From positions 77,985 to 141,984 of the forward strand of contig JALHOM010000001.1 in the NCBI GenBank assembly GCA_022842995.1: a stretch of DNA of 64,000 nucleotides. Reading direction: 5' to 3'. How positions within the stretch are numbered: position 1 is the stretch's first letter; each line of letters begins with the position of its first letter. This DNA is from Candidatus Saccharimonadota bacterium (GTDB lineage: Bacteria; Patescibacteriota; Saccharimonadia; Saccharimonadales; 2-12-FULL-41-12). The notes under the pieces are model-generated. The model saw only the letters and a list, made by a program, of their open reading frames with translations. It was not told the origin of the DNA and made no database searches. Of the stretch, positions 1 to 64,000 are shown one piece after another. Position numbers and translations under genes: made by a program.

Positions 1-384
1 ATAGGTTGAATTTTCGCTATCTTCTGCCAGCTGCACAAAATAGCCTTTAGGCTCTTCGACGGCTTCGTCTAAGTTGATCCGCAAATTGGCCGGATACTTA
101 AAGCTCAAGACTGAACCCTGATAATCCTTCAACTCAACCGTGGTGGCGCTTGATTCTACATTAACTGCAGGCTCATCACTAGCTGGCGCCATTAACACCG
201 ATACAACACTCAAACCCACCAGTATAAACAGTGAAACCGAAGCGATGATAATCAATTTTCTATATCTTGCAAAAAACGATGGCGGTTTTGGTGGCTGATC
301 TGGCGTATTCAAAAAATCCCAGGCTCCATTATAGTGCTGAGGGCTCGTTTGGTGTTGATTCGGATCAATGTTATTAGGAGGCAT
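1..384 (-). CDS. hypothetical membrane-anchored protein, partial (3' end runs off the window start)
   Basis: Absent from the ORF track because there is no stop in the window. ATG at 384-382 reads MPPNNIDPNQHQ...FFARYRKLIIIASVSLFILVGLSVVSVLMA (one TM helix) and stays open to position 1. It lies 23 nt downstream of the ftsK stop on the same strand. Confidence 0.4.
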   Translation of the reverse strand, partial: MPPNNIDPNQHQTSPQHYNGAWDFLNTPDQPPKPPSFFARYRKLIIIASVSLFILVGLSVVSVLMAPASDEPAVNVESSATTVELKDYQGSVLSFKYPANLRINLDEAVEEPKGYFVQLAEDSENSTY

Positions 385-407
385 ACCGCTTATTACCTAG
401 TGTAGCA

Positions 408-2672
408 TTACTTGGTCAAATAATTGTCCCGGTTACTCTCGCCGTGAACGATCATCGGGTCACTGTAACCGTCGTCGATATCAGTCACGTCTCCGCCACC
501 GCCAAAGACTTGGTCCATGCTGCTGACCAATACCTCTCGGGGCTTCGAGCCATCTGCCGGACCAACAATACCCTGCTCTTCCATCGTCTCGATCAAACGG
601 GCAGCCCTGGAGTAACCGACACGTAGGCGGCGTTGCAGAAGTGACGTGCTGGCTTTTCGACCTTCGATAACAACACGGACGGCGTCTTCCCACATATCAT
701 CATCGGCATCATTCGAGGCAGTCGTTTCAGCCACAATACCACCGCGGCCATTAAACTGAACCGGCTGAGAAACAACCTCATTGTCGTACATCGGCGCCCG
801 TTGGTCACGGATAAAGTCTGTAACCTTATTGGTTTCATCGTCATCTATGAGCGCACCCTGTACACGAATTGGTTGAGGCATTTCGCTGGTTTTAAAGAGC
901 ATATCACCACGGCCCAATAACTTCTCGGCACCGATCTGATCGATGATAGTTCGTGAATCAACTTGAGATGAAGTCGTAAAGGCAATCCGCGCTGGAACGT
1001 TGGCTTTAATAAGTCCCGTAATGACATCGACGCTCGGTCGCTGGGTTGCCAAAATCAAATGAATACCAACCGCACGCGCCTTCTGCGCAATCCGAACAAT
1101 TAATGCTTCCACGTCACGCGCGGCCATCATCATCAGGTCGGCGAGCTCATCAATAACGATCACAATATATGGCATGCCCTCTTCTTTTTTGAGGTTGTTG
1201 TATTCGGCGATATTTCGCTTCTTAACTTCGGCCAACGTACGGTATCGTCGCTCCATTTCGGCTACTGCCCACTTCAGTGCACTAATACATTTTTCTGGCT
1301 CGGTAATCACTGGTGTCAGCAAGTGAGGAATCTCGTCATACGGCGTAAGTTCCACTGTTTTTGGGTCAACCAAAATCAACTTCAGATCCGCAGGAGTGTT
1401 ATGGTAGAGCAAGCTGGTTAAAATTGTGTTCACCATCACCGACTTACCAGAACCAGTTTGTCCAGCCACCAAAAGGTGTGGCATTTTAGCAAGATCACCA
1501 ACTACGGGGTTGCCGGCAATGTCTTTTCCGATCACAAAACCAAGTGGCGTTCGGCTCAGTGCCTGCCACTCGCTAGACTGCAACAAACTACTCACCCGTA
1601 CCGTCGCCGACTTGATATTCGGAACCTCGATTCCAACCAAACGCTTGCCCGGAATTGGCGCCTCCATACGAATCGAATGCGCCGCCAAATCAAGCGCTAG
1701 GTTGTTCTCTAGAGCAGTAATTTTGGTGAGCTTAACACCGGTCGGAGGCCTCAGAGTATACTGGGTTACGCGCGGGCCAACATTCGCCCCTTCCATCTCG
1801 ACATCGATATTAAAGTTATTGAATGTCTCTTTGATAGCTTGAGCGTTACCCTCGACATCGCCAGCGTTAGCCTTGTCTTGCTTTTGATTAAGTAGTTCGA
1901 GAGACGGAAAGACCCATTCTGAATCACTGGTTGTAGTCAGGGCTTCATGATTCTGCTTGGCAGTCAGCTTTGGTGCCGAGTTTTTAAAGCTATGCAGGCG
2001 TTGTTTCTTGCCGTCGACGGTTTCCTCGTGTTCATGAACCATCGGAACACCCTCGTTGAGCTTGAAGTGTTTTTCTTTAAGATCTTGCAGGTCGGTATCT
2101 TCGGTCTTTTCTTTCTTGACCCCACTAAATACCTTCAGTAGCACCTTAAACGAAATGCCGAAAGCCAAGAAAAACATAATAAACGCAATGATAAAGAACA
2201 CCATAGACGCCGGAATTTTATCGAGCGCAGAGAGTAAGGCGCCACCGATTAATTCGCCGATCGCACCCCCATTGCCTTCTTGTGGCGTAGTCGGAACCGA
2301 AGCGGCAGGATCAGGAACGCTCACAAATAACGAATGCATCAATGCCGCGACCGCCAAAACGAAAGTCGTCATGGTCAAAAGCTTCGGTAGTGGCACCCTA
2401 CGCTCTTCGTGTCGAAACTTTATGACCGCAAAAAACATCAGAGCAATCGGAGCCAAATAAGCAGCCCAACCAAGCGCCCAGTAAACACCCTTAAACATGC
2501 TGACGGGCAACGTACCACCATAATTGAAGCCGCCCAGCATCAACAGCACAGCCAAAATACAGAGAACAACACCCCAAGCAATCGGCCAAAAAACAGATCG
2601 TTCTTTGACGGCCGCCGCTTCGGATTTTTTCTTTTTAGCTGGTGCTTTCTTTTTTGATTTTTTGGCTGCCAT
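408..2672 (-). CDS. ftsK: DNA translocase FtsK/SpoIIIE
   Basis: 754 aa with N-terminal TM helices. Walker A GQTGSGKS, Walker B VIVIDELADLMM, and a C-terminal winged-helix gamma domain LLQRRLRVGYSRAARLIETMEEQGIVG. Confidence 0.9.
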   Translation of the reverse strand: MAAKKSKKKAPAKKKKSEAAAVKERSVFWPIAWGVVLCILAVLLMLGGFNYGGTLPVSMFKGVYWALGWAAYLAPIALMFFAVIKFRHEERRVPLPKLLTMTTFVLAVAALMHSLFVSVPDPAASVPTTPQEGNGGAIGELIGGALLSALDKIPASMVFFIIAFIMFFLAFGISFKVLLKVFSGVKKEKTEDTDLQDLKEKHFKLNEGVPMVHEHEETVDGKKQRLHSFKNSAPKLTAKQNHEALTTTSDSEWVFPSLELLNQKQDKANAGDVEGNAQAIKETFNNFNIDVEMEGANVGPRVTQYTLRPPTGVKLTKITALENNLALDLAAHSIRMEAPIPGKRLVGIEVPNIKSATVRVSSLLQSSEWQALSRTPLGFVIGKDIAGNPVVGDLAKMPHLLVAGQTGSGKSVMVNTILTSLLYHNTPADLKLILVDPKTVELTPYDEIPHLLTPVITEPEKCISALKWAVAEMERRYRTLAEVKKRNIAEYNNLKKEEGMPYIVIVIDELADLMMMAARDVEALIVRIAQKARAVGIHLILATQRPSVDVITGLIKANVPARIAFTTSSQVDSRTIIDQIGAEKLLGRGDMLFKTSEMPQPIRVQGALIDDDETNKVTDFIRDQRAPMYDNEVVSQPVQFNGRGGIVAETTASNDADDDMWEDAVRVVIEGRKASTSLLQRRLRVGYSRAARLIETMEEQGIVGPADGSKPREVLVSSMDQVFGGGGDVTDIDDGYSDPMIVHGESNRDNYLTK

Positions 2673-2753
2673 GAGACTTATATTTTACCCTAGTGATACA
2701 GGTTATGTATATACTACGTATTGTAGCACAATTTACTACAAAAGTCAACCCGC

Positions 2754-3467
2754 TTATGTCGTCCTTACTAGGGACAACAACGGAACTGAGAACAAATCTT
2801 CTTGATGACGAGAATCTAATTCAAAATTCCGACCAGCTTCTAGCCTCTTCTGAATTTTTTGACGCCTACGATTTTCTGAATATGCACCGCTTATAACTAG
2901 ACCTACGAAGGTTCCTACCGCGCCAACTGTCGCGGTAACTACACCGGCAACGGGCGATATTTCATATGCCACCGCAACTCCTACACCCGTCGAAACGCTG
3001 GATCCAATCCAATTTCCTGCAACAAGCCTATTTCTTGCCGACCGATTATGCTCTCCCTTTGTAGCGTACTGTGCCAATCCAGATTTTAAGGATTCATTAA
3101 TCTTTACTTCTTGGATTGCGGCCAATTGTTCAGTAGTATATTCTCCAGATCGTTGCGTAGTACCGATATTCAGATACAAGAGATGGTGATTGTCTTGAGC
3201 CGATGAAAGATGTCGTCTTGCGTTTCTCTTTTCTATTAGCTCAACGGAAAAACCATCGTCATATTGACAGTTTATTGCCCGGAGCGGCGTTACGAATTGT
3301 GAGCCATTCATGAAATTAACCATTTCCAGTACACGGCCCAATCTATCTATATCTGGAACTAATTGGAATTCAGCGTCATTAATTTTGTAATTAAGTGCTG
3401 GGAGAGTCAGTAGAGCGCCTGATCTTGGCAAGATTATTTCTTGACTGATTCGATCCGCACTACTCAT
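2754..3467 (-). CDS. hypothetical protein with a C-terminal Gly/Ala/Val-rich membrane segment
   Basis: 237-aa ORF with its own promoter-like site. Hydrophobic GSSVSTGVGVAVAYEISPVAGVVTATVGAVGTFVGLVISGAY near the C-terminus. No family recognised. Confidence 0.5.
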   Translation of the reverse strand: MSSADRISQEIILPRSGALLTLPALNYKINDAEFQLVPDIDRLGRVLEMVNFMNGSQFVTPLRAINCQYDDGFSVELIEKRNARRHLSSAQDNHHLLYLNIGTTQRSGEYTTEQLAAIQEVKINESLKSGLAQYATKGEHNRSARNRLVAGNWIGSSVSTGVGVAVAYEISPVAGVVTATVGAVGTFVGLVISGAYSENRRRQKIQKRLEAGRNFELDSRHQEDLFSVPLLSLVRTT

Positions 3468-3495
3468 AAGATTTTATAATTCCCTTTTGATCTCG

Positions 3496-3524
3496 AGTAT
3501 ACAATTTGCGTAAGTGTTTAACAA
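3496..3524 (-). promoter_or_regulatory. sigma-70-type promoter candidate for CDS 2754-3467
   Basis: Minus strand reads TTGTTA-N17-TATACT, about 30 nt upstream of the ATG at 3467. Confidence 0.35.
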
Positions 3525-3540
3525 CTATTTCTTCATCTTT

Positions 3541-3569
3541 TTCCATTATCAATAAAATGATTCTAAAAT
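3541..3569 (+). promoter_or_regulatory. weak promoter candidate for the plus-strand RNA locus
   Basis: TTCCAT-N17-TAAAAT on the plus strand, just upstream of the ORF-free repeat region. Confidence 0.25.
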
Positions 3570-3787
3570 AATACATGTCAGACGACTAAACTATCCGGAA
3601 TAGCGGGCATCTTATTAATCCACCACTCTAGACGTGTGCAGGCAGGCTATTTGGCGAGAACCTCAGGAGTGGACGTAATTTTGGGTGCGTCTGGCACGGA
3701 AACAGAGAAGATCCTACCTCCACCACCGACCGGCAAGAGCAGCGAGCCTAGCCTTTCAGTCCGTTAAACACCTGCGGGAAAACAGCC

Positions 3788-3866
3788 TTGTATGTGAGTG
3801 CAGTTTGGGTGAAGTTCGAGAACCGTAAACAGGGCGTACTCTAAGGTATGTCCTGTGCGGAAGCGC
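3788..3866 (+). repeat. 79-nt direct repeat, copy 1
   Basis: ttgtatgtgagtgcagtttgggtgaagttcgagaaccgtaaacagggcgtactctaaggtatgtcctgtgcggaagcgc. By eye, 76/79 identical to copy 2. Confidence 0.9.
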
Positions 3867-3951
3867 GCATTACCACAGGCCAAAAACGTATATATTTGAG
3901 TGCAGTTTGATTTTTTGGCGAGAACCGCAATCAACCACAGGCTGAAGACCG

Positions 3952-4030
3952 TTGTATGCGAGCGCAGTTTGGGTGAAGTTCGAGAACCGTAAACAGGGCG
4001 TACTCTAAGGTACGTCCTGTGCGGAAGCGC
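3952..4030 (+). repeat. 79-nt direct repeat, copy 2
   Basis: Same unit 164 nt downstream. The three differences are all T/C transitions. Confidence 0.9.
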
Positions 4031-4057
4031 AGAAATTCATTCAAAATGTGCCGCATA

Positions 4058-4081
4058 CAAGGGTCGATTAATCGACCCTTG
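4058..4081. terminator. perfect palindrome/hairpin spanning the rnj stop codon
   Basis: caagggtcga-ttaa-tcgacccttg with 10-bp arms. No clean U-run on either strand, so it may be a 3' stabiliser or terminator for rnj and/or the plus-strand RNA. Confidence 0.45.
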
Positions 4082-6218
4082 CGTCTTGGTTGAGTAGTTT
4101 CGCCCTCATCTTAGCAAACCGCTCCTGCAACTCTGCAGCCTCTTGCTCTGGAGATTTTTGACCTTGCGGCTTGGCGCCGCCGACATTTGGCCGGTTTTGA
4201 CCTTGCTGGCCCGTCGGCTTCATGTTTTGACCACCTACTTTGGCACCGCCAATGACATTTACTACCGGGATAACGATTGGACTTCGCCCTGTCTGCTCGT
4301 ACAAGAAATGCGTAACGTGTTCGCGCAGTTCGGCCTTAAATCTATCGAGATCAATCCGTTTAAAGCGCTGCGAAACAGCTCGTTTTAGCTCTGCCCGGAA
4401 GGCATTCATAAGCTCTTCTTGGTCCTTCATGTAGATAAATCCACGACTGATGATATCTGGGCTGGTCATCAACTGACCGGACTTCTTGTCAACCGTCAGA
4501 ACAACCGCCACCAGGCCTTCCTGCGAAAGCATCAAGCGATCCTTAACCACGATGTTGCTTACGATAGCGCCCGTTTGATCAACCAAAATTGTTCCATGCG
4601 GAGCAACACCGGCGATTTCCATCTTGTTGCCGTCGAGGGCAATAACCTCTCCGTTTTCAGCATTGATCGTGTTTTTACGAGGAATCCCCTCTTCCACAGC
4701 CGCCTCAATGTGACGCTGTTTCGACCGATACGAGCCATAAATCGGGATAAAGAATTTCGGCTGCGTCATCTGTATCATTTCTTTATATTCATCGATACTT
4801 GCATGGCCAGATACGTGAAGCGGCCCACAACCATCAAGGTCGCGTGTTTCGTGCCTATAGACATGAACACCTTTACGCATAAGATCATCTACCATGTTGC
4901 CGACAAGAGCGTCGTTACCAGACTCAGGAATTGGCGTTGAACTCAAAACCACGGTATCTTGTGGCTTAAGCTTGATATGCTTGTGATCCCCGGACGCCAT
5001 TCTCTGCAAAGCAGAGTTAGGCTCACCCTGACAACCAGTCGACACAACAACAATCTGTTCATCCTTCATACTGGCGACACTGGCGATGGGAACAATCGTG
5101 CCTTTCGGAATGCGTACAAAACCATGCCTCACAGCCATCTCGAGCGTACTAACCATGCTTCGTCCATCTAACGCGATTTTACGGCCATGATGTGACGCAG
5201 CGTTAATGATCATCTGGATACGGTTGACGTTGGTCGAGAACATAGCCATAAAGCAACGCCCAGGAGAATTTTCCATAATATCTATAAAGCTTTGTTCGAT
5301 AGTGCTCTCGCTCGGGGTACGGCCAGGACGTTCTGAAGTTGTGCTTTCGCTCAAAAGCGCCAAGACACCTTCTCGCCCAAGCTCGATCAATCGCTCTGTG
5401 TCACTGCGCTCGTGGTCGAGTGGGTTTGGATCAAGCCTAAAGTCTCCGGTGTTAATAATGCGTCCGACAGGAGTATCCAAGACAACACAGGTACTGCCGG
5501 GAATTGAGTGAGTAATTCGCACAAATTCTAGAGTAAATTCACCAATTTTCAGCCGTTCATGAGTGTTCTCGTTCATGGCGACGGTCTTGAGCTCAAAACC
5601 ATCTGGCATCGGCAGACCGAAGTTCTGGAAGATCTCTTCGACGCGACCGATACTAAATCGACTACCATATACCGGCGCCGGGTATAGCGGCATCATGTGC
5701 GGCAAACCACCAATATGATCAAGGTGGCCATGCGTAATAATATAAGCCCTGAGCTTGTGCTTAACACTGTCTAGATATGACATGTCGGCAATACCGTAGT
5801 TAATACCCGGCAAATCAACACCAAGATCTGAGCCACAGTCAATAATCACGACGTCATTTTTGTATTCAACTAAAATGGTGTTCTTTGAACCACCGCCGTC
5901 CATACCGCCAAGACCAATAATCTTGAGGCGTGGGCTATCGTCGATAAAGTTCGCGCGTCGCTGCTGTTCGCCACCGCCCGACTTGCTGTCGGCGTCTAGA
6001 TACTGACTGGCAATGCGAGTAGCATCTTCGGCATTACGTTTTTGGGCACGAATGGCTTCACCGCGACTTATAGCGCGCTTTTGCGGCTGGCCGTTCGGAG
6101 CGGCTTTATCGCCTCTGTTGTTTGGTCTTTTTCTATTATCTTTTGCTGGTGGCATGACAATTCTCCATGTCTTCTTGTCGTTTTTAGGACTAATTTCTTC
6201 AGCCCTACGTTTACTCAA
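4068..6218 (-). CDS. rnj: ribonuclease J (metallo-beta-lactamase/beta-CASP)
   Basis: 716 aa with motif HGHLDHIGG and a typical RNase J core. Basic N-terminal extension of about 100 aa and a Gln/Gly-rich C-terminal tail. Confidence 0.9.
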   Translation of the reverse strand: MSKRRAEEISPKNDKKTWRIVMPPAKDNRKRPNNRGDKAAPNGQPQKRAISRGEAIRAQKRNAEDATRIASQYLDADSKSGGGEQQRRANFIDDSPRLKIIGLGGMDGGGSKNTILVEYKNDVVIIDCGSDLGVDLPGINYGIADMSYLDSVKHKLRAYIITHGHLDHIGGLPHMMPLYPAPVYGSRFSIGRVEEIFQNFGLPMPDGFELKTVAMNENTHERLKIGEFTLEFVRITHSIPGSTCVVLDTPVGRIINTGDFRLDPNPLDHERSDTERLIELGREGVLALLSESTTSERPGRTPSESTIEQSFIDIMENSPGRCFMAMFSTNVNRIQMIINAASHHGRKIALDGRSMVSTLEMAVRHGFVRIPKGTIVPIASVASMKDEQIVVVSTGCQGEPNSALQRMASGDHKHIKLKPQDTVVLSSTPIPESGNDALVGNMVDDLMRKGVHVYRHETRDLDGCGPLHVSGHASIDEYKEMIQMTQPKFFIPIYGSYRSKQRHIEAAVEEGIPRKNTINAENGEVIALDGNKMEIAGVAPHGTILVDQTGAIVSNIVVKDRLMLSQEGLVAVVLTVDKKSGQLMTSPDIISRGFIYMKDQEELMNAFRAELKRAVSQRFKRIDLDRFKAELREHVTHFLYEQTGRSPIVIPVVNVIGGAKVGGQNMKPTGQQGQNRPNVGGAKPQGQKSPEQEAAELQERFAKMRAKLLNQDARVD

Positions 6219-6956
6219 TTAATTAATGTAGTTTCTTATGATCTGAAAGTCATCAAACAGGGTTTGCCGGAGGCTGCCGTTATATAATGCTGCCGCCGGA
6301 TGATACAGCGGAAGGATGACCATGGTCATGCTACCCGAGTTGCGAGGTGAACTCGCATCTTGGTCAGTATTTGAAGCCCTCTTCTTCGTTACGGGATCCG
6401 GTACTGCCTCGGCGTATTTTCCATACGCCTTAGTACGCTTCTCTCCGTCGCCTGGCATGTCGTCTCCGACAATATCCTGCCCGTATACAGGCGAGCTTCT
6501 TTCGAACACCTCAACTTCATGAGGTTGGCCATGGACCAGGGAGATCTGATTTTCGGGAAGGAAAAACTCCATACTGTGCCTGCCAAGCGTCACGACAACT
6601 CGCGGTTTGATAACTTTTAGCTCGCGAAGTAAGTACGGCCAAAACGCACGCTTCTCTTCAGGGAGAGGATCTCGGTTATTTGGCGGCCGATACTTCACGA
6701 TATTGGTAATGTACACGTCCTTGCGCTTAACGCCGTTTGCTTCGAGCATTTCATCTAGAAGTTTTCCGGCGGCGCCGACGAACGGAACCCCGTGCAGATC
6801 TTCGTTTTTACCTGGCGCTTCGCCGATAAATACTACTTCTGCCGTCGGGTTTCCATGGCCCATGACGAGCTGGGTCGCACCTTGAGCCAAATCTGGACAG
6901 ACATTATGTTGAATAATATCTGCCTTGATTTGATCAAGCTTTAGATCGTTTCCCAC
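6219..6956 (-). CDS. uracil-DNA glycosylase, family 4-like
   Basis: GEAPGKNEDLHGVPFVGAAGKLLDEML and LYHPAAALY motifs. The stop abuts the rnj start. Confidence 0.8.
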   Translation of the reverse strand: MGNDLKLDQIKADIIQHNVCPDLAQGATQLVMGHGNPTAEVVFIGEAPGKNEDLHGVPFVGAAGKLLDEMLEANGVKRKDVYITNIVKYRPPNNRDPLPEEKRAFWPYLLRELKVIKPRVVVTLGRHSMEFFLPENQISLVHGQPHEVEVFERSSPVYGQDIVGDDMPGDGEKRTKAYGKYAEAVPDPVTKKRASNTDQDASSPRNSGSMTMVILPLYHPAAALYNGSLRQTLFDDFQIIRNYIN

Positions 6957-7221
6957 CGGGTTGAATCTTCACTGGACTAGAATTGATTGCGCGAATCATT
7001 TCATACACCGTATTGGCCGCAAAGTAAGCGCTGGCGATTAACGCTAAATACACATACATTGAGCCGGTATCTATCGCGATAGAACCAAAGATATATACGG
7101 CTAAAAGCCACGCAACAGATAACAAGGCGTACTTCTGGCTTTTATCGGATTCGGGTTTCACAATCTGTTTTTTTGAAGAACTATTGGTTTTGGCAATTCG
7201 CTTGGTAGAATTACTTTTCAC
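6934..7221 (-). CDS. small two-TM membrane protein
   Basis: 95 aa with two hydrophobic helices. Short overlaps with both neighbours. Confidence 0.35.
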   Translation of the reverse strand: MKSNSTKRIAKTNSSSKKQIVKPESDKSQKYALLSVAWLLAVYIFGSIAIDTGSMYVYLALIASAYFAANTVYEMIRAINSSPVKIQPGGKRSKA

Positions 7222-9349
7222 GGGCTACTTCCTTCATGCTTAATTGTAGCCGACCTTTGTCGTCAATAGCTACTAATTTAACGTCCACCAGATCACCTTC
7301 CTTAACCACATCACTCGGCTTATTGACACGCTCTTCGCTCATCGCGCTGACGTGCACGAGACCATCTTTACCTGGCAAAATCTGTACGAAGGCGCCAAAA
7401 TCCATAACGCTCACCACAGGCACTTGGCGATATATTCTACCAACCTCTGGCTCTTCGGTGATGTTCTGCACCCATTTAATCGCGGCTTCGATACTTGCTT
7501 GGTCTGGGCTCGCGATCATAACCGTTCCGTCGTCTTTGATATCGATCTCGGCTCCGGTTTCGGCGATAATCTTGTTAATCATCTCACCGCCCTTACCGAT
7601 AACTTCTCGGATTTTGTCGGGGTTGATCTTGATAGCCTCGACACGCGGTGCATACGGGCTCATCGAATCACGGGGCGCCGGGATAACACTCAACATGTGG
7701 TCCAAAATCTTTCCACGGCCCTCTTTGGCCTGCGTTAAGGCTGCCCTCAGAACATCCACTGGTAAACCGTGAACTTTCATATCCATCTGGAGTGCCGTAA
7801 TACCTTCGGTGGTACCAGTCACCTTGAAGTCCATATCGCCAGCGAAATCTTCGGCGTCAGCAATATCACTCAAGATTATTGGTCGATCACCATCTAGCAT
7901 AAGTCCCATGGCGATACCGCTCACTGGTCGCTTCAGAGGTACACCCGCGTCCATCAAGGCCATAGTCGAAGAACAAGTAGCAGCCATAGAGGTACTACCG
8001 TTTTGGCTCATAATTTCGGTTACCGACCGAATAGCATACGGAAAATCAGCTTCGTCAGGCAACACTGCCGTCAATGCACGCTCTGCCAAATAACCGTGAC
8101 CAATTTCTCTTCGGCCAGGACTACCGAGTCGGCGAACTTCACCGACTGTCCAGCCTGGTGCATTGTAATGATGCAGGTAGCGACGCTCTTCGTCCTTTTC
8201 CATCGTATCTACGACCTGTGCGTAGCTGAGAGGCGCCAGAGTAACGATGTTCATAGCCTGTGTCATACCTCGTGTAAAAATACTCGAACCATGCGTACGC
8301 GGCAACACACTAACTTCGCTCGAAAGTGGACGAATTTCATCGAGTTTACGACCGTCAGGACGAATTCCCTCGGCCACAATACCGTCACGCACGTCTTTGT
8401 GTAGAGCTACGGTAAATGCATCGTCATAGGCCTGCCTGTGAGGCGCAAATTCTTCGTCACCGAGTTTTTCGCGGAAATACGCTTCCATGTCTTTGCGCAT
8501 ATCGCCGATCAGTTGATTGCGCTCTGGATAATGCTTGCGAAGGCTCATGCCCAACTTGCCATCAACCCACGCATCAACGGCAAACTGAATATCGGTATCT
8601 GGTTTCTGGACTGCATATTCTTGAGCTTCTACACCCACCTTGGCCATCAATTCTTGCTGCAGCTTGATGGCTGGCTGCATCATTTCCTGAGCAAAGGCGA
8701 TGGCATTGATAACTTCTTCTTCGGTGGCTTCATTTGCTCCTGCTTCGACCATCATGACACCGTTTTCGGTACCGGCTACCACGAGATCAAGCTTGCCGTT
8801 ATTCAGTTCTTCGGCGGTCATAAAGGCTTTGAATTCGCCATTTTCGTCCATACCAACGCGCAAACCAGCGACCGGACCCTCAAAAGGTGCTCCTGTCAGA
8901 CAAAAGGCTGCAGAGGTGGCAATCATAGCGATAACATCAGGTCGGAACGTCGGGTCAAGGCTGAGTACCGTAGCCACACCTTGCGCTTCGTGCCGATAGC
9001 CTTTTGGCCACAACGGACGAATAGGTCGATCTATCAAGCGACCGATCAAGACCGCGTCGTCACTCGGGCGCCCTTCTCTTTTAATAAAGCGCGAGCCGCT
9101 AATCTTACCGGCGGCGTACATTTTTTCTTCGTAATCAATACTCAGCGGAAAGTAGTCAAAGCCGTCGAGCGACTTATCGCTCACCATAGCCGTTCCTAAA
9201 ACTACTGTATCTCCGTAGCGAGCAATAACACTAGCACTGGAACGAAACCCAACGCGGTTCACTTCCAAGGTTAATGTTTTGCCACATAGCTCCGTCGAAA
9301 CAGAGACAATCTGCTTGCCGTATGGGTTAATGATCGAACTCATTATCAT
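7211..9349 (-). CDS. pnp: polyribonucleotide nucleotidyltransferase (PNPase)
   Basis: 712 aa with two RNase PH domains, KH (IGKGGEMINKI) and S1 (VVSVMDFGAFVQILPGKDGLVHVS). rpsO-pnp synteny. Confidence 0.95.
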   Translation of the reverse strand: MIMSSIINPYGKQIVSVSTELCGKTLTLEVNRVGFRSSASVIARYGDTVVLGTAMVSDKSLDGFDYFPLSIDYEEKMYAAGKISGSRFIKREGRPSDDAVLIGRLIDRPIRPLWPKGYRHEAQGVATVLSLDPTFRPDVIAMIATSAAFCLTGAPFEGPVAGLRVGMDENGEFKAFMTAEELNNGKLDLVVAGTENGVMMVEAGANEATEEEVINAIAFAQEMMQPAIKLQQELMAKVGVEAQEYAVQKPDTDIQFAVDAWVDGKLGMSLRKHYPERNQLIGDMRKDMEAYFREKLGDEEFAPHRQAYDDAFTVALHKDVRDGIVAEGIRPDGRKLDEIRPLSSEVSVLPRTHGSSIFTRGMTQAMNIVTLAPLSYAQVVDTMEKDEERRYLHHYNAPGWTVGEVRRLGSPGRREIGHGYLAERALTAVLPDEADFPYAIRSVTEIMSQNGSTSMAATCSSTMALMDAGVPLKRPVSGIAMGLMLDGDRPIILSDIADAEDFAGDMDFKVTGTTEGITALQMDMKVHGLPVDVLRAALTQAKEGRGKILDHMLSVIPAPRDSMSPYAPRVEAIKINPDKIREVIGKGGEMINKIIAETGAEIDIKDDGTVMIASPDQASIEAAIKWVQNITEEPEVGRIYRQVPVVSVMDFGAFVQILPGKDGLVHVSAMSEERVNKPSDVVKEGDLVDVKLVAIDDKGRLQLSMKEVAREK

Positions 9350-9394
9350 CTCATCCTTTCGATTGATCGCATCGATTCAGCTATACCGTTTTGT

Positions 9395-9425
9395 AAGTCT
9401 TTGCCACTCATTACGAGTAAGACTT
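9395..9425 (-). promoter_or_regulatory. hairpin in the rpsO-pnp leader
   Basis: Minus strand AAGTCTTACTC-gtaat-GAGTggcAAAGACTT, about 45 nt upstream of the pnp ATG. E. coli pnp has an autoregulatory leader hairpin; the analogy is only positional. Confidence 0.3.
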
Positions 9426-9646
9426 GATATACCTGCTTTCGGTGCGACCACTATTTGATCTTAGTCACTCTAGCACCTAATCATTATAGATTAGTTCGTT
9501 ATAAATGTGGGCAGAACTTGCATCTCTTTACACGCCTTAAGAGGTGAGCTCCGTAGAGAACGCACCATTTTTCATTTATTTTTACTTGGTGCTCTCATTT
9601 CGGTGCATTCGCCGCGTGGGTGAACGCACACCAATGAAAGTATCAA

Positions 9647-9913
9647 TTATCTTCTAATACCGAGCTTCTGGATCAAGTCGAGGTATTTTTGGCTGTCTTT
9701 TTCGGCAATATAACGAAGCAAGCGCTTGCGCTTACCTACCATTTGCAAAAGTCCACGGCGAGCCATGAAATCTTTTTTGTTCACTTTAAGATGCTCGGTA
9801 ACTTCAGTGATACGAGCAGTCAATATACCTACCTGTGCTTCAGGAGAGCCAGTATTTTTCTTGTCTTTAGCAAGATCGGCAACAATAGCCTGTTTTTTCT
9901 CAGATGTAATCAT
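9647..9913 (-). CDS. rpsO: 30S ribosomal protein S15
   Basis: MITSEKKQAIV...GSPEAQVGILTARI...RRGLLQMVGKRKRLLRYI. The start is taken at the internal Met, which gives about 88 aa. Confidence 0.9.
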   Translation of the reverse strand: MITSEKKQAIVADLAKDKKNTGSPEAQVGILTARITEVTEHLKVNKKDFMARRGLLQMVGKRKRLLRYIAEKDSQKYLDLIQKLGIRR

Positions 9914-9957
9914 TAGAAAGTAGGATATCACTTTATCCACAGGATTGCAAGATGATA

Positions 9958-10482
9958 TCAGGCTGTTTTTACGCCAGGAAGGACCATCATTCGAGTCCCT
10001 GGATCATTAATGGTACTCAGACTCACAGGGTCAAGATTTGGTAACCAAGGTTCTCTGTTTCCTATTTTGTGATCCAATAATTGAGCGGCAAGTTTTTCTA
10101 GTTGGCTGGCTTGCACACTATCAAACCCATCGGAAATCTCAGGATTTTGGCCTGGCGCATCCCCCAGCTTATAGCGTACAACAGGAACGGATTTAAAAAC
10201 TTGCACCAGACCATCGGCGCCTAGTTCAACATCAACAATATTTACCAATAATTCTTCACGGCCGTGCCCATCTTCTGTTTCTTCAGGTCGAATATATCGC
10301 CGAGCAATTACCGGCCTGACTTGGGGGTTCTCTTTTAAATCAACGTTCGTAGCGTTTTCTACAGAGCCGAGTACCCCCGACTGTCGTAGTTCTTTGGCGA
10401 TGACTAGCTGGACATCCAAAAGATCAAATCTCTGGTCTTGAATTGCTGGAATTTCTCGTTTTACTGTTTGTTTTTCTGGCAT
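9958..10482 (-). CDS. hypothetical protein
   Basis: 174-aa ORF with coding-like composition. No family recognised. Confidence 0.5.
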   Translation of the reverse strand: MPEKQTVKREIPAIQDQRFDLLDVQLVIAKELRQSGVLGSVENATNVDLKENPQVRPVIARRYIRPEETEDGHGREELLVNIVDVELGADGLVQVFKSVPVVRYKLGDAPGQNPEISDGFDSVQASQLEKLAAQLLDHKIGNREPWLPNLDPVSLSTINDPGTRMMVLPGVKTA

Positions 10483-10532
10483 TATGCAATAATTATATAT
10501 TACTTATGCTTATTTGTCAATTCTATTGTTAT

Positions 10533-11096
10533 CTAGAATAATCGCTCTTCTTCTCCGTAGGTCGGTTCCTGAGGCTCTTGGATATCAGGCTTTTCTGGTT
10601 TGGCATGTAGCATTTCACCAAGAGTTAATGACGTCATAAAGGGCGGCACCTCAAAGTAATTCCCTGGATTTTCGCAGGTACTTAATATAGCCACAAGAGG
10701 AATCGGGTAACCTTGGACGAATCGATAATAATCCGTCAAGCCAGGTTTTTCTTCATCTAAGAAACTACCCGCTAGATCTACTAGGCCTCTACCGACGGTT
10801 CGCAAACGGTGGATAGAATTGAAGTAATTTTCTAAACTTGACCCAAAAACGGCACGATCCGGACCTTCAGCCAAAGCCAACGCAACCTCAACTGCTTCAA
10901 GATGTCGTGCTTCAGCTTGCTCTGCATTATCCAGCGATGACCCCCACTGATGCTCCGGCAGTCCTGAGCCTCTTACCTCGAGCATCCTTAGTATGCTATT
11001 AAATGCCCGCTTAGATAGGTATTTATCCGACCCGTGAACTGGATTGTAATATCCGTTGGTTTTTAATTCTCCCATTGAGTTTGATGGTAGCAACAA
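10533..11096 (-). CDS. hypothetical protein
   Basis: 187-aa ORF. No family recognised. Confidence 0.5.
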   Translation of the reverse strand: MLLPSNSMGELKTNGYYNPVHGSDKYLSKRAFNSILRMLEVRGSGLPEHQWGSSLDNAEQAEARHLEAVEVALALAEGPDRAVFGSSLENYFNSIHRLRTVGRGLVDLAGSFLDEEKPGLTDYYRFVQGYPIPLVAILSTCENPGNYFEVPPFMTSLTLGEMLHAKPEKPDIQEPQEPTYGEEERLF

Positions 11097-11162
11097 GCAA
11101 ACGGGCTGGGTAGGTTTTGGTGTAAATTAGACCGTCTTAGACCGCTACCTCTGTCGACTTTT

Positions 11163-12827
11163 TCATGATTCCGACGACACTATGTCGATCTGCTCGGCCT
11201 TTATTTTGGCGGTGAAATAGCTATCGTGTGAGACATAGATGATCGCACCACTGTAGCGAGCGAGAGCAGTTTCTAGCTCTTCGACGCTCGGTAGATCGAG
11301 ATGGTTTGTTGGTTCGTCCAATATCAAGATTTGCGGATCGTCGGCCAGCATACTGATCAGTTGGAAACGAGCTTTTTGGCCGCCAGACAGTTGTTCGAGC
11401 AGTAATTGAGCATCTCCTTGAGGATGAAACAAGTAGTCGCTGAGTAGTTGCCTAACCCGCTGATCGCTAGAATTAACACCCTTTTGCAGTAGCACCTTCT
11501 CTACCGCATCAAACAACGTCATTTCCAGCATTTGAGGCGCAATTTCTTGCTCGTAAACACCTATGCGAAGCTCTTTTTCTACGACGATATGACCTGCAAA
11601 TTTAGTGCACGGCAGTTCTTTGCCTCGGTGCTGAGACAAAATTGCTTTTATGAGCGTGGTTTTTCCGGCGCCGTTACGACCATGCAGTCGCAAACGATCA
11701 CCTTCGCGTAACTGAAACGAAATCCCTTCAAACAACGGCGCTTCATATCCCAGGCTGAGTTCGTGTGCCTCGATCAGCAGACGCGACCCATTTGTCGTAG
11801 ATTTTTTGGTGTTGATCTTGATGTTTTTGGCTTTGTGCTTGTCGTAAGAGCCGGTAATTTTATCGTTCATGCCCTGCAAAGATTCTTGGTCGATCCAGAA
11901 ACTTGGTTTATCGAGTTGCTGTAAACGTGCCAGGTCGTCTCGGGCGCGCTGTTCTTGACCCTTAAAACGCTTGATGGTGTCTGGGTCCCTAGCCCGCTCT
12001 TTGAGCCTCTGAAAGCGAATAACATCGTTTTTTAGATTGGTTATGCGACTCTGGGTTACTTCGTATTCGTTCACTTCGGAAACAATTTTATTGGCATTTG
12101 TCCGTAAATAATCGTCATAATTCCCCGAAAAACTCAGGGCTCGGCCATCACGAATCTCGATAATCCTATCAACTTCGTGAAGGACGTCTCGGTCATGAGT
12201 TATCACTAATACTGCTGCTTGCTCGAGCCTGAGCCAGTCGATAAATTTATCTTTGGCGGCATAATCCATATGGTTGGTCGGCTCATCGATCAAAACAAGC
12301 TCGGCGTTGGCGTGCTGGATTTTTACCAGCTCAACAAATCTTTTCTGGCCACCAGATAACCGTCCGAGGGAACCTCTAATCTGTTCTTCAGATAGTTGAT
12401 AGGCCTCCAGACTCTGAACGATCTCACTTTCAACCATGAAATAACCAAGCGTATTAAATTGCTCTAGCGCCTCGCTGAACTCATTCATTTTCCTGACGCT
12501 CGTTCCCATGGTTTCGGGATACGTGTCGATAATGTGTTTTAGTTTCGTATACTGCGGAAGGTCGTCGAGGATATATTCCATGACCGGAGTATTTTCGTAC
12601 GCCTGGTGCTCTTGCCGAGAAGAGACAATGATGAGATTTTTGCGGAACTTAATTTCCCCGCTGTAGTCTTGGTCGGCGCCATTTAACATACTAAATAAGG
12701 TACTTTTGCCGGTACCGTTTCGACCAACCACGCCTATTTTTTCTTTGGCTTGAATCGATAATTTCAGGTCCCGGTACAGTACTTTTGGACCAAACGACTT
12801 CTCGAGGATTTCTATATCGGCAATCAC
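11163..12827 (-). CDS. ABC-F family ATPase (two ABC cassettes, no TM domain)
   Basis: First cassette: GRNGTGKST / LSGGQKRFV / LIDEPTNHMD. Second cassette: GRNGAGKTT / LSGGQKARF / ILDEPTNHLD. A charged linker joins them. Confidence 0.85.
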   Translation of the reverse strand: MIADIEILEKSFGPKVLYRDLKLSIQAKEKIGVVGRNGTGKSTLFSMLNGADQDYSGEIKFRKNLIIVSSRQEHQAYENTPVMEYILDDLPQYTKLKHIIDTYPETMGTSVRKMNEFSEALEQFNTLGYFMVESEIVQSLEAYQLSEEQIRGSLGRLSGGQKRFVELVKIQHANAELVLIDEPTNHMDYAAKDKFIDWLRLEQAAVLVITHDRDVLHEVDRIIEIRDGRALSFSGNYDDYLRTNANKIVSEVNEYEVTQSRITNLKNDVIRFQRLKERARDPDTIKRFKGQEQRARDDLARLQQLDKPSFWIDQESLQGMNDKITGSYDKHKAKNIKINTKKSTTNGSRLLIEAHELSLGYEAPLFEGISFQLREGDRLRLHGRNGAGKTTLIKAILSQHRGKELPCTKFAGHIVVEKELRIGVYEQEIAPQMLEMTLFDAVEKVLLQKGVNSSDQRVRQLLSDYLFHPQGDAQLLLEQLSGGQKARFQLISMLADDPQILILDEPTNHLDLPSVEELETALARYSGAIIYVSHDSYFTAKIKAEQIDIVSSES

Positions 12828-13531
12828 GGGACCAAGACTATTTTTTCTGCGCTGACATCGGGCACATTACAGGACTCATCGACACTATATTCGGCTACTT
12901 TTGTGCGCCGCAAGCCCGACAGATACGCTCCTGTTCCTAATTTTTCGCCGATATCTTGCGCCAGACTACGGATATACGTACCGCTGCTGACATGAACCCG
13001 GAAATCAACTTTTGGATAGCTGTAGTCAATGAGCTCAATTGCGAAAATCTCGATAGTCCGTGGCTCTAATTTGACCTCTTTGCCAGCCCGAGCCAAATCA
13101 TACGCCTTTTGACCATTGATCTTAATTGCCGAATACATGGGCGGGGTTTGTAAGCTTTTGCCTAAAAAACTCTTTAAAACAGTGCGTAGTTCTTCGTCTT
13201 TAATCTTTAAACTTGCACCTTTTGTCTTGATACCTTCTTCATCTCCGGTGGTCGAGGTTAAGCCGAGGGTCATTTGCGCTTCGTAGACCTTGTCTGGCTT
13301 AGAAAACTCTTGGGCGCGCTTGCAATACGACCCGACAACCACAATCATTAGGCCACTGGCCAGAGGATCGAGGGTTCCGGTGTGTCCCACTTTGATTTTC
13401 TTTTTTACCCCGAATTCTTCTTGGTACTGCCGACTCAACGCTCCACGGATTTTTGCGACTACATCAAAAGAAGACCAACCAAGTGGCTTGTCGACCAATA
13501 CAATCCCGTCGTAATTACTACTCATATGCAC
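12824..13531 (-). CDS. truB: tRNA pseudouridine-55 synthase
   Basis: GHTGTLDPLASGLM catalytic motif. Short form of 235 aa. 4-nt overlap with the downstream ABC-F gene. Confidence 0.85.
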   Translation of the reverse strand: MHMSSNYDGIVLVDKPLGWSSFDVVAKIRGALSRQYQEEFGVKKKIKVGHTGTLDPLASGLMIVVVGSYCKRAQEFSKPDKVYEAQMTLGLTSTTGDEEGIKTKGASLKIKDEELRTVLKSFLGKSLQTPPMYSAIKINGQKAYDLARAGKEVKLEPRTIEIFAIELIDYSYPKVDFRVHVSSGTYIRSLAQDIGEKLGTGAYLSGLRRTKVAEYSVDESCNVPDVSAEKIVLVP

Positions 13532-13608
13532 CTAAGCCTACCAAAGTAGCGCTTAATCAGCCAACCAAATAGTCGAGTCTGAGCCCAGGGTTCGCCCCGA
13601 GACCCGTC

Positions 13609-15300
13609 CTACATCAATGATGGCGGAGGTGGTAACGGTGGTGGCACCGAAGGAGGAGTCCCCGGCTGACCTGGCAATGCGCCAACCTGAGCTGGCTGAG
13701 GTTGCTGATTCAAATCCGTACCTAAAGGCTGAGCGCCCAACGCGTGGATAGGTTCTGGTCGATAATCGGTTGAGGCTGCAACGGCTCGCTCTACCGCTTC
13801 AGAAGCGTACTGTGGATCGATCTGCTGAGCAGGCATCGGCTCTGGCTGAGGAGACGCTGGAGCTGGTGTATCTTGATACTGCATCACATGAGGGCTGTTG
13901 ACCGATTTCTCGAGGTCAGATAATGTCTGCGGGCCTTCGGCATTCGCAAACTGATCATTCGATGATGATGGCTCGATTCGGTTATGACCATGAGCCTGAG
14001 CTGAAGACGCTGGCGCGGTTAACGGATCTGGTGCGTGAGCATACATTCTGTCGGTGGCTTCGGTGTTAGCGGTTAGTTGACCGCCAAATGTCGGTGGCTC
14101 GAAAATCATAGTTGGACCACTTGTGACTTGCGGCTGTTCAGCTTGATCAACAGCGGCCGGAGCGTCCACTGCCGGTTCTGGCAAATGTAGCTCTGGATCC
14201 TTTGGAGCCTCTGTCATCAGCATGGACTCGGTGGCTGCCACCGGCCTAACCGCGTTTGGTTCGGCCTCTACGCGTGCCTCTTCAATAATTTCTGACATTT
14301 TAGCCAAACGACCGGTGTCGTCGATGTGAATATCGTTCGGATCGTGATCGATCTGAATCACCCCGTCATTGTTTTTTTCTTTGGCCGGTTCTTCGGCTTT
14401 TGGATCATCTGGGGCTTCAGAGGCATTTTCTTCGACAGAATCAGTAGGTTGCTTTGGAGCTTGCTCCGCTTTCGGTGCTTCTTCATGGGATTCTTCTGGC
14501 TTTTCTGGCTCTGGTTCGGGCTCGGGCTCTGGTTCTGGTTCTTCCAGCTTAGAAGACACCAGCTGGTTATTTGCGCCAGCAGCCATCAAAATTCCTGACA
14601 CCGTCATGGTATGCGGTGAGGCTTTTTCGTTCCTAAATCTATCTGTTTCGGACACAATTCCTGTTAATAGAGCCGTGGCAATCTGCTCATCAAACACCGC
14701 TTCATCGATATTTTGCACGAGATCAGAAACAAGCTCACTTAGACTACTCGCCCCTGGTTCGTTCCAGTTGAGTGATCCGAGATCCGATTCTTGGCCATTG
14801 TTAACAGAAATGATGACTGCGTCATGTAAAATTCGCCCATGCGCCACAATTGCGGCATCGAGTTCTGCCCTGCTATGCACGCCCAGCGCCACTACGGCGT
14901 CGACATTAAAATCACCTTGGCTAAACTCTAAATCTTCCGACGTAATACTGGTTTTATACGGAGTAATAAAGATCTTTACGACACTGTCTTCAACTTTATA
15001 GCGAAGTTTGTCGGCCTTGGATTTATCGAGTGAGATGATGAAGTCGCGCAGGCTATCGGTGTTTTTTTCGATAGTTTTTTCTGGCTCAAGAAAGTCGATG
15101 ACCGAAGGAACATCACCGCTAAATACCGCCGTAGCGTGCTTGTCCTTTTTGTTAAGCGCCAAAGTTAATCCAATACAGGCCGCCAGTTGATCCAAGGTCG
15201 GATCTTTGGCGACAGTTACTAATACGTTATTAGCGTCGTTTAAGCTGGTGGCGATATCCCCTACCAGCGAAGAGGTTGAGGGCTGTGTGTTGGGCGGCAT
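13609..15300 (-). CDS. DHH/NrnA-like protein with degenerate catalytic motifs and a long Pro-rich tail
   Basis: The N-terminal ~250 aa follow the NrnA pattern (TALLTGIVSETDRFRN resembles the DHHA1-side motif). However, DPTLDQ replaces the canonical first-motif His/Asp metal ligands, and no DHH triad is present. Followed by (EP)6 and a P/Q/A-rich tail. Confidence 0.5.
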   Translation of the reverse strand: MPPNTQPSTSSLVGDIATSLNDANNVLVTVAKDPTLDQLAACIGLTLALNKKDKHATAVFSGDVPSVIDFLEPEKTIEKNTDSLRDFIISLDKSKADKLRYKVEDSVVKIFITPYKTSITSEDLEFSQGDFNVDAVVALGVHSRAELDAAIVAHGRILHDAVIISVNNGQESDLGSLNWNEPGASSLSELVSDLVQNIDEAVFDEQIATALLTGIVSETDRFRNEKASPHTMTVSGILMAAGANNQLVSSKLEEPEPEPEPEPEPEKPEESHEEAPKAEQAPKQPTDSVEENASEAPDDPKAEEPAKEKNNDGVIQIDHDPNDIHIDDTGRLAKMSEIIEEARVEAEPNAVRPVAATESMLMTEAPKDPELHLPEPAVDAPAAVDQAEQPQVTSGPTMIFEPPTFGGQLTANTEATDRMYAHAPDPLTAPASSAQAHGHNRIEPSSSNDQFANAEGPQTLSDLEKSVNSPHVMQYQDTPAPASPQPEPMPAQQIDPQYASEAVERAVAASTDYRPEPIHALGAQPLGTDLNQQPQPAQVGALPGQPGTPPSVPPPLPPPPSLM

Positions 15301-15384
15301 TTTTATAGTCTTTTTATTTTGTTAATACTAAGCATAACCGTATCACACTCGCCTCTAAATGTCCAGGGGATCAAAAAACCAAAT

Positions 15385-16542
15385 CTAGTCATCGCCCGGT
15401 TTTAATGCACTGGCAAATTCTGCATTTGCGCCGCCTGCGTGCCATACAAAGAATCCGCCAAGCTGCCCACCCTGATTTAAAGCTTGATCAATAACAGCTC
15501 TTACGACATTCGGACTCGTGCAGCTTGTCCAGGATTTGTTGATTTTCGCGTAACTTGACCCCAGATTTGGGTCATCGATAACTTTTACGCCTGCTTTGAT
15601 AAGTTCAGAGTAGCCAATATCTTCGGTTCGTCCAGCATGATAACTGCCCTTGCTGGTTGCTCCCTTGAATACCCGACAAATTGAATTAAATCCTAGAGAA
15701 ATCTTTTTAGAATCACCGATTTCGTCGATAACGGTCGCCAGATTATTTAAGACGTCTTCCGCATTCGCGACATCACCGGCTTTAGGCGTCCACGACCCCG
15801 AATAGTCATAGCTCATCAGGTGGTATCCGCCGTTACCAATCAATCTGTTCAGCGCTTTAAAATCGTACCCTGCTCTAGATCCATCAAAAGCAGGTATCGC
15901 CAACGTGATTACGGTGTCTGTCGGCAAAGCCGATCTCAACGCAAACATAAATGCCGTAAACTGATTTTTCTGTTCTGCCGCAGGATACTCGAAATCGATA
16001 TCAACCGTTTCATAACCGCCCTCATTTACAGCATTGACGATATCCTGGACCATTCTTTCGGGAGCATCAAGCACTCTGGCCCAATGGGCTTTCAGCTTCT
16101 TGTGCTCTGCCTCATCCTTGCCGTAGCCGCCAACGCCTAAGCCTTTTTTCTTAGCGATTTTGTCGACAACCTCTGTAGCTTGTTGGCTAATTTCTGGCTT
16201 ATCAAGACCGCCTTCAGCATTGGGCACAGCAAAAGACACAATAACAGTATCGTAGGTGTCGTCGGGTAAACCTAAAAGGTCGGCGTAGGAACCCTGTCTG
16301 ACTTCTTCATTCAACCAAGTCGGGAGATAGGCAGTAGTTTGCGACGGAACCTCCGTCTTAACAGTAGAGGCTTGGCCTAATGTAGCATAAGTTGTTGCAG
16401 CAGGATCGGAGTCGGCTTTATTCCCAGACCGATCACCGCAGCCAGCAAGCGCTAAAAATACCGCCGCACCCACAACCGCACCCAACGCCGGTAATTGCCA
16501 GCCTCTCTCTGCCTTACTCTGCAAAGTTGTAATTTTACCCAT
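15385..16542 (-). CDS. GH18 glycoside hydrolase-like lipoprotein
   Basis: Lipobox LALAGC near the N-terminus. GH18 catalytic motif VDIDFEYP. Confidence 0.7.
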   Translation of the reverse strand: MGKITTLQSKAERGWQLPALGAVVGAAVFLALAGCGDRSGNKADSDPAATTYATLGQASTVKTEVPSQTTAYLPTWLNEEVRQGSYADLLGLPDDTYDTVIVSFAVPNAEGGLDKPEISQQATEVVDKIAKKKGLGVGGYGKDEAEHKKLKAHWARVLDAPERMVQDIVNAVNEGGYETVDIDFEYPAAEQKNQFTAFMFALRSALPTDTVITLAIPAFDGSRAGYDFKALNRLIGNGGYHLMSYDYSGSWTPKAGDVANAEDVLNNLATVIDEIGDSKKISLGFNSICRVFKGATSKGSYHAGRTEDIGYSELIKAGVKVIDDPNLGSSYAKINKSWTSCTSPNVVRAVIDQALNQGGQLGGFFVWHAGGANAEFASALKPGDD

Positions 16543-16746
16543 ACACTAAACCTTCTCCGCAATCAATTTATCGTCAAATACCAAACACCAGTGTGAAACT
16601 GTATTTTGTACTATTTTGAATCCTTTGTACATAGCTAAACCCCTGCATCGCAAGAAGTGATAAGCTATAACATATTTACTTTATTTACAACAACCATTAT
16701 AGTGATACAACAGATCAATAAATCAAAAAGGAACTAGTTAAGAACT

Positions 16747-17130
16747 ATGCCTATCATCAAATCAGCGAAAAAACGTGTACGCGTAGCCACCAAGGCTTCG
16801 GCTCGCAACTCAAAAACCAAGCGCAACCTCAAAACTGCAGTGAAGTCACTTCACGCAGCAATCAAAGGTGGCAAAAAGTCTGACGCCGAGCTCAAAAAAG
16901 CTCATAGCGCCATCGACACAGCCGTTAAAAAGAACGTCATTCACAAGAACAAGGCAGCACGCAAGAAAAGCCAGGCAGCAAAAGCAGCCAAAGCTGCAGC
17001 CGGCGTAAGCAAAGCCTCCCCTGCAAAGAAAGCAGTCGCCAAGAAACCTGCAGTTAAAAAAGCAGCTCCTGCCAAAAAAGCAGCTCCGAAGAAGCCGGCT
17101 GCCAAAAAAGCTCCAGCTAAGAAAAAATAA
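16747..17130 (+). CDS. rpsT: 30S ribosomal protein S20 with a Lys/Ala/Pro-rich C-terminal extension
   Basis: MPIIKSAKKRVRV...KNVIHKNKAARKKS core, then AKKPAVKKAAPAKKAAPKKPAAKKAPAKKK. Confidence 0.85.
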   Translation: MPIIKSAKKRVRVATKASARNSKTKRNLKTAVKSLHAAIKGGKKSDAELKKAHSAIDTAVKKNVIHKNKAARKKSQAAKAAKAAAGVSKASPAKKAVAKKPAVKKAAPAKKAAPKKPAAKKAPAKKK

Positions 17131-17148
17131 TTCTTACCAGAATGCTCT

Positions 17149-17178
17149 AAACGCCCGTGTCCTCACGGGCGTTTTTTA
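17149..17178 (+). terminator. rho-independent terminator after rpsT
   Basis: ACGCCCGTG-tcct-CACGGGCGT followed by TTTTTT. Confidence 0.7.
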
Positions 17179-17183
17179 AAGTT

Positions 17184-18101
17184 TTATGCAAGTTTTAGGA
17201 TGGCGAGTTTGAGGGCGTCGTCGAGGTTGTAGGTTTTGTGCTTGGCCGAGTAGTCAATATCGCGCAGCAACTGCAAGTATTCACGAATTTTGTTCACGCC
17301 CATGGAGCGAGCAATTTTCTGAGCCTTGCCTACTACATATGGATTCATTCCTGAGTCACTTGCTACTTTTGAAGCTGGCGCCCCACCGTAGGCCGCACAC
17401 ATTGCCGTGGCATGCATTTGCCAGATAAGCATACCCAAAATTGCCTGGGGTTCTACCTTCTGCGAACGCTGTTCGTCGTATAGTTTCAGCGCCCTGTCAA
17501 TGCGCCCAGAAAAGGCCTCGTCAATGAGGTTAAAAATTGTACTCGTCAGCGTGGGGTCGGTAAGCAGATCGATGTTTGACCTAGTTATTTTTGGTGCATA
17601 GGCAATAAGTTTATCGATTTCGTTCTGTAAATTCCGCTGGTTAGTGCCACAACGTTCCAGGAAATAACCTACGTCAGCAGGCGATATTTCGCCCCCTTTT
17701 GTCGAAACATATTCTTGCACCCATTTTTTGAGCTCGGCCTCATTCATGTCTGACATCTCGACAAATCCCGGCTTTTTTTTGAGCATTTTGTAATATGCCG
17801 AGCGCTTATCGAGCTGGCCCTCTACAATGACGAGGTGCGAATTGTCATCAACCCCTGCCAGTAGTTTTTCTACGGCTTCTTGAAGATCTTTGTTTTCGGA
17901 AGGAGAGGTTAGAAAAATCAACTTATCCTCTGCAAACAATGAAACGCCGGATATCTCAGCCGAGAGATCGCTCGGTGAGCATTCGCTACCCTCTAGGCGA
18001 ATAACCGACAATACGTCGTGAGACGCTAGATACTCGCGCTCGATCTGGCGGACACGTTGACGGATCAAATAAGAATTAGTGCCTGCCAAAATCGTTATCA
18101 T
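17184..18101 (-). CDS. holA: DNA polymerase III delta subunit
   Basis: 305 aa with delta-like length and helical C-terminal half. holA/rpsT adjacency is a conserved neighbourhood in Firmicutes-type genomes. Confidence 0.6.
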   Translation of the reverse strand: MITILAGTNSYLIRQRVRQIEREYLASHDVLSVIRLEGSECSPSDLSAEISGVSLFAEDKLIFLTSPSENKDLQEAVEKLLAGVDDNSHLVIVEGQLDKRSAYYKMLKKKPGFVEMSDMNEAELKKWVQEYVSTKGGEISPADVGYFLERCGTNQRNLQNEIDKLIAYAPKITRSNIDLLTDPTLTSTIFNLIDEAFSGRIDRALKLYDEQRSQKVEPQAILGMLIWQMHATAMCAAYGGAPASKVASDSGMNPYVVGKAQKIARSMGVNKIREYLQLLRDIDYSAKHKTYNLDDALKLAILKLA

Positions 18102-18118
18102 ACATCTAGTTTAGCAAT

Positions 18119-18202
18119 AAAGATAAAAGACTAAAGATTAAAGCGGAAAGATGAAAGACCAAAGATTAAAGATTAAAGACAAAAGAGCAAAGATTAAAGA
18201 GA
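18119..18202. repeat. 12 tandem heptamers AAAGNNN
   Basis: aaagata aaagact aaagatt aaagcgg aaagatg aaagacc aaagatt aaagatt aaagaca aaagagc aaagatt aaagaga. An inverted copy, atctttaatcttt, lies at about 18223-18235. Confidence 0.9.
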
Positions 18203-18239
18203 GCTACGGAGCGCTAACTACTATCTTTAATCTTTCGCC

Positions 18240-18259
18240 TGCCCTAGTAAACTAGGGCA
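18240..18259 (-). terminator. hairpin spanning the mutM stop codon
   Basis: TGCCCTAG-taaa-CTAGGGCA with an 8-bp stem. No U-run. Confidence 0.35.
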
Positions 18260-19181
18260 GTTGGCAGTGTGGGCAAACATGAGTTCCCCGCCCGGCTACA
18301 CGTGTTTTTTCGATCACTGCACCGCAACGGGGGCACGGCAATTTTTCCCGGCGAAAAACTCGTGCAAAATCCATGTAACTACCCCTTTTGCCTTCGGCAT
18401 TTACATAATTTCTATCTGTAGAACCGCCTTTTTCTATCGCCAAGTTAAGCACAAACTGCAGCTCACGAAACAACGTTTTTAGCTGAGCGGGCGGAATATC
18501 TTTGACGAGAGTAGTCGGGTGGATTTTTGCGCCCCACAAACTTTCGTCGGCGTAGATATTTCCAACGCCAGCAATGACCGTCTGATCCAAAAGTACAGCC
18601 TTGATGTTGCTGTTTTTACGCCTCATGAGCCTATCTATAAATTGAGTAGCTGTAAAATCTGCATCCAGAGGCTCTGGGCCAACCTTTTTAAAGAAATCGA
18701 GTTCTTCGATAGCAATCGTCGGCATTAACCGCACCCAGCCAAACTTACGAAAATCGTTAAAGTACAGATGAGCACCATTGGCAAACGTGAAGGTTACGCG
18801 CGTACTTTTGTCTGGCAATGAACCAATCAAGGAATCGTTCGGATGCCCTGCACCAAAACGTTCCTCCCCGTCCGTCACATCTTTAATCTTTAAACGTGTG
18901 TCTTTAGTCTTTAATCTTTCGTCTTTCGTCTTCACGTACACCATCTGCCCAGTCATCTTAAGATGAATCACCAGCGAATACTGGGTACTCAAATCAATGA
19001 TCAACACCTTAGCACGACGACGAACGGCCGTAACTTGACTACCAATCAAAAAAGCATCGACATCGGCCTGCGCATTCGGAAAAGACTTCGCCCAATCAAA
19101 ATGCAGGTCTTGGAACGAGAGACCGACGATAAGTTTTCGGAGTCCGATTGCGACTGTTTCTACTTCTGGTAGTTCCGGCAT
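18252..19181 (-). CDS. mutM: formamidopyrimidine-DNA glycosylase
   Basis: The start is set at MPELPEVET because the N-terminal Pro is catalytic. C-terminal zinc finger CPRCGAVIEKTRVAGRGTHVCPHCQ. Contains a repeat-derived insertion. Confidence 0.85.
   Translation of the reverse strand: MPELPEVETVAIGLRKLIVGLSFQDLHFDWAKSFPNAQADVDAFLIGSQVTAVRRRAKVLIIDLSTQYSLVIHLKMTGQMVYVKTKDERLKTKDTRLKIKDVTDGEERFGAGHPNDSLIGSLPDKSTRVTFTFANGAHLYFNDFRKFGWVRLMPTIAIEELDFFKKVGPEPLDADFTATQFIDRLMRRKNSNIKAVLLDQTVIAGVGNIYADESLWGAKIHPTTLVKDIPPAQLKTLFRELQFVLNLAIEKGGSTDRNYVNAEGKRGSYMDFARVFRREKLPCPRCGAVIEKTRVAGRGTHVCPHCQLP
18878..18933 (-). repeat. heptamer array inside the mutM coding sequence
   Basis: Eight 7-nt units of the AAAGNNN family (NNNCTTT on the plus strand). 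They encode VKTKDERLKTKDTRLKIKDV. Confidence 0.8.
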
Positions 19182-20127
19182 CTTCTTGAACCTCCTCGGC
19201 AACATTTAAGCTCGGGAATGCCTGCTTTAATGCTTGCATACTCCGACCGGAGAAATTTCGCTGATTAAGAAAACCACCCCCTGCTACTGATACCCTATAT
19301 ATACCGTCTTCCTGAGGGTCAAGGATTAAATCTGATTGCTGCACATTAGGTGTTACAACTTCAAATACAACTGGCCTGTCGCCGTCATGCCCTGTAATAT
19401 TTATTCCCGACTGTCGTTGAGAATATGAACCATAGTCGGCCAACATTCCAAAACGGTTTAGCGCACCACAAAGCTTTATCTCAGCTAAAAGCTGACTTGT
19501 TTTACGCTCGACTACCGCACATCGTCTTCTGCGAGACATCCATCCAAGTGCCGTGTCAGCCGCAAGCCCACCCGAAAATCTAATTATTTCAATTTTATCT
19601 GGCAACTCGAGGCTATCTATTTCCTTAAACGGAGCGGCCAAAAAACTTGTAAGATAACTTCGGAGTAGCGTATCTGCCGAGTATGAATACCGTCTAGAAT
19701 CCTCAACCAACGACGGATCCCAGGCACTGAATTTTGGATAATGCCCTTTTCTAGATCCAACTGTTTCAGACTCTAGAGAGTTCCGCGTTAATTCGGTAAC
19801 TATCGCCCCCGACACCAAACCAGCTAAATGCATGACTATTTCAGGTTTTTCCCTTACTAGAATTGCAGCACCTTCGCTGTCAAATTGTTCAAATCCGTCC
19901 GGCTTGGCAATCATTTTATCTGGGGACTCTAAAATCTTAAGAATCTCGGGCTTGTCATCGTCTGCAATTACATTCACCAAAGAGGTAAATGCCGGCGATA
20001 TCATCGAACGTATCGTATCTAATGCCGAAGCTGGAGGGACATTACCTAAAGAAACTGCTCCATGAGCCGTATCAGGCCCACAAGTAACCACTAGTTCCGT
20101 TTTAAACGGTTCAATTATTCTTACCAC
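19096..20127 (-). CDS. hypothetical protein
   Basis: 343-aa ORF with a GTG start. The last ~28 codons overlap the mutM 5' end in another frame. No family recognised. Confidence 0.5.
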   Translation of the reverse strand: MVRIIEPFKTELVVTCGPDTAHGAVSLGNVPPASALDTIRSMISPAFTSLVNVIADDDKPEILKILESPDKMIAKPDGFEQFDSEGAAILVREKPEIVMHLAGLVSGAIVTELTRNSLESETVGSRKGHYPKFSAWDPSLVEDSRRYSYSADTLLRSYLTSFLAAPFKEIDSLELPDKIEIIRFSGGLAADTALGWMSRRRRCAVVERKTSQLLAEIKLCGALNRFGMLADYGSYSQRQSGINITGHDGDRPVVFEVVTPNVQQSDLILDPQEDGIYRVSVAGGGFLNQRNFSGRSMQALKQAFPSLNVAEEVQEDAGTTRSRNSRNRTPKTYRRSLVPRPAF

Positions 20128-20190
20128 TTGGATGAATTATACGTGGCGGAAGATGATTTTACGTGTTGTAATATTTTTCGCCTTGAAGGG

Positions 20191-20775
20191 CTAGAGACGG
20201 ACGCCAGAGACTGTTCGGTTGTAGTCTGGGATTTGGTCTCGAAACAGAGTGGCCACGAGGCCGCGGTTGCCACTAAAGTTGCCGTCAAGGTTGCCACAGC
20301 TAGATGACCATGAACGTTGCTTGTCGCCAGAGGTATAGCTCACGTCGTAGGCGTAGCGGACACCGGTTACGCAAGAAGCTTTTTCGTCGGTTTTGATCTC
20401 TGGGTTAATAGAAGTGAAACCGGCCGACTCAAGCGCAATAGTAAATGCTTGAAAAGCAGCAACGTTATTGCCAATGGACTTTGAAGAAATAACTTCCTCA
20501 TTATATCCACGGATAATTTCAATTTTGCGTTCGCTAGGAGTAACCGTAATCCGGATCGAACGACGATCTTCCTCGCCCACAACACTACCGATTTGCGTGT
20601 ACTGAACCTGAGCCCCGTCGGAGGAAAGATCGTTCTTTTTGACAGTTTGAGAGGCAGCTGTTTGGGCAACTTGTTCGTTACGATTCCCGCCTCGCAAAAT
20701 AGAGACGATCAACGCAATACCGCCAAAAAACACGACGGCAATAATCACCAAAACCAATATGTACCTCTTAGGCAT
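20191..20775 (-). CDS. hypothetical membrane-anchored protein
   Basis: N-terminal TM YILVLVIIAVVFFGGIALIVSIL followed by a soluble domain. Confidence 0.5.
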   Translation of the reverse strand: MPKRYILVLVIIAVVFFGGIALIVSILRGGNRNEQVAQTAASQTVKKNDLSSDGAQVQYTQIGSVVGEEDRRSIRITVTPSERKIEIIRGYNEEVISSKSIGNNVAAFQAFTIALESAGFTSINPEIKTDEKASCVTGVRYAYDVSYTSGDKQRSWSSSCGNLDGNFSGNRGLVATLFRDQIPDYNRTVSGVRL

Positions 20776-20838
20776 AACCCATATTATACTACTAATCTAT
20801 TGTTTCCGCAAGTGTTTAAACTGTTATAATAGAATTCT

Positions 20839-21078
20839 ATGACCGATTCATTGTCAGATATCCTCGGAAAACGCCAATACTCAGAGCCTCCTGAGGTAGC
20901 CATTATTAAAGAATTCGTCAAAAGCGAAATCGGCGAAACGCCAAAAGTTTCAGTTTCGGGCGGCAACTTCTATGTTCTGATTTCTAGCTCAGCTGCAGCT
21001 GGCAATCTACGCTTTAAGCTGTTCCAGCTCCAGCGTTCACTCGGCCATGCCCACAAGATTATTATTCGCGTTCAATAA
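20839..21078 (+). CDS. small protein, possibly DUF721/DciA-like
   Basis: 79 aa. The pattern KVSVSGGNFYVLISSSAAAGNLRFKLFQLQRSLG resembles the DUF721 core (recalled from memory, not searched). Confidence 0.35.
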   Translation: MTDSLSDILGKRQYSEPPEVAIIKEFVKSEIGETPKVSVSGGNFYVLISSSAAAGNLRFKLFQLQRSLGHAHKIIIRVQ

Positions 21079-21634
21079 GCTGGTCTATAGCCGAAATCGC
21101 CTGATCAGTAGAGGTAAATAACACCGATTGCATACCTACTGCTTCGGCCCCATAACAGTTTCTATCGACGTCATCGACCATGATGCACTCTGGCGCCTGC
21201 ACACCCAATCTTTCAACAATCTGCAGATAAGGTTCTGGTTTTGGTTTAACCTCACCTACCTCATAACTAGGGAGGATGACGTTAAAAATCTTCTGCTCCT
21301 GCAGGTCTAAAAATTTTGCCGTAACCCAATCGTCATTGATATTACTCAGCAGTCCGATCTTTATGCCTTTAGCCTTGAGTCCCCGAGCATAGTCCAGAAG
21401 CTGGGTGTTTTTATCGCTCCTTGGCAAAATAGCACGAGCCACGACAGACTCCTCTATGCCGGCCACTTCTGCGCAAGTAGAGATAAGCTCGGTTTCCGAA
21501 ACGAGACCCTTATCGTAAGCAGCTGTCGTGTCGCGGAGAACCGTCCTAACATCTCCATCGTAACCAGCCATGAATTCACGCCAAATATCAACTGTCAGCA
21601 CGCCAAAACAATCAAAAATCACTGCTTTTATCAT
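21062..21634 (-). CDS. HAD-superfamily hydrolase
   Basis: N-terminal MIKAVIFDCFGVLT motif I and C-terminal MVDDVDRN motif IV. Confidence 0.7.
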   Translation of the reverse strand: MIKAVIFDCFGVLTVDIWREFMAGYDGDVRTVLRDTTAAYDKGLVSETELISTCAEVAGIEESVVARAILPRSDKNTQLLDYARGLKAKGIKIGLLSNINDDWVTAKFLDLQEQKIFNVILPSYEVGEVKPKPEPYLQIVERLGVQAPECIMVDDVDRNCYGAEAVGMQSVLFTSTDQAISAIDQLIERE

Positions 21635-21663
21635 CTATACATCATACCCTATCTGGATACCTT

Positions 21664-21713
21664 GCAGTCTGTACAAGGACTTTCTGTACAAGGACTGTCC
21701 TTGTACAGACTGC
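21664..21713 (-). terminator. 17-bp perfect inverted repeat downstream of the aminotransferase gene
   Basis: GCAGTCTGTACAAGGAC...GTCCTTGTACAGACTGC. A third partial copy, ctgtacaaggac, sits in the loop. Confidence 0.45.
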
Positions 21714-21735
21714 ATTTCTACATTTCAAATTGTTG

Positions 21736-23004
21736 TTAAGGCCGATATGCGGCAGCAATTGTCTGACCCAAAATCTTCATCCCATTCTCGAGCTCATGGT
21801 CCGGGCGAGCAAAATTGAGTCGCACACACTCCCGTGCATGTGGCCACGCGGACGAATCTTGCCCGGCAAAAAAGTATTCGCCCGGCACGACGAGAACTCC
21901 CTTCTCTTTGAGGCGTGCGTAAAGTTCCTTCGAGCCAATAACCGACCCTTCTAGCCAAAGCCAGAAGAAGTAAGAACCTTGGTAGGTGTGCAAGCGCCAC
22001 GGCAAAGATTTGTCGAAATACATCTCGATATACTCCATCGCCACGCGACGGCGATCGGCATAAAACGGCTGAATATAGTCTTGTGACAACCGATCAATTT
22101 CTTTGGTTATGAGTAAATCAGTGACAAGATATTGCCCAAAATTCGGGCTGGATAGCGAAACTATAGCATTAAGCTTACTGAGTGAGCGAATAAGTTCTGG
22201 TGGTCCAACAAAAATCCCTGTTCGCGAGCCAGGCAGGCCAACTTTGGATAAGCTATAGGAAAATACCGTGTTGCCATCGAACTCCACGAAATCGTCGTCC
22301 ACTATGACACCTGGAAATGGCGCGCCGTAAGCATTATCTATGACCAAAGGAATGTCCCGCTCGCGAGCAATTTTTTGCAATCGCTTTACCTCTTCAGTCG
22401 AGACTACATTTCCACTTGGGTTAGTCGGTCTAGATACACAGATTGCTCCCGTATTTTCGTCTATGTCGAGCTGATCAAAATCTATGGAATACTTAAATTC
22501 ATGCTGATCAATTTTAGTAATTATTGGCCTGGTCGAAGTGATCATTTCGTGTTCGGCAAGTTGGTCGCTGTATCCGACATATTCAGGAACTAACGGGAAC
22601 AAAATTTTTCGCCTCGAGTTTCCACTACTACCTGCCAGCATATTAAACAGCATAAAAAAGCCCGTTTGACTGCCAGATGTAATCGCCACGTTTTCGGGCA
22701 GTAGTTTGGTCTCGAAATGACCCGAGAAGTATTCAACCACCGATTCGATAAAAGCACTATTGCCCTGAGGCGTATCATAGGTGCCAAGCATTGCGGCCAA
22801 AGACTCAGGGTCTTTAGAGATTTGATGAAGCCGCGATTTAAAGGCGTCCGTAACTTCCGGAATGATGGCTGGGTTTCCACCGCCAAACATAGCGATCGGT
22901 TCTACGACTCCATTCATCGCATTGCCAAGGTCATCCATAAGCTGCAAAATGCCCGATTCGGTCGTCATTTTTTGTCCAAAGTCTGATAGTTTGTAATGTT
23001 TCAT
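21736..23004 (-). CDS. avtA: valine-pyruvate aminotransferase-like (AvtA family) PLP enzyme
   Basis: 422 aa. It matches my recollection of E. coli AvtA along its length: GGGNPAIIPEV, CVSRPTNPSGNV, PLVIDNAYGAPFPG, SLSKVGLPGSRTG, FFWLWL, GVLVVPG. Confidence 0.8.
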   Translation of the reverse strand: MKHYKLSDFGQKMTTESGILQLMDDLGNAMNGVVEPIAMFGGGNPAIIPEVTDAFKSRLHQISKDPESLAAMLGTYDTPQGNSAFIESVVEYFSGHFETKLLPENVAITSGSQTGFFMLFNMLAGSSGNSRRKILFPLVPEYVGYSDQLAEHEMITSTRPIITKIDQHEFKYSIDFDQLDIDENTGAICVSRPTNPSGNVVSTEEVKRLQKIARERDIPLVIDNAYGAPFPGVIVDDDFVEFDGNTVFSYSLSKVGLPGSRTGIFVGPPELIRSLSKLNAIVSLSSPNFGQYLVTDLLITKEIDRLSQDYIQPFYADRRRVAMEYIEMYFDKSLPWRLHTYQGSYFFWLWLEGSVIGSKELYARLKEKGVLVVPGEYFFAGQDSSAWPHARECVRLNFARPDHELENGMKILGQTIAAAYRP

Positions 23005-23024
23005 AAATTAAGCTCTTTAAAATT

Positions 23025-23056
23025 AAAAAACGGGCTGATCTTTTGTCGATAGCCCG
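23025..23056 (-). terminator. rho-independent terminator-like hairpin inside the avtA leader (attenuator candidate)
   Basis: Minus strand CGGGCT-ATC-gacaaaa-GAT-c-AGCCCG followed by TTTTTTAATTTT, ending 20 nt before the avtA ATG. Confidence 0.45.
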
Positions 23057-23082
23057 CTTGATTTGATACTGATATTTTTAGG

Positions 23083-23145
23083 CTACGACAAAGAATCTCC
23101 CGCGAGGAGCGCAAGCGCCAACTTGTTATTTCCAACGTAACTCAT
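23083..23145 (-). CDS. candidate 20-aa leader peptide MSYVGNNKLALALLAGDSLS
   Basis: The ATG lies 8 nt after a TATAAA -10 element, so the transcript would be leaderless. It has 5 Leu and 3 Ala codons. The stop codon is embedded in a sequence complementary to the terminator's 5' arm. Confidence 0.3.
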   Translation of the reverse strand: MSYVGNNKLALALLAGDSLS

Positions 23146-23153
23146 AGTTGTAG

Positions 23154-23182
23154 TTTATACCTGATCACACAAAGAAATGCAA
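23154..23182 (-). promoter_or_regulatory. promoter candidate for the avtA leader
   Basis: Minus strand TTGCAT-N17-TATAAA. Confidence 0.35.
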
Positions 23183-23204
23183 AATCCGCTACAATAACCT
23201 AGCT

Positions 23205-24224
23205 ATGAGATTACCAGAGATTGAGCGTGATTCACTCCAGCAAGCATTTGACGAAAGAGCCGTTTTGCGCGTAAAAAATGGCGTCGTTGGTAGCAGAATC
23301 GGTAAATTCGCTATCGGCCCTCGCGACTTATCTAACAGAGATCTGAGCACTGATTACACCAGCCTGCAGGTCAACCAAATTCCGGCCGTGGAGGGTCTGA
23401 AAACACCTCTTTCTGATATCGGCGACCATATTGTAAACTTTCCAAATCTAGCACGCGCTCTTAGCGCCAAGCTTTACGAATTTCAAGCATTTAAGTATCC
23501 TCACCTCACTTTAGTGGTCGGACACCAATCTCTCGTAGATGCCGTTCTAGCAGCCTACCTTCTCGCAAAAACGGATTATTTCGAAGAGTACGTTAAGTCT
23601 CCGAGCAATGTACACATAATGCTTGGTAGGATGCTCGCATACTGCGGCTATGGACCATCAAGAACTAGTCTTGTAGAAAGTCTTGTTCGACCAGCTGCTA
23701 ATTCTTATCTTGTAATACCAGAGTCGGCCTCTACTGTAGACCTATTTAAAGACCCGAGATTCACTAAGGGAATTATGTTTTCGAACGGCAGGGCTCGGAG
23801 TGCACATAAAAAGGCTACCTCCAAAGGGCCAAATCAACACGTCACGATTATCGCCCTACCCGGCTCCGAAATGAAAAAGAACGAAGATGACCAAAAAGTA
23901 ATGGGGCCTGTGTCGCCAAGGACAATCGAATTTATAGAAGAACTAAACCGATCCGGGCTCGTGCTCCCCATGGGCATAGACATTAATGAAACCCATGTCT
24001 TGTTATCCAAGATTCCTGGCTTCCCTAAGCCAGTTGGTAGACTTGCCTTAGAGCGACCTTTTATTCCGGAGGGAAGAAGTAAGGGCATAGACCGATATGC
24101 AGAACTACTGATCTACCGGACGCTACAGACCGCGCGAATCGTCGAAGACAAATACATTATCGCCGGATATACGCCCGAATACACCAGCCCCGTCATGCCT
24201 TACGACACCCAACCAGTCTCATGA
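23205..24224 (+). CDS. hypothetical protein, possible LPLAT/PlsC-like acyltransferase
   Basis: HX4D block GHQSLVD. A later ALPGSE block resembles FPEGT, and LVLPMGIDI resembles block IV. Weak, motif-level evidence only. Confidence 0.4.
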   Translation: MRLPEIERDSLQQAFDERAVLRVKNGVVGSRIGKFAIGPRDLSNRDLSTDYTSLQVNQIPAVEGLKTPLSDIGDHIVNFPNLARALSAKLYEFQAFKYPHLTLVVGHQSLVDAVLAAYLLAKTDYFEEYVKSPSNVHIMLGRMLAYCGYGPSRTSLVESLVRPAANSYLVIPESASTVDLFKDPRFTKGIMFSNGRARSAHKKATSKGPNQHVTIIALPGSEMKKNEDDQKVMGPVSPRTIEFIEELNRSGLVLPMGIDINETHVLLSKIPGFPKPVGRLALERPFIPEGRSKGIDRYAELLIYRTLQTARIVEDKYIIAGYTPEYTSPVMPYDTQPVS

Positions 24225-24270
24225 CGGCAATAAAGATGCAGGAGACCTTCGATATTGTGCGTACCACAGC

Positions 24271-25209
24271 TCATCTATCGGGATTGACGCCCATATGCGC
24301 CTCGGTGCGAGAAATATTTGGGTCAATACCAAACGGGTCTGAAAATACGATAATCGCAAGCCTTGGTGGCACATACGTTCCTGGCTCTACTTGTAGCCTC
24401 CTCACTTCGTGTGGTGTGCCTGTTATCCAGTGTTTGTCGCCGTACAGTTTATTAAAACCTAATCCCGGAAATACATAAACCGCACCATCCTCACGTGGCG
24501 GAGCTTCAACTGCATTACCTTGTTTGTCATGCACGACCAAACCATCGGTAGACGCATATACCTGCATAGTCATCGATCCACGATCAATGTGTTGGCCGGC
24601 AACTTTTTTATGGTCAACCTCAGCTTCAGGGCCTTGTACGTATCCGTCGTACATCACAACCCTGAGCAGTGCCGTAGGTTGCACATTATGAGGGTGGTGC
24701 AGATCCATTATGCCAGGGTGTGTATCCTCAAGATGGGAGTAAACATTCTCACGAAATTCATTCAGACAATTTTCTAAAACTTCTCTGCCCGCCTCCAAGA
24801 AATCATCAATCGGTCGTACAATTCCTTTCCTGAGGTACCACTGGCCATATGCCACTGGCGTAATCTGAAAGATCGACTTGGCGTCAGAGACCTGCATACC
24901 AGTAACTGGGTCATGTTTTGCCTCTTTGCGCTCCAAACCATGAAACATCCCCGGCGGATCATCAGGAAAGTTGACACCAAGCTTTCCTAATCGCTTCAAT
25001 AAGTCAGGGTCCTTTAGCGTTCTATCGGTAATTTCGGCAAATTCTTTGACCTCGTCTACGAAAGCAGTGTCAACCCCATGTACATGAAAACCTCGCGTAG
25101 AAAGATTACTCTCAACTTCGGATATTTCGCCTTTTGACTGCGGCTGTCGGGATGGCAGTTCATACCATCCTCTCTCGAGAGCTTCAGCGGGCGACAAGAG
25201 TTGCGACAT
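24271..25209 (-). CDS. 2-oxoglutarate/Fe(II)-dependent oxygenase-like protein
   Basis: 312 aa. HxD (GQHIDRG) and a distal His (TGTPHEVRR) are spaced as in the IPNS/2OG-oxygenase facial triad. Confidence 0.5.
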   Translation of the reverse strand: MSQLLSPAEALERGWYELPSRQPQSKGEISEVESNLSTRGFHVHGVDTAFVDEVKEFAEITDRTLKDPDLLKRLGKLGVNFPDDPPGMFHGLERKEAKHDPVTGMQVSDAKSIFQITPVAYGQWYLRKGIVRPIDDFLEAGREVLENCLNEFRENVYSHLEDTHPGIMDLHHPHNVQPTALLRVVMYDGYVQGPEAEVDHKKVAGQHIDRGSMTMQVYASTDGLVVHDKQGNAVEAPPREDGAVYVFPGLGFNKLYGDKHWITGTPHEVRRLQVEPGTYVPPRLAIIVFSDPFGIDPNISRTEAHMGVNPDR

Positions 25210-25283
25210 ATAATCTCCTATTCATTCAATACTCTCATACTACCTCGCTGGCGTTTGCTTTCAAGAAATTTATGGTGTAATAT

Positions 25284-25646
25284 TTACCGTTTTACTTCCG
25301 CGAAGTAGCTTTCTAAAACATCTGAATCGATAAATTCACCTTCCAAAGACTGCGCTTCTCTTTCGCTCACCCAAGCATAATCATCGTGCTCATCACCGAG
25401 TCGAACCTCAAGACTGGTCGGCTTACAGAGATAGAAAATAGCAATAATCTGCGATTTTACTCCATTAATTGTCGGTGACCATTCCTTGGTGAACACTGGA
25501 CGCAGTGGCTCCACCTCAAGTCCAACCTCTTCTTTTATCTCTCTTTTCAGTCCATCTATATGATTCTCTCCGGGATTAATCCTGCCACCTGGGAGCATAT
25601 ACTTACCAAGCTTTGTGGCGTCGGTATACGTCGTCGCCTCACGCAC
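25284..25646 (-). CDS. Nudix hydrolase (probably frameshifted; the N-terminal strands are encoded upstream in another frame)
   Basis: Nudix box GGRINPGENHIDGLKREIKEEVGLEV. See the finding on 25640-25717. Confidence 0.7.
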   Translation of the reverse strand: MREATTYTDATKLGKYMLPGGRINPGENHIDGLKREIKEEVGLEVEPLRPVFTKEWSPTINGVKSQIIAIFYLCKPTSLEVRLGDEHDDYAWVSEREAQSLEGEFIDSDVLESYFAEVKR

Positions 25647-25718
25647 ATGAGAACTTTCCCGCTTTCGTCAACGAGAACCCCCTTCATAGCAAGAAACTGC
25701 ACAGTACGAGATGCCATA

Positions 25719-26240
25719 CTACACAATCCTTTTCAATGAGTCTTCGTGCCACATGGCAAAATCGATCTGCCTGAAACCATTTCTTTCATAAAAACCCTTT
25801 AGCCACGGTGTATCAGAGTTATATGTCAGCCCCAGATAGGTTATGCCTTTTTGCTTGCAATATTGAACTCTTTTATCGAAGATCTCTCCGCCTATGCCCC
25901 GTTTGCGGTAGTCTGGATGCACCACCAAATCAACCATCTGCGCATGACGGATATTCCCCACGACGAACCCAATTCCGACCAATACTCCTCTGTCTCTGGC
26001 CGTGACAACGCATAAGGCACCGGATATTGCCTCATCCCAAACGGCCTCTTCTGCGTTTCCGTAAGATGCAGCTTCGCGAAGAGCGACTACTTCACTGCCC
26101 TTTACTGATTTATCAAAATCAATGTCGATTCCATCCATCGTTGCCTCTCCTTTTACCAGTAATTGTACGACACAATCACCACTTAGAGCTCGTTTAGTGA
26201 ATGAGTCTTCACTATTTTTGTTCAGTAACGTACGATACAC
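25719..26240 (-). CDS. GNAT-family N-acetyltransferase
   Basis: VVHPDYRKRGIGGEIF acetyl-CoA-binding motif A. Confidence 0.75.
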   Translation of the reverse strand: MYRTLLNKNSEDSFTKRALSGDCVVQLLVKGEATMDGIDIDFDKSVKGSEVVALREAASYGNAEEAVWDEAISGALCVVTARDRGVLVGIGFVVGNIRHAQMVDLVVHPDYRKRGIGGEIFDKRVQYCKQKGITYLGLTYNSDTPWLKGFYERNGFRQIDFAMWHEDSLKRIV

Positions 26241-26248
26241 TGCAGTTT

Positions 26249-26944
26249 ATGAACAGCGAGTCGGTAAATAAAATTCAAGTACAGATACTCCGCCAACTTT
26301 CCAAAGGTGGCGGTAGGCGCTTTTCAGAAATTAACACCGGCGACGTTCCGACCGATCATTTTTCGTATCATCTCAAGCAACTCATCAAATATGGCTTTGT
26401 AGAAAAGTCGGCCGATAATCTCTATTCGCTGTCTGCGTACGGCAAAACACGGTCGATAATGCTCTATCCAAATAGCAACGGATTTATCGAACAAGGTTTT
26501 ATGGCTGTACGAATTGTTGTAACCAAAAAAGTCGGGAAAACGCTTAAATACTTAATCCAGGAGAGAATCGTCGAACCCTATAAAGGGGTCTACGGGACGC
26601 CGGGAGAAAAGATTTTATACGGAGAAAAGCTGAGCGAAGCCGCCGATCGCGCCCTCAAAGTCCAAACAGGACTAACCTGCCCGCTTGAACTAAAAGGCAT
26701 GATTCACATGTTTGACGAATTATCCGGCGAAATTATGCAAGATAAATATTTCTTTATTTTTAGCGGTTCAGAACCGAACGGCGAACTAATCGCATCAGGC
26801 AGAAGTGGCAAGAATATCTGGATTTCCAAAGACGAACTTATCAAATCCCCCAAACTAATTTCAGGTGGCAAAGAAATACTCGAAATCGCCGCATCAAGTC
26901 ACTACCGGGTGGAAGAAATAACCGCCAGTGTTTCTAGATATTAG
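26249..26944 (+). CDS. winged-HTH protein with a Nudix-like C-terminal domain
   Basis: The start is moved to MNSESVNKIQVQILRQLSKGG (wHTH-like). A degenerate Nudix-box-like stretch GEKLSEAADRALKVQTGL follows. Confidence 0.45.
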   Translation: MNSESVNKIQVQILRQLSKGGGRRFSEINTGDVPTDHFSYHLKQLIKYGFVEKSADNLYSLSAYGKTRSIMLYPNSNGFIEQGFMAVRIVVTKKVGKTLKYLIQERIVEPYKGVYGTPGEKILYGEKLSEAADRALKVQTGLTCPLELKGMIHMFDELSGEIMQDKYFFIFSGSEPNGELIASGRSGKNIWISKDELIKSPKLISGGKEILEIAASSHYRVEEITASVSRY

Positions 26945-27582
26945 AGTTTTTGCGAGACAACATTTAACCAACGCTTGCCGGCGTTCTTTTCACTGTCGTC
27001 ATTTTCAAAAACATCCACTTTTTCAAGTTTGGTGAATATCAAATTGCAAAATGAATCCGTAGTATATTGTCGACGGAATCGCTTAACTTTGGTTGTGAAA
27101 TTTGATTTTTCAATAAATCCTTCGGCATCTTGCTCGTGCAATGTCGTCGACAACACACAAACCCCATTTTTATTCAATAGACCGTGAATCTTATCAATAA
27201 CTCGCTTAGCGTCTTGTTCGGTAAATAAATGGACGAAAGCAATTCCCACAATAACATCAAAGGTTTTCCCGGCAAAGTCATGGGCCAAAAAGTCATCAAC
27301 GATTATATTTACTTTGGGAGCGTGCTTTTTTGCAACTTCAGCCATCTTCGGAGAAATCTCTACAGCGCTTACTTCGTAACCGTAATTTGAAAATAAGTTA
27401 GCGATATAGCCCGAACCAGTGCCTAATTCTAAAAGTGCCGGATGACTGGTGACCGGGAAATATTTCAGCATATCGGCAACCATTTTTTCGTCAGACTCTT
27501 GCCTGATTGCTACCTTTTTATCAAACTCGTCAGCAGTATCATCATAAGCTTGTTTATTGATTTGTATATAGTCATTTTGCAT
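26941..27582 (-). CDS. class I SAM-dependent methyltransferase
   Basis: Motif I LLELGTGSGYIA and motif post-I YEVSAVEIS. Confidence 0.75.
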   Translation of the reverse strand: MQNDYIQINKQAYDDTADEFDKKVAIRQESDEKMVADMLKYFPVTSHPALLELGTGSGYIANLFSNYGYEVSAVEISPKMAEVAKKHAPKVNIIVDDFLAHDFAGKTFDVIVGIAFVHLFTEQDAKRVIDKIHGLLNKNGVCVLSTTLHEQDAEGFIEKSNFTTKVKRFRRQYTTDSFCNLIFTKLEKVDVFENDDSEKNAGKRWLNVVSQKL

Positions 27583-27595
27583 CTATTAACCCCCG

Positions 27596-30244
27596 CTAAA
27601 GTTCGCCCCAGTTTTTGCCAATCTTGGTGTCGACCGTTAATTTGACCGGCAGTTTATGTACGTTTTCCATAATTTCTTTGAGTTTATGGGCAATTTCTGC
27701 TGTCTTGTCGTCCGGGGCTTCAACCAATATGGAATCGTGGATTTGTAGCAGCATAAAGGCGTCGCCAACCTCGTCCAGATAATCCTGAACCTTGATCATG
27801 GCAAGCTTCATGAGATCTGCCTCGGTACCCTGAATAGGCATATTGATCGCGGCACGCTCTGCCGCCTGACGCACGATAAAATTAGACGAATGAATATCTG
27901 GCATCGGTCGCCGTCGACCAAATAAAGTCTCGACGTAGCCCTGTTTTTTGGCGATTTCTTTGAGGTGATTCATATAATCGAGCAGTGGTTTACGAAGCTC
28001 GAAGTATTTATCGATAAACTGCTTGGCAGCAACAAATGTCATTCCGGTTGCAGCGCTCAAACCATGCGGGCTCATGCCATACAAAATTCCAAAATTAATC
28101 ACTTTGGCGTCACGTCGCATGGTTTTAGTAACGTCTTCTGGTAAGCGCCCGTAGACCTGTGCAGCAGTTGCGGTGTGAATATCCATATCGGCATTGAACA
28201 TATCTATCAGCTCTTTGTCTTCAGCCAAAACAGCAGCCAGCCTGAGTTCAAACTGGCTATAATCGGCGCTGATGAGGCTGTAGCCCGGGCGCGTGATAAA
28301 GGCTGTGCGAATCCGGTTGCCGAGTTCCGTCCGCGTCGGGATATTTTGCAGATTCGGTTCAAGACTCGATAAACGCCCCGTCTGGGCAGTCGTTAGGCTA
28401 AAGGTGGTATGTAGTCTGTCTTCTGAATCTACCTGGTTTGGTAGCGTCTCGACGTAGGTATTCATGAGTTTCGTTACTTCGCGGTACTGCGTTATCAACT
28501 CTACTATTGGATGGAGAGCACGTAATTTATCCAGCTCGTTGGCCGCCGTAGAATAACCAGTTTTGCCTTTTTTTACACCTTGAGTAGGCAGGCCCAGCTT
28601 CTCGAACAATATGGTCGATAATTGCTGCGGTGACGAAATATTGAACTGTTCATCGGCATGCCCATAAATTTCTTGTTCAAGGTCGGAAATTGTGTCCTTC
28701 AGCTCCTCGGCAAAGTTCTTTAGGTAGTCGCTATCGAGCAAAATTCCCCGATGCTCCATCATGCCGAGCACTGGAATAACCGGCCATTCAATGTCGCTCG
28801 CGAGCTTGATAATCATCGTCAGCTCGCTCATTTGCTCGGACTGCAGGGCGTGAAGTTTGCGAATAATATCAATAATTAATGGCACTCTTTCTAAAAATTC
28901 ATCGGGAGATATCGTATCGAGTTCTACCCCGTCATAGCCCAAATCCGACCGAGCTAAATCAGTGAGAGACTGCTCTCTCCTGAGAGAATTGATCAAAAAT
29001 GCCCCGATCAAAACGTCGTGCGAAACATTGCGGATATCTGCGCCTACTTCACTGGCGACCTCTAGCGATGATTTTAGGTCATGGCCAATAAGTTCAGTCT
29101 TCTCTAGATTTGCCAAAACACGCCGCAGGTCTTCGTCACCCACCCCATCGCTATGAATTACATATATGAGATTCGGTTTCGGAGAGATAACGACGTAGCG
29201 CCAGCGTTTCCCGTGTTTACCCTCGCAGTAACTGTGTATAACAGCCTCTTTCATGTCGGTTGGGATATCTAGTATTCCATCGGGTTTAGTAATGTTTACC
29301 ACCTTGGCCTTGGCAGAAAAATCAAAAGAGGCGGCAGAAGTCTGCACAGCAGATTCATCTACTCGCATAATCTCGGGCAACTGCCGGACCAAGCTCCTAA
29401 ACTCTAGCTTCTGCAACTGCGCCATAACCTTATTGGGATCGCATTTGCTGCCGTCGACCTCCTTAAAATCAAGCTTCAAAGGTGCGTCGGTCCAAATACG
29501 AGCGAGTTCTTTACTTAAATAAGCAGAATCCTTGCCCTCGACCAGTTTTTTATGGGTCGAACCAGAGATTAAATCAATATTTTCATAGATTCCGTCGAGG
29601 GTTTTATGCTCCTGAAGCAGCGCGATGGCTCCTTTTTCGCCAATGCCGGGAACTCCCGGGATATTATCGGAACTATCGCCTTTCAGAGCCTTGAGGTCCA
29701 AAAACTGATCCGGCGTGACACCATATTTCTCGGTAAAGCTTTCTGGGTGATATTCCTCGATACTACTCAGGCCTTTTTTGAGCGCATAGACCTTCACGTG
29801 ACCGTTGATTAGCTGAAGCATATCTAAATCTGAGGTTACGAGTAGTGTCTCGACATCTTTTTCACGAGCCTGCACTGCCAAAGACCCCATAATATCGTCG
29901 GCCTCATAATCATCTAGCTCATACAGAGGCCAGCCAAAGGCATCCAGCAATTCGTGAAGCAATGGTATTTGCGCATAAAAATCTGGTGGGGGCGGCTTGC
30001 GACCAGCTTTATAGGCCGGATACATCTCTAGCCGACGACGAATATTGGTCTTCGGCTTATCCCACGCCACACAGACATAATCTGGCTTCAGGCGCTTAAT
30101 GACTTCCAGGGCCATAACGGCAAAACCATACACTCCACCAGTTGGCGTGCCGTCCTTGGTCGACAGATTTGGCATGGCATAATACCCACGGTAAAAAACC
30201 GATTTTCCGTCGATAATTACTAGTTTTTTCCGAGCCTCACTCAT
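27596..30244 (-). CDS. polA: DNA polymerase I
   Basis: 882 aa with an N-terminal 5' nuclease domain. Pol motifs LISADYSQFELRLAA, RRDAKVINFGILYG and LLQIHDSILVE. Confidence 0.95.
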   Translation of the reverse strand: MSEARKKLVIIDGKSVFYRGYYAMPNLSTKDGTPTGGVYGFAVMALEVIKRLKPDYVCVAWDKPKTNIRRRLEMYPAYKAGRKPPPPDFYAQIPLLHELLDAFGWPLYELDDYEADDIMGSLAVQAREKDVETLLVTSDLDMLQLINGHVKVYALKKGLSSIEEYHPESFTEKYGVTPDQFLDLKALKGDSSDNIPGVPGIGEKGAIALLQEHKTLDGIYENIDLISGSTHKKLVEGKDSAYLSKELARIWTDAPLKLDFKEVDGSKCDPNKVMAQLQKLEFRSLVRQLPEIMRVDESAVQTSAASFDFSAKAKVVNITKPDGILDIPTDMKEAVIHSYCEGKHGKRWRYVVISPKPNLIYVIHSDGVGDEDLRRVLANLEKTELIGHDLKSSLEVASEVGADIRNVSHDVLIGAFLINSLRREQSLTDLARSDLGYDGVELDTISPDEFLERVPLIIDIIRKLHALQSEQMSELTMIIKLASDIEWPVIPVLGMMEHRGILLDSDYLKNFAEELKDTISDLEQEIYGHADEQFNISSPQQLSTILFEKLGLPTQGVKKGKTGYSTAANELDKLRALHPIVELITQYREVTKLMNTYVETLPNQVDSEDRLHTTFSLTTAQTGRLSSLEPNLQNIPTRTELGNRIRTAFITRPGYSLISADYSQFELRLAAVLAEDKELIDMFNADMDIHTATAAQVYGRLPEDVTKTMRRDAKVINFGILYGMSPHGLSAATGMTFVAAKQFIDKYFELRKPLLDYMNHLKEIAKKQGYVETLFGRRRPMPDIHSSNFIVRQAAERAAINMPIQGTEADLMKLAMIKVQDYLDEVGDAFMLLQIHDSILVEAPDDKTAEIAHKLKEIMENVHKLPVKLTVDTKIGKNWGEL

Positions 30245-30315
30245 TACGTATTAGTATACGCCATTGTACCGGGATTGAGAGCAGGCCACATTTTTGAGCA
30301 AAAGATCATCGATCT

Positions 30316-30978
30316 TTACCCACGTTGAGCGAGATTGTCTAAAACGCTGGATACTTTATCGGCTTGCATCCTAATTTGCTCGACATCCTTTTTGCCAGTT
30401 CCATAGCGGTCAACCGGACTTCTATCAGTTTCCCTAAATCCAAGCCTACTAAGCCAATCAATTACACCGGTGTTCAATGCATCTGGATATGCGGCAACAG
30501 GTTGGTTGGGATTAGCTGCTTCAAGTAAAACGCTAAGCATAGATCTTGCCACTCCCTGGTTTTGATATTCAGGATAAACGGCAATCATACTAATCCATAA
30601 AAAACGCTTACTCGGATTAGGACCATAGCGCTTAATTAGCCGCTCGTGCAAAGGCCCTGATACATTTTGGGCTGCGAAAAGTGTGCCGACCACCGCAGAC
30701 CCACCTACTTCACGAGCGACGATTACTTTCGAACCCCATAATTCATTCCCAGCCCGAATCCGACCCCCAACATCACGATTTGGGTCGATTAGTGACTGCA
30801 TGTAGCCTTCGGGGTCATTCCACCGAACGAAATGATCCACTTGCTCGGATGTGCGGCGATGTTCCTCGGGTAACTGTAACTGTCGAAATCCCTCAGCCTC
30901 TCGTGAAACCTTCTGAACATCTCTACATAGTTCAGGAGTTAGTTCAGGAACACCAAGTAATCGAAAATCGTATTTCAT
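30316..30978 (-). CDS. GNAT-family acetyltransferase-like protein
   Basis: VYPEYQNQGVARSML motif A-like. Confidence 0.6.
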   Translation of the reverse strand: MKYDFRLLGVPELTPELCRDVQKVSREAEGFRQLQLPEEHRRTSEQVDHFVRWNDPEGYMQSLIDPNRDVGGRIRAGNELWGSKVIVAREVGGSAVVGTLFAAQNVSGPLHERLIKRYGPNPSKRFLWISMIAVYPEYQNQGVARSMLSVLLEAANPNQPVAAYPDALNTGVIDWLSRLGFRETDRSPVDRYGTGKKDVEQIRMQADKVSSVLDNLAQRG

Positions 30979-31020
30979 ATCTAAAAATCCTGCTCTGGCC
31001 TAAATTCTCTCAAGAGAATA

Positions 31021-31290
31021 TCATGTCTGGTGTCGAACAATTTCTTGAGCATTACGTACAATTTGCCCGAGTGCAGTAAATGGATTTTGATGAGTAGCTG
31101 CAGGCTCCGTACCCGTACCTAGCTCGAACGCATCCGAAATTACGTATGTTGCCGGAAGTTCAATTCGGCCTGAATCATGCGCAACAAGTGAACGAAGCAT
31201 TTGTCCACTGTTCTGCAGCCAATTTCCTGCATTTGTAGCCACTAAGACACTTGTTTCTCCTGAAATTCGATCAGCAACATGCGAAAACAC
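31021..31290 (-). other. short ORF, possible gene remnant
   Basis: The frame is open upstream to 31370 without any ATG and has only a GTG start. No family recognised. Confidence 0.2.
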
Positions 31291-31360
31291 TTCGTCGCCA
31301 TTTGACGTATTTGGTTTAAAAACTTCAACGGCAGTATCTGGCGATGTCGTACAGGCTATA

Positions 31361-31549
31361 TTGCTATCTGAACAAGGCTATGGGATTTCGATTGAACACC
31401 CTGTTATTGCCGAAAGTTTCCGTGAAATACTCAAACTACTGCATCACTATATAAAGCTCAGGCCCGACTACGAACAAGTCCTCAAAGAGTCGAAGTTTGA
31501 CATGATTCCAGATGAGCCAGCGTCAACATCTAAAGCTAAGATAAATTAA
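31361..31549 (+). other. short ORF, possible gene remnant
   Basis: 62 aa with a TTG start. Looks like the C-terminal piece of a larger protein. Confidence 0.2.
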
Positions 31550-31621
31550 TCATGATTGATCATTTAAAAATCAACGCCTCTCGGGCTGGTATGAAATTTT
31601 CATGAAAATATGTTCTTAATT

Positions 31622-31650
31622 TTGCAGTATAGTTAATTTGGTTGTATAAT
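31622..31650 (+). promoter_or_regulatory. promoter candidate for CDS 31677-32174
   Basis: TTGCAG-N17-TATAAT. Confidence 0.4.
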
Positions 31651-31676
31651 ACTGTTTGTTAATTTTAGAGACAAAC

Positions 31677-32174
31677 ATGAAAACAAATATTGAAGAGTTG
31701 CGACCCGTCGCGCCCGCTTGCCCTGACACTGTTGATACTTTTCTGGAGTTAGTTGGGGCACTAACCGGAAATACTGCCCGAGTTTTACAGGCCGTAAAAA
31801 ATCGAGGAGAACCAAACGAAACCTCCACACAACTATCGTACTTTCCCGAAGGAATTACATCCCCCGAGATACCTTACGTTAAGCTCCTGGGTATTCTGTC
31901 GGTAAGCCACGCGCTCGATGATCCTCGACTCAACAAAGACGCGACAGCGATAACTGCCTACACTCTACTAGAAATTGCCGGATTCAAGCAGATCACCCCG
32001 ATTAGAGAAGTTATGATAGATCTTGATTTTGTCGACCCAGACAAGCACGAACAACCCGATTTAATATACGAAATTTTGGGGCCGCGGCGCGGACCACTCG
32101 GTGACGCCGAGGTTTATCAATTATTCGGTCTTTTGACGCCACTTATGGCCGTCCGGCGACCTGTTGAAGCATAG
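31677..32174 (+). CDS. hypothetical protein
   Basis: The start is moved to MKTNIEEL behind the consensus-like promoter. 165 aa. No family recognised. Confidence 0.45.
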   Translation: MKTNIEELRPVAPACPDTVDTFLELVGALTGNTARVLQAVKNRGEPNETSTQLSYFPEGITSPEIPYVKLLGILSVSHALDDPRLNKDATAITAYTLLEIAGFKQITPIREVMIDLDFVDPDKHEQPDLIYEILGPRRGPLGDAEVYQLFGLLTPLMAVRRPVEA

Positions 32175-33006
32175 TTTTGTAAACTATCTTCAATATTTGC
32201 CGCTTGCCAGGTTTAACTTTACGCTCATAGACTATCAGCGGATTAGCCAAAATCACTTCTGCCGACCATCCATACAGATTATTTGCTATAGCAATAGCTA
32301 GGCGCTTTCTGAGCGGAATAAATTTGTATCCAGCCTCAGCTTGAGCTTGCCATTTTTTGTAACGATCTATTTCCGCCCGCATAAATCTGTTAAAGTCGAC
32401 CGGACTACTTGTAGCAGTCTCTTCGTTTAAATCCTTGAGCCCATATGCCCTCAGTTGCTCGGTTGGAAAATACTGGCGTTCCAAGCCATTGTCTTCGTCT
32501 ATATCCCGAATAAAATTCACCCACTGCATCGCCCTACCCTGGGTTTGCGCTGCTTTATAACTAGCCTTCGGCAGACCTAATATTTTGGCCATCATCAGCC
32601 CGATAACTTCGGCCGATCCATACACATAGTCGAGCGAATCATTCAGCGTTCGGCATTTTTGGTGATCAAGATCGGACTCCATTGCCTGCAAGAAAGCCTC
32701 GACCCACTCTGGATTAATATCGTATTTACGCACCAAATAAACCATGTTTTTTACCGCACGCTTTTGCGCTGTATCATTCGGCGAGAACCATAACTCAGAT
32801 TTTTGGAGTTGCTTTTGCCAGGCATCTTTAAACGCCATAAACCCTCTGCTGTCAGCCGGCCGATCATCAACAAAGTTATCCGCTAATCGAACAAAGCTAT
32901 ACAAGCGAAAGACATCAACCCGCACCTTCCGCGGGAAAAACAGCGAACTCACGTAGTACGTTTTGCTCGCCTTCTTAAAAATTTTTGACTCGAGCTTACG
33001 GCCCAC
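32143..33006 (-). CDS. phytoene/squalene synthase family (head-to-head prenyl condensing enzyme)
   Basis: Asp-rich motifs LADNFVDD and NFIRDIDEDNGLERQYFP. Also YVYGSAEVIGLMM. Confidence 0.75.
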   Translation of the reverse strand: MGRKLESKIFKKASKTYYVSSLFFPRKVRVDVFRLYSFVRLADNFVDDRPADSRGFMAFKDAWQKQLQKSELWFSPNDTAQKRAVKNMVYLVRKYDINPEWVEAFLQAMESDLDHQKCRTLNDSLDYVYGSAEVIGLMMAKILGLPKASYKAAQTQGRAMQWVNFIRDIDEDNGLERQYFPTEQLRAYGLKDLNEETATSSPVDFNRFMRAEIDRYKKWQAQAEAGYKFIPLRKRLAIAIANNLYGWSAEVILANPLIVYERKVKPGKRQILKIVYKTMLQQVAGRP

Positions 33007-33019
33007 TTTTTGCCCTTTC

Positions 33020-34105
33020 TTACGTTTTTCGCTCCAGGAAATAGCCTGCCATATTTCGCAAAAAATCTAATGAAGATTTATCAAATATTTCAGATACGAC
33101 CTGTATTTCTCGGAGTGCCCGGGCATTTTCACGAAACTCGCGTTCCTTAACCACCGCGTAAGCACCCAAACTATGTGCAAGCTCAACAAATTTCGTAAAA
33201 TCGTCCGGACTGATATTCTCATTACCCAATGTCTTTGAAATGAATAAGCGTTGGTCTGCGTTTGCGACTTTCATCATCTCCGCAACAATTAATGTTCGCT
33301 TGCCTTCACAAATATCACTGTCCTTGTCCTTGCCGTTGTTGCTCGATTCATAGGTTTGACGGTCATCACCTAACTGGAAAAGCATGCCAAGAGCATCCCC
33401 TAAGGCTTCTACCATTTTTAGTTGACCCGCCGAAGCATCTCCAAGGAGCATTCCAACTTGAAGTGGCATCGTAATAGTATAAAGTGAGGTTTTGAGCCGG
33501 ATCACACGCTCTATTTCCTCCGGCAATACCTGATTTCTGTAAGCGTTGATAACATCGTAGGTTTGACCGCTTGCTGTAGCTACTAAACAATCGTTAATCA
33601 TTGTGGTAGTTTTTTTAATCCGGTCTTCAGGGAAGCCTTTCAGCCATTGCCATTCTCGTGCAGCGAAATGCTGAATAGAAAAAATTGCGTTGCACGCCAG
33701 AGATAATCCGATATGATCTGCCACTTCCGGATAATCCCCGCGATATTCTTCCGCTAAGGCCACGTGGGTAACCGGTAGTCCGTGTCTAGTCCGTGCTCTA
33801 TCTTGGATATCGTCTATTCCTAAAATATAGGCATGAAATAACTCCATTAGAGCACCCGCATGGGCAATCTGGTCGGCCTTCGATTCCTCACCACCAACAA
33901 GCCGATAGCCCACACCAATAAGGATACCTCTAATGCGCTTCGACTCCCTCGAAGTGTACTGATTAAGTAGCGGTATATATGGCCCAAAAGCTTCCTCGCC
34001 GTACTTCTCCATGACCTCATCTCGAATTTGTTCAGCTACCGAATCACAGTGTTCGTGAATCGGCTCTTGTTTTTTTTCTAATTCGGATGCAAAGCCTTTT
34101 ATCAC
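33020..34105 (-). CDS. polyprenyl diphosphate synthase family
   Basis: First Asp-rich motif ILGIDDIQDRARTRHG. The second motif is degenerate: FQLGDDRQT instead of DDxxD. Confidence 0.75.
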   Translation of the reverse strand: MIKGFASELEKKQEPIHEHCDSVAEQIRDEVMEKYGEEAFGPYIPLLNQYTSRESKRIRGILIGVGYRLVGGEESKADQIAHAGALMELFHAYILGIDDIQDRARTRHGLPVTHVALAEEYRGDYPEVADHIGLSLACNAIFSIQHFAAREWQWLKGFPEDRIKKTTTMINDCLVATASGQTYDVINAYRNQVLPEEIERVIRLKTSLYTITMPLQVGMLLGDASAGQLKMVEALGDALGMLFQLGDDRQTYESSNNGKDKDSDICEGKRTLIVAEMMKVANADQRLFISKTLGNENISPDDFTKFVELAHSLGAYAVVKEREFRENARALREIQVVSEIFDKSSLDFLRNMAGYFLERKT

Positions 34106-34686
34106 AAATACTCTTTCAAAGCGGCTTTGGCCTGCAGGATGAAATCATCAAGGCTTGAAGCGTTGTTTTCTATGACAATATCGGCCATCCTCTTCATGGC
34201 TACTAAGTTAGATATTGTCTTATCGCTCTGATCGACATCGATCTCTGATCTTTCTGTTGCCATGAACTCTTCAAATGATCTACCCGATTCATTAGCGTCT
34301 CTTTGACGTTTCTGCGAACGCTCATACCTAATTTGAGGGTCAGCATCGACAAAAATCAGCTTACCGCCAAGTTCATGGATTCGTTCCTCTTCGCCAATTG
34401 CTCTCACGCCACTGGCGATACAACCCCCCGGATACCGATCTTTAGCCGATAGCCAATCTTCATAGACAATATCAATCAAAAAACCAGGACCTCTTTCGGC
34501 GCGCAAATTATTTATAAATGGATCATTTCGAGTCAACAATGCCTCTGGCCGATCACCGAAAACATCTCGTTTCATCTGGCGAATACGATCCGACGTCGAA
34601 ACATGCAAAAAACCATGGTTTTCTTGCAACCAATTTCCCAAACTATCCTTACCGGCATTCAACGTACCGGCCAACCCAAATATCAT
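34102..34686 (-). CDS. P-loop nucleotide/nucleoside kinase-like protein
   Basis: N-terminal GLAGTLNAGKDS P-loop. 194 aa. ATGA overlap with the polyprenyl synthase gene. Confidence 0.5.
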   Translation of the reverse strand: MIFGLAGTLNAGKDSLGNWLQENHGFLHVSTSDRIRQMKRDVFGDRPEALLTRNDPFINNLRAERGPGFLIDIVYEDWLSAKDRYPGGCIASGVRAIGEEERIHELGGKLIFVDADPQIRYERSQKRQRDANESGRSFEEFMATERSEIDVDQSDKTISNLVAMKRMADIVIENNASSLDDFILQAKAALKEYL

Positions 34687-34725
34687 ATGTATTATTCTAC
34701 CTGCTTGTACTCAAAAAATTAAATT

Positions 34726-35913
34726 CTAAGTACGAATAAGTAAGGCGTCTGCTGCTTGCATTTTTCTTAAAGCTGAATTTTCTAACTTTCGGATAGCGTC
34801 ACGATTCACGCCATTTAATTTTGCGACCTCGTCTTGGGTTTGTTGTTGATTTCCAAATAAGCCAAATCTGCGCACTAGCACGTCGCGCTCTTTTCCAGTG
34901 AGTTTAGCTTCCTGAAAAGCGGCCTCTATATCATCACTCAATGCATTAGCAAATACTTGTTCCACGATTGCCAGTTCTGGATCCGCTATTCTTTCAACAT
35001 ACGTAGTCACCTTACTGCTCTTTGTCTGATCGCCAAAAGGCCTATCTAGTGATGGCGTTACACCAAGATCTCTCGATCGCTTTATATCTTCTACCTCTTC
35101 GACTGACATATCGAGTTCACAGGCAACCTCCTCTATGGCTGGTTCTCTCTGGAGAGCATAGCTCAATTCTCTCTCAACCCTCTCTAGCCGGTTGATATTG
35201 TGAACTACATGAACCGGTCTACGAATATTCGACCCCTTATCTGCAATTGCCCGCCTTATAAACTGATCAATCCAATTTGTAGCGTATGTAGAGAATTTGA
35301 AGCCCCTCCGATAATCAAACTTCTCTACGGCTCTCATAAGACCCAGGTTGCCCTCAGCTATTAAATCCATAAAATCTAAACCCTTGCCTTGATATCTCTT
35401 CGCTACACTAACAACAAGCCTGAGATTGCTTTCAATAAATTTATTTTTAGCCGTTAAATCACCTTGTTCAACCTTTTTAGCAAGCTCAACTTCTTGGACT
35501 CCCTTTAGCAAGGGATACCTCGCAATCTCCCTGAGGTAAAGTCCGACTAGATCTAGCCCTCCTTTGTCTCGTTTATGCTCCACTGGATCTGATCCGGATA
35601 AATCGATAGTGCGATCTGGCTTTACTGTAATGTCACCCTGATCAGCTAATGCAGGTGCTTCTTCTGGGGCTTCCTCATGACTAGAGGCTACTGTGGAGCA
35701 GGTGCCGTTTTCACTTTCATCAACCCAACTCTGGACAGTTTCAGCAAGAGGTCTATCCTCAGGAGGTGAAGGCTCTGGATCGCCTTCATTAACACGACTT
35801 ACAGTACCGACTCTCGAGATTAACTTTGCGGCATCGACGATTCTGCGCGTAGCCTTACTATCGCCTAGTGCAATTTCGTATTGCATCGCTGATTTACCTA
35901 CATTTTTTGACAT
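34726..35913 (-). CDS. sigma-70 family factor (paralog 3)
   Basis: Region 2: [33 protein letters not shown]. Region 4.2: [27 protein letters not shown]. Acidic N-terminal extension of about 140 aa. Confidence 0.8.
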
Positions 35914-35975
35914 ATAATATTTAATATATCAAAAAAATGATATTTAAGCACAACCGACTTCAAAGAGTCTAGAAC

Positions 35976-36057
35976 TTACTTTATGTAGTCGTGGAGTTTA
36001 CGGGCGTTTTTGTGCTTGCGAAGCTTGGCAAGGACTATGGCTTCGGTTGGCGAATCT
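35976..36057 (-). pseudogene. remnant of an rpoD 3' end (last ~25 codons plus stop)
   Basis: Encodes ...[22 protein letters not shown], versus the rpoD C-terminus ...[22 protein letters not shown]. The first ~48 nt from the stop are nearly identical to 37176-37223. Confidence 0.6.
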
Positions 36058-36156
36058 ACTAGGTTAGTTATGTGAAGAATTTTAGCCGACGTTTAACTTG
36101 AATTCTATCTGCTGCTGTTGCAATTCCACGTATCTTTTCTCAGGAATAACTCTAGC

Positions 36157-37158
36157 TCACTGCGACAACAAGCCGTGCAAAGATTCTAAAATTTTACGTT
36201 CTCGATTCCTTAAAGTCCCTTCAGTAATATCCAAATTACGAGCAAGTTCTGCTTGTGACATCGACGCAGTCCCTTTCAGCCCAAAACGTTTCCGAACGAC
36301 ACGATACTGATCTTCTGGCAATTGCGCCAATGCAATGCTTAAAGATTCCATCCCTATAGTTCTTTCTGCTATAGCGTGCGTTTCTTCGGGATCCCCCGCC
36401 ATCCGATCTGCTATGATAACCGAATCCTCCCCTCCGTCGCTATAGACTGGCGTGTTAATTGATAACTGCTTGGCTACTAATCCTGCCCTAAAAGCTTCTT
36501 GGACTTGCTCTACAGAAAGCCCTACTTCATTCGCAATTTCTTCGTCAGTGGGTTGTCTTTTTAGTTGAAATGTTAGTCTACCTTCTGCGGATTCGCATTT
36601 AGAAAATCTGTAAAACATTACCTGGGATAAAGTAGCATTAGTGGCATTTACTGGGATGCGACGTTCAATTGCTTGCTTAATCCACCAAGCACCATACGTT
36701 GAAAACCGAAAACCGCGTCGCCAATCATATTTTTCGACAGCACGGAGTAAACCAATATTTGCTTCTTGGACAATATCAACTAAAGGAACACCCCAGCGGG
36801 TATATCGCCTTCCAAAATAAAATGATAAACGTAAATTAGCATTCACAAACTCGGTTATTGCCCCAGAATCAACCTTCTCTACCCTTTTTCCGAGATTTAT
36901 TTCTTCATCTTTAGTCAACAATTTAAATGAATAAGCCATGTTATACATGATTCTCAGCGAGCCTAAAGTTCCGCCATGTTGACGAGCCTGCTGAGCCAAC
37001 AGTCGCTCAAAATCTTCACGATTAATAGAGTAACTGTCCTGGACAGTATCGCCATGAGCTAGTGATTGAGGTTGACCTACTTCAAGTTCAGATGGTTGAC
37101 TAGGTGTTTGCCGACCTTCCGTACTGCGTAGTTGCTCACCAAAAGAGGCCTTGTGCAA
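36157..37158 (-). CDS. sigma-70 family factor (paralog 2)
   Basis: Region 2: [37 protein letters not shown]. Region 4.2: SQAELARNLDITEGTLRNRERKILESL. TTG start 17 nt after the rpoD stop. Confidence 0.75.
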   Translation of the reverse strand: MHKASFGEQLRSTEGRQTPSQPSELEVGQPQSLAHGDTVQDSYSINREDFERLLAQQARQHGGTLGSLRIMYNMAYSFKLLTKDEEINLGKRVEKVDSGAITEFVNANLRLSFYFGRRYTRWGVPLVDIVQEANIGLLRAVEKYDWRRGFRFSTYGAWWIKQAIERRIPVNATNATLSQVMFYRFSKCESAEGRLTFQLKRQPTDEEIANEVGLSVEQVQEAFRAGLVAKQLSINTPVYSDGGEDSVIIADRMAGDPEETHAIAERTIGMESLSIALAQLPEDQYRVVRKRFGLKGTASMSQAELARNLDITEGTLRNRERKILESLHGLLSQ

Positions 37159-37175
37159 AATGAAAACTCATTTCT

Positions 37176-38285
37176 TTACTTTATATAGTCGTGGAGTTTG
37201 CGGGCGTCTTTGTGCTTGCGAAGTTTTGCCAGTGCCTTGGCTTCAATTTGGCGGATTCGTTCACGCGTAACGCTAAATTCCTGCCCTACTTCTTCGAGAG
37301 TGTGGCTTTTGCCATCTTCTAGACCAAAGCGTAGTTTCAAAATTTTTTGCTCACGTTCGGTAAGGCCTGAAAGCATGTCTTTTACATGCTCTTTTAACAA
37401 CTGTGTGGTCGCCGACTCTTCAGGGCTGACCGTGTCTTCATCTTCGATAAAATCGCCTAAAACACTATCTTCTTCATCGTCACGAACAGATGCGTCTAAT
37501 GAGTGGATGTCTTGCTTGATCTTCATGATGTGTTCGACTTTTTCGACTTCCATCTCCATTGCTTTGGCAATCTCTTCATTGGTCGGTTCTCGGTTCAGTT
37601 CCTGAGTGAGCCGTCGCTGGGTACGGAGCAATTTGTTAATTGTTTCAAACATGTGAACCGGAATGCGAATAACACGCGCCTGGTCAGCAATCGCACGGGT
37701 AATGGCCTGTCGAATCCACCATGTTGCATACGTCGAAAACTTAAATCCTTTGTCTGGATCAAACTTTTCTACCGCACGCAGTAGCCCGGTATTACCTTCT
37801 TGGATCAAATCGAGCAGATCAAGCCCACGACCAACATAGCGCTTCGCAATGCTCACCACCAAACGCATATTGGCTTCGGCCATTTTGTCCTTGGCATCTT
37901 TATCGCCAGCCACCACTCGTTGCGCCAAAGCCAGCTCTTCGTCTGCCTTTAACAGCGGTATTTTACCGATTTCACGCAGATATAACCGCACAGAGTCGTC
38001 GGCGATATCGTCCATATAGTCTTTATCATTAAGGACCACTTCTTCGTCTTCCTCGGCCCATTCATCGGTAAATTCAACGGGCGGGGTCACTTCTTCGTCA
38101 GGAACCGTCACCACAATCTTGGCCTCTGCAAGTTCAGCATAAAGAGCATCCAGAATCTCGGCGTGCTCTGGGCTCTCTGGAATACTCGTAAAAATGAGCT
38201 CTTGATCGATCTTGCCATCTTTTTTGGCTTGCACGACCAAAGCATCTTTGGCGGCTAATAATTCTTTTTTCTTATCTTCAGACAT
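37176..38285 (-). CDS. rpoD: primary sigma factor
   Basis: Regions 1.2 through 4.2 are intact: [71 protein letters not shown]. dnaG-rpoD synteny. Confidence 0.9.
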
Positions 38286-38340
38286 AAGCTTTGTCTCCCT
38301 GCTAACTTAACCGCGCGGGCGAGAGAGTCGACCAAGTAGC

Positions 38341-40095
38341 CTACTCTACTCCTCTGCTCAACAACTGATCTAATGCTTTGACCCTTGTTAATAGTGTCTG
38401 TATTTCAGAATCACTAGCGGACTGTAATTGTTCTACGATTTGTTTTTTTTGATCTTTTACATATAACTCGGTATAGCGCGATTTGAGACGTAAGACTTCT
38501 AACTGAAGTTCTAACTGATCGACGTCCGCGTAGAGTTCCTCGAACTGTAATGTTATTATTTTTACATATTCAACGATCTCTTTCAAGTCCTTGGCATCTT
38601 TATGCGAGCCGTCAAAATCTGGATTATTCAGCAAGAACTCAACTAACCGTTGTCTGGCCTCGCCTTCGAACATCTCTGGCATCAAATCAACCATACTACC
38701 CCGCAGGCTTTTGAGGCTAAAGATAAGCGACAACAGCCTGTCGGCAGTTTTATTCAGATCGGCTACATCTCTTTCGGTAGCGACAGGAGCCAACTTGACC
38801 TGTTTTAAGCGTTTCTCGGCCGAATTATTTGAACCAAACATTTGCGAGCGCACACTCTCTGGGTCGGAACCCAGTAATCCAGTCACTTTTGTAACGTAAT
38901 GATCTTGCTCGATCTTGTCGGTCAGACCTTTGATAACCGGCAATACCGCTGCGGCAAACTGTTTTTTACCCAAGACGTCGCTCAGATCAAGATTTTTTTG
39001 ATACGTCGCAATAATCCAATCCACTGCGTAATCGGCTTTAGCAATAACGCGCTTCCAAGCCTCGGGGTCAGACCTCACCAACTCATCAGGGTCTTTGCCG
39101 CTGGGAATCGTCACGACACTCAACTGAACACCGCAAGCAGCAGCAATCGGTATAGCACGCTCGGTGGCAGCTATTCCTGCTCTATCTTCGTCGAAAGCCA
39201 ATCGAACATCCGGCGAAAACCGCCCGAGTAGCTTGAGCTGCATCTGGGTTAAGGCCGTCCCTGCTGTCGCCACAACATTATTTACGCCAGCCTGATGACT
39301 ACTAATAACGTCGAGGTTGCCTTCGGCCAAAACACTGAATTTCTCTTTCTGTATAGCCTTTTTGGCCAGATGGAGTCCATAGACATGCCGAGACTTATCA
39401 TAGAGAGCGGTTGATGGCGTGTTGATGTATTTCGGCGCATCTGGTCGGTCGACAAGTATGCGCGCCGTAAAGCCCACCACCTTGCCAAACTGATCTTGCA
39501 AAGGAATCATGATCCTGCCGCGAAACATATCCTGCAGTCTCCCCGACCGTACGGACGTCAGGCCTGCTGCTTGAATAACTTTTTCATCAAAACCTTTATT
39601 TTTAAGATACGAAAGCAAAACACCACCATGATCAGGGCTGTATCCAATCCGAAAATCTATAACCGTTTTTTTAGTAAAGCCACGCTTCTTCACCACATAG
39701 TCAAAAGCGGTCGCATTGGCGGGTAACTGCGCCTGATAAAACTTCGCAGCAGCTTCTAGCGCGTCATACAAAACATCTTTCGACGGCCCACGAGACTTTC
39801 CAGACTTCGTCTCAAACTGCTCCAGGTCTACCCCGGCCTTACGCGCCAGCAACTCTAAAGTAGCCTTAAAATCCAGACCCTCAACTTCTTGAATAAACGT
39901 AAAGATGTCCCCACCTCGGCCTGAACTAAAATCATGCCAGATCTGTTTTTCGGGGCTCACCACAAAACTCGGCGTCTTTTCGTTACTGAACGGACTCAGG
40001 CCTTTGTAGTTTTTGCCGGCACGCTTAAGATGTACGTACTCCCCAATGACGTCTTCAATATTGATTCGGGCCTTTACCTCTGTAACCGCGTCCAT
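38341..40095 (-). CDS. dnaG: DNA primase
   Basis: The start is set at MDAVTEVKARI. NEKTPSF zinc-ribbon-region signature (ligands missing). TOPRIM motifs LAEGNLDV and AFDEDRAG. Confidence 0.9.
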   Translation of the reverse strand: MDAVTEVKARINIEDVIGEYVHLKRAGKNYKGLSPFSNEKTPSFVVSPEKQIWHDFSSGRGGDIFTFIQEVEGLDFKATLELLARKAGVDLEQFETKSGKSRGPSKDVLYDALEAAAKFYQAQLPANATAFDYVVKKRGFTKKTVIDFRIGYSPDHGGVLLSYLKNKGFDEKVIQAAGLTSVRSGRLQDMFRGRIMIPLQDQFGKVVGFTARILVDRPDAPKYINTPSTALYDKSRHVYGLHLAKKAIQKEKFSVLAEGNLDVISSHQAGVNNVVATAGTALTQMQLKLLGRFSPDVRLAFDEDRAGIAATERAIPIAAACGVQLSVVTIPSGKDPDELVRSDPEAWKRVIAKADYAVDWIIATYQKNLDLSDVLGKKQFAAAVLPVIKGLTDKIEQDHYVTKVTGLLGSDPESVRSQMFGSNNSAEKRLKQVKLAPVATERDVADLNKTADRLLSLIFSLKSLRGSMVDLMPEMFEGEARQRLVEFLLNNPDFDGSHKDAKDLKEIVEYVKIITLQFEELYADVDQLELQLEVLRLKSRYTELYVKDQKKQIVEQLQSASDSEIQTLLTRVKALDQLLSRGVE

Positions 40096-40220
40096 ACCCA
40101 TCAGTTTAAAGATAAAAGAAGAAAGTTGAAAGCAAAAGACAGCAACCAAAGAGCCTTTCTCGCGGTAATATCAAGATACCTTGTTCGAAAAAGCAATTGA
40201 AATCAGATACAATAGTGCTT

Positions 40221-40835
40221 ATGCAACCAAACGGCACAGCCCCACTACCCCCTGACCACGATCCATTTGCCTTTATTACACAAGACAACCCTGTACCCAA
40301 GAAAACACTGGTCAACCCTTCTAGCATGAAGGCGCAGATTGCTATAATTGTCGGCTTTGTCATCTTACTCATAATTGGCGCGATTATTACCGTCAGCTTG
40401 CTCGGTGGTGGAGACAAAGATAGAACCCAAAGTTACATCGAGATCTCGCAACGCCAAACCGAAATCATCCGCATTAGTGCCCTTGCCAGCGAAAAAGCCA
40501 AAAGTCTTGAGACAAAATCACTCGCCTACACCACCAACCTGGCTGTTTCGTCTTCGCAAAAAGAGCTAACGACCATTCTCGTAAAGCGCGGCGTTACCGA
40601 AAAAGCCCTTGCCAAAGAGCTTGGCGCTCTCAAAAATAGCAAAAGCGACGAACTACTCGCCGAGGCCGAACGCAACAACCGCTACGACGAAACTTTCAAA
40701 GAAATATTAAACACCGAACTCACTAACTACCAAAAACAACTCAACGCCGTATCTGGTGGGGCTAAAAAATCGGAGTTCGCCGTCCTCGAAAAGTCCTTCA
40801 ACCAGATCTCGGTCATCCAAAAATCAGATAAATAG
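40221..40835 (+). CDS. hypothetical single-pass membrane protein
   Basis: The start is moved to MQPNGT. TM helix IAIIVGFVILLIIGAIITVSLL. Confidence 0.5.
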   Translation: MQPNGTAPLPPDHDPFAFITQDNPVPKKTLVNPSSMKAQIAIIVGFVILLIIGAIITVSLLGGGDKDRTQSYIEISQRQTEIIRISALASEKAKSLETKSLAYTTNLAVSSSQKELTTILVKRGVTEKALAKELGALKNSKSDELLAEAERNNRYDETFKEILNTELTNYQKQLNAVSGGAKKSEFAVLEKSFNQISVIQKSDK

Positions 40836-40846
40836 ATGCTAGCTCT

Positions 40847-41007
40847 GAGTTATGAGTTAAGAGTTATGAGTTAAGATTCGCCTTACGGCGAAAGGGGAAT
40901 GGGAGCTCGTAGCTAGCCGCTAGTAGCTAGGGGCTAGGAGCTACTCTTGTCTCTTGACTCATACCTCTTAACTCTAATTTAGAAATTTGAAATTTGAAAT
41001 TGGCATT
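40847..41007. repeat. 23 phase-locked heptamers with a drifting motif
   Basis: Reads gagttat gagttaa gagttat gagttaa ... tagctag ccgctag tagctag gggctag gagctac tcttgtc tcttgac tcatacc tcttaac tctaatt tagaaat ttgaaat ttgaaat. The left and right thirds are mutually reverse-complementary. Confidence 0.85.
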
Positions 41008-41058
41008 AACCCAAAAATCGCTATTACCAACCACAACCGAATAAAACATACTCAGCGA

Positions 41059-41086
41059 GTTTCTAGTTTCTAGTTTCTAGTTTCCG
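41059..41086. repeat. (GTTTCTA)x4 heptamer array overlapping the yjbR-like stop
   Basis: gtttcta gtttcta gtttcta gtttccg. The stop codon at 41077-41079 lies inside unit 3. Confidence 0.85.
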
Positions 41087-41397
41087 GTTACCAAATTATA
41101 GCTGTGCACTATAAAACCCTGCACTTCTTCCCAGGGGAGCTGCCCGGTCAAAATAAGCGTGTTCCAGTGCTTTTTGTTCAGATGATAACCCGGCATGACC
41201 GTCTCGTACTTTTCTCGTAATACTATTGCAAGCTGAGGGTCGCATTTTAGACTTAGCCGCACCGGATCAGATTTCTCGGCTATGAGCGCAAACATTTTGT
41301 CGCCAACTTTATATACCGCGACTTCTTCTCCGAAAGGATATTCAAGCCTGGCATTAGGCATCTCGAGCAGATATTGTTCGACAGTTTTGTGGTCCAT
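41077..41397 (-). CDS. MmcQ/YjbR-family protein
   Basis: 106 aa. The pattern YPFGEEVAVYKVGDKMFALI...LKCDP...PGYHLNKKHWNTLIL is typical of YjbR. Confidence 0.6.
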   Translation of the reverse strand: MDHKTVEQYLLEMPNARLEYPFGEEVAVYKVGDKMFALIAEKSDPVRLSLKCDPQLAIVLREKYETVMPGYHLNKKHWNTLILTGQLPWEEVQGFIVHSYNLVTGN

Positions 41398-41411
41398 TTA
41401 TACTTTAGTTT

Positions 41412-41439
41412 AAAGATAAAAGACTAAAGAGAAAAGAGC
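41412..41439. repeat. four AAAGNNN heptamers immediately upstream of the yjbR-like start
   Basis: aaagata aaagact aaagaga aaagagc. The first two units are the same as in the 18119 array. Confidence 0.85.
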
Positions 41440-41500
41440 TTATACTTAAATTCCCGTGGTCCAAAATAAAGCCCCGTCCCACAAGGTCATTAGTCATTCC

Positions 41501-41552
41501 AAAAAACATGTAAAAATTGTACGCGATCGTGTAAAACTTTTACATGTTTTTT
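41501..41552. promoter_or_regulatory. 52-nt palindrome in a divergent intergenic region
   Basis: AAAAAACATGTAAAA...TTTTACATGTTTTTT (15-nt arms) enclosing TACGCGA/TCGTGTA. It looks like a bidirectional terminator on both strands. Confidence 0.4.
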
Positions 41553-41590
41553 AAGGTAGAAGGTGTCTGTAATAAATTAACATAAGCTTA

Positions 41591-41619
41591 TTGACTTTTT
41601 AGCATAAGCGTGCTAAGGT
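41591..41619 (+). promoter_or_regulatory. promoter candidate for CDS 41659-41922
   Basis: TTGACT-N17-TAAGGT with a TG extension (gTGcTAAGGT). Confidence 0.4.
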
Positions 41620-41658
41620 AGTTATATTACATAATCAAAAACAAAAAGGATACAAAAA

Positions 41659-41922
41659 ATGATTTCAGACGCTAACCCCGAAATTGACCAAAGAGAAAAA
41701 GCTGTCGCGACAGGAAATATTCCAGTGATTGACGCGAGCACCGGGAGTGAAACTGTCAAAGTAGAAAGGACAAGCCTGCAACCAGTCGCTGAAACCGTTG
41801 GGCCAATAGCAACAGCCGGCGCATCAACCGACCCAGAAATGATGACGCCTTACACCAATGGCAGTACACAGCTCACCAATAGCAATCAAAGCCCTAGCCA
41901 GCCCGATGCATATAGAGGATAA
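41659..41922 (+). CDS. hypothetical small protein (low complexity)
   Basis: 87 aa with its own promoter and an AAAGGA RBS. No family recognised. Confidence 0.4.
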   Translation: MISDANPEIDQREKAVATGNIPVIDASTGSETVKVERTSLQPVAETVGPIATAGASTDPEMMTPYTNGSTQLTNSNQSPSQPDAYRG

Positions 41923-41956
41923 CTAGTATTCAATAAAGGTTCAGGTCTTCGCGAAC

Positions 41957-41986
41957 ACCTAGGCTAGTCGCGCATGGCGCCTAGGT
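41957..41986. terminator. hairpin spanning the orn stop codon between convergent genes
   Basis: ACCTAGGC-14 nt-GCCTAGGT. Confidence 0.4.
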
Positions 41987-42512
41987 AATACTGAAGTTCA
42001 GCAATACTTGCCTGTATATCATCGAAAGCTCGGTGCACTTCCTTCTTGCTGAAGTTAATTCCTTTACTCTGCATAACAATTTTAAAGCTACTGACATCCA
42101 GCATGCGGTAATGGAGTAATTCTTCAACCTCTGGCCACCACTGACGAATAAATATCCGGTCATTATGAATAGAGTTTCCAGCTAAAACTGCTGGCTCATC
42201 ACCAAACTGCGCTTTAATAAAACCCACTACTTCATGGATGACGTCACGCTCGCCCTGACCGCTAACGCGGATTCGCTCGGTTAAACCACTTTTTTCGTGG
42301 TGCTCTTTGGCCCAGGGGTGCATGTTTTCCAAAACTTCATCGCTTTGTGCAATCACTGCTTCGTAACTTGCCAGGGTCTTAAAATCAAAGTCAGTGACCT
42401 CGGCCGCGATTTCCAAAATCCTGTCATTTTCGGGGTCAAGGCCGGTCATTTCTAGGTCTACCCAAAAAAGTTTTGTTGGCAAACGGTTTTTGTCGATATT
42501 GGGGACACTCAT
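41964..42512 (-). CDS. orn: oligoribonuclease
   Basis: LFWVDLEMTGLDPENDRILEIA DEDDh exonuclease motif. 182 aa. Confidence 0.9.
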   Translation of the reverse strand: MSVPNIDKNRLPTKLFWVDLEMTGLDPENDRILEIAAEVTDFDFKTLASYEAVIAQSDEVLENMHPWAKEHHEKSGLTERIRVSGQGERDVIHEVVGFIKAQFGDEPAVLAGNSIHNDRIFIRQWWPEVEELLHYRMLDVSSFKIVMQSKGINFSKKEVHRAFDDIQASIAELQYYLGAMRD

Positions 42513-42609
42513 AATCGTTCATAGTATAACAACTCTGCGACAATCGCGCCTTACTTATTTGCCTCTTCGACTAGACTAGAAGAGGCGACTAACAGATGAG
42601 CATGCTATT

Positions 42610-43404
42610 ATGCCAAAGATGCGCCGTAAACTAGTCATAACAATTGTCGTCGCCCTGCTCACACTGTCGGGAGGTGGCCTTTACTTATGGCTCAACCGAC
42701 AGTCGCCTCAAGTTAAGCCATCCTCTAACGACAGTACATTCCAGAAAATACCTCCACAGGACGAGCCGACGAACGAGCAATCCACCCCGGAACCTACGCC
42801 GCCTCCTGTCGCCATAGCACCGCCGGGATTTAATAAATCTCTTTACTCGATAGACGATCCGACCAGTCCCTGGGTAATTGTTAATAAAAAACGACCCTTG
42901 CCCGAGACATACGCCCCGGCCGATCTTTCGACTATAGCCGGAGGCCAGCTGCGCTCACTGGCCGCAAGTGCCCTTAACGACCTCATCATCGCTGGTAAAG
43001 CCGCGGGGCAAAATCTGCAAATCATCAGCTCATATCGGTCTTTTTCGACCCAGTCGATAACCTATAACGGCTACGTGGCTCGTGACGGACAGGCTACGGC
43101 CGACACCTACAGTGCGCGCCCCGGCCATAGCGAACATCAGACCGGACTAGCCGTCGATCTTGGCAGTGGGTCATGTAATTTAGAGATATGTTTTGGCGAC
43201 ACCCCTGCCGGAAAATGGCTGGCCGCCAACGCGCCGAATTATGGCTTTATTATCCGCTACCCAAACGGTAAAACCCAGGTCACGGGTTATCAATACGAAC
43301 CGTGGCACATCCGTTATGTCGGCAAGGAACTGGCTGTCGAGATTAAAGCCAAAAATGTTACTTTAGAAGAATTTTTTGGGTTGCCTGCAGCCCCAAATTA
43401 CTAA
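42610..43404 (+). CDS. D-alanyl-D-alanine carboxypeptidase, VanY/M15B family
   Basis: N-terminal TM anchor. Motifs SYRSFSTQ, GHSEHQTGLAVDL and EPWHIRYVG. Confidence 0.8.
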   Translation: MPKMRRKLVITIVVALLTLSGGGLYLWLNRQSPQVKPSSNDSTFQKIPPQDEPTNEQSTPEPTPPPVAIAPPGFNKSLYSIDDPTSPWVIVNKKRPLPETYAPADLSTIAGGQLRSLAASALNDLIIAGKAAGQNLQIISSYRSFSTQSITYNGYVARDGQATADTYSARPGHSEHQTGLAVDLGSGSCNLEICFGDTPAGKWLAANAPNYGFIIRYPNGKTQVTGYQYEPWHIRYVGKELAVEIKAKNVTLEEFFGLPAAPNY

Positions 43405-44044
43405 ACAATTTACGAAGGGCATCGACAGTTTTGATCACCTCATATGGCCGAGCTTTTTTGAGCATTAACTCTGTCTGAAGCCCCCATACGACGGCAACGC
43501 CATTGACACCGGCTATGTTGGCGGCATCAATATCACGCACTTCATCACCCACCATAAAGACGTTGTTTGGATCCAGACGATATTTCCGAACAAGTTTTTT
43601 GATTGAGGCGGCCTTGCCAAATAGTGGCGGCCTCTTCAAAACAGTAACGCCATGCTCTATGCCTTCGCGCCTCATAACAGAACGTATCGTTGTGGGGCTA
43701 TTGGAACTTAAGATGTAAATTTTCCAACCAGCCCCGTCAAGCTCTTTGATGAGCTGCACTACTCCGTCAAAAAGCTTCACTTCCTTCCGTTTTTGATAAA
43801 ACAGTTTACGGCCTTCGTTCATGACGCCCGGTAATTGCCACGGCTTAACGCCAATAAATCGCATCGCGTCTTTAAGACTACCGTTTTGCAGCTTACGAAA
43901 TGTCGGATCATCGATAACCGGATACCCACGACGAATTGCCATCTGGGCATATATTTCGCGCAGCATCGGTATAACATCGGCCAATGTCCCATCAAAATCA
44001 AAGATGACCACACGCGACTCTGAGTATTTCAGTCGACCTCTCAT
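43358..44044 (-). CDS. HAD-superfamily phosphatase
   Basis: VVIFDFDGTLAD motif I. 47-nt convergent overlap with the VanY-like gene. Confidence 0.7.
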   Translation of the reverse strand: MRGRLKYSESRVVIFDFDGTLADVIPMLREIYAQMAIRRGYPVIDDPTFRKLQNGSLKDAMRFIGVKPWQLPGVMNEGRKLFYQKRKEVKLFDGVVQLIKELDGAGWKIYILSSNSPTTIRSVMRREGIEHGVTVLKRPPLFGKAASIKKLVRKYRLDPNNVFMVGDEVRDIDAANIAGVNGVAVVWGLQTELMLKKARPYEVIKTVDALRKLFSNLGLQATQKILLK

Positions 44045-45739
44045 CTACATTTTTTCCGGTGTTGGAATACCCAAAATCTCGAGCCCGTCTTGCAAGACAT
44101 ATTTCACAACCGACAGTAGCCACAATCGTGAATCTCGCTCACGAAGCTCGGACTGCAAGACCTGCACCGCCTCATAATAACGATTGAGTTCTTTAGCTAG
44201 GTCATAGAGATACGCCGCCAGTTTGTGCATTTCATACGAGTCATGAAGTTCACGCAGTAATTCGGGATACTCCAAAACGCTGAGCAGCAGAGGCTTTTCG
44301 CTAGCCCAATCATAGTCTGGGTGAGGCTTTGGATTTGCAACTTCCGACTTGGCTAGAATACTCCTTATCCTGACCGCGGCGTACTGTACCGCTGGACCAG
44401 AAAAGCCATGGACGCTAAACATAGTCTCCCAGTCAAAGAGGACGCCATTCTTCCTATCCGAGGCAAAATCGTTAAACTTAATTGCCGCCAGAGCTACCGC
44501 ATGTGTATCTTCCGAAGCAATATCTGAGACAAACTCCTTGGCTTTTTGTTCAGCGTAGTCAATAAGGTCGTTCATGAGCACCACACCTTTACGCGAACTC
44601 ATTTTCTCTCTGGTTCCGTCCTCATTCTTTTGATCTATAAGTCCATGCCAGAGGTGCGTCACTTGCGCGCTATATCCCGCTTTTTTTACTACAGCGTTTA
44701 ACTGCCGGAAATAAAATGCCTGCTCCTGCCCGGTGTGAACAAATGTCTTCACGGGGTTCCAGGTGTTTTGTCGGTATTCAACGGTAGCCAGGTCGGTTGT
44801 AGCATATAATGCTGCGCCATTGGCCTTCCTGAGCATTAACGGGGTATCAATCCGTTCATCTTCAAGGGAGACAATCACAGCACCTTCACTGTTAGTGGCC
44901 ACCCCTTTGTCGAGTAATTCATCAACAAGCTGCTGTCCCCTCTCAACAAATACCGACTCCCCGAGCTCATATTCTGTCGAGATTCCCAGGCGGTTCATGA
45001 CCTGATGCATGTGGTCCAGCGAGATTTGATTGAACCTGTTGCTATAGCCAAGAGCTTCACTGTCGCTAGACTCCAATTTTTTGAGCCATTTTTGTACTTC
45101 GTCGGCCATCTCATGCCCACCAGCTTCTTTTTCAGCCTTGAGATCGGATGAAATCTGGATATAAACCCGAGCAAGTTCAGCAATACCATCTAAAGCCAAC
45201 TTTTCTTCTGAGCTATTGCGCAAAAACCCAACAACCCACTTTCCAAATGGCGTGCCAGAGTCACCGAGATGATTGTCGGTGATAACGTTATAACCCATCC
45301 TCAACATCAACTGATAAATGGCCCACCCCTGCAAAGCCGGACGCATATGCCCGACGCTGAAAGGTTTTGCCATGTTAGGACTTGGGAATTCGCAAACGAC
45401 AGTGAGTCCACTTCCTAGCTGAGACCTACCGAACCGTTCCTTTTGTTCGTTTGTCAATCTGTAAAGCTTTTGAAAATACGCCGTCTTTGGAAGTGTAATG
45501 TTTATAAACCCGGGCCCCGCTACTTGAGCTGATTCAATCATCTCATGTTCATTAAGTCTCAGGGACACAGCTTCGGCAATTTCACGAGGATTCTTGCCAA
45601 TCTTTCCTGATAGCTGAAGAGCAATATTGGAGGCAAAATCACCATGCTCCTCGGCAGTTCGCGAAACAACCACGTCACCTTCGTAATCAAATAAGTCTTT
45701 AACCAGGCCCGATAAAAGGACTTCTAATTCTTGCCTCAT
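44045..45739 (-). CDS. argS: arginine-tRNA ligase
   Basis: 564 aa. Class I signatures PNMAKPFSVGHMR and KMSSRKG. DALR-type C-terminal domain. Confidence 0.95.
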   Translation of the reverse strand: MRQELEVLLSGLVKDLFDYEGDVVVSRTAEEHGDFASNIALQLSGKIGKNPREIAEAVSLRLNEHEMIESAQVAGPGFINITLPKTAYFQKLYRLTNEQKERFGRSQLGSGLTVVCEFPSPNMAKPFSVGHMRPALQGWAIYQLMLRMGYNVITDNHLGDSGTPFGKWVVGFLRNSSEEKLALDGIAELARVYIQISSDLKAEKEAGGHEMADEVQKWLKKLESSDSEALGYSNRFNQISLDHMHQVMNRLGISTEYELGESVFVERGQQLVDELLDKGVATNSEGAVIVSLEDERIDTPLMLRKANGAALYATTDLATVEYRQNTWNPVKTFVHTGQEQAFYFRQLNAVVKKAGYSAQVTHLWHGLIDQKNEDGTREKMSSRKGVVLMNDLIDYAEQKAKEFVSDIASEDTHAVALAAIKFNDFASDRKNGVLFDWETMFSVHGFSGPAVQYAAVRIRSILAKSEVANPKPHPDYDWASEKPLLLSVLEYPELLRELHDSYEMHKLAAYLYDLAKELNRYYEAVQVLQSELRERDSRLWLLSVVKYVLQDGLEILGIPTPEKM

Positions 45740-45770
45740 AACAGCGGTAATTATATCAGATCAGGACACT

Positions 45771-46457
45771 TTAGCTTTTGGTTTTACCGGCCTGCTCGAG
45801 CAAGCGACCATATTCCCACACCACGAAATAGACCACACTGATCAATCCAAAGAATATCAACGTCGTTACATACGTCTGCGTATGAGCAAGCGGATTAACA
45901 ATTCGATCACTCACATCGAACAGCAAACCAGCTGGTCTCAGCAAAATATCCCAGGTATTCCAGCGGGAATATCGGCCCAAATAAATCGCAAAGCTCACCA
46001 GAAGTATCAGCATACTAATTACCGACCACGAGATAGTTGTCGAGAGCCGTTTATGTAGCTCGCGGTGCACTATATAAATACTGGTATAGCCCAAAATCAT
46101 GCCGCTTACGGCAAATGCCATGATCAGCACCGCATCATAAAGCACTGCTACCTCGTAAGTTCGGCCCAGATGAATAAAATCCGTCACAATATAAAAACTA
46201 TTCGGCAAAAAAACTAACCAAAGAAAAGTCAAAACTAGCTGTTGCCATGCACCCCACCCGCTGCTACGGATTCGGTGCACCAACCACCAAGCTAGCAACG
46301 GCGCCACGGCAGCTAAAGCCAGATTCCATATCAAAAACAAAAACCGACTGCTATCGCTTTCAAGGTAACGCGCCAGCACCATAAAGATCGAAAACCCGAC
46401 CACACCAAAAAGACTTATTATAAAGCGCTTCGGACTTGGGTTAGCTGTTTTGGTCAT
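45771..46457 (-). CDS. polytopic membrane protein (DUF1361-like)
   Basis: Six or more hydrophobic helices. FLIWNLALAAVAPLL resembles the DUF1361 signature as I recall it. Confidence 0.5.
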   Translation of the reverse strand: MTKTANPSPKRFIISLFGVVGFSIFMVLARYLESDSSRFLFLIWNLALAAVAPLLAWWLVHRIRSSGWGAWQQLVLTFLWLVFLPNSFYIVTDFIHLGRTYEVAVLYDAVLIMAFAVSGMILGYTSIYIVHRELHKRLSTTISWSVISMLILLVSFAIYLGRYSRWNTWDILLRPAGLLFDVSDRIVNPLAHTQTYVTTLIFFGLISVVYFVVWEYGRLLEQAGKTKS

Positions 46458-46496
46458 AGAAAGACATTATACCAAATCACCCCTGTTAGGGCCGCT

Positions 46497-47549
46497 TTAC
46501 CCATCTTTAAGAGCTGCTTTGAGCTTCGTAATAATATCGACCGGGCTTGGGTCTAAGCCGTTCAGTAATGCTACGTATAGACTCACAAAATCGCCATATG
46601 CCATACCATAAAGCATTTGCCGCAAAACAGTCTGACCTTGCAACTGCACCACTCGAGCAGCTGGCCGTTTACCGCTGAGCATCCGATCACTTACCTCAAA
46701 GCGCTTGATAACCTGCGGATGGTCTAGACTACTCCGTAGATCAATAATTTTATACGGCTTATCTATCGGGTGAGACGTCCAGCCCAAAAACTCATTGTGA
46801 TTAAACTCGGGATATTCATTCCACCAGGCAACATTTTTGGCGTTTTCGTTAAAACTTATCTTCCATTTATAAGCTACCGATCTAAACTGCCGAGAAGCAT
46901 AAATCACCGGACTACTCCCCGCCAGCTCTAAAGCCATAGTTTTAGCCGGATTATCCTGCGTCTTCACGTCAGGCCTAAACTGCGCCGTAACTTCTTTTAA
47001 GACTTCAGCTTCCTTTTCGAGTTCTGCTACAATTTCTGGTCCCGCCAGACCAAATGCCTCCATAATCTCGGCCTGTGCCTTTAACAGATATAGTGCTCCG
47101 TAGCGTGGCTGGGTTATAACGGGAAGCTGCAAATATATCAGCGACTGCTCTTTAGCTATTTTTTCTAACTCGCCACCGCTCGACATCACCACAATCTGGG
47201 CTTTTTTGGCCAAGGCAGCGTGCAGTGCACTGACGGTTTCTTCGGTGTTTCCCGAATAACTGGCTGCGATAAACAGAGTGCTCGGGCCAACATACGAAGG
47301 TATAGAATAATCCCGCACAATCTCAAACGGCACGTTAGCGCCTGGCCAGGTTTTGTATAATTCTGCCCCAAGCGGTGAACCGCCCATCCCGGCATAGACT
47401 ACTTCGGTAATCTGATTCGTTTGCTTGGGAACGTTAAAACGATGCTCTAGTTGTTGCCACTGTTTTTCGGCCACGCCCAGGGCATCTTGCTTGTCCCGAT
47501 CGTGTATCATCTTTAAATCATCCAGTACCGACATATCTACCTCCGCCAA
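46497..47549 (-). CDS. bifunctional phosphoglucose/phosphomannose isomerase (SIS domain)
   Basis: VVYAGMGGSPLGAEL and AASYSGNTEET SIS motifs. 350 aa. Confidence 0.7.
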   Translation of the reverse strand: MAEVDMSVLDDLKMIHDRDKQDALGVAEKQWQQLEHRFNVPKQTNQITEVVYAGMGGSPLGAELYKTWPGANVPFEIVRDYSIPSYVGPSTLFIAASYSGNTEETVSALHAALAKKAQIVVMSSGGELEKIAKEQSLIYLQLPVITQPRYGALYLLKAQAEIMEAFGLAGPEIVAELEKEAEVLKEVTAQFRPDVKTQDNPAKTMALELAGSSPVIYASRQFRSVAYKWKISFNENAKNVAWWNEYPEFNHNEFLGWTSHPIDKPYKIIDLRSSLDHPQVIKRFEVSDRMLSGKRPAARVVQLQGQTVLRQMLYGMAYGDFVSLYVALLNGLDPSPVDIITKLKAALKDG

Positions 47550-47620
47550 AATTCTTGCCGATTACGCTTACTTTTTGCTACTATACATTGTAACAAGTAA
47601 GTCGTTATTAAGGGGTGGAC

Positions 47621-48118
47621 ATGTTTAACGATCAATCTTCCGATCAACACGGACAGAACAATACAGATATGGATCAGGTGGCACAGGATATTTCTGGGGC
47701 TCCGGCTTTTGGCTTAGGGCACAATCCTAGCTCTTTTAATCCAGTACTTCCTAGCCAACAGAACACTCCTGTTGCCGACACAAGCGCCCCACAAGACGAC
47801 AACGTTCCGGTCTCCACACCTACGATGTCCGCGCCCGCCCAAGATAGCATTACACCTCCCGTTGAAGTTCACGGCGAGTTAAACGACATCAAAACCAAGG
47901 CCCTCGAGCAACTTTCGCCACTCGTTCACAAGCTCGATCAATCACCAGAAGATCGCTACAAGACCTTGATGATGCTTATTCAAGCTTCCGACAACCAAGA
48001 TTTGCTCAAAGAAGCCTACGAAGCCGCCAACCAAATCAGCGACGAACAACTCAAAGCCGAAGCCCTACTCGGCGTCGTCAACGAAATCAACTACTTCTCC
48101 GCCAAACAACAGAGCTAG
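47621..48118 (+). CDS. hypothetical protein (gene A)
   Basis: ATG behind an AAGGGGTGG RBS. The N-terminal half is low-complexity and the C-terminal half is helical. Its last 218 nt are duplicated at 49451-49668. Confidence 0.5.
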   Translation: MFNDQSSDQHGQNNTDMDQVAQDISGAPAFGLGHNPSSFNPVLPSQQNTPVADTSAPQDDNVPVSTPTMSAPAQDSITPPVEVHGELNDIKTKALEQLSPLVHKLDQSPEDRYKTLMMLIQASDNQDLLKEAYEAANQISDEQLKAEALLGVVNEINYFSAKQQS

Positions 48119-48121
48119 AAC

Positions 48122-48487
48122 CTAACGTATCCCCATTTGTCTCAGCGCATCATCACCAGAAGCAGGAAGACCCGGAAGTTGAGTCTGGGTTACTGGATTG
48201 TCCGCTTTTACCCTCGTACCAAAATCACTTCCATCGGCATAATGCATGTCCGCCACAGGAGCTCCTTCGTTATCTACTCCAGAAACGACAATTACCTCAT
48301 GCGCTGCACCAGTAGCGCCAATTCGCTCTGCAATTGCCCTAGCCCTAGACCCCAGATCAGCTTCCTTGTATGTTAACGCACCGGACTCGCCTGTTGCCAC
48401 ACCTTTATCCAATGCATCCATTTCTTCAAGAGATACTGGTCCAAGAAGACGAACGCTTTTATTTTTTTCTAGTTTTAAATCTTCCAT
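48122..48487 (-). CDS. hypothetical protein (cargo gene B)
   Basis: 121 aa, driven by promoter copy 1. Confidence 0.45.
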   Translation of the reverse strand: MEDLKLEKNKSVRLLGPVSLEEMDALDKGVATGESGALTYKEADLGSRARAIAERIGATGAAHEVIVVSGVDNEGAPVADMHYADGSDFGTRVKADNPVTQTQLPGLPASGDDALRQMGIR

Positions 48488-48525
48488 TTTTTTCCTTTTT
48501 TTATTTTTTAAATGAACATAATTCT

Positions 48526-48554
48526 AATGTATCATGCTTGTGCTTTTTTGTCAA
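48526..48554 (-). promoter_or_regulatory. near-consensus promoter, copy 1
   Basis: Minus strand TTGACA-N17-TACATT preceded by TGa. It is part of a ~38-nt exact repeat shared with 50401-50446. Confidence 0.55.
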
Positions 48555-48565
48555 TTGTCTTTTGT

Positions 48566-49450
48566 GGTTCATTAAACTAATACGGAACAGCCAGTAGAAT
48601 AAGTAGTTGGAAAAACACTTAATTCGAAAGGACTGTTCCGCAATGACTAGTCTAGCAGAGACACCAGGCGAAGTCTGGTGTCATAGATACATTTATCAAC
48701 TAACGTTCAGCACCAGGGGCTGTATACACTGTGCTGGCAAGCTCGTGTTCAAAAGCTCTCGTAGCTACGCTTGGTGTAAAACCTGTCGAGTTAAAATCTC
48801 AGCCAAAGCAGTTACGTGGCTTAGAAACAGTAACTTAAGCTATCGTCAAATCTACCAACTGCTCTGGTGCTGGCAGAAGCGAAAGGACCCTGGGTTCATT
48901 CATGACGCACCAGGGCTTAGTTACACGACAATAAATCGTTGGTATGAGCGCTTCCGCGCTCATCTACCGCAAGATGACTCTCGAAAGCTCCTCGTTGACC
49001 TGGTAGAGATCGATGAGTCATTCTTCGGTAAGAAGCGCTACAAAAACCAGAAGATCGTCATTGGTGCTATAGAACCGCAAACAAGGAGGATTAAGCTACA
49101 GATCATCACTGATCGTGAAGCAGAGACCTTTGAAGCTTTCGTCGAATCGAATGTTGCTAGCAGCTCGGTTGTCATGACTGACTCCCATCCTAGCTACAAT
49201 GACCTAGACTGTCTTGGCTATACGCATTACAGCTTTAATCACTCCAAGGGTGAATATACCAACACGAACCAAATCGAGAACCTGTGGGGAGTCATTAAGC
49301 GCTATATGAGAAAGCTCTATGGTTCTATTCCCACAAAACACTTGCAGTCCATTCTAGACGAATGGACTGCAAGACTGAACAGGCCAAGCCTGTTCATCTC
49401 ACCAGAAAACTACTTAGATGCTTGTTTGTTCCGGATTAGTTGACTGAACC
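48566..49450 (+). mobile_element. IS1595-family insertion sequence
   Basis: 25-nt terminal inverted repeats: ggttcattaaactaatacggaacag, and on the right end the reverse complement of ttgttccggattagttgactgaacc (21/25 match). Single transposase ORF. No flanking direct repeat. Confidence 0.8.
48607..49443 (+). CDS. IS1595-family (ISXO2-like) DDE transposase
   Basis: N-terminal Cys-rich zinc ribbon (CIHCAG...CKTCR). DDE residues in VEIDESFFG, VMTDSHPSY and NQIENLW. The true start may be the ATG at 48643. Confidence 0.8.
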   Translation: MEKHLIRKDCSAMTSLAETPGEVWCHRYIYQLTFSTRGCIHCAGKLVFKSSRSYAWCKTCRVKISAKAVTWLRNSNLSYRQIYQLLWCWQKRKDPGFIHDAPGLSYTTINRWYERFRAHLPQDDSRKLLVDLVEIDESFFGKKRYKNQKIVIGAIEPQTRRIKLQIITDREAETFEAFVESNVASSSVVMTDSHPSYNDLDCLGYTHYSFNHSKGEYTNTNQIENLWGVIKRYMRKLYGSIPTKHLQSILDEWTARLNRPSLFISPENYLDACLFRIS

Positions 49451-49668
49451 CCCTCGAGCAATTATCTCCGCTCGTAAATAAGCTCGACCAAACTCCGGAA
49501 GATCGCTACAAGACGTTAATGATGCTTATCCAAGCGTCCGACAATCAAGACTTACTCAAAGAAGCCTACGAAGCCGCCAATCAAATTGCCGACGAGCAGC
49601 TCAAAGCCGAAGCCCTTCTCGGCGTCGTCAACGAAATCAACTACTTCTCCGCCAAACAACAGAGCTAA
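49451..49668 (+). pseudogene. 5'-truncated copy of gene A (3' 218 nt)
   Basis: Starts exactly at the IS right end. Encodes LEQLSPLVNKLDQTPEDRYKTLMMLIQASDNQDLLKEAYEAANQIADEQLKAEALLGVVNEINYFSAKQQS*, nearly identical to the gene A C-terminus. Confidence 0.75.
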
Positions 49669-49678
49669 TTTCTGAATC

Positions 49679-50362
49679 TTAGGAGTTTAGTGCTACCCTG
49701 CCGAGTGGCGAAGAAACTTGAGATGTCAACTTTAGCGACTCTACTGCGGGATGCCTTTTTGCTCCATTTAGATATGTGTTGTTCGTCGGCCCCATATCCC
49801 GTATGTAGACATAGCCTCCTGATGATCCGACAACAAAATGCATATCAGAAGTAGTTCCATCAAACTTACCAGGATTCTCTTCGTCTTTCATACCTTTTCC
49901 AGCGTGAAACGCCTTTCCTACATTCATGAATTTGACATCGCCGTCGTAAGTCGGAGGGATTTCCACATATTCATATCCACCATCTTTTAAAGGTGCTAAC
50001 AGCCCATGAACATTCCTTTGCGGTACGTCTCCGCTCGGCGCTAACAGTTTATTGGATACTAAAATAAATTCCGTCCTTCGATTACTCGCCCCGGCGCCAA
50101 TCACGGCAAGCGGCAATAGTTCTCGTTCCCCGGATGCGCCCGGTTGCCTGAACTTTATGTAACCTTCTCCGTGAAGGACACTTTTATCAACCTCTAAGCG
50201 CTCTATCGACCCTTTCGGCATTGTAATTGGCTCGGTATCGCCATCTGGCAAATATTGTTGTTTTGTATCCCATACTTTTATTCCTTCCGGAAGCCTAACC
50301 CTGCTGGTATCTACCAAATCTGAAGGGTCTTGAATTAATTGTCTTTGACCTGATTCTGTCAT
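49679..50362 (-). CDS. hypothetical protein with a C-terminal FHA-like domain (cargo gene C)
   Basis: TSDMHFVVGSSGGYVYIRDMGPTNNTYLNGAK resembles the FHA core (SxxH ... DLGSTNGTxVNG). Driven by promoter copy 2. Confidence 0.5.
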   Translation of the reverse strand: MTESGQRQLIQDPSDLVDTSRVRLPEGIKVWDTKQQYLPDGDTEPITMPKGSIERLEVDKSVLHGEGYIKFRQPGASGERELLPLAVIGAGASNRRTEFILVSNKLLAPSGDVPQRNVHGLLAPLKDGGYEYVEIPPTYDGDVKFMNVGKAFHAGKGMKDEENPGKFDGTTSDMHFVVGSSGGYVYIRDMGPTNNTYLNGAKRHPAVESLKLTSQVSSPLGRVALNS

Positions 50363-50405
50363 TTTTATTTATCCTGGTTTTTTATTTTTGATTATTTATG
50401 TAATT

Positions 50406-50434
50406 AATGTATCATGCTTGTGCTTTTTTGTCAA
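50406..50434 (-). promoter_or_regulatory. near-consensus promoter, copy 2
   Basis: Identical TTGACA-N17-TACATT block upstream of CDS 49679-50362. Confidence 0.55.
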
Positions 50435-50466
50435 TTGTCTTTGTTGATATGTTGCTACTTCAAGCC

Positions 50467-50491
50467 AATAAAAAAGCGGCCGTTTCCAGCC
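50467..50491 (-). terminator. rho-independent terminator
   Basis: Minus strand GGCTG-GAAA-CGGCC followed by GCTTTTTTATT. Confidence 0.55.
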
Positions 50492-50499
50492 ACCTTCCC

Positions 50500-50530
50500 T
50501 AATTTCAATTTTCTAATTTCTAATTTCTAA
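50500..50530. repeat. (TAATTTC)n heptamer array directly after a stop codon
   Basis: taatttc aattttc taatttc taatttc taa. Confidence 0.85.
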
Positions 50531-50532
50531 GT

Positions 50533-50988
50533 CTACATTCCCTCGTCGCCAGTAGCTGGCAAAGCTGTGGCTGGTGTCGTAGTCGTCGATGCGTCACCAG
50601 TGCTCGGTGTCGATACTGGAGCTGGAGTAGTAGCAGACGTTGATGGAGTTGACGCAGCAGGAGAGCTACTTTGGCTCGAAGAGTTTGTAGAGTCGGTGGA
50701 TGTTGTAGGCGTCGAGCCTTGGTTGTCTGAGGCTTTGGTGTCTTCGTTCTTCTTGGATGATTCCGTGATAGTCTCTACTTTTTTGGGCTCGTTGTTATCT
50801 GAAAGACGGTTGTAGAGTGCCCGACCACCAAAGAACAGGCCGAGTCCAATAAGCAACGTAACAATAAGAGCAACAATGCCTAAAATAACCGCCACACCAG
50901 CTCGTTCACGGCGCTGTGACTGATAATACTGATTTACTTCCTCTGGAAGTACACTATTACTTTTGTTGGATCGTTTGAACAAAGCCAC
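50533..50988 (-). CDS. membrane-anchored Ser/Thr/Pro-rich protein
   Basis: TM helix AGVAVILGIVALIVTLLIGLGLFFG followed by an S/T/P-rich tail. Confidence 0.5.
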   Translation of the reverse strand: MALFKRSNKSNSVLPEEVNQYYQSQRRERAGVAVILGIVALIVTLLIGLGLFFGGRALYNRLSDNNEPKKVETITESSKKNEDTKASDNQGSTPTTSTDSTNSSSQSSSPAASTPSTSATTPAPVSTPSTGDASTTTTPATALPATGDEGM

Positions 50989-51104
50989 TTCTTATCTTCT
51001 CCTAAAACTACTTCACTTGATAGGAAATGTAGTTATAACACGTCCTTTTTGGCTATTTTACTACAAAGTGGCTAGTTTATCAAGTTCTCGGTTTTTTGAA
51101 AATA

Positions 51105-51137
51105 AAATGACCCCGAGGATTTTGCCTGGGGTCATTT
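51105..51137. terminator. bidirectional rho-independent terminator
   Basis: AAATGACCCC-13 nt-GGGGTCATTT, flanked by A-runs and T-runs. Confidence 0.6.
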
Positions 51138-51155
51138 TATTTGCTGATTTATAGC

Positions 51156-51428
51156 TTAGGGTTTTGGTTTGCGGACTTTGAGAAGTGCAACACCGACTAC
51201 AACGCCAATTACCGCAGTAACAAGCTGGGCAATCAGGAAGTCGCTTGGCATGCCTGCGTCACCATACATACTGTCGTTAGACGAGAACCAGGGTGTTATG
51301 TAGGTTGAAAGAGTACCGAGTACGTATTGAGCACTGGTTCCGATGATTACTGCGGCGGTTATGGTACCAAACCAATAATCAACAACGCCCGTGGACTTAA
51401 CTTTTTTTGAAGTGACTTTTTTAGCCAT
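51156..51428 (-). CDS. small membrane protein
   Basis: 90 aa with two or three hydrophobic helices. Confidence 0.45.
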   Translation of the reverse strand: MAKKVTSKKVKSTGVVDYWFGTITAAVIIGTSAQYVLGTLSTYITPWFSSNDSMYGDAGMPSDFLIAQLVTAVIGVVVGVALLKVRKPKP

Positions 51429-51512
51429 ATTTACTCCTTAAATATTGATTTAAGGTTATGCTAAAATGCGCTCAACGTCAATTGCCGTTTACGTAAAGCG
51501 CGGGAGAGACAA

Positions 51513-52424
51513 TTAGCCCAGACCCCTGCCACAATGCGGGAACGCCCCTAGGCCTTGTCTGCCGTACCAAATTCCACGTATAGCGATTAAGTCATACTCG
51601 CCTTGCTTTAGAATTCTTGTATTGAACGGCACGCCTCGATATCCATAAAGCTGCTCAACATCGGGAGCATGATTGTCTACGTATCCCCCTTCAGAATCAA
51701 ACTGATATGGACCTATATAATGGCCACCAGGAGAAACTGCGTCCACTCTATCTCCAGACTCACAATTACTCAAAGATTTCAAAACATATCTCCTAGCCGG
51801 GATTAAGTGTTTGAGTATCTGCTCACGGGGAGGAGCGAATCCGTAAACAGGATCGTATGGAACTCTAAAATACAGCCAGTCTGGCAATGGACCTAGTGGT
51901 AAATTGCGTGAACGAACGGGCTTTCGTTTGGCCTCGTTCCAGAACATCGTGTTCTTATCTTTCCAGTCGTTGAAGCCCGGTTTAAAACCGACTTTCTTCC
52001 AGCCACCGACTGGCACGTAATCAGGACCCCGCTTTTCCGGGCAAAACCGTGGGCCTGGCTTCGGCGTAACCCGACATCGCTTGGTAACTTTACGAATATA
52101 TTCGGCGCTAGCGGTTGAGGTTTCGCTTTTTTGCTCAGTCTCTTGGGCATGCGACATTACACGCACATTACCTGCGACCATTAAACTTCCCAGTGGTCGC
52201 GCCGGGGTTAATCTTCCCTCGGAGGCATCAAAACCTGCCAGTTGATCTGGATTACCTTGCTTTGTTGGTGACGCTGCATGAAGTTCCGGTACCTGTGCAG
52301 CCATAAGACCGCCACCGAAACTAATTGCACCTATCATAACCGCTGTGGAGCCTATTGCACTCCGTCGTAACCATGACATTTCTGGTGATCTGGTGCCATC
52401 CGAGCCTTTGCTCAAACGAACCAT
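51513..52424 (-). CDS. secreted protein with a transglycosylase-like (Rpf-type) C-terminal region
   Basis: N-terminal signal/TM. SNCESGDRVDAVSPGGHYIGPYQFDSEGGY resembles the CES...GxYQF core of Rpf-like domains. Confidence 0.45.
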   Translation of the reverse strand: MVRLSKGSDGTRSPEMSWLRRSAIGSTAVMIGAISFGGGLMAAQVPELHAASPTKQGNPDQLAGFDASEGRLTPARPLGSLMVAGNVRVMSHAQETEQKSETSTASAEYIRKVTKRCRVTPKPGPRFCPEKRGPDYVPVGGWKKVGFKPGFNDWKDKNTMFWNEAKRKPVRSRNLPLGPLPDWLYFRVPYDPVYGFAPPREQILKHLIPARRYVLKSLSNCESGDRVDAVSPGGHYIGPYQFDSEGGYVDNHAPDVEQLYGYRGVPFNTRILKQGEYDLIAIRGIWYGRQGLGAFPHCGRGLG

Positions 52425-52462
52425 ATTGTTATTATAACATCAATAATATATCTTAGGCAAAC

Positions 52463-52486
52463 AAAAAGCCCGGAGTTACCCGGGCT
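52463..52486 (-). terminator. rho-independent terminator after groEL
   Basis: Minus strand AGCCCGG-gtaact-CCGGGCT followed by TTTTGTTTG. Confidence 0.7.
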
Positions 52487-52507
52487 TTATTATCGCATTA
52501 ATGATGA

Positions 52508-54148
52508 TTACATCATGCCGCCCATACCACCCATATCTGGGGCGGCTGGGGCTTTTGGCTCAGGAACATCGACGACGAGAGCGCCCATGGTCATAGATGT
52601 GCCTGCAATGGAAACTGAGTTTAAAATCGCTTCTTTAGTCACGCGAGCAGGGTCAACAACACCACTCGCTTTCATGTCGACCAGCGAAGTTGGATCGTTA
52701 ACATTAACACCTTGACCAGCTTTGCCTTTTTTAACCTGAGGCAACCATTCGTCGGCGTTAAGACCTGCATTGGTCAGCAGGATTCTAAACGGCTGTTCGA
52801 GGGCGGTTTTGAGGATCTGACGGCCAGCAACTTCTGAAGTTGAGCCTTCTACCACAATGCCATCTGCAACGTTGACAAGAGTTACGCCACCACCCGGCAC
52901 AATTCCCTCGTCCAAAGCTGCTTTTACAGCCGCCACGGCGTCGTCGACGCGGAATTTCTTTTCCTCTATCTCGGTCTCGGTGGCTCCACCGACCTTTATG
53001 ACGGCAACTTTGCCAGATAACGCAGCTTTGCGACTGGTCAAATTATCGCGGTCGTAGCTCGACTTGGTATTGATAGCCTGGACGTCGATTTGGCCAATGC
53101 GCTTTTCGACTTCAGCCAGTTTGCCGGCTCCTTCAACAATAGTGGTCGCGTCTTTGGTAACGATCACCTTACGAGCTGAACCGAAGACCGTTTCGTCGAC
53201 ACTGTCGAACTTCATGCCTTGATCTTCAGTGATCACTTGGCCACCAGTTAAAATGGCAATATCCTGCAAGATATCTTTTCGCTTATCGCCGAATGAAGGC
53301 GCTTTGATAGCAACGACGTTCAAAACGCCCTTGAGCTTGTTGAGAACTAAGGTTCCGAGCGCTTCGCCTTCTAGGTCTTCGGCGATAATAAGAATATCTT
53401 TTTTGCCGGTCTGAGCTATCTTTTCAAGGACGGGTAAGAACTCTTGGATAGAGCTGATTTTTTTGTCAGTAATAATGATGTTTGGCTTGTCGAGAACAGC
53501 CTCCATGCGGGCCGTGTCGGTAACCATGTACGGGCTCACAAAACCACGATCAATCGTGAAGCCTTCTACAACTTCGCTCTCCAGACCAAGTCCTTGGCCT
53601 TGTTCAACCGTTACGACGCCGTCTTTGCCGACTTTGTCGATTACATCGGCAATTAACTCACCGATTTCTGGATCGCCAGCCGAAATAGTGGCGACTTCTG
53701 CGACGCGCTTTTTGTTGCTTTTGATATCTTCTTTAAGCTTATCGAGCTCGGCAATAACTTCGGTGGCGGCCTGTTCGAGACCCTTTCGAAGTAGCATCGG
53801 GTTATGGCCAGCAGCAATCAGCTTGTTGGCCTCGTTCAAGATATGATAGGTCAATACGGTAACGGTAGTTGTTCCGTCTCCTGCTACGTCGTTCATCTTG
53901 TTGGCGGCTTGCTTAATAAGTTCGGCGCCGACTTTGTAGCCCAAAGTTTCGTCGTCTACATCGGCGATTTCTACGCCTTTAGCTACGGTGACGCCGTCGT
54001 GCGTTACGGTTGGGCTGCCGTAGCTTTTGCTAATAACCACGTTGCGACCCTTTGGACCCATGGTTGTTTTGACCGCGTTATATAAGATCTGTGCGCCCGC
54101 TAGCACTCGCCTGCGAGCATCATCATCATAAAATACTTTCTTTGCCAT
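52508..54148 (-). CDS. groEL: chaperonin GroEL
   Basis: 546 aa. AKKVFYDDDARRR..., ALDEGIVPGGG, and a C-terminal GGMGGMM. Confidence 0.97.
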   Translation of the reverse strand: MAKKVFYDDDARRRVLAGAQILYNAVKTTMGPKGRNVVISKSYGSPTVTHDGVTVAKGVEIADVDDETLGYKVGAELIKQAANKMNDVAGDGTTTVTVLTYHILNEANKLIAAGHNPMLLRKGLEQAATEVIAELDKLKEDIKSNKKRVAEVATISAGDPEIGELIADVIDKVGKDGVVTVEQGQGLGLESEVVEGFTIDRGFVSPYMVTDTARMEAVLDKPNIIITDKKISSIQEFLPVLEKIAQTGKKDILIIAEDLEGEALGTLVLNKLKGVLNVVAIKAPSFGDKRKDILQDIAILTGGQVITEDQGMKFDSVDETVFGSARKVIVTKDATTIVEGAGKLAEVEKRIGQIDVQAINTKSSYDRDNLTSRKAALSGKVAVIKVGGATETEIEEKKFRVDDAVAAVKAALDEGIVPGGGVTLVNVADGIVVEGSTSEVAGRQILKTALEQPFRILLTNAGLNADEWLPQVKKGKAGQGVNVNDPTSLVDMKASGVVDPARVTKEAILNSVSIAGTSMTMGALVVDVPEPKAPAAPDMGGMGGMM

Positions 54149-54193
54149 TTACTTACTCCTCATTCTTTCGGGTTGTTAGCATAGTCTCAGCTC

Positions 54194-54242
54194 ATAACTC
54201 ATAACTGATAACTGATAACTGATAACTGATAACTGATAACAC
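54194..54242. repeat. seven tandem heptamers (ATAACTG on plus, CAGTTAT on the mRNA strand) in the groES-groEL spacer
   Basis: ataactc ataactg x5 ataacac. The array starts at the base after the groES stop codon. Confidence 0.9.
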
Positions 54243-54536
54243 TTATTTTACCGTCGCCAGGACGTCCTCTTCTCGAACTAAAATATAGTCTTGATCGCCG
54301 ACTTTAACATCGGTAGTGCTGTAGCTTTTATACACAATTTTGTCGCCAACTTTAAGGTTGACCGGGATCCGTTCGTTGTCGTCACCGACCTTCCCGGGAC
54401 CAACAGCTACGACAACTGCCGTCTTAGGTTTTTCGGTTGCGTTGTCTGGTAAATAGAGACCGCTTGCCGTCTTGTTGCTGGCTTCTTCTACCTGAGCAAC
54501 GATGTAGTCTGATAAAGGATTGATTGGGACTGGCAT
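54243..54536 (-). CDS. groES: co-chaperonin GroES
   Basis: 97 aa. Typical ...ASGLYLPDNATEKP...GKVGDD... pattern. AGGAGG RBS. Confidence 0.95.
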   Translation of the reverse strand: MPVPINPLSDYIVAQVEEASNKTASGLYLPDNATEKPKTAVVVAVGPGKVGDDNERIPVNLKVGDKIVYKSYSTTDVKVGDQDYILVREEDVLATVK

Positions 54537-54574
54537 TATATATCCTCCTGTTATAGCAATGTTATAAAGGTTCG

Positions 54575-54601
54575 TTAGCGCTCTCTCGCATTGAGCGCTA
54601 A
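54575..54601. promoter_or_regulatory. CIRCE-like inverted repeat, variant
   Basis: TTAGCGCTC-N9-GAGCGCTAA in the groES 5' UTR. Confidence 0.6.
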
Positions 54602-54605
54602 CGAT

Positions 54606-54632
54606 CTAGCACTCAATATATACGAGTGCTAA
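54606..54632. promoter_or_regulatory. CIRCE operator (HrcA-type)
   Basis: Minus strand TTAGCACTC-N9-GAGTGCTAG. The consensus is TTAGCACTC-N9-GAGTGCTAA. Confidence 0.8.
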
Positions 54633-54643
54633 AAGTGCGTCAA
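54615..54643 (-). promoter_or_regulatory. groESL promoter candidate overlapping CIRCE
   Basis: Minus strand TTGACG-N17-TATATT. Confidence 0.5.
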
Positions 54644-54804
54644 GAGTCCGTCTAATTACCGTATCTTCTGGCTAGTTTCCGGTATCTACGGACTTCTACT
54701 GCCATAGGCAACGACACTCCTGAACGTGTACCCTCCTCAGTCTGTTGACGCGACTCATTATAAATAATGGCGTTGTTATGATTACGTTAGTGTTATTAAT
54801 ATTT

Positions 54805-54833
54805 TTGATAGGATAACAATATTGTGCTACTAT
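54805..54833 (+). promoter_or_regulatory. promoter candidate for the GT2/deacetylase operon
   Basis: TTGATA-N17-TACTAT with TGc directly upstream of the -10 element. Confidence 0.4.
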
Positions 54834-54923
54834 TTTTAGTAATCTGAGCCTTAAGAGTGGTGTGGCGCCATGTGGGCTGAGCTTTGTAATTGACTAAAGA
54901 CAACACTAATTATTGATAGGGTT

Positions 54924-56024
54924 TTGCTAAAATTGACCAAGGTAAAGCAGCGACGACTCGCCTTACTCATACCTGCACATAACGAAGCGGTAGTTATTCA
55001 AAACACCCTCAACTCAGCCATTAACGCCGGCTTAAACCGCAGGGATATCTACCTCGTAGACGATGCTTCGAGTGACGAAACGCTCCTCAAAGCCGGAGAG
55101 ATTCTGCCGATTACCAACATTCTAAAAGTCGAGCATAGCGGAAAAGCCGGCGCCATTTCTAAAGCAATCGACTATTTCGAAATTGAAAAAAAATACACAT
55201 GGCTACACGTTGCCGACGCCGACAGCATGTTTGCGACCAACTATTTTCACGTGTTGATACCCGCTTTGAACGATAAATACGTAGCTACCATTGGCATGGT
55301 CCAAAGCATGCGCGGAAACTGGCTATGTTCGTACAGGGCTATTAGCTACACCTGGGGTCAACAAGTAATCAGGCGGATTCAAGCAGCGCTAGGAATGATC
55401 AGTATCTTGCCTGGTCCAACGACGAGCTTTCGAACCGACATCATCAAGAAACTAGATTTTCATACCCAAAGCCTCACCGAAGATTTTGACCTTACGCTTC
55501 AAATTCACCGCAATAAACTCGGCAAAATTAAGTTCGTGCCCGAGGCGGTCAACTACACCCAAGACCCAAACACTATCTACGACTATGCGACGCAGAGCCT
55601 ACGCTGGTACAGAGGCTTCTTCCAAGGTGTTAGACGCTATAAAATTGGCCTTCGCCCGCACCGGATCGACCTCGCTATCTGGCTGGTGGTTGGGGATTTA
55701 TTGATTTCTTTGGTTCAACTCCTTCTGGCGATATACATCGTTGTATTTGCCAGTAATTACCTCGAGAAGTTGGGGCAGTATATTTTGATTGATATCGGTC
55801 TGGTTTTGTTTATTATCATATTTACCGCAGTTTTGACGAAGCGCTTCAGAATATTGGGCGCGCTGTTTTATTACTACCTCGTCAAAAACTTTGAGCTTGC
55901 ACTCTTTATACGAGCATTCATCGAGGTAATCGTGCTCCGAAAGTTCAGACAGCCATCGGTCGGCTGGAAGGTCGCCGGTCGTCGCTACAAGATAACCAAA
56001 GAAGCAATGGCGGATTTCGCATGA
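54924..56024 (+). CDS. processive family-2 glycosyltransferase (PgaC/IcaA/NodC-like polysaccharide synthase)
   Basis: LLIPAHNE, YLVDDASSDET, VADADS, and QSLRWYRG (QxxRW), with C-terminal TM helices. TTG start. Confidence 0.75.
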   Translation: MLKLTKVKQRRLALLIPAHNEAVVIQNTLNSAINAGLNRRDIYLVDDASSDETLLKAGEILPITNILKVEHSGKAGAISKAIDYFEIEKKYTWLHVADADSMFATNYFHVLIPALNDKYVATIGMVQSMRGNWLCSYRAISYTWGQQVIRRIQAALGMISILPGPTTSFRTDIIKKLDFHTQSLTEDFDLTLQIHRNKLGKIKFVPEAVNYTQDPNTIYDYATQSLRWYRGFFQGVRRYKIGLRPHRIDLAIWLVVGDLLISLVQLLLAIYIVVFASNYLEKLGQYILIDIGLVLFIIIFTAVLTKRFRILGALFYYYLVKNFELALFIRAFIEVIVLRKFRQPSVGWKVAGRRYKITKEAMADFA

Positions 56025-57388
56025 GCAAATCACTCGTCTGGAAACAGTTTAAGAAATCGATCTTTTTGGCCTTCGTCGTGTGGGCGGTAATAGTTGTTGG
56101 ATCGATCAAACTCTACACTACTTCTAAGGCGAGTGAGTCTCTCGGGCTCGGAAGAGTCCTTGCCGAGCCAACTCTGGCGTGCTCAGCCGATCAATACCGA
56201 GGCGACCGCGACAAACCAACCTACACCCCTCCCCTGTCAGAAGTGGATGACCTCTATCAGGCATCCCTGACGAGCCCCAACCTGGTCTTGAACCCATCCA
56301 TGACCGATCGTGACGAGACAAAAGGAGTTACTGGCTTTATTTACCTGCCGACAACCGAGCCGATTACGCACCAAGTTTTACAAGAAACTGATGGAAGCTA
56401 CTATCTCAACGCTTCGCTAAACGACACGCCCAAACAACCCGCTGCGGGGTGGCTACACGCGCCGGTGTCTATCGAAAAAGGGTCATATTACTATTCGTTC
56501 GAATATCGCGGCACCGCGAGTGGACCGGTGATCCTAGAGACAACCGACCAGAGCGGCATCAAAGCATATAGGTCACTGCATAATCTCAAGGCCACAAATG
56601 AGTGGACGAGTGTTGAAGGCCATATTCTTAACCTTGACGGCAAGTACCAATCAGTGCGAATTTCGCTGACGCTTGCCAAAAAAGGCACCTCCGACTACCG
56701 CAAGCCAAGCCTTCACAAGCTCACTGACAGACCCCTGTCGGAAGCCCATATCAGCGTTAGCTTTGACGATGGCTGGAGCAGTGTATACACCAACGCCTAC
56801 CCGCTTCTAGAGAAATACAGCATTGACTCGACTCAGTTCATAAACCCACTATCGGCCAAAGAAAAACTACCAGGTTATATGGACTTCAAACAGATACGCA
56901 AGATGGCATCAGACGGGCACGAAATTGGCTCTCACTCACTAAAACACTGCTCCCAGACTGCCCTGACCGCCGAAGAACTAGAAGACGATGCCCGACAATC
57001 AGAAAAGATATTTGCCTCAGAAGGCTTCCCCCCGGCCCTTGGTTTTGCCTATCCGTTCGGCGCTTATGACCCCGTTACCAATGCCAGCAAACAAAACTTT
57101 CACAGTTACATTCGAACTTCCGACATCGGACTTAACGACGGATACTACGATGTAAGCAATCTCCGTTCGTTTACGGTCGAAGCGACAACGCCTCTCGAGG
57201 AAGTTCAGCAGTGGATTGATTACAGCAAACAACATAAGTTATGGCTGATTTTAGTCTTCCACAACATCGATGGCGAAGGCTCGTTCAATGTCGACAACAC
57301 CAAGATGGAAAACGTACTCAAAGCTATTTCCGCCAGTGGCGCTAAGTCAGGCACTATCTCTGAAACACTCAAAGAACTAAAACAGTAA
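56021..57388 (+). CDS. polysaccharide deacetylase (NodB/CE4 domain) with an N-terminal anchor and extra domain
   Basis: SFDDGWSS and GHEIGSHSLKH CE4 motifs. ATGA overlap with the GT2 gene. Confidence 0.75.
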   Translation: MSKSLVWKQFKKSIFLAFVVWAVIVVGSIKLYTTSKASESLGLGRVLAEPTLACSADQYRGDRDKPTYTPPLSEVDDLYQASLTSPNLVLNPSMTDRDETKGVTGFIYLPTTEPITHQVLQETDGSYYLNASLNDTPKQPAAGWLHAPVSIEKGSYYYSFEYRGTASGPVILETTDQSGIKAYRSLHNLKATNEWTSVEGHILNLDGKYQSVRISLTLAKKGTSDYRKPSLHKLTDRPLSEAHISVSFDDGWSSVYTNAYPLLEKYSIDSTQFINPLSAKEKLPGYMDFKQIRKMASDGHEIGSHSLKHCSQTALTAEELEDDARQSEKIFASEGFPPALGFAYPFGAYDPVTNASKQNFHSYIRTSDIGLNDGYYDVSNLRSFTVEATTPLEEVQQWIDYSKQHKLWLILVFHNIDGEGSFNVDNTKMENVLKAISASGAKSGTISETLKELKQ

Positions 57389-57400
57389 CTCCTCGGCGCA

Positions 57401-58594
57401 ATGACACCAGAAATATCTTCTCCTGAACGCGATTGTATTATTTATCTAGTCGCGTCCGAAGATACAAACCCGGAGCAATCAGACCAAGATCTCAGAAAGT
57501 CACTACGGATTCACGGCATAGAATTCACTCCATCGTCGGTCACTGAAAGCGTCTATGCTCAGGTGAAAATTACTGGTAAAAGAGCCCTCCAAGAAGGACG
57601 ACGTCCGAATTTTATGACCGATCTCCCGCCAATAACTCCGGATTCGCTTGATACTCTTAGCGATTCAATCACGAATGTTGCGAGACACGCTCTTGCCACC
57701 GCGAAACTCAGCAACGGTACTCCACTAGACACGAGGGGCTCCCGAGACGAAGTTATAACAGGCCTCAAAGCAGGCTTTCTGCTCTCTTCATTTTGTGGAC
57801 CATGTAAGTTTGCGGCTATCTGTCCTACGAACGCCGAGCTTCGCGACAGGCAAGCAAATGGGGATGCGAAGCTTCGAGAACTCGCCGAATTACCCACAAC
57901 ACTTCTCGGTAAGCAAATTTCTGATAGTTTCTGGGCAATATACAGAAACAATGCCGAACTTGGAAAAGGCCATCACTCAACCGAAGATACAAAAAGAGCT
58001 GAACAGAACTCCTCAACACGATCAAAAATAGTCGACGCACTCATTCGCGTTCGAGGTCCAATGCGCAACGTTGCAATGACCCAAGCTATGAATAATATAG
58101 GCGCGTATCTCAGAAACCCACAAGTTCTTGAGGGTTGGGAAGGTTTTATAAAAGGCCTTGCCATTGAAGTGTACGTCTATCGAGCACTTCGAGAAGCATA
58201 CGGCGAACATGCAATACAAAAGACGTCCGTTCATCAAGACGTCCATGAACACACCGATTGGTTGCTCTTACTTGCTGATAACCGGTTGCGTATAGATGCA
58301 AAATCTCGACGTAAATTCAAAGATCACACGTATGAGCACAACTCCACGTCGCTCAACGAAATTGGCGTTCACATTAGCAGACCCAACCCTATAGCCTGCC
58401 GAGATAAACTAGACATACTCGTAATCACCCCTGTAATTGGCGAAAAGAAACGCGGACAACGTTACTATGACGAATTCTTAACAGTAACCATCGGCGATGA
58501 GGATTATCGATTCTACGATCTCGATGTACCGGTAACGGAACACTTCCTGGCATTACTACAAGACGCTGTAGCCAAATTTAGCTCTTCAAAATAA
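57401..58594 (+). CDS. hypothetical protein with a PD-(D/E)xK nuclease-like motif (paralog 1)
   Basis: AIEVYVYRAL ... HTDWLLLLADNRLRIDAKS, i.e. an E ... D ... DxK arrangement. Confidence 0.45.
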   Translation: MTPEISSPERDCIIYLVASEDTNPEQSDQDLRKSLRIHGIEFTPSSVTESVYAQVKITGKRALQEGRRPNFMTDLPPITPDSLDTLSDSITNVARHALATAKLSNGTPLDTRGSRDEVITGLKAGFLLSSFCGPCKFAAICPTNAELRDRQANGDAKLRELAELPTTLLGKQISDSFWAIYRNNAELGKGHHSTEDTKRAEQNSSTRSKIVDALIRVRGPMRNVAMTQAMNNIGAYLRNPQVLEGWEGFIKGLAIEVYVYRALREAYGEHAIQKTSVHQDVHEHTDWLLLLADNRLRIDAKSRRKFKDHTYEHNSTSLNEIGVHISRPNPIACRDKLDILVITPVIGEKKRGQRYYDEFLTVTIGDEDYRFYDLDVPVTEHFLALLQDAVAKFSSSK

Positions 58595-58626
58595 ATAAAC
58601 CAGCAATAAAATTTAAATCAAAATAC

Positions 58627-58655
58627 TTGCCTAAAAATACTTATCGTTATATAAT
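58627..58655 (+). promoter_or_regulatory. promoter candidate for CDS 58735-59700
   Basis: TTGCCT-N17-TATAAT. A CCCCGA-8 nt-TCGGGG hairpin follows at the predicted 5' end. Confidence 0.5.
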
Positions 58656-58734
58656 ATAGTTAATCTCCCCGAACTTACGCTCGGGGAATTGCGAGGGAAG
58701 GATTAAATTCTCCAATCAACAAAGTGACCGCACG

Positions 58735-59700
58735 ATGCTCACTCTAGAAACAAACAAAACTCCAAAACTAAAACCACAGTTACCTCCTGCGTCTACTAGC
58801 GATGCGGTGATTCACGATATTGCCGAGCAAAATATCGCGGCTGCAAGCATGGCGACACTGTTCGGAAGAGTCTCGATAATCCCCGGCAGAGCGACTGGCA
58901 ATATTTTCAGCTGGCCACAGCAACCGATTCACCCGTCGCCACCCCACGACCCCTTGTCGCTCGGCGTTAACGTGGCACTGAGATCAGTCGAGATAAATAC
59001 CCTCCACCCCGAGCCTAAACACACACAAGCCGAGAAACAAAAAATCTCAAATAAAAAAACCGGCTTAATTAAACTTAATCAAATGGATAAAGTTGGTTTA
59101 ACAGAGGTGATCTCGGCAATCAACCGGGACGAAAGAGACGCTGTAATTTCGGACTGGCTTAGAGTGCTCGCCCCAAACTTGGCAAGTCGCAAACATATCA
59201 TTCACTTAAGCAAGGTTATAAACGGCATCGGAACCGAAATTACCCTTGCCGAATCAATCGAACAGCTCTACGGATACCGCTACCGAAAGGCGACATTAGC
59301 CGAAGACAGACTACAGGCAACAGACCTAATCTTGATGCATCCAAAAGGCCTAGCGATTAGACTAGACGCCAAATCACCTTCTTCTCTGAGGGTTCTAACA
59401 GATAAAGGCAGGGCGAAACCCCTTAATGAAACGACGGCAATCGGCAATAAGAAGCTTACTCTGGTCGGTGGGTTTACGGCCTTTAATGTGCCGATCTTAT
59501 ACGCGGCACCTGCAATCGCCCCGCACCAAATAGAAGTCGATACCGTGCGAGGTAAGATCCATTTCAACTCACAATCCAGCCCACCGCTTAAGAGCGAACT
59601 TATCAATTTGCGAGAAGGTTGCGAGCGGTTCATCGAACTATATCCAACCTCCGTGCGAGAGCTGTGTTTAGCAGAATCTGCAGAATTAGTAACCGTGTAA
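58735..59700 (+). CDS. hypothetical protein with a PD-(D/E)xK nuclease-like motif (paralog 2)
   Basis: TLAESIEQLYGY ... ATDLILMHPKGLAIRLDAKS. Same motif order and spacing as paralog 1. Confidence 0.45.
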   Translation: MLTLETNKTPKLKPQLPPASTSDAVIHDIAEQNIAAASMATLFGRVSIIPGRATGNIFSWPQQPIHPSPPHDPLSLGVNVALRSVEINTLHPEPKHTQAEKQKISNKKTGLIKLNQMDKVGLTEVISAINRDERDAVISDWLRVLAPNLASRKHIIHLSKVINGIGTEITLAESIEQLYGYRYRKATLAEDRLQATDLILMHPKGLAIRLDAKSPSSLRVLTDKGRAKPLNETTAIGNKKLTLVGGFTAFNVPILYAAPAIAPHQIEVDTVRGKIHFNSQSSPPLKSELINLREGCERFIELYPTSVRELCLAESAELVTV

Positions 59701-59707
59701 GCGCAAA

Positions 59708-60982
59708 CTACCGGAGGAGTTTGCGGGCGATGTCGCGCTCGTCCCAAGGCTCTTTTTTGCCACCCATATTGCGGTAATTTTCGTGGCCGATGCCCGTCAG
59801 GAGCACCGTGTCGCCTTTTTTAGCTTCTGAAAAGGCCTGTTTGATGGCAGATAATCGATCTTCAATAACCGCTGTTTTTGTCTGAGCTTTGGCGGCAATT
59901 ATACCTTCGAGCACCATGTCTCTGATGGATTTGGGATCTTCGGTATATGTCTCATCATCTGTTAGATAAATAGCGTCTGCAAGCTTGCCAACCTCTTCGC
60001 CCATGGACTTTCGCTTTGACTTATCTCTATCTCCCGTAGCACCAAAGACTATCCTGAGCTTCCCTGAGGTCAGTGGGCGAAGGGTTTCGAGAGCATTCTG
60101 GAGCGCGTCTGGCGTATAAGCAAAGTCAACCAAGACTGCGAAATTCTGCCCTTCGTCAATCTGTTCCATGCGGCCTGGGACGGCCTCTAGCTCAGCCACT
60201 CCTGCAACTATTTTTTTACTGTCGAGATCTAAAATTGCCCCAACGGCTACCGCACAGAGTGCGTTGTAGACATTGAATTTTCCGAGTAATTTCGTCGTGA
60301 AATCGACTTTTTTGCCATGCACGAGCGCCGTAAACTTCGACCCGTGAGCACTATTTGTCATCTGCGTTAACTTGAGGTCAGCCTGTTTAGCCATGCCGAT
60401 TATCGTCTGCTGATCGCCGGCTCTCTTGGAAAAGAAATCAAACCACTCATCATCACCGTTCAATATTGCCTGCTTGGCATGATATTTCGTGAACAACAAG
60501 GCCTTGGCTGTGGCGTACTTTTCCATCGTTTTGTGATAGTCCAGATGATCTTGAGTAAGATTAGTGACTATCCCAATTTCTGGCTTAAGACCCCCTACCC
60601 TACCCTGGTGAAGCGCCATGGACGTAACTTCCATAATTACCCAGTCCACCCCAGCGTCGCGCGCCTTTGCAAAGAACCGTTGCACCGAAGCCTGAGAGGT
60701 GACCGTCATATGCGTATGGTTAGGCATCTGTTCACCAGCTATCTCGAAATAGGCAGTTGTATACACTGCCGTTTTGAGCCCAGCGGCCTTCAGCACACTG
60801 TTCACATACGACGAAGTGGTTGTTTTGCCGTTTGTGCCAGTAATGGCGATGACTTTTAGCTTGCGCACTGGATAACCGTATTTGGCCTGCCAAAATTGTG
60901 AACGACTACCTCGATATGTCTTTTCTAACCCTGTAACTGCTGACTTTGGAACAACTTTTCTGACGATTTTTTTCGGATTCAT
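59708..60982 (-). CDS. murE: Mur ligase, MurE-like
   Basis: ITGTNGKTTT, VDFAYTPDAL and GATGDRDKSKR. Short N-terminus. LTDDETYTEDP occupies the place of the DNPR motif. Confidence 0.75.
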   Translation of the reverse strand: MNPKKIVRKVVPKSAVTGLEKTYRGSRSQFWQAKYGYPVRKLKVIAITGTNGKTTTSSYVNSVLKAAGLKTAVYTTAYFEIAGEQMPNHTHMTVTSQASVQRFFAKARDAGVDWVIMEVTSMALHQGRVGGLKPEIGIVTNLTQDHLDYHKTMEKYATAKALLFTKYHAKQAILNGDDEWFDFFSKRAGDQQTIIGMAKQADLKLTQMTNSAHGSKFTALVHGKKVDFTTKLLGKFNVYNALCAVAVGAILDLDSKKIVAGVAELEAVPGRMEQIDEGQNFAVLVDFAYTPDALQNALETLRPLTSGKLRIVFGATGDRDKSKRKSMGEEVGKLADAIYLTDDETYTEDPKSIRDMVLEGIIAAKAQTKTAVIEDRLSAIKQAFSEAKKGDTVLLTGIGHENYRNMGGKKEPWDERDIARKLLR

Positions 60983-61020
60983 AGCTTAATGATATCAATT
61001 TCCTTGGTATGATGTATGAG

Positions 61021-62121
61021 ATGAAAATTCTCGGGATCGAAACCAGCTTTGACGAAACAGGAGTTGCAGTCGTTGAGATTAACGACGACGGCAAGTTAGT
61101 TCTTCATTCTAACGCCGTATCTAGCAGTATTGATCTGAACTTGCAATACGGGGGCGTTGTACCAGAAATTGCTGCGCGGAGTCATATCGAATTTATGACG
61201 CCCGCCATCAAGCAAGCCCTATCACAGGCCTTCCCCGCAGAATCTGACCCGTGGCAACAGATTGACGGCATCGCCGTAACTCAAGGCCCCGGTCTCGGCG
61301 GCAGCCTACTTGTTGGTTTAACGACAGCTCGAACATTGGCAATCATCAAACAGAAGCCCCTCTATGCCATAAACCATGTCATGGCCCACCCATTCGCAGC
61401 CAGTATTGGTGCCGTCGGCTCCGCGCCAGAACTGCAAGACTACAAACTACCAGAAGCGACTGTTGAGTTCCCTTTTCTGGCGCTCATCGTCAGCGGCGGC
61501 CATAGTCAGCTCGTCTACTACTCTTCGGTAACCGAGTACCGCGTTGTCGGCAAAACCCGTGATGATGCAGGCGGAGAGGCCTTCGATAAAGTAGCAAAAA
61601 TACTCGGCCTCCCCTATCCTGGAGGATTAAACGTTTCTCTCAAGGCCCGCGAAGGCAACAAAGATAATTTCAATTTACCGCAACCCAAATTCCAGGACGC
61701 TCCATACGACTTAAGTTATTCTGGCCTCAAAACTGCCGTCCTGAGGGCCGCCCAAAGCGCAATCGGCGAAGATTACACATTCCCGTCTATAGGCCTGTCA
61801 GAGCGCCTCTCTGAAGCTCAGAAAGCCGATTTAGCAGCCAGTTTCGAATATGCGGCACTGAAGATGGTTGTTGATCGCACGAAAATGGCATATGAAGAAT
61901 TTGAGCCCCGCTGCGTTGTATTGGCTGGTGGAGTTGCCGCCAGTCCTGTCCTGCGTTCAATGCTGGAGGCCGTATTGCCTGTTAAGCCAATCTATCCCGA
62001 CATGAAACTATGCACCGACAACGGGGCCATGATCGCCGCCCTTGGTTGCTTGCAAGCCCAGGCTGGAGTTAACCCTGCGGACCCCTACTCGCTCGACATC
62101 AAGCCGACTTGGCCGATGTAA
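61021..62121 (+). CDS. tsaD: tRNA N6-adenosine threonylcarbamoyltransferase
   Basis: MKILGIETSFDETGVAVV, HVMAH metal motif, GGVAAS. Confidence 0.9.
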   Translation: MKILGIETSFDETGVAVVEINDDGKLVLHSNAVSSSIDLNLQYGGVVPEIAARSHIEFMTPAIKQALSQAFPAESDPWQQIDGIAVTQGPGLGGSLLVGLTTARTLAIIKQKPLYAINHVMAHPFAASIGAVGSAPELQDYKLPEATVEFPFLALIVSGGHSQLVYYSSVTEYRVVGKTRDDAGGEAFDKVAKILGLPYPGGLNVSLKAREGNKDNFNLPQPKFQDAPYDLSYSGLKTAVLRAAQSAIGEDYTFPSIGLSERLSEAQKADLAASFEYAALKMVVDRTKMAYEEFEPRCVVLAGGVAASPVLRSMLEAVLPVKPIYPDMKLCTDNGAMIAALGCLQAQAGVNPADPYSLDIKPTWPM

Positions 62122-62153
62122 TATCCGGTAATATTGTCTGTATCTTGTCAATG

Positions 62154-62182
62154 TTGCTTATGGTTAGCACCTCTGTTATAGT
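62154..62182 (+). promoter_or_regulatory. promoter candidate at the start of the long valS leader
   Basis: TTGCTT-N17-TATAGT. Confidence 0.4.
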
Positions 62183-62285
62183 TGTACTTATAAAAACAAA
62201 AAGTTTAGAGGCCTATTGCCAGCTAACCACGGCAATCGCACATCAAAGACAAAAGAGTGGTGGGAAATCAGCGATAAACTATGTC

Positions 62286-62338
62286 GATTTTCATGTGAAA
62301 ATCCTTGTATTTTGTTGCTGAAGTTTTTCACGTGAAAA
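62286..62338. promoter_or_regulatory. pair of related palindromes (candidate operator sites)
   Basis: GATTTTCA|TGAAAATC at 62286-62303 and TTTTCAC|GTGAAAA at 62325-62338. Shared core TTTTCAYGTGAAAA. Confidence 0.4.
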
Positions 62339-62549
62339 CACTTATGCATGCTTCCCCTCTACGCTGCTCTTCTGATTTTAATAATCTAACAGAGGTGATA
62401 TACTTATTTCCAAATGAGCATACAACAGTTGGTTGGTTCTGTACGGTCTGGCGTGCCACTCGGCACTGCTACTTTCTTATTCGCAAAATCACTACGTTAA
62501 ATAAACCTCGGACGAAACACATTAACTTCGAGGTGAAAAGGAACTTATC

Positions 62550-64000
62550 ATGAAACTACCTAAGGCTTATAACCCTTCTGATTACGAACCGAACATCTAT
62601 CAAATGTGGCTCGATAACGGGGTGTTTACCGCCAATCCATCCAGCAAAAAACCAACGTTCACCATCAGCATGCCGCCCCCTAACGAGACGGGCACATTGA
62701 GTATTGGCCATGCCCTCTTTTTGACACTACAAGACATCATGACACGACATGCGCGAGCTAGCGGCATGGACGCCCTATGGCTCCCTGGCACCGACCACGC
62801 TGCACTACCCGTAAACGCCATCATGGAAAAAACTTTGGCACATGAAGGAACTAACAAACACGAAATCGGTAGGGAAGAGTTTATCCGCCGGACGAAAGAC
62901 TTCGTTGGTAGCAGCCGACAAACCATGCTCGGCCAAATGCGAGCCATGGGAGCTAGCGCCGACTGGACGCGGCTTCGCTATACACTCGACGACGCCCTTA
63001 ACCGATGCGTAAACGAAACCTTTACCAAAATGTATAACGACGGCCTAATTTACCGTGGTGCGCGTATTGTTAACTGGGACCCAAACCTACAAACCACCAT
63101 TTCTGATGATGAAGTCGAACATGTTGACGAAACAACAACATTTTACACCTTCAAATACGGTCCTTTTGAGATTGGAACCGCCCGTCCAGAAACCAAATTT
63201 GGTGACAAATACGTAGTCATGCACCCCGACGATGAGCGCTACGCTCAGTACAAGCACGGCGACACCTTTGAAGCAGAGTGGATCAATGGGCCAATCATGG
63301 CCACCGTCATCAAAGACGAGGCCATAGATCCGGCCTTTGGCACCGGTGTTATGACCATCACGCCGTGGCACAGCCATGTCGACTTCGAAATAGCCGAACG
63401 TCACGGGCTAGAGAAAGAGCAAATTATCGACGAAAATGGCAATCTGCTAGCGATTGCAGGCGAGTTTAAGGGTATGAATATCCATGAGGCTCGCCCGCTT
63501 ATCGTTGAAAAACTCCGCGCAAAAGGCTTAGTCGTTAACGAAGACGCAAACTATCAGCACAGCGTCGCGGTCAACGAGAGAGGGAAGGGCATAATCGAGC
63601 CTCAAATCAAACTACAGTGGTGGATTGACGTCAATCGCCCGGTGGTCGACTGGAATGGCCATAAACGCTCGTTTAAAGAGATCTTGCAGTCAGTGGTCAA
63701 CGACGGCGATATCACCATCATCCCGAGTCGCTTCAACAAAAATTACTTCCACTGGATAGATAATCTTCGTGATTGGTGTATAAGCCGACAGATCTGGTGG
63801 GGACATCAGGTGCCCGCTTGGTATAAAACAGGGGCAGATGGGCAACAAGAGACCTATGTCGGCGTCTTGCCACCAGCAGATGAGTCTGGCTGGACGAGAG
63901 ATGAAGACACTCTGGACACCTGGTTTTCTTCGGCACTTTGGACCTGGTCTACACTGATCGACCAAGACGCTGCCCAAAATTACGAACTTTCTTTTGAGGA
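62550..64000 (+). CDS. valS: valine-tRNA ligase, 5' partial (continues beyond the window)
   Basis: Absent from the ORF track because there is no stop in the window. The ATG follows a GAGGTG RBS. MKLPKAYNPSDYEPNIYQMW..., PPPNETGTLSIGHA, GTDHAALP, WCISRQIWWGHQVPAWY. The frame stays open to position 64000. Confidence 0.9.
   Translation, partial: MKLPKAYNPSDYEPNIYQMWLDNGVFTANPSSKKPTFTISMPPPNETGTLSIGHALFLTLQDIMTRHARASGMDALWLPGTDHAALPVNAIMEKTLAHEGTNKHEIGREEFIRRTKDFVGSSRQTMLGQMRAMGASADWTRLRYTLDDALNRCVNETFTKMYNDGLIYRGARIVNWDPNLQTTISDDEVEHVDETTTFYTFKYGPFEIGTARPETKFGDKYVVMHPDDERYAQYKHGDTFEAEWINGPIMATVIKDEAIDPAFGTGVMTITPWHSHVDFEIAERHGLEKEQIIDENGNLLAIAGEFKGMNIHEARPLIVEKLRAKGLVVNEDANYQHSVAVNERGKGIIEPQIKLQWWIDVNRPVVDWNGHKRSFKEILQSVVNDGDITIIPSRFNKNYFHWIDNLRDWCISRQIWWGHQVPAWYKTGADGQQETYVGVLPPADESGWTRDEDTLDTWFSSALWTWSTLIDQDAAQNYELSFE

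Follow-up and report, generated by a model that had tools for sequence, protein, structure and literature searches.

The structured region at 3541-4081 of the window, as we call the whole 64-kb stretch of DNA analysed here, is quite plausibly a local array built around one hairpin, module D (3945-4067, + strand). Judging from sequence comparison, we hold with moderate confidence that D is one member of an uncatalogued, sporadically distributed family of ~123-nt small structured RNAs in Saccharibacteria. The first-pass annotation had proposed a single RNA of ~0.5 kb, built from duplicated hairpin modules and read from the plus strand. The comparative data support both the duplicated modules and a conserved, structured-RNA-like element on the plus strand, but the conserved unit is one hairpin of ~123 nt, of which the closest genome at hand has a single copy. 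The repeats and hairpins were confirmed, while a proposed 5' domain and a GGAA-tetraloop hairpin were not.

All the genes flanking the region are encoded on the minus strand: ftsK (408-2672), a 237-aa ORF (ORF237, 2754-3467) and rnj (4068-6218), after which come a uracil-DNA glycosylase gene and then pnp, again on the minus strand. The RNase J protein of the window recovered 19 loci, 19/19 of them from Saccharibacteria MAGs. The ~600 nt before the rnj stop had been described as free of credible ORFs, and the ORF list agrees, with none longer than 56 aa in 3468-4067, up to the rnj stop codon at 4068. The local GC skew at the hairpin locus is opposite to that of the flanking genes. No tRNA or tmRNA genes were found in the 64-kb window, and no Rfam 15 family reached its gathering threshold anywhere in it, consistent with the earlier remark that the region matched no RNase P, tmRNA, SRP, 6S or riboswitch class. 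A permissive search of 3400-4200 (E <= 10) reported just sau-31, at 18 bits vs a gathering threshold of 50 (E = 8.7), and the members of the family described below in L018, L019 and L025 had no Rfam 15 match at E <= 1.

Module D is the full form of the element, a long hairpin of ~123 nt and ~43-48 bp whose 3' end abuts the rnj stop codon (4068-4070). It folds at -67.3 kcal/mol on the + strand (z = -9.2) and at -48.5 on the - strand, and scores 139/129/126 bits with the covariance models (CMs). Sequence is conserved at AGYGCAG / AAUGUGC and in an internal loop, GAGAA / AAGCGCAG, and the apical CGUACU-loop-GGUACG is invariant. Module B (3781-3901, +) is a recent duplicate of D that arose within this genome. 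Over their first 86 nt the two modules form a direct repeat (3781-3866 vs 3945-4030) with 93% identity, while the 3' arm of B is unlike that of D in sequence and pairs only partially (35/43 pairs, many of them G-U). Module B (3781-3900) folds at -42.1 kcal/mol on + (z = -4.2) and at -20.4 on -, and scores 98/86/82 bits; 68 of 5000 random-substitution trials reached its observed pair retention. The 79-nt direct repeats first described here are therefore real and slightly longer than reported, and the differences within the 79-nt core are exactly three, all T/C transitions as originally read. An 11-bp hairpin described in each repeat (ACAGGGCGTAC/GTAYGTCCTGT) also exists, not as a separate unit but as the tip of the much longer hairpin. 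The neighbouring GGAA-tetraloop hairpin did not hold up, as GGAA is not conserved (GGAG in L018, GU-AU in L019), and a helix competing with it, CCGU/GCGG, covaries (ACGC/GCGU, AAA/UUU).

Two further units are fragments in which only the leader, the 27-nt 5' core or both remain. Unit C (3869-3944, +) comprises a leader (ATTACCACAGG), a 5' arm and the core GTGCAG-N13-CGAGAACC at 3900-3926; it has neither the apical hairpin nor the 3' arm, and the CM rejects it as a full member. The leader of D (ATCAACCACAGG) follows the unit C core, at 3930-3941. Unit A (3636-3662, +) is an isolated copy of the same 27-nt core, and the next 110 nt are not recognisable as a family member (CM 2 bits; 3634-3780, z = +1.3). 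These are the shorter related units noticed earlier, and their common motif, GYGCAG-N13-CGAGAACC, was found in four copies, all on +, at 3636, 3798, 3900 and 3962, where 0.04 were expected in shuffles; there are zero further copies in the 64 kb. Tandem Repeats Finder reported no repeats, and the units are spaced irregularly, by 162, 102 and 62 nt. A Logan assembly of the same strain (L026) breaks inside D, within the region duplicated between B and D.

The genome L025, a JGI metagenome contig whose rnj protein is 94% identical, was the closest available for comparison. Positions 3918-10556 of the window align to L025 7229-597 with 79% nucleotide identity. Homology runs from ftsK to the stop of the orphan ORF and then begins again at window 3918 / L025 7229, while window 2759-3917 (ORF237, units A and B and part of C) is unrelated to L025 7230-8112, which encodes a 211-aa ORF. 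Module D sits in the conserved flank of this alignment, and L025 has exactly one copy of it, at 7083-7205(-), antisense to rnj and beside the rnj stop. A blastn comparison with 19 rnj loci of relatives gave no match. Conservation in relatives, named as a check in the first-pass annotation, applies to D and not to window 3468-3917, which is not homologous in L025. Module B is absent from L025, and the comparison indicates that it was duplicated after the split from that genome and that D is the ancestral, selected copy.

The comparison of D with its L025 ortholog shows 24 differences over 122 aligned positions, and 17 of these fall in paired columns. Even so, 41/43 pairs are intact vs 30.0 +/- 2.4 expected under random substitution, and 0/5000 trials reached 41. 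Compensatory changes from D to L025 include ACAGGGCGUAC/GUACGUCCUGU to GCCGGACGUAC/GUACGUUCGGC and, in the long stem, U-A to C-G. These counts argue that the hairpin has been kept in place by selection over the divergence of the two genomes. A perfect 24-nt palindrome, CAAGGGTCGATTAATCGACCCTTG, straddles the rnj stop codon at 4058-4081; it is terminator-like on + and overlaps the base of hairpin D at 4058-4065. The L025 counterpart (about 7065-7082) is still perfect, GGGTCGACTAGTCGACCC, even at its centre, because the change of the rnj stop from TAA to TAG is mirrored symmetrically by a T to C change. Symmetry is therefore kept where an RNA loop would not need it, which may reflect DNA-level symmetry or templated repair.

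CM R1 was built only from module D, module B and the L025 ortholog. Its matches were L018 909-1031(-) in the rpsO-pnp gap, with 50.9 bits and E 6.5e-13 (CM E-values being rough here), and L019 4173-4294(-) in the ssb-rpsR gap, with 46.6 bits. The refined model, CM R2, added copies between ssb and rpsR in two close relatives of L019, at L037 15488-15609(-) and L039 9635-9756(-), and a second, strongly diverged L037 copy after ychF at 20535-20659(+), with 46.9 bits. The two copies in L037 lie 5 kb apart, within 21 kb, and are deeply diverged. In all, ~344 kb of Saccharibacteria DNA contained CM matches at four independent sites only, and the 64-kb window had no hairpin copy beyond the one locus, even with filters off. 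The isolated copies occupy gaps of 172-183 nt (rpsO-pnp, ssb-rpsR). Weak matches to the hairpin model were also seen on the sense strand at or near the uracil-DNA glycosylase gene, at L030 2686-2803(+) with 24.6 bits and L005 3684-3803(+) with 22.6 bits, and are probably chance or coding-region hairpins. In phage and plasmid collections, BLAST of 3541-4081 returned chance fragments only; a metagenome scan with AGYGCAGTTTG-N9-CGAGAACC gave 5 single chance matches, and scans of viral contigs gave 0.

Covariation was evaluated on 7 sequences from the four independent loci, in alignments fitted to the model's structure. In this alignment 88.1% of pair cells were paired, vs 67.7% in column shuffles and 33-46% when partners were slid by 1-3 columns; 30/43 pairs had changed on both sides, and 0/500 shuffles reached any observed covariation measure. 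Compensatory changes above controls, the generic mark of a structured RNA, were thus observed. Differences between module D and L019 fall in 25% of unpaired vs 56% of paired columns, and the alignment indicates that the loops and the apical helix are conserved in sequence while the stems covary. The segments AGUGCAG / AAUGUGC can pair with tandem G-U/U-G (83% of cells), the largest internal loop is 5 + 7 nt, and the unpaired segments of the hairpin are A-rich.

In most copies the hairpin is preceded, at a distance of 4-8 nt, by a leader resembling ATYAACCACAG. An outer helix pairing this leader with the antisense of the 3' end of the convergent gene was no better than shuffles (z -0.7 to +0.7). 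In three of the four host genes (rnj, ssb and ychF), a CAACC(A/T)(A/G)GA sequence occurs 20-40 nt before the stop, at window 4083-4094, L019 about 4140-4150 and L037 about 20693-20702. It resembles, in inverted orientation, the element's leader AACCACAG, and a leader-tail helix is statistically unsupported.

The strand and position of the copies are strikingly regular. For all seven, the fold on the model strand is 12-22 kcal/mol more stable than that on the complement, and a five-sequence alignment has 23 G-U vs 3 A-C pairings, where A-C would be G-U on the other strand. At all four independent loci the copies are antisense to both neighbouring genes. The 3' end of each copy either directly adjoins the convergent gene's stop codon (0 nt) or reaches 1-4 nt into it; this gene is rnj in the window and L025, rpsO in L018, ssb in L019, L037 and L039, and ychF for the second copy in L037. 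Where the downstream gene is directly next (three loci, in L018, L019 and L037), its start codon lies 47-62 nt away. The preference for the plus strand put forward earlier was likewise borne out in the window itself, in module B as given above and for the whole region (z = -4.1 on + vs -2.2 on -). Together these comparisons indicate selection for the fold on the strand that is antisense to the genes on either side. The G-U asymmetry is not strict proof of RNA because a ssDNA hairpin also tolerates G-T pairs. A hairpin-encoded peptide was considered and rejected, since the ATG of the 41-aa ORF on the minus strand is lost in L025.

The abutment of stop codons could also be read from the other strand, with the element acting in cis as a sense-strand hairpin that stabilises or terminates the transcript after the rnj, rpsO, ssb or ychF stop, comparable to REP or ERIC hairpins or to the hairpin in the pnp leader. 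Every copy does begin at the upstream gene's stop codon, a strong hairpin also forms on the sense strand (-30 to -48 kcal/mol, z about -5 to -7), and relatives of L018 bear other long sense-strand hairpins at rpsO-pnp. We nevertheless consider this improbable. The antisense strand is more stable by the same 12-22 kcal/mol margin in every copy, almost all wobbles are G-U when read on that strand (23 vs 3), and the conserved tandem G-U/U-G would turn into A-C mismatches on the other. The sense strand also has no U-tract after the element, and the true sense-strand hairpins of L032, L035 and L036 show the opposite asymmetry.

Those long rpsO-pnp hairpins, at L032 6959-7146, L035 3330-3526 and L036 1781-1922, fold much better on the sense strand (-52 to -55 vs -28 to -40 kcal/mol) and are probably an rpsO terminator or a pnp autoregulatory leader. 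Short rpsO-pnp hairpins with the same base as the L018 element were also seen in L006, L011 and L014.

Transcription signals were less regular than strand and position. Consensus scans of the copies found no consistent promoter or terminator, and most copies have no U-tract terminator after the element. Upstream of the copies in L018 and L025 there is no convincing sigma-70-type promoter and no equivalent of the match at 3540-3569 described below; L019, L037 and the window have weak sigma-70-type matches only. In the window, this is TTTCCA-18-TAAAAT at 3540-3569 (+), a weak sigma-70-like match (9/12) that is divergent from the ORF at 2754-3467 and, by consensus match, the sole candidate start for a + strand transcript across all four modules.

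Bracketed by this promoter match and by the terminator-like palindrome at 4058-4081, the region might be expressed as the one ~0.5-kb structured RNA of the original proposal, about 3576-4085 (+), with a 5' domain and modules acting together. The whole-region fold (z = -4.1 on +) would also be in keeping with such a molecule, but the fold signal comes from modules D and B alone, while 3574-3700 (z = -1.1) and 3634-3780 (z = +1.3) fold like shuffles. The 5' domain that was to be closed by GCAGG/CCTGC and AGGCTA/TAGCCT falls in the latter segment, is not conserved in L025 and scores 2 CM bits. Furthermore, window 3468-3917 has no counterpart in L025, which keeps one module, and the other family members stand alone in 172-183-nt gaps. 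We therefore regard a functional 0.5-kb RNA as quite unlikely.

The array lies in a part of the genome that changes readily. In most relatives rnj is followed directly by ftsK, with a spacing of 40-250 nt, and the ftsK promoter (TTGACT...TACAAT) is conserved inside this gap. The rnj-ftsK gap is a variable hotspot because relatives have unrelated orphan ORFs or an rve-type insertion sequence there, and the whole segment with ORF237 and the hairpins is an insertion relative to most of them. The orphan ORFs downstream of rnj are 106-248 aa long and differ by genome (L006, L010, L011, L017, L018, L025, L028/L038, L030 and L032), and two contigs with an identical rnj protein differ in that one has the rve-integrase insertion sequence and the other does not. 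As a separate observation, the ftsK promoter, TTGAC(T/A)...TGCTA(C/T)AAT, is near-identical in the window (2700-2745, -) and in L002, L005, L007, L009, L016 and L019, genomes whose rnj proteins are just 70-85% identical.

ORF237 itself is an orphan. Only the protein itself was recovered among 5.8 billion clustered and 1.84 billion representative proteins, and Pfam, PADLOC and NCBIfam assigned no family, with weak membrane-segment matches only. Its C-terminus is a pair of hydrophobic helices with weak SLATT/LeoBC-like matches, and the AlphaFold single-sequence model was unusable (pLDDT 38). Repeated structured units adjoining an orphan with a two-helix membrane region, in a segment inserted as a whole relative to most relatives, could suggest that the RNA is a partner of this protein, as antitoxin or regulator in the manner of a type III toxin-antitoxin system. 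We judge this very improbable, given that the hairpin is tied to the end of rnj and in L025 lies beside the unrelated 211-aa ORF, while L018, L019 and L037 have the hairpin with no such ORF. The repeats are also irregular and divergent from ORF237, which has no homologue among the 1.84 billion representative proteins. A functional link between ORF237 and the hairpin is thus largely refuted by the comparative data.

The main rival to a small RNA family is a selfish interspersed palindromic DNA repeat of the MITE, REPIN or Rickettsia-palindromic-element type, which we consider possible although distinctly the less probable account. Its copies would form ssDNA hairpins mobilised by an enzyme encoded elsewhere, and the conserved loops would be recognition sites of that enzyme. 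Copies would survive only where they are harmless, after stop codons and in an orientation that does not terminate the operon. The distribution of the element is what such a repeat would predict: copies occupy non-syntenic sites between genomes, including the two that lie 5 kb apart in L037, and the closest relatives have no element at the same sites. There are partial local duplications in the window, whose rnj-ftsK gap is an insertion hotspot that also takes the rve-type insertion sequence, and the copies inside the rpsO-pnp and rpsF-ssb-rpsR clusters have neither room for nor a match to a promoter of their own. The way the copies have evolved argues in the opposite direction. The fold survives 24 substitutions between the window and L025, and purifying selection in situ is unexpected for decaying MITEs. 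The two copies in one genome, L037, are deeply diverged rather than near-identical, and no burst of similar copies was observed, with four independent sites in ~344 kb and one locus in the 64 kb. No target-site duplication or transposase was seen, the available empty sites being too distant for comparison at base level.

A small structured RNA family best fits the covarying stems, conserved loops, G-U asymmetry, in-place retention and diverged paralogues within one genome. Under this interpretation the element would be a gene for a small non-coding RNA that is transcribed towards the upstream gene and sits tightly against the stop codon of that gene. Such packing, with room only on the 5' side, would be expected of a convergent small gene in a compact genome, and the antisense orientation would spare the host operon from termination. 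The conserved internal loops, the tandem G-U/U-G in GUGCA/UGUGC and the invariant CGUAC/GUACG tip may be recognition sites for a protein partner, and the RNA could serve as a decoy, an RNP scaffold or the substrate of a double-strand-specific RNase. The four modules of the window might be carried on one transcript, from the promoter match at 3540-3569 to the palindrome at 4058-4081, although this would not be the conserved state. Spread by duplication or insertion is part of the proposal, and a patchy, multi-copy distribution would follow from it. The element is indeed missing at the orthologous sites of most close relatives, including the closest relatives of L018; because of this patchy absence it does not behave like a housekeeping RNA and fits a dispensable or mobile element. 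More speculatively, and with a low probability in our estimate, the family may be a self-propagating structured RNA gene of CPR bacteria, a protein-free unit of ~125 nt that places copies of itself at gene 3' ends, always in the convergent orientation. Selection would maintain it there because its transcript serves the cell or itself, for example by binding an RNA-processing enzyme or titrating it away.

The genomes of Saccharibacteria and other CPR bacteria are tiny and contain very little non-coding DNA, hardly any regulatory RNAs have been described from them, and our search of the literature on non-coding or palindromic elements in these groups found nothing relevant. An element that is fold-selected, multi-copy and always convergent at a stop codon is therefore either among the first lineage-specific small RNAs of the group or else represents a new type of small, palindromic mobile element of reduced genomes. 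In both cases, a covariance model from the family could be used across all CPR genomes, and the element offers a target for RNA-seq in cultivated TM7 strains.

Finally, we compared the element with known systems. REP/REPIN, ERIC (IRU), Correia/NEMIS, pneumococcal BOX/RUP and Rickettsia palindromic elements are interspersed palindromic repeats. Like them, the element is a single long imperfect hairpin of 100-150 nt that lies in intergenic gaps, typically just past stop codons, is patchy among relatives, and shows local modular duplication resembling the BOX A-B(n)-C arrangement. In contrast to them, no high copy number, target duplication or terminal-repeat signature beyond the stem was seen; its copies within one genome are deeply diverged, each keeping the fold; and its loops are more conserved than its stems, with strong G-U strand asymmetry and in-situ purifying selection. 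The 4.5S/SRP and 6S RNAs share the irregular hairpin of ~100-180 nt with conserved internal loops and covarying stems, yet 3400-4200 has no Rfam SRP or 6S match even at E <= 10, and the element is multi-copy and non-syntenic and is missing at the corresponding sites of close relatives. SRP RNA is marked by a GNRA tetraloop and domain IV loop motifs at its tip and by one syntenic copy per genome, whereas the GGAA of the element is neither at the tip nor conserved, and L037 has two copies and the window two to four. At 123 nt and with small internal loops, the element differs from 6S RNA, which is 150-200 nt long and has a large central bubble.

Sibling sRNAs such as Qrr, LhrC and PrrF have exposed seed regions and clear promoters and terminators. 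The element resembles them in having tandem units in one intergenic region and paralogues elsewhere in the genome, but it is almost fully double-stranded, and its promoter and terminator could not be assigned. The likeness to type III toxin-antitoxin arrays (ToxI/ToxN, CptIN, TenpIN) lies in structured-RNA direct repeats beside a protein gene in a variable island. Those arrays are regular, same-strand repeats upstream of a ToxN/AbiQ-type toxin, while here the spacings are irregular (162, 102 and 62 nt), the units are on + and the ORF is on -, and ORF237 is not a member of an endoribonuclease family and is not conserved with the RNA. The element is best placed as a new family within known kinds, a structured small RNA or an interspersed palindromic element, with two unusual regularities, its convergent orientation and its abutment of stop codons.

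Follow-up and report, generated by a model that had tools for sequence, protein, structure and literature searches.

The leader of avtA is probably a ribosome-mediated (leader-peptide) transcription attenuator. It lies within the window, which is the whole 64,000-nucleotide stretch of DNA that we analyzed, and it combines a short open reading frame (mini-ORF) with a terminator that a competing antiterminator helix could switch off. The mini-ORF and the switchable terminator were conserved in six relatives, and the leader is therefore very probably an attenuator that senses amino acids.

In the mechanism that we propose, the transcription start, the translation of the mini-ORF, the termination event, and the identity of the sensed amino acids are predicted from sequence. 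Transcription would begin at the mini-ORF AUG or no more than a few nucleotides away, and the leader peptide would be made from a leaderless mRNA. When charged Leu-tRNA and Ala-tRNA (and probably Ile-tRNA and Val-tRNA) are plentiful, the ribosome would reach the UAG codon and cover the 13-nt antiterminator strand, which would allow the terminator hairpin to form and RNA polymerase to halt at the T6 tract, which ends 20 nt ahead of avtA. When one of these tRNAs is poorly charged, the ribosome would stall in the LALALLA run, leaving a gap of about 10 nt or more to the antiterminator strand further downstream, and the free strand would pair with the emerging 5' arm of the terminator. In this case, no terminator would form, and avtA would be transcribed and then translated via its own weak Shine-Dalgarno sequence. 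AvtA converts Val and pyruvate to 2-ketoisovalerate and Ala in a reversible reaction, and a larger amount of the enzyme would shift the balance between alanine on one side and valine and the other branched-chain amino acids on the other.

A preliminary description of this DNA had called the downstream gene avtA-like, and profile matching bore this out. Specifically, the window AvtA scored 517.6 bits with the NCBIfam equivalog NF006964, which is above its cut-off of 467, and 433.4 bits with NF006967 (cut-off, 402). The ATG at 23004 was supported as the start codon because S7, D8, F9, and G10 of AvtA were invariant in homologues. For comparison, we used the window and six metagenomic relatives (L081, L082, L083, L084, L085, and L173), which together represented three or four independent lineages. 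These were the six closest AvtA relatives, with 60-76% identity to the window AvtA and a GC content of 37-47%. At the position of the AAAGAG sequence that precedes avtA in the window, L084 and L085 carried AAAGGA.

The preliminary description had also placed a promoter (TTGCAT-N17-TATAAA) at 23182-23154, an ATG 8 nt further on, and a Leu/Ala-rich mini-ORF starting at this ATG. All of these elements were observed in the window, with a spacer of 17 nt and the mini-ORF ATG at 23145 on the minus strand (Table 1). In L081 and L082, the TTGCAT hexamer and the 17-nt spacing were kept and the sequence of the spacer varied; the L173 promoter was TTGCAA-N17-TATACA. The putative promoter fell below the threshold of a strict consensus scan because the -35 hexamer has three of six matches and the -10 hexamer ends in A. 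Leaderless-type -10 spacing was over-represented before genes in the 64,000-nt window.

Runs such as the one encoded by codons 9-15 of the mini-ORF were expected to be rare. A Leu/Ala run of at least five residues had a probability of 0.002 per random 19-mer of the window's amino-acid composition, and a run of at least six L, A, V, or I residues had a probability of 0.01 per random peptide. Over whole leader peptides, the enrichment of Leu plus Ala was modest (p about 0.01-0.1 per peptide). The small hairpin inside the mini-ORF (23115-23099) left the core of the antiterminator strand unsequestered.

The simple consensus scan did not detect the terminator before avtA because its loop exceeds 8 nt. 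Given the limits of such scans (hexamer matches and loop length), we used folding instead. The 38-nt stretch that contains the terminator (23062-23025) folded with -15.9 kcal/mol (z = -5.6), and 0 of 200 shuffles were as good; the terminator and T6 tract that had been claimed 20 nt before avtA were thus recovered. This was the sole intergenic site in the window with a hairpin and a T run that lay away from gene 3' ends. The other intergenic sites of this kind were at gene 3' ends, and intrinsic termination downstream of genes is in use in this genome. We rejected the idea that the hairpin is the terminator of the upstream gene, as this neighbor was divergently oriented in the window, L081, L082, L083, and L173.

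As regards the competing helix, pairing had been claimed between GUCGUAGCC (23089-23081) and GGCUAUCGAC (23054-23045). This shorter complementarity was confirmed, and the best duplex proved to be longer: UUUGUCGUAGCCU (23092-23080) and GGGCUAUCGACAAA (23055-23042) formed 13 bp with one bulge at -18.2 kcal/mol, which was equaled by 1 of 500 shuffles. For the whole leader, the minimum free energy (MFE) gave a z of only -1.3 relative to shuffles, and the MFE fold of the naked (untranslated) leader was the antiterminator. We found no clear anti-antiterminator in the leader, which sets it apart from the trp/his paradigm; thus, the antiterminator would form in a leader that is not translated.

Table 1. 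Positions of the elements of the avtA leader and of avtA in the window
Feature	Position	Strand	Basis or remark
-35-like hexamer TTGCAT	23177..23182	-	Sequence; conserved in L081 and L082
-10 hexamer TATAAA	23154..23159	-	8 nt (CTACAACT) ahead of the mini-ORF ATG; leaderless-type spacing
Leader mini-ORF of 20 sense codons and a TAG stop, encoding MSYVGNNKLALALLAGDSLS	23083..23145	-	In-frame ORF kept in 7/7 leaders
Proposed regulatory codons, LALALLA run (codons 9-15; UUG GCG CUU GCG CUC CUC GCG)	23101..23121	-	Rarity and conservation
Small hairpin CUUGCG/CGCGGG inside the mini-ORF, possible pause hairpin	23099..23115	-	Consensus scan and partial-transcript fold
Shine-Dalgarno-like GGGAG inside the mini-ORF	23097..23101	-	8 nt upstream of the last sense codon
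Antiterminator 5' strand UUUGUCGUAGCCU, stop codon within	23080..23092	-	13-bp duplex
Antiterminator 3' strand GGGCUAUCGACAAA (terminator 5' arm and loop)	23042..23055	-	Folding
Putative intrinsic terminator hairpin GCGGGCUAUC/GAUCAGCCCGU	23030..23057	-	5' arm 23057-23048, loop 23047-23041, 3' arm 23040-23030
T6 tract of the terminator	23025..23030	-	Ends 20 nt ahead of the avtA ATG (23004)
Weak Shine-Dalgarno-like AAAGAG for avtA	23013..23018	-	Sequence
avtA, valine--pyruvate transaminase (AvtA), 422 aa	21736..23004	-	NCBIfam equivalog match

The preliminary description had suggested a comparison of orthologous avtA leaders, and the mini-ORF, its run, and both helices were kept in the six closest loci. 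In all seven leaders, a -10-like hexamer was located 5-8 nt before the mini-ORF ATG, no Shine-Dalgarno sequence was present in between, and the mini-ORF had 16-23 codons and a TAG stop. The window mini-ORF differed in length from those of L081 and L082 by 9 nt in frame. The hydrophobic runs of the seven leaders were LALALLA, AIAALALLA, AIVALALLA, VLLLA, IILLALA, IIALALA, and VVLLA. Thus, the claim of a Leu/Ala codon signal held insofar as the family has a Leu/Ala run, but not in its restriction to these two residues, as Ile and Val were included; the sensed amino acid is uncertain because the run also contains Ile and Val. The recurrence of the whole arrangement in the six relatives speaks for more than chance.

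Some of these observations could also be expected of an element that acts as RNA alone or by binding a protein (a small riboswitch, for example, or the target of an RNA-binding regulator), in which the mini-ORF would be incidental and untranslated. The default antiterminator fold of the untranslated leader and the lack of a Shine-Dalgarno sequence for the mini-ORF agree with this explanation. In addition, the core GCGCUUGCGCUCCUCGCGGGAGAU was nucleotide-identical among the three closest leaders, with zero synonymous changes, an identity that also fits pure RNA constraint. However, the 5' half of the leader varied in sequence and length and always kept its reading frame, and the positions of the ATG relative to the -10 hexamer and of the TAG at the antiterminator strand were retained in 7/7 leaders. 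The Leu/Ala run was preserved across synonymous changes (CUU/CUA and GCG/GCA), and different codons specified the same amino acids in different subclades. We found no conserved aptamer-sized structure in the leaders. A search of Rfam with positions 20000-26000 of the window at E <= 10 returned nothing relevant (the T-box included), since the sole match was a chance miRNA inside another gene, and the whole window had no match at gathering score to any family, including the Leu, Thr, His, and Trp leaders and the T-box. A T-box or riboswitch was rejected on these grounds, and we regard an RNA-only or protein-binding element as quite improbable.

The terminator was conserved as a structure. Folding energies of the core hairpin ranged from -9.8 to -16.0 kcal/mol across the seven leaders, and each hairpin was followed by a run of T4-6. 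The RNAalifold consensus of the terminator over these seven sequences had five pairs, four of which were changed on both sides. In the case of the antiterminator, the MFE folds of partial transcripts paired the terminator 5' arm with a segment that overlapped or abutted the stop codon in 7/7 leaders. The antiterminator duplexes had a mean of -15.7 kcal/mol when the strands were cognate or from the same subclade, whereas strands from different subclades had a mean of -8.9 kcal/mol. The duplex was no better than shuffles in L083 (143/500) and L173 (100/500). RNAalifold on partial transcripts of the seven leaders gave no column-wise antiterminator consensus because the position of the helix with respect to the stop codon varies, with register shifts of 3-6 nt. 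We read two three-way compensatory changes off the sequences and the partial-transcript folds. From L084 to L085, the antiterminator strand changed from G to A, the terminator 5' arm from C to U, and the 3' arm from G to A; from L083 to L173, the corresponding changes were C to U, G to A, and C to U.

The geometry of all seven leaders was such that a ribosome stalled in the run would spare the antiterminator strand, whereas one that had reached the stop codon would cover it. Together with the compensatory changes, which link the three strands, this geometry fits the stall/stop logic that the preliminary description had put forward and suggests that the position of the ribosome would select the helix that forms. 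A motif directly after the run (AGD, AGE, AE, or AG) was conserved in 7/7 leaders, and every mini-ORF had one Shine-Dalgarno-like motif 5-11 nt ahead of its last sense codon (7/7), when about 0.07 was expected per 10-nt zone.

These two motifs raise the question of whether the leader is a translation-dependent switch that does not sense tRNA charging. Specifically, the peptide or the Shine-Dalgarno-like motif might cause a programmed pause or arrest that responds to a small molecule or to the general speed of translation, as in tnaC or ermC-type leaders. The presence in 7/7 mini-ORFs of a ...L-A-[G/E]-[D/E]... motif and of one Shine-Dalgarno-like G-rich motif would suit such a switch, and so would the fact that the Leu/Ala enrichment is only moderate. 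On the other hand, what is conserved in the peptide consists largely of a run of residues with a link to the AvtA reaction, and the C-terminal residues vary freely as RNA pairing demands (for example, GCU to ACU, or Ala to Thr, in L084 versus L085). Furthermore, we identified neither a ligand nor a known kind of arrest motif, and we consider a pause-based switch unlikely.

In the context of an attenuator that responds to charged tRNA, the Shine-Dalgarno-like motif may have another role, namely as a tether that keeps the terminating ribosome on the antiterminator strand while RNA polymerase moves past the terminator. Along these lines, the avtA leaders might be the first documented family of amino-acid-sensing leader-peptide attenuators in the CPR (Saccharibacteria), in a stripped-down form that consists of a leaderless ORF, just two competing helices and no anti-antiterminator, and a Shine-Dalgarno-like ribosome tether. 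We put this forward as a tentative and rather doubtful possibility. If it were correct, reduced genomes would keep tight transcription-translation coupling, and tRNA charging would regulate the interconversion of alanine and branched-chain amino acids in them.

GroEL located the window close to Candidatus Saccharimonadales, and the genome is Saccharibacteria-like (CPR). Saccharibacteria are ultra-small epibionts with very few recognizable regulators and little amino-acid biosynthesis. If the conserved attenuator operates as proposed, these bacteria would monitor tRNA charging, couple translation to transcription on leaderless mRNAs, and tune an alanine/valine transaminase to amino-acid supply. 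The leader would also provide a cis-element of about 120 nt, compact and easily mutated, with which gene regulation could be studied in Saccharibacteria that can be cultivated or in other hosts able to translate leaderless mRNAs. Attenuation by leader peptides belongs to textbook knowledge, but few phyla are represented among the reports: according to a 2010 survey, which itself added the Firmicutes, earlier demonstrations were confined to Proteobacteria and Actinobacteria (PMC2965389). In the literature that we searched, no attenuator was reported for avtA or for any CPR/Patescibacteria organism. The avtA leader is thus very probably a known type of regulator at a gene and in a lineage for which that literature held no earlier report.

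The avtA leader shares features with several known attenuators. The E. coli trpL leader has a Shine-Dalgarno sequence, two Trp codons as regulatory codons, and a 1:2 pause/anti-antiterminator hairpin that leads to termination when the leader is untranslated. As in trpL, a ribosome at the stop codon would mask a segment (region 2 in trpL) that is the partner of the terminator 5' arm (region 3), stalling at upstream regulatory codons would free the masked segment, and the stop codon is located roughly 45-60 nt before the terminator. Unlike trpL, the avtA leader has neither a Shine-Dalgarno sequence nor a clear anti-antiterminator, and its run consists of Leu, Ala, Ile, and Val codons. Multivalent branched-chain leader peptides precede E. 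coli ilvGMEDA and ilvBN. A leucine-rich attenuator peptide is described for the ilv-leu operon of Staphylococcus aureus (PMC5794164). These three systems are similar to the avtA leader in their mixed Leu/Ile/Val codons, in their link to branched-chain metabolism genes, and in the use of attenuation (predicted here), but they control biosynthetic operons, whereas the avtA leader precedes a single aminotransferase gene in a lineage that is largely devoid of amino-acid biosynthesis, has prominent Ala codons, and is of the leaderless type.

A functional precedent for leaderless leader peptides is provided by the ilvBNC attenuator of C. glutamicum. According to PMC11857589, which cites Morbach et al. 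2000, IlvL (MTIIRLVVVTARRLP) is translated without a ribosome-binding site from a transcript that starts one nucleotide from the start codon. The C. glutamicum leader is 292 nt long and has three hairpins, one of which (H1) is an anti-antiterminator, and mutation of its start codon lowers expression. Both leaders lack a ribosome-binding site, have mixed branched-chain codons, and form competing terminator and antiterminator helices (predicted in the case of avtA), and both precede a gene of branched-chain amino-acid metabolism. The C. glutamicum attenuator differs in that it is actinobacterial, regulates ilvB rather than avtA, and has no sequence similarity to the avtA leader, which is about 120 nt long and in which two competing helices were found. 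Because there are only two, more read-through into avtA is predicted when translation is lost. In E. coli, avtA itself is reportedly repressed by alanine and leucine. This likeness concerns the gene family and alanine and leucine as negative signals, that is, the physiological signal and not the mechanism, and no attenuator is known for E. coli avtA. Repression of avtA is, by its title, the subject of a paper by Whalen and Berg (1984, 'Gratuitous repression of avtA'). In PMC4094517, we found no mention of repression, leucine, or Lrp.

The distribution of the leader was narrow. The seven leader-bearing AvtAs formed one exclusive clade. No leader resembling that of the window was present among 139 other avtA loci, which included those of Proteobacteria, and only 4 of these 139 had any hairpin followed by a T run in the 70 nt next to the start. 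A covariance model (R1) that was built on the seven leaders and searched against the window and 98 loci recovered the seven training leaders only, with no second copy in the window. A scan of GTDB genomes with AvtA yielded best relatives with 44-53% identity, which are too distant for leader comparison, and the nearest of them lacked the leader. Among the matches listed in a metagenome scan by AvtA alignment, identity was at most 49%, and these were used only as an outgroup.

This distribution also bears on whether the promoter, ORF, and terminator, which amount to a complete transcription unit, are an independent small gene. Such a gene would encode a small hydrophobic protein or an sRNA of about 120 nt, and avtA would have its own downstream start or depend on constitutive read-through for its expression. 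Trans-acting terminated attenuator RNAs and leader peptides have been described in other bacteria (rnTrpL and peTrpL). However, the T run ended only 18-26 nt upstream of avtA in the seven leaders, with no conserved promoter in this interval, a conserved antiterminator would be purposeless in a stand-alone gene, and a hydrophobic run of 5-9 residues is, in our assessment, too short for a membrane span. An independent small gene is thus a very remote prospect. The loci of P0009, P0010, P0011, P0015, and P0032, just outside the clade, lacked the leader and therefore marked the edge of the leader clade. In relatives without the leader, a -10 box was instead found directly before avtA, 6-7 nt ahead of its ATG, at the position that the mini-ORF fills inside the clade.

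The avtA leader lies within the 200 nt that separate a divergent 339-aa gene (23205-24224, plus strand) from a 422-aa gene (23004-21736, minus strand). As listed in the table, the promoter, 20-codon ORF, hairpin, and T6 tract that the preliminary description placed on the minus strand were all found in the sequence where described. The promoter and the leader terminator were missed by a simple consensus scan of the window because of the scan's thresholds. The 422-aa protein, previously called an avtA-like aminotransferase, scored 517.6 bits and thus passed the curated cut-off (467 bits) of the NCBIfam valine--pyruvate transaminase (AvtA) equivalog. AvtA residues S7, D8, F9, and G10 were invariant among homologues, which indicated that the ATG at 23004 was the true avtA start. 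The NCBI entry for this protein (P0001, 410 aa) begins at internal Met13, 12 codons too late (span 22969-23004, minus strand). In one relative (L081), the JGI gene call placed the avtA start 38 codons farther upstream, so that the gene ran through the leader and encoded 460 aa.

Features of the avtA leader and of putative leaderless genes (window coordinates; L081-L085 and L173 are metagenomic avtA loci with a leader)
Feature	Coordinates	Strand	Basis or remark
-35-like TTGCAT	23182-23177	minus	sequence; 17-nt spacer to -10
-10 TATAAA	23159-23154	minus	sequence; 8 nt to mini-ORF
Mini-ORF, 20 codons, MSYVGNNKLALALLAGDSLS and stop	23145-23083	minus	sequence
G-rich motif	23097-23101	minus	window; equivalent position in L081-L085, L173
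Terminator hairpin GCGGGCUAUC/GAUCAGCCCGU	23057-23030	minus	sequence, folding
T6 tract	end 23025	minus	20 nt upstream of avtA ATG
L081 leader peptide MSYQTNEIRAIAALALLAGDFLS			
L082 leader peptide MSYRTNEIRAIVALALLAGDSLS			
L083 leader peptide MIKTISSNSVLLLAEALV			
L084 leader peptide MNKLNSSIILLALAGEVSAA			
L085 leader peptide MMKKLSSTIIALALAGEVSAT			
L173 leader peptide MIKAINNVVLLAGVRL			
Genes with box, without Shine-Dalgarno sequence (examples)	19096-20127, 20191-20775, 27596-30244, 45771-46457, 51513-52424	minus	

A large protein search identified six close AvtA relatives (60 to 76% identity), and their encoding contigs were compared with the window. All six carried a -10-like hexamer 5 to 8 nt upstream of a mini-ORF ATG without a Shine-Dalgarno sequence, a mini-ORF of 16 to 23 codons ending in TAG, and a hairpin followed by T4-6, with the T run ending 18 to 26 nt upstream of the avtA ATG. 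Hence, the proposed arrangement of mini-ORF, hairpin, and T run was conserved in the orthologous leaders. The window differed from L081 and L082 by 9 nt in length with the reading frame kept, and the Leu/Ala run was retained between subclades despite codon differences (CUU/CUA, GCG/GCA). Runs of at least five Leu/Ala occurred in 0.2%, and runs of at least six L/A/V/I in 1%, of random peptides of the window's amino-acid composition; total Leu plus Ala enrichment per leader peptide was only moderate (p ~0.01-0.1). Escherichia coli avtA is reportedly repressed by alanine and leucine.

In folding analyses, the 38-nt stretch with the terminator hairpin had an energy of -15.9 kcal/mol (z = -5.6). 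When the complete leader was folded, the structure of lowest energy was not the terminator but a long alternative helix between the ORF end and the terminator region, with an energy that was unremarkable relative to shuffles (z = -1.3). The pairing proposed earlier between the ORF end, including the stop codon, and the terminator 5' arm region was recovered as an antiterminator core of UUUGUCGUAGCCU (23092-23080) and GGGCUAUCGACAAA (23055-23042), a 13-bp duplex of -18.2 kcal/mol that was equalled by 1 of 500 shuffles. The duplexes of L083 (143/500) and L173 (100/500) were no better than shuffles. When partial transcripts in which the terminator 3' arm was not yet transcribed were folded, the 5' arm in all seven leaders was base-paired to a stretch that overlapped or directly adjoined the stop codon.

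The antiterminator helix differed between subclades (GUCGUAGCC:GGCUAUCGAC, GGCGGCU:AGCCGCU, UUUCGGCGACUUAG:UUAGGUCGCUGAAA, and UGUAGCUU:GGGCUACA), and each 5' strand was complementary to its own terminator. Mean duplex energy was -15.7 kcal/mol for cognate or same-subclade pairs versus -8.9 kcal/mol between subclades. Two within-subclade comparisons, taken from the sequences and the partial-transcript folds, revealed three-way changes in the antiterminator strand, terminator 5' arm, and 3' arm: G to A, C to U, and G to A from L084 to L085, and C to U, G to A, and C to U from L083 to L173. The first of these antiterminator changes converted the last mini-ORF codon from GCU to ACU. In the RNAalifold consensus of the seven leaders, the terminator was represented by five base pairs, and at four of these both nucleotides had changed. 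For the seven partial transcripts, RNAalifold gave no column-wise antiterminator consensus; inspection of the alignment traced this to the helix, whose position relative to the stop codon moves by 3 to 6 nt between subclades.

In a neighbour-joining tree, the seven leader-bearing AvtAs formed an exclusive clade. No leader was found just outside it, in L166, L167, L169, L170, L174/L175, or the Saccharimonadales MAGs L001-L003. Most of these loci (L001-L003, L166, L167, and L170) had a clear -10 box 6 to 7 nt upstream of the avtA ATG; L169 was ambiguous. In the leader-bearing clade, the mini-ORF has come to occupy the place directly after the -10 box that avtA itself has in those loci. When 139 other avtA loci were scanned without a model, only four had a hairpin and T run no more than 70 nt from the start, and these four did not resemble the leader. 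Searching the window and 98 loci with a covariance model built from the seven leaders revealed no additional copy. Across the lineage, genes for DNA polymerase I and NUDIX hydrolase tend to precede avtA by a few genes (L084, L085, L166, L167, L169, L174, and the window, 27596-30244, minus strand), even where the leader is lacking.

Start-proximal boxes were frequent in the window. A TANNNT hexamer ended 5 to 10 nt before the start codon in 23 cases over 54 ORFs, compared with ~11 expected from flanking positions, and many were near-perfect TATAAT boxes. This pattern suggests that leaderless mRNAs are common in this Saccharimonadales-like genome. GroEL and some other genes had a GGAG-type Shine-Dalgarno sequence instead. 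Most leader-bearing members had a weak avtA Shine-Dalgarno sequence (AAAGAG, AAAGAAG, AAGAAG, or AAAGGA); none was evident in L083 or L173. Ordinary intrinsic terminators followed genes in the window, and the leader terminator was the sole intergenic one not at a 3' end.

These features make ribosome-mediated transcription attenuation the likely function of the avtA leader, with the charging of Leu- and Ala-tRNA, and probably also of Ile- and Val-tRNA, as the signal sensed. A ribosome at the mini-ORF stop codon would mask the antiterminator, and a stalled ribosome would free it. This logic, put forward in the preliminary description, fits a geometric model in which the ribosome is assumed to cover ~12 nt beyond the first nucleotide of the A site: in all seven leaders, the antiterminator strand would be wholly covered with the stop codon in the A site and free upon a stall at virtually any codon within the hydrophobic run. 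Three alternatives are less consistent with the in-frame conservation of the mini-ORF, the fixed distance from -10 box to ATG, the stop codon that overlaps or abuts the antiterminator strand, and the absence of space for a separate avtA promoter: pausing that is mediated by the nascent peptide or a Shine-Dalgarno sequence and does not respond to tRNA charging; a switch made of RNA only; and an independent small gene or sRNA.

A single G-rich motif resembling a Shine-Dalgarno sequence (GGGAG, AGGAG, GGAGG, or GGGGG) was present in each mini-ORF, always just past the hydrophobic run and 5 to 11 nt ahead of the final sense codon (~0.07 expected per 10-nt zone). The motif could act on the terminating ribosome, tethering or pausing it over the antiterminator strand; it could supply the 3' arm for a small pause hairpin (23115-23099); or it could merely reflect conserved Ala-Gly-Asp/Glu codons.

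Masking at the stop codon versus freeing on a stall recalls the trp and ilv paradigms. Unlike them, the avtA leader is predicted to be leaderless, and no anti-antiterminator was found in it; thus, read-through would be expected when the leader is not translated. Among documented systems, the nearest analogue is the IlvL attenuator of Corynebacterium glutamicum ilvBNC, which is also leaderless (PMC11857589). Attenuation of this kind is a well-known class of mechanism, and the interest of the avtA leader lies in the lineage and the gene. According to a 2010 survey, which itself added Firmicutes, leader-peptide systems had until then been known only in Proteobacteria and Actinobacteria (PMC2965389). 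Rfam had no family match for the leader, and the full-text literature searched yielded no account of an avtA attenuator or of attenuation by a leader peptide in Saccharibacteria, Patescibacteria, or CPR bacteria, which is absence of evidence only because literature coverage was incomplete.

Other genes in the window encoded GroEL, DNA polymerase I, DnaG, ArgRS, and Fpg. GroEL was ~80% identical to Candidatus Saccharimonadales bacterium proteins, the sole hits that carried an organism name, and the GTDB species representatives that matched AvtA best were Saccharimonadales MAGs (50 to 53%). From these similarities, a Saccharibacteria (TM7, Candidate Phyla Radiation) genome is the most likely source of the window. 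The divergent gene next to avtA matched no Pfam or NCBIfam family, and its protein appears soluble. A divergent gene, alike in its similar length and lack of a Pfam family, also adjoins avtA in L081, L082, L083, and L173. A conserved TACAAT lies 9 nt upstream of the divergent gene's ATG, and therefore this gene and the avtA leader appear to have back-to-back leaderless-type promoters. Downstream of gene 51513-52424, a 525-nt gap (50989-51512, minus strand) without an ORF of at least 120 aa contained multiple strong hairpins with T runs after them (51468-51501; 51103-51139, -20 kcal/mol). Rfam at gathering scores found nothing in this gap; a small RNA that is not annotated, or a series of stacked terminators, may lie there. 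A long palindromic hairpin with T6 flanks on both strands (41507-41546) lies between convergent genes 40197-40835 (plus strand) and 41964-42512 (minus strand) and looks like a bidirectional intrinsic terminator.

Follow-up and report, generated by a model that had tools for sequence, protein, structure and literature searches.

Heptamer tract in the spacer between two convergent genes of a Saccharimonadales genome

In the 64,000-nt stretch of DNA analysed here, referred to as the window, a spacer between two converging genes is built largely of 7-nt units whose motif changes several times along its length. The initial annotation of this spacer proposed that a strict 7-nt phase is held across five motif types, which simple slippage would not obviously explain. 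The question raised by the locus is whether anything beyond the gain and loss of whole repeat units is needed to account for such a tract, and how the tract came to lie between two stop codons.

Make-up of the spacer

The spacer spans 241 nt (40836-41076) and separates a 212-aa gene without a Pfam domain on the + strand (40197 or 40221 to 40835, stop codon at 40833-40835) from yjbR, a YjbR-domain gene (PF04237, E 1e-28) on the - strand (41077-41397, TAG stop at 41077-41079); dnaG is located just upstream of yjbR. For DnaG, every one of the best-matching genomes is a Candidatus Saccharibacteria / Saccharimonadales MAG, none of them above 65% identity, and by these neighbours the host is an uncultured Saccharimonadales bacterium of the Saccharibacteria (TM7). 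In its make-up, the spacer comprises heptamer blocks, one decayed block, one 56-nt non-repetitive stretch and an array which supplies the stop codon of yjbR. The description of an intergenic heptamer tract is upheld by Tandem Repeats Finder (TRF), which places period-7 arrays in or at the spacer at 40846-40876, 40902-40943, 40943-40975, 40976-41001 and 41058-41084, as well as by self-comparison at lag 7, where 137 of 234 positions match across the whole spacer (60.1 +/- 6.6 in shuffles) and 102 of 154 in the tract (39.8 +/- 5.4 in shuffles); all other lags in the spacer give an identity of around 0.25.

A lead-in (40829-40846, + strand) begins with the stop heptamer of the 212-aa gene, taaaTAG, and continues with atgcTAG and ctct(GAG) in the register of the first array. 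That array, termed B1 (40847-40874, + strand), consists of gagttat, gagttaa, gagttat and gagttaa, and the alternation creates a 14-nt higher-order unit which is seen by TRF both as period 7 (4.0 copies, 90%) and as period 14 (100%), with a lag-7 identity of 0.86; B1 is identical in an independent assembly (L163). It is followed by segment U (40875-40902, + strand), 28 nt of decayed heptamers (gattcgc, cttacgg, cgaaagg, ggaatgg) which had been listed as four non-repetitive units, a description that does not hold as period 7 is still detectable in them (12 of 21 lag-7 matches, p 0.0012). Segment U also contains a small hairpin, ttcgcc-ttac-ggcgaa (40877-40892), that is present in the folds. Next is B2 (40903-40944, + strand), in which TRF finds six NNgctaN units (gagctcg, tagctag, ccgctag, tagctag, gggctag and gagctac).

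Block B3 (40945-40975, - strand) reads tcttgtc, tcttgac, tcatacc and tcttaac on the forward strand and is a B1-type array copied in inverse orientation (gagttaa, gaggtat, gagtcaa and gagacaa when reverse-complemented). Block B4 (40973-41001, + strand; TRF) contains tctaatt, tagaaat and two copies of ttgaaat, and belongs to the same motif family as a distant array at 50499-50530, with blastn aligning it in inverted orientation to 50501-50526 at 88% over 26 nt. The list of units first drawn up for these blocks was accurate for the four gagttat/gagttaa copies and overstated the exact copies of the other motifs: NNgctag, given as five, is present as four exact copies plus two variants, tcttNNc, given as four, as three plus one variant, and ttgaaat, given as three, as two plus one variant. 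The non-repetitive stretch G (41001-41056, + strand) has 17 of 49 lag-7 matches (p 0.30) and measures 56 nt, not the 50 nt of the gap previously reported. Finally, B5 (41057-41084, - strand) reads gagtttc followed by three tagtttc units on the + strand, or (aaactag)x3 and then aaactcg on the strand of yjbR (TRF, 3.9 copies at 100%), and is identical in L001 and in the other strain, L002. The first B5 unit on the yjbR strand is formed by the last four coding bases of yjbR and its TAG stop; the overlap of this gtttcta-type array with the stop codon is thus real, the array supplying the stop at 41077-41079.

Register and pairing of the blocks

A register common to several blocks can be tested only between blocks with similar units, as any 7-periodic block may be written in any register. 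Between B1 (40847-40874) and B2 (40903-40944), the observed register is the best of the seven (0.57 versus at most 0.29), it is again the best between B1 and B5 (41057-41084; 0.61 versus at most 0.36), and for B1, B2 and B5 jointly it ranks 1 of 49. When B3 and B4 are set against these three blocks the observed register ranks 4 of 7 in most pairings, and it ranks 2 of 7 for B3 against B4, 36 of 2401 for all five repeat blocks and 12091 of 117649 for all seven segments. The strict phase over five motifs is therefore found only for B1, B2 and B5 and is undefined for B3 and B4, whose register is unremarkable; as likeness to the other blocks exists for these two only in reverse complement (91% and 74%, respectively), their apparent phase is a choice of written rotation.

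The further claim, that phase is retained beyond what slippage explains, is not sustained. Only B1, B2 and B5, whose units are related, show a common register, and decayed heptamers lie between two of them, so B1-U-B2 is a single array diversified in place; its register is kept automatically because whole-unit slippage and base substitution both preserve it, and no selection for phase is required. The agreement of B5 is a 1-in-7 event, and it is not conserved: in L002, the only other strain available, the G stretch is short by 2 nt. The same pattern, with occasional phase slips, is observed in other compound tracts, such as that at 4915-5040 of the related locus L146, where 21 unrelated bases separate two related blocks that keep a common phase, a third block being shifted.

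The left (gagttaW) and right blocks had been described as reverse complements around a self-complementary gctag centre, and both statements are confirmed: the arms at 40854-40876 and 40952-40974, each of 23 nt, show 91% complementarity, and B2 is self-complementary with internal palindrome arms at 40913-40923 and 40927-40937. In the inverted arm of B3, a and t alternate just as they do in the 14-nt higher-order unit, which indicates a copy event. The long imperfect hairpin proposed for the tract is recovered as a branched stem-loop of 139 nt (40844-40982), predicted on either strand, in which the pairing of B1 with B3 encloses the U hairpin and the B2 hairpin. Its minimum free energy is -71.7 kcal/mol (fold z -7.07, with a fold as good in 0 of 200 shuffles), the interval 40830-40990 likewise gives a z of -7.07, and the whole spacer folds better than its shuffles on both strands (z -6.3 on the + strand and -5.7 on the - strand).

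The stem-loop begins 9 nt past the stop of the 212-aa gene, and a fold z of about -7 at the 3' end of both genes would also fit a selected terminator or stabiliser. Under this alternative, which is judged unlikely although it carries real weight, the tract would be a selected RNA stem-loop acting as a bidirectional transcription barrier and/or a stabiliser of the 3' ends of the two convergent mRNAs, in the manner of the REP elements of E. coli, with the arrays serving as raw material; a stem made of complementary tandem repeats would remain paired after unit slippage on either arm. Against it, no U-tract follows either arm, a terminator scan finds no T-run terminator inside 40836-41076 on either strand, and convergent spacers elsewhere in the window are mostly without a hairpin. 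A canonical intrinsic terminator is ruled out, given the lack of a T-run site and a stem which is 139 nt long and A/T-rich. An arrangement with a separate 3' hairpin for each gene, B1/B3 for the 212-aa gene and B5/B4 for yjbR, was considered as well, and its B5/B4 part was dropped: the two blocks are 74% complementary, with G-U pairs on the + strand only, and on the yjbR strand their fold is no better than shuffles (z -1.5). A structured RNA gene is also ruled out, as no Rfam family is found and the other strain does not retain the sequence; at the gathering threshold Rfam 15 has no match in the window, and the sole sub-threshold match is to a plant miRNA precursor (21.9 bits versus 72, E 0.097).

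Heptamer arrays in strains, relatives and the rest of the window

The convergent pair formed by yjbR and the 212-aa gene next to dnaG is conserved in 96 loci, in which the orthologous spacer has a median length of about 1 nt; 44 of the 96 have genes that touch or overlap and 64 have a spacer of 19 nt or shorter, making the 241 nt of the window an outlier. Several orthologous spacers of 80-155 nt have a high lag-7 identity with unrelated motifs (L146 0.71, L120 0.46, L118 0.44, L127 0.43), and in three of these four the heptamer arrays have inverted copies. Several lineages have expanded the spacer independently, using other heptamer motifs. Expanded orthologous spacers, with or without heptamers, also fold well (L118 z -7.9, L095 -6.3, L132 -4.3, L120 -3.9), in favour of the selected stem-loop, whereas the finding that most relatives have no spacer at all speaks against it, as a terminator would be unnecessary there. 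With the spacer nearly absent in most relatives and other motifs present elsewhere, the tract is lineage-specific heptamer DNA and not a conserved element. The initial annotation had itself regarded absence from close relatives as a mark of neutral slippage products, and conservation is indeed not what is seen: the spacer is essentially missing in most relatives and the tract of the other strain is different.

Exact-protein look-ups turned up two contigs that match the window completely and a single strain that differs from it, L002; the window's own sequence is the sole member of the 90% clusters of both flanking proteins, and a metagenome scan found no further strain, only relatives at 85% YjbR identity or less. 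The two Logan contigs (SRR28154522) are 100% identical to the window and end within the tract, at 40962 and 41052. The contig L002, obtained from an activated-carbon metagenome, shows a single mismatch over about 724 nt of flanking sequence, which takes in all of yjbR, the array upstream of it and B5. Starting at the G stretch, identity falls to approximately 80%, an aatttcW unit being added (+7 nt) and B3 units changed, and beyond this part L002 is unalignable and carries other heptamer motifs. Its G stretch, largely different in sequence, is short by 2 nt, which puts one distance between blocks off by 2 nt, not a multiple of 7. A whole-unit change is thus seen in a single other strain, alongside a 2-nt difference and an unalignable segment. 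The divergence of L002 could reflect rapid change in situ or a recombined divergent allele. The two short arrays on the yjbR side are identical in the two strains, and on that time scale the arrays are thus not hypermutable.

Differences between strains raise the idea of a contingency locus, in which a change in copy number would switch the expression of a neighbouring gene by phase variation, as heptanucleotide repeats control hmw1A/hmw2A in Haemophilus (PMC8262952). This is scarcely credible here, as the tract is downstream of both genes and its copy number cannot alter promoter spacing or reading frame; the identity of the two arrays nearest yjbR in both strains argues in the same direction, and the genes associated with arrays seem to be housekeeping genes (dnaG, the YjbR-domain gene, ORFs read as groES/groEL, holA and mutM).

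A preference for seven extends beyond this spacer. Intergenic period-7 signal is stronger than in shuffled controls, both in the window (lag 7 z 4.7, lag 14 z 3.8) and in the sample of relatives, which comprises 160 loci and 1.7 Mb. Apart from multiples of 3 and lag 1, lag 7 alone exceeds a z of 4 in the intergenic DNA of the window, where the signal is confined mostly to a few spacers, and in the 121 kb of non-coding DNA of the relatives lag 7 reaches a z of 6.6 and lag 14 a z of 4.5, with only lag 11 otherwise raised (z 3.7). Seven is also the commonest tandem-repeat period in the relatives, with 46 of 110 arrays of at least three copies in one set and 23 of 32 arrays in a second. Taking the window and relatives together, 41 of 62 arrays are located in non-coding sequence, which makes up 7.6% of the DNA (around 25-fold enrichment), and among the relatives the motifs differ from genome to genome. 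A preference of the arrays for stop codons across relatives was put aside on mixed evidence, as array density is alike in divergent, convergent and tandem spacers and, in tandem gene pairs, five arrays are closer to the stop and three to the start. The units themselves are rich in stop triplets, which occur in 38 of 42 non-coding heptamer units versus 58% of background 7-mers (p 4e-6). This excess is not predicted by pure slippage; seeding from stop codons or a bias of ORF calling could contribute to it.

An inverted partner, defined as a reverse-complement 14-mer with at most two mismatches within 200 nt, accompanies 11 of the 62 arrays, as opposed to control counts of 0 (reverse), 1 (complement) and 3 (direct). 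Such partner arrays are a recurrent by-product; their enrichment, which favours the selected stem-loop, could instead reflect selection for pairing. Divergent promoter regions, in which a terminator would make no sense, contain inverted pairs too (L125 4340-4540, -81.7 kcal/mol; L118 2963-3079; L076), and this weighs against the same alternative.

The inverted termini around an internal GC-rich hairpin, together with the similar architecture of the L125 pair, suggest another possibility: that the 139-nt palindromic module is a non-autonomous mobile element of the MITE/REPIN type whose terminal inverted repeats happen to be heptamer arrays. Elhai is said to have described in 2008 small hairpin elements nested in Nostoc heptamer arrays, which would count in its favour. 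It is highly improbable all the same, as no second copy of the internal hairpin, TTCGCCTTACGGCGAA, or of the 139-nt module is present in the window or in the 1.7 Mb of relatives, where recurrence is limited to the array motifs, the termini are different at every locus and no target-site duplication is visible. The U-hairpin sequence (40877-40892) has no other occurrence within the window, and a dispersed mini-element is set aside for now, TTCGCCTTACGGCGAA and the module being single-copy in the window and related loci.

Within the 64 kb, TRF detects seven heptamer tracts, and the related arrays noted at five other loci are confirmed, all on the - strand. The first (18118-18200) lies between the stop of mutM and the start of holA and consists of 12 atcttta-type units with a 28-nt higher-order unit and a short inverted partner at 18224-18236, while the second (18879-18932) is located within mutM, in frame, and encodes the insert VKTKDERLKTKDTRLKIKDVT. 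The third (41411-41438; ctctttt/gtctttt/atcttta) ends 13 nt upstream of the yjbR ATG. The fourth (50499-50530; (aaattag)n) starts 2 nt past the stop of the gene at 50533-50988; by eye, the bases beyond it resemble a hairpin-plus-T-run terminator. The fifth (54194-54240), (cagttat)x5 followed by gagttat and gagctga, or TAACTGA units on the + strand, comes directly after the stop of a 97-aa ORF read as groES and 45 nt upstream of a 546-aa ORF read as groEL, both names being inferred from ORF size and adjacency; blastn finds it similar to B1. Several arrays of the window begin 0-11 nt past a stop codon, a placement that favours the selected stem-loop and recalls the Xanthomonas heptamer repeats, which likewise lie just downstream of ORFs (PMC4692102), whereas the array after the ORF read as groES stands inside an apparent operon and has no inverted partner.

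As determined by blastn, motif families are common to loci of this genome and absent from other genomes, and the CTTT-type array ends of 16-19 nt are identical upstream of the start codons of dnaG, yjbR and holA, all three of which are without an obvious Shine-Dalgarno sequence. The array sequence CTTTTATCTTTAAACT is tied to the idea of a leader element for these three genes. Arrays are also found immediately upstream of dnaG in at least eight relatives. These patterns can be taken in favour of reiterated sites for a nucleic-acid-binding protein, either for post-transcriptional control or of the S1/Csp type, in which the period would be the footprint of the protein; such a role has been proposed for TAACTGA repeats (PMC4679880). 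For the tract itself this reading is very unlikely, as it lies between two stop codons and not before a start, contains five motifs in 240 nt in both orientations, and belongs to a lineage in which motifs are wholly different between related genomes; no candidate protein was found.

Origin of the tract and related repeats

The evidence is best accommodated, with somewhat more confidence than doubt, by a compound heptanucleotide simple-sequence repeat whose growth came from slippage of whole units, from substitution and from a single inverted duplication. The two convergent genes would have abutted at first, and we infer that replication slippage, adding or removing whole 7-nt units, made the new spacer DNA. 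On the yjbR side growth may have begun at the stop-codon heptamer, the duplication of which leaves the protein unchanged, and the first array, B1, may similarly have been seeded from the stop-codon heptamer of the 212-aa gene. Substitutions would then have altered units and renewed slippage amplified the variants, giving rise to the 14-nt higher-order units and the drift of motifs. An inverted duplication, probably through a strand or template switch, would have copied at least about 23 nt of the gagttaW array past the self-complementary gctag block, in that presumed direction, and so produced the 139-nt stem-loop. The preference for seven would be a trait of the mutational process of the lineage. 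Transcripts of both convergent genes are expected to fold into the stem-loop, which may hinder read-through or 3' decay, so that a role as a 3' stem-loop is possible; overall the evidence points to a dispensable, non-conserved tract that looks like lineage-specific filler and not like a conserved device.

By class, the tract is a member of the long simple sequence repeats (LSSRs) with 7-nt units, and thus kin of cyanobacterial STRR, of the GGGAATC repeats of Xanthomonas and of the TAACTGA repeats of Beggiatoaceae. The STRR were reportedly described by Mazel and colleagues in 1990 as tandem intergenic heptanucleotides with several motif families per genome and no known function. Unlike in the heterocystous cyanobacteria, the units CCCCAGT, TTGGTCA and CAACAGT are missing from the TRF arrays of the window, and the phylum is different. 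The REP/BIME sequences of enterobacteria are imperfect palindromes that follow stop codons and can stabilise upstream mRNA or impede transcription; REPs have a conserved sequence of 20-40 nt, occur in hundreds of copies and are linked to RAYT transposases. In presenting an imperfect palindrome after stop codons the tract resembles them by functional analogy only, as it has no conserved sequence, unlike a REP, and no second copy in the window or related loci.

The closest parallels are with the GGGAATC repeats of Xanthomonas and the GGGGAYT repeats of Nostoc PCC 7120 (Rehm et al. 2015, PMC4692102), with which the present arrays share around four copies, an intergenic location of about 90%, heterogeneous units, proximity to an upstream stop, inverted pairs able to form stem-loops and variability among close relatives. 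In Xanthomonas, 89-93% of the heptamer repeats are intergenic, at a mean of 28 nt from the upstream ORF, and 70-75 convergent inverted pairs are present per genome; they vary between close species and their function is unknown (PMC4692102). Those repeats are G-rich, of the G-quadruplex type and have one dominant motif (PMC4692102), whereas here they are A/T-rich and stop-codon-rich with several families per spacer, and the host is a reduced-genome CPR bacterium; units of the G-quadruplex type are absent, as gagttaW, NNgctag, tcttNNc, ttgaaat and gtttcta are without G-tracts.

According to the survey by Mrazek, Guo and Shah (2007) as cited in PMC4679880, heptamers are the most abundant LSSRs in many prokaryotes, for which the proposed reason is the approximately 7 nt of DNA contacted by the replicative polymerase. 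As far as that citation describes LSSRs (units of 5-11 nt), the tract is like them in the dominance of heptamers, the mainly non-coding location, the sporadic phylogeny and the slippage (PMC4679880). Mixed heptamers in one spacer are known from Microcystis, Gramella and Elizabethkingia, and TAACTGA repeats from marine Beggiatoaceae, some cyanobacteria and Bacteroidetes (MacGregor 2015, PMC4679880). The array at 54194-54240 is itself (TAACTGA)n on the + strand, and although the units of the tract are not TAACTGA, the B1 unit TGAGTTA is one mismatch from its complement, TCAGTTA. The Beggiatoaceae repeats are in sense orientation a few bases upstream of starts with one dominant motif (PMC4679880), whereas the tract lies between stops and has five motifs.

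A full-text literature search found no report of such repeats in Saccharibacteria or other CPR, and heptamer repeats in Saccharibacteria are thus apparently previously unreported. To our knowledge, compound, phase-retaining, palindromic tracts are not described in the 2007 survey by Mrazek, which predates CPR genomes. The tract adds a new phylum to a known and functionally unexplained repeat class, and no new mechanism is revealed by it. In compact genomes such as these (about 1 Mb, 92% coding), where neighbouring genes usually adjoin, the repeats are caught in the act of building a spacer which is missing from most relatives, so that the origin of such DNA can be followed with unusual clarity.

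A broader and distinctly doubtful proposal is that Saccharimonadales have a lineage-wide process which builds additional intergenic DNA out of 7-nt units, beginning at gene ends and often yielding fold-back pairs of arrays, and that some of these products were co-opted as 3' stem-loops or as leaders lacking a Shine-Dalgarno sequence. If this were true, regulatory hairpins would be seen arising de novo out of simple repeats in minimal genomes, and the basis of seven, either a polymerase footprint or a dedicated binding protein, would be testable in a genetically tractable CPR bacterium. On a practical level, tracts of this kind break short-read assemblies, as seen for the two same-sample contigs that end inside this one, and could be used as strain markers.

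Start of dnaG and array ends upstream of three genes

The mechanical call for dnaG spans 38341-40149 on the minus strand with a TTG start at 40149, however the real start is probably the ATG at 40095, since the alignment of relatives begins only at residue 19 of this ORF and the conserved N-terminus MDAVTEVK begins at that ATG. The divergent spacer between dnaG and the 212-aa gene would therefore be about 100-125 nt rather than 47. Placed 8 nt upstream of this probable start is the 16-mer CTTTTATCTTTAAACT (40103-40118, minus strand), of which an exact copy lies 9 nt before the ATG of yjbR (41407-41422, minus strand); the 19-mer CTTTAGTCTTTTATCTTTA precedes holA (18118-18136, minus strand) and has an identical copy upstream of yjbR. 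At each of the three genes a CTTT-type heptamer array has the shared sequence as its 3' end. No obvious Shine-Dalgarno sequence is seen before dnaG, yjbR or holA; by contrast, AGGAG is present at the putative groEL ORF. CTTTTATCTTTAAACT/CTTTAGTCTTTTATCTTTA may be a leader or promoter element common to the three genes.

In relatives, short heptamer (or 21-mer) arrays are found in the dnaG upstream spacer of at least eight loci (L004, L010, L011, L017, L018, L046, L066 and L076), about 0-190 nt upstream of the gene and in several cases immediately 5' of the ATG. The motif differs in each relative (AACCTAT, GCTATAA, CTTGCTA, TACCCTA and others), and a large fraction of all the non-coding arrays across the dnaG loci falls in this spacer alone. 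In the orthologous yjbR spacer, two relatives have in common a non-heptamer element of about 130 nt (L034:4541-4671 and L138:2865-3004) with the pattern gggaaaag.gcag...gatgag.aaaacc..., for which comparison with Rfam returned no match.

Arrays between and within other genes

The array (cagttat)x5 gagttat gagctga at 54194-54240 begins immediately after the stop of a 97-aa ORF and fills the spacer between it and a 546-aa ORF, the two being read as groES and groEL from their size and adjacency. Its motif drift (cagttat to gagttat to gagcta) matches that seen in the heptamer tract at 40836-41076, between the convergent 212-aa gene and yjbR. On the plus strand the unit is TAACTGA, the same heptamer that has been described in Beggiatoaceae (PMC4679880), and groES is among the repeat-associated genes marked in Xanthomonas by Rehm et al. 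(PMC4692102).

Arrays are also seen in coding sequence. The ORF read as mutM/fpg from its PELPEVE N-terminus (18252-19205, minus strand) contains an in-frame heptamer array (18879-18932, minus strand) coding for the 18-19-aa insert VKTKDERLKTKDTRLKIKDVT, placed in the loop flanked by HLKMTGQ.VY and ERFGAGHP; six orthologues are without this insert. In L040, a relative, this loop carries an insert too, independent of the first and encoded by a different heptamer array, (TGGAAGA)4.4, at L040:13899-13929.

Stop triplets and assembly breaks

Across the window and the 160 related loci, 38 of 42 units of non-coding heptamer arrays, read cyclically, hold a stop triplet on at least one strand; among 7-mers of the non-coding background the share is 58% (p 4e-6). 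Both strands hold one in 18 of the 42, against 18% of background (p 1e-4). As 7 and 3 are coprime, an array of such units has a stop in every frame within 21 nt. The excess could result from seeding from stop codons, from selection, or from bias in ORF calling. Two contigs assembled from short reads of the same sample (SRR28154522) terminate within the tract at 40836-41076, at 40962 and 41052; in these genomes, assemblies appear to break at heptamer tracts.

Follow-up and report, generated by a model that had tools for sequence, protein, structure and literature searches.

How does a single insertion sequence (IS) come to lie between two modules that share their flanks but carry unrelated genes? 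The question is raised by a 64-kb stretch of Saccharibacteria DNA (the window), in which the 3′-end of a gene (A) is followed, on either side of an IS, by a convergent cargo gene (B or C) and then by a promoter block (Table 1). The initial annotation had described this two-module anatomy, and all of its features were found to be present (the A repeat at 88.5% identity, the promoter block at 38/38 nt). It had also taken the modules for a segmental duplication with the IS at its junction, which the divergence of the two A tails contradicts, and had suggested IS-mediated deletion or recombination as the cause. Recombination is the best reading, and deletion is kept as a rival: two allelic forms of a single variable locus would have been joined via the IS, with one crossover inside it. 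We give this reading about an even chance of being correct.

Table 1. Features of the locus (positions in the window)
Feature	Position	Strand	Description
Gene A (A1)	47621..48118	+	165 aa, full length; ORF with RBS
A tail 1	47901..48118	+	3′ 218 nt of intact gene A; left direct-repeat copy
Cargo gene B	48122..48487	-	121 aa, ORFan; convergent with A, stop codons 3 nt apart
Promoter block P1 (predicted, for B)	48525..48562	-	-35 TTGACA 48554-48549, 17-nt spacer, TG-extended -10 TACATT 48531-48526
IS1595-family IS	48566..49450	+	885 bp; GGTTCA...TGAACC
IS inverted repeats	IRL 48566-48590, IRR 49426-49450		21/25 by direct reading
Transposase	48643-49443	+	266 aa, intact; DESFFG...TD...NQIENLW motif, CxxC...CxxC zinc ribbon
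A tail 2	49451..49668	+	remnant of a second A gene (A2), diverged and 5′-truncated
Cargo gene C	49679..50362	-	227 aa, C-terminus weakly FHA-like; orthologue of L002 228-aa gene
Promoter block P2 (predicted, for C)	50405..50442	-	identical to P1
Membrane/low-complexity protein gene	50533..50988	-	151 aa; conserved right border of cargo slot

The assignment of the IS to the IS1595 family was upheld by matches of its transposase to PF12762 (1e-20, 74.5 bits; cut-off 27) and NF033547 (2e-31, 109 bits; cut-off 75), and its translation (DESFFG...MTDSHPSY...NQIENLW) agrees with the motif published for ISApl4. The ends of the element could be placed to the base, since the flanks of 12 related copies diverge exactly there. 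Only one copy is present in the window. The identical transposase was found on one contig only; the nearest other transposase is 80% identical, and the nearest annotated plasmid copies (named as IS1595 family) are at most 29% identical. This is a new, apparently intact element of the IS1595 lineage, belonging to a deep, Saccharibacteria-specific branch. A hairpin lies inside it at 49373-49341. Its left flank is TCTTTTGT and its right flank CCCTCGAG, differing as the initial annotation had read them, with no target-site duplication. Perfect 8-bp duplications border related ISs whose ends are built alike and which lie on contigs of 8.6-15 kb (GATGAATA in L098, L099 and L100; GAAATGAC in L103). 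Since these relatives duplicate 8 bp and the copy in the window does not, the latter is probably not a simple insertion; moreover, its two flanks are not contiguous in L002, the closest relative. ISApl4, a member of the IS1595 family, generates 8-bp repeats, the exceptions being copies that took part in recombination (PMC12561309).

Homology to A resumes at the first base past the IS, and self-comparison of the locus recovered the A tail, the promoter block, the IS repeats and nothing else. The direct repeat (47901-48117 versus 49451-49667) spans 217 nt at 88.5% identity; its close agreement over the last 75 nt, seen earlier by eye, amounts to three mismatches, the final 51 nt being identical. 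The promoter block (48525-48562 and 50405-50442) occurs exactly twice in the window at up to three mismatches, against a chance expectation of 0, and a weaker homology extends over 48489-48562 versus 50368-50442 at 84%. On the minus strand it reads TTGACA-17 nt-TACATT with a TG extended -10, i.e. a plain sigma-70-type promoter. A search of the whole window against Rfam gave no match, and base composition revealed no foreign island.

The similar architecture of the modules, and the identity of the 38-nt block and of the 3′-end of A, might suggest a true tandem duplication of tail, cargo and promoter within this genome, followed by replacement of one cargo and later insertion of the IS. The tails, however, differ at 25 positions, 20 of them synonymous (dS 0.71, dN/dS 0.04), and purifying selection would not have held a non-functional tail in this way. 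Tail 2 retains 71 codons and its stop codon, with no internal stops or frameshifts, and lies in frame with the transposase stop codon. Given this divergence and clean reading frame, the differences must have accumulated while the genes were functional, and tail 2 was cut recently. The tails are as distant from each other as each is from its orthologues in two relatives, L001 and L002 (88.5-90.3% identity throughout). Deep, constrained divergence at the distance of orthologues indicates two long-separated functional alleles brought side by side, not copies made within the genome. The identical A-end and promoter stretches are also conserved in other genomes and are, therefore, no sign of recent copying. 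As no relationship between B and C could be detected either, the tandem duplication is very improbable.

A second A gene at the locus would also be unusual. A is a Saccharibacteria-wide protein in which a disordered N-terminus precedes a conserved domain of ~75 aa at the C-terminus; it has no Pfam or NCBIfam match, and the search for its homologues returned 230 proteins, all from Saccharibacteria where named. Scanning genome contigs with the A alignment as query yielded 478 A loci, and A usually adjoins the PGI gene (73 of 82 loci). None of 82 other A loci has a comparable second tail, the single second match (in L056) being 33% identical and ~5.6 kb away. In the 80 loci that the scan returned, the top identity was 58%, and B, C, the promoter block and a comparable A-tail copy were all absent.

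These observations bear on IS-mediated adjacent deletion, in which a tandem array of A1-B-P1 and a full A2-C-P2 would have held the IS at one junction, and a deletion running to the other would have removed the 5′ part of A2. The anatomy fits, and such a deletion classically leaves a lone IS that lacks a duplication and abuts a truncated gene. Nevertheless, the diverged second module would have had to be imported beforehand, which adds steps; no relative examined carries two A genes at this locus; and adjacent deletion is not an established outcome of IS1595-family transposition chemistry. We consider it rather unlikely.

The two cargo genes differ in their affinities. Searches for homologues of B returned only B itself, both among 5.8e9 proteins (word-indexed search) and among 1.84e9 representatives (full HMMER), and Pfam, NCBIfam, PADLOC and PHROG gave no match; PADLOC and PHROGs likewise had none for A, C or the L001 cargo. 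B is nonetheless preceded by its own RBS as well as the promoter block, and its codon-usage score (0.33) is host-like (training genes 0.26 ± 0.08), while the overlapping frames score negative. Judged by these searches, B is from an unsampled source, yet its codon usage is that of the host. C is 62% identical to a 228-aa gene that lies directly 3′ of A in L002. It scores 23.5 bits against PF00498 (FHA; cut-off 20.7), with the match limited to residues 170-212, while its L002 orthologue remains under the cut-off at 18.4 bits; a PDB sequence search gave weak matches only (E at least 0.16), two of them to FHA proteins. The FHA assignment of C is weak. Single-sequence AlphaFold models of B (pLDDT 40) and C (pLDDT 30) were unusable. 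That B and C are unrelated, as the initial annotation had held, agrees with the absence of a BLASTP match between them, the E-value of 0.11 (among 8 targets) obtained for B with a C-family HMM, and an hhalign probability of 1.5%. A motif of the form xDMH[FY]...NP.T.T.L.G is visible in both proteins but is not significant; the C motif also occurs in the 84-aa and 426-aa cargo genes of L001.

Comparison with relatives showed the cargo to occupy a variable slot. In L002 the order is PGI-A-C-promoter-membrane gene, and B, the IS and the extra tail are all absent; L001 has other cargo and two promoter blocks in the slot; and in distant Saccharibacteria the membrane gene directly follows A, with no cargo. 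Three related genomes thus differ in the promoter-led genes that lie between A and the membrane gene, and in all three (the window, L001 and L002) the cargo stop codons lie 3-14 nt from that of A. The five copies of the promoter block in these genomes differ at 0-5 of 38 nt; one position is T in both P1 and P2, A in both L001 copies and G in L002. The backbone is consistent on both sides of the locus, the window being nearer to L002 than to L001 in shared sites in PGI (115 versus 71) and in GroEL (126 versus 76). Three-way site patterns did not locate a left crossover.

The variable, promoter-led genes bear out part of the earlier suggestion of a cassette-exchange locus, and the two blocks in L001 would also be in keeping with a dedicated, integron-like or recombinase-driven system that loads genes between A and the membrane gene, the IS being incidental. 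The machinery for this is missing: no integrase was detected in a Pfam scan of the window neighbours (PGI, the membrane gene, a 90-aa and a 303-aa gene) or among the precomputed Pfam families of the syntenic genes of L001 and L002, the IS transposase is the sole recombinase gene present, no attC-like repeats occur at the cassette borders, and the shared block is an ordinary promoter. Such a system can be given next to no credence. Another possibility, speculative and on balance improbable, is that the 38-nt promoter block and the terminal ~50 nt of A may serve as recombination arms that are portable: through natural transformation, diverged Saccharibacteria of the soil would swap promoter-led cargo genes or stack them. 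Across genomes with dS ~0.7, this end of A does not vary even at synonymous sites. Were the two stretches to act in this way, the window would hold a half-completed exchange retained by the IS, and the slot would be a simple, recombinase-free cassette site in an episymbiont with a reduced genome, serving fast-evolving proteins of the FHA-like and ORFan kinds. A metagenome scan with the promoter core returned three contigs with ~30 nt of promoter in common, otherwise unrelated, and no further cassette loci. An antisense terminator was considered as the cause of the nucleotide conservation in the A tail and rejected, since the predicted fold was no better than that of shuffled sequence (z = 0.44).

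Under the preferred reading, i.e. the joining of two alleles by recombination via the IS, the resident locus would have been L002-like (PGI-A2-C-P-membrane gene), with the IS inserted into A2 between ...GG and CCCTCGAG, disrupting a conserved gene. The donor, from a diverged Saccharibacteria lineage, would have carried A1-B-P and the same IS just upstream of the promoter block. Recombination of donor DNA with the resident locus, by a left crossover located in A or upstream of it and a right one within the IS, would have replaced the left half of the IS-hit A2-C locus by the donor A1-B-promoter-IS module. The product would be PGI-A1-B-P1-IS-'A2 tail-C-P2-membrane gene, in which the A gene is intact again and 218 nt of A2 are stranded from the first base past the IS. 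The IS would keep one flank from each parent, which would explain the lack of a target duplication. The same product could be reached if a circle of IS and tail-B-P, excised between two IS copies, integrated through one crossover within the A tail. The two parental insertions of the IS, the order of events and the uptake of donor DNA by natural transformation are inferred; natural competence is reported for Saccharibacteria (PMC10187176). No collection searched contained either parental state (A2 interrupted by the IS with a duplication of CCCTCGAG, or A1-B-P-IS with TCTTTTGT repeated after it), and with one IS copy in the window and the identical transposase on one contig there is no direct sign of the multiple copies that the model needs.

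The same junction could be an assembly chimera. Two related, co-existing populations would have carried the IS at different points of the locus (upstream of P in an A1-B allele, and inside A2 in an A2-C allele), and the assembler would have entered the IS from one and left it into the other. The window comes from an NCBI contig of 151.5 kb and unspecified type; most related ISs lie on ~1-kb contigs broken exactly at the IS ends; and the duplication is absent from the copies on three short IS-spanning contigs (L004, L092/L093 and L097) but present on longer ones, which suggests short-read mis-joins across the repeat. Judging from these three copies, hybrid flanks could be common, or short-read assemblies could scramble them. 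The divergence of the tails is also that between different species. Against a chimera, both flanks relate identically to L001 and L002, the T common to P1 and P2 hints at co-residence or a common lineage, and an identical IS would have to have struck the same 2-kb locus in two populations separated by dS ~0.7. We regard a chimera as unlikely, if a good deal more than negligible.

Taken as recombination via the IS, the locus would offer a clean, datable example of exchange between species-distant lineages of Saccharibacteria, a group with tiny genomes for which most evidence of gene flow is indirect. A small hypervariable slot also comes to light, bounded by the phylum-wide conserved A and the membrane-protein gene; its promoter-led cargo, weakly FHA-like proteins and an ORFan among it, turns over fast, and the slot is a possible entry point to strain-level variation in these episymbionts. 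The locus leaves the understanding of IS-mediated rearrangement unchanged, and its value is descriptive.

Among known systems, the element resembles members of the IS1595 family (ISApl4, IS1016 subgroup; PMC12561309) in its single DDE transposase ORF with an ISXO2-like domain (DESxFG...TD...N-IENxW), its N-terminal zinc ribbon, short imperfect terminal inverted repeats, a length below 1 kb, and the 8-bp duplications of its relatives; it differs in representing a Saccharibacteria-specific deep lineage and in the lack of a duplication at this copy. IS flanks derived from different insertion events are also found in the products of inter-IS recombination (IS26; Tn7560 with ISApl4; PMC12561309), and a translocatable unit of one IS and adjacent DNA, integrating by recombination, would give exactly such a homologous-arm duplication (PMC12561309). 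Unlike pseudo-compound transposons and translocatable units, however, the window holds one IS in 64 kb in place of two direct copies, a circular form is undocumented, and the cargo is a small ORFan, not a resistance gene. In integron cassette arrays, too, small genes that are unrelated to one another line up on one strand at a single site, with variation between relatives, but here each gene has its own promoter and there is no integrase, attC or attI. Allelic replacement by homologous recombination in conserved flanks after natural transformation, as at capsule and O-antigen loci, together with homology-facilitated illegitimate recombination, shares with the locus the conserved flanks around unrelated cargo (here the 3′-end of A on one side, the promoter block and membrane gene on the other), the species-level divergence of the alleles and a naturally competent host phylum. 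Here the replacement would be incomplete: both alleles lie side by side, and would have persisted because one crossover fell in the IS and not in the right-hand flank. Set beside these systems, the locus bears the marks that IS-assisted recombination with foreign DNA ordinarily leaves, and not those of a duplication; it is ordinary in kind and cleanly preserved.

All the elements listed in the initial annotation were found where it had placed them. The locus carries two cargo genes, B and C, each preceded by a 38-nt block (P1 and P2, respectively), with an IS1595-family insertion sequence (IS) lying between the two modules.

Features of the locus around the insertion sequence
Feature	Position	Strand	Description
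Gene A (A1; its 3′ part is tail1)	47621-48118		165 aa, followed by convergent gene B
Gene B	48122-48487	minus	121 aa, convergent with A
IS	48566-49450		
Tail2	49451-49668		5′-truncated copy of the 3′ end of A
Gene C	49679-50362		227 aa, convergent with tail2

The A-tail repeat (88.5% identity over 217 nt) had been taken for a segmental duplication, a reading that proved wrong. Differences between tail1 and tail2 occur at 25 of 213 coding positions, 20 of them synonymous (dS 0.71, dN/dS 0.04), no stop or frameshift was found in tail2, and the identity between the tails (88.5%) is on a par with their identity to the orthologous tails of two other genomes (88.5-90.3%). A true duplication is contradicted by these values. 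The substitution pattern and the orthologue-like distance instead indicate that the tails diverged while each still belonged to a functional A gene, in separate lineages, and that tail2 (the remnant of a second gene, A2) was cut off recently. The near-identical parts are the promoter block and the final ∼50 nt of A; both are conserved in the other genomes too and so do not date a copy event. Over those ∼50 nt (48068-48118; 49618-49668) the tails show zero synonymous differences despite the tail dS of 0.71, and there are almost none with respect to the related genomes L001 (8470-8519) and L002 (1738-1787), which suggests nucleotide-level constraint or repeated recombination; the antisense RNA fold of this segment was not significant (z = 0.44).

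Gene A has 230 homologues, all from Saccharibacteria where named. In L002, the closest relative, the order is PGI gene, A (87% identical), a 228-aa gene (62% identity to C), promoter block and membrane-protein gene, i.e. the arrangement of the window without B, the IS or the extra tail. In L001, PGI and A (about 85% identical by BLASTP) are followed by 84-aa, 128-aa and 426-aa genes with two promoter blocks, and then by the membrane-protein gene. In the 80 species-level genomes whose A genes are more distant, the gene immediately after A usually encodes the membrane protein (28 loci in one cluster) or GroEL; B, C and the promoter block are absent from these genomes, and their sole second A-tail match (L056) is 33% identical and about 5.6 kb off. 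This absence, together with the differences between L001 and L002, shows the cargo slot to be specific to the small clade formed by the window, L001 and L002, and variable within it. Two short conserved arms flanking a fast-turning, promoter-led cargo slot are the lead worth following. A second variable spot adjoins this slot: L002 bears at 3258-6142, between the membrane-protein gene and a 90-aa gene, two plus-strand genes absent from the window and L001, which encode a 729-aa P-loop ATPase with weak HerA/TrwB/TraG-like matches and a 230-aa protein. The gene A protein itself, compared across 82 related loci (in 73 of which the gene adjoins PGI), has an MF(N/D)D start, a disordered middle and a C-terminal domain with an invariant LSPLV...MM.IQ..DN...NEINYF; it matched no Pfam or NCBIfam family and is a candidate new domain family.

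The 38-nt block (48525-48562) recurs exactly at 50405-50442, with no third copy in the window at ≤3 mismatches. On the minus strand it reads TTGACA-17-TACATT with a TG extension, and it is thus predicted to be a near-consensus promoter ahead of each cargo gene. Its core including the spacer, TTGACAAATAAGCAAAAGCATGATACATT, recurs in three metagenome contigs (L089, 3884-3911; L090, 3743-3770; L091, 1487-1514) that otherwise have no sequence or gene in common with the locus; a match of 26 specified bases is too long to be accidental, and the core may represent a type of promoter or operator conserved in related bacteria. The segment 41588-41922 contains an 87-aa ORF of host-like codon usage behind a promoter-like site and an A/T-rich leader with weak similarity to that of P2 (74.6% over 67 nt, E 0.001).

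B and C had been described as unrelated in sequence, and indeed the match of B to the C family was not significant. B is an ORFan, with no homologue in two exhaustive searches; it is probably a real gene, since its codon usage is host-like (overlapping frames score negative) and it has its own predicted RBS and promoter. C gave a weak FHA match (23.5 bits, cut-off 20.7), and its FHA-like motif is common to the 84-aa and 426-aa proteins of L001. The 128-aa and 84-aa ORFs of L001 (8524-9167) lie 2 nt apart, the latter matching C at its FHA-like C-terminus; their combined length is close to that of C, as if a C-like gene had been split or were decaying. Structure models of B and C were unusable, and no cargo gene matched defence or phage families. 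An integron-like system was contradicted by the tests run on the locus.

The IS ends (GGTTCA...TGAACC) were set by 12 related metagenome copies, whose flanks part exactly at these bases. As had been claimed, there is no target-site duplication (TCTTTTGT versus CCCTCGAG). Two more distant ISs with the same end architecture, on contigs of 8.6-15 kb, are bordered by perfect 8-bp duplications (GATGAATA in L098/L099/L100; GAAATGAC in L103), and ISApl4 makes 8-bp repeats save at copies involved in recombination (PMC12561309). The lineage thus duplicates 8 bp, and the window copy does not appear to be a simple insertion. Three related copies with both flanks present (L004, L092/L093, L097) also lack a duplication, on metagenome contigs of 1.5-1.9 kb; either flanks belonging to different copies become joined in short-read assemblies, or this IS lineage often has hybrid flanks. 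Such short contigs, and the frequent breaking of contigs at the ends of related ISs, would fit a chimeric assembly in which two co-existing populations were joined across the IS. This is unlikely; against it, both flanks are related to L001 and L002 alike, and at one position P1 and P2 have the same base where all three L001/L002 copies carry another. The backbone is nearer L002 than L001 both left and right of the junction (PGI, 115 versus 71 sites; GroEL, 126 versus 76).

The IS links the upstream edge of one allele, A1-B-P, to the middle of another, A2-C-P, and the earlier suggestion of IS-mediated recombination or deletion is supported. Recombination between the two alleles via the IS and A is the explanation to which we give an even chance. 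In the simplest route, each IS flank would derive from an ordinary insertion in a separate parent: in the A1-B lineage upstream of P, and in the resident lineage within A2. Recombination, with the IS as one homologous arm and A or DNA to its left as the other, would then have restored an intact A, a phylum-wide conserved gene. Two-parent recombination would explain why the flanks are hybrid and why tail2 starts exactly where it does. In a variant with an identical product, a circular IS-plus-cargo unit would integrate by a crossover in the tail. DNA uptake is plausible, Saccharibacteria being naturally competent (PMC10187176). Adjacent deletion in an ancestor with two tandem modules could also leave the IS at this junction, but it requires extra steps and an ancestor seen in no relative, and is quite improbable.

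Within the IS, a leader hairpin (48583-48640; -22.4 kcal/mol, z = -3.2), in which CGGAACAGCC pairs with GGACTGTTCCG, would bury the transposase RBS; the stem is kept in related ISs via compensatory changes (L098, GGAACAACC/GGTTGTTCC; L103, GAACAATCC/GGATTGTTC), and resembles the common means by which ISs avoid being activated by transcripts reading in from outside. The 3′ end of the transposase gene contains a perfect 14-bp inverted repeat (49341-49373; 5-nt loop) that looks like a terminator on the minus strand and would halt P2 transcripts crossing C and tail2 into the IS. The transposase stop (TGA, 49441-49443) is in frame with tail2, with four sense codons between (49441-49455), such that read-through would yield a transposase-A-tail fusion; the shared frame is probably a coincidence, given its prior chance of one in three.

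The 266-aa transposase encoded at 48643-49443 passes the thresholds of both PF12762 and NF033547. Its closest relative is 80% identical, and an identical protein was found on one contig only; annotated plasmid relatives, named as IS1595 family, are ≤29% identical. Its motif, DESFFG...TD...NQIENLW, is comparable to the catalytic motif quoted for ISApl4 (PMC12561309). The IS is thus a new member of a known family, and the class of mechanism, IS-assisted recombination at a variable locus, is likewise already known.
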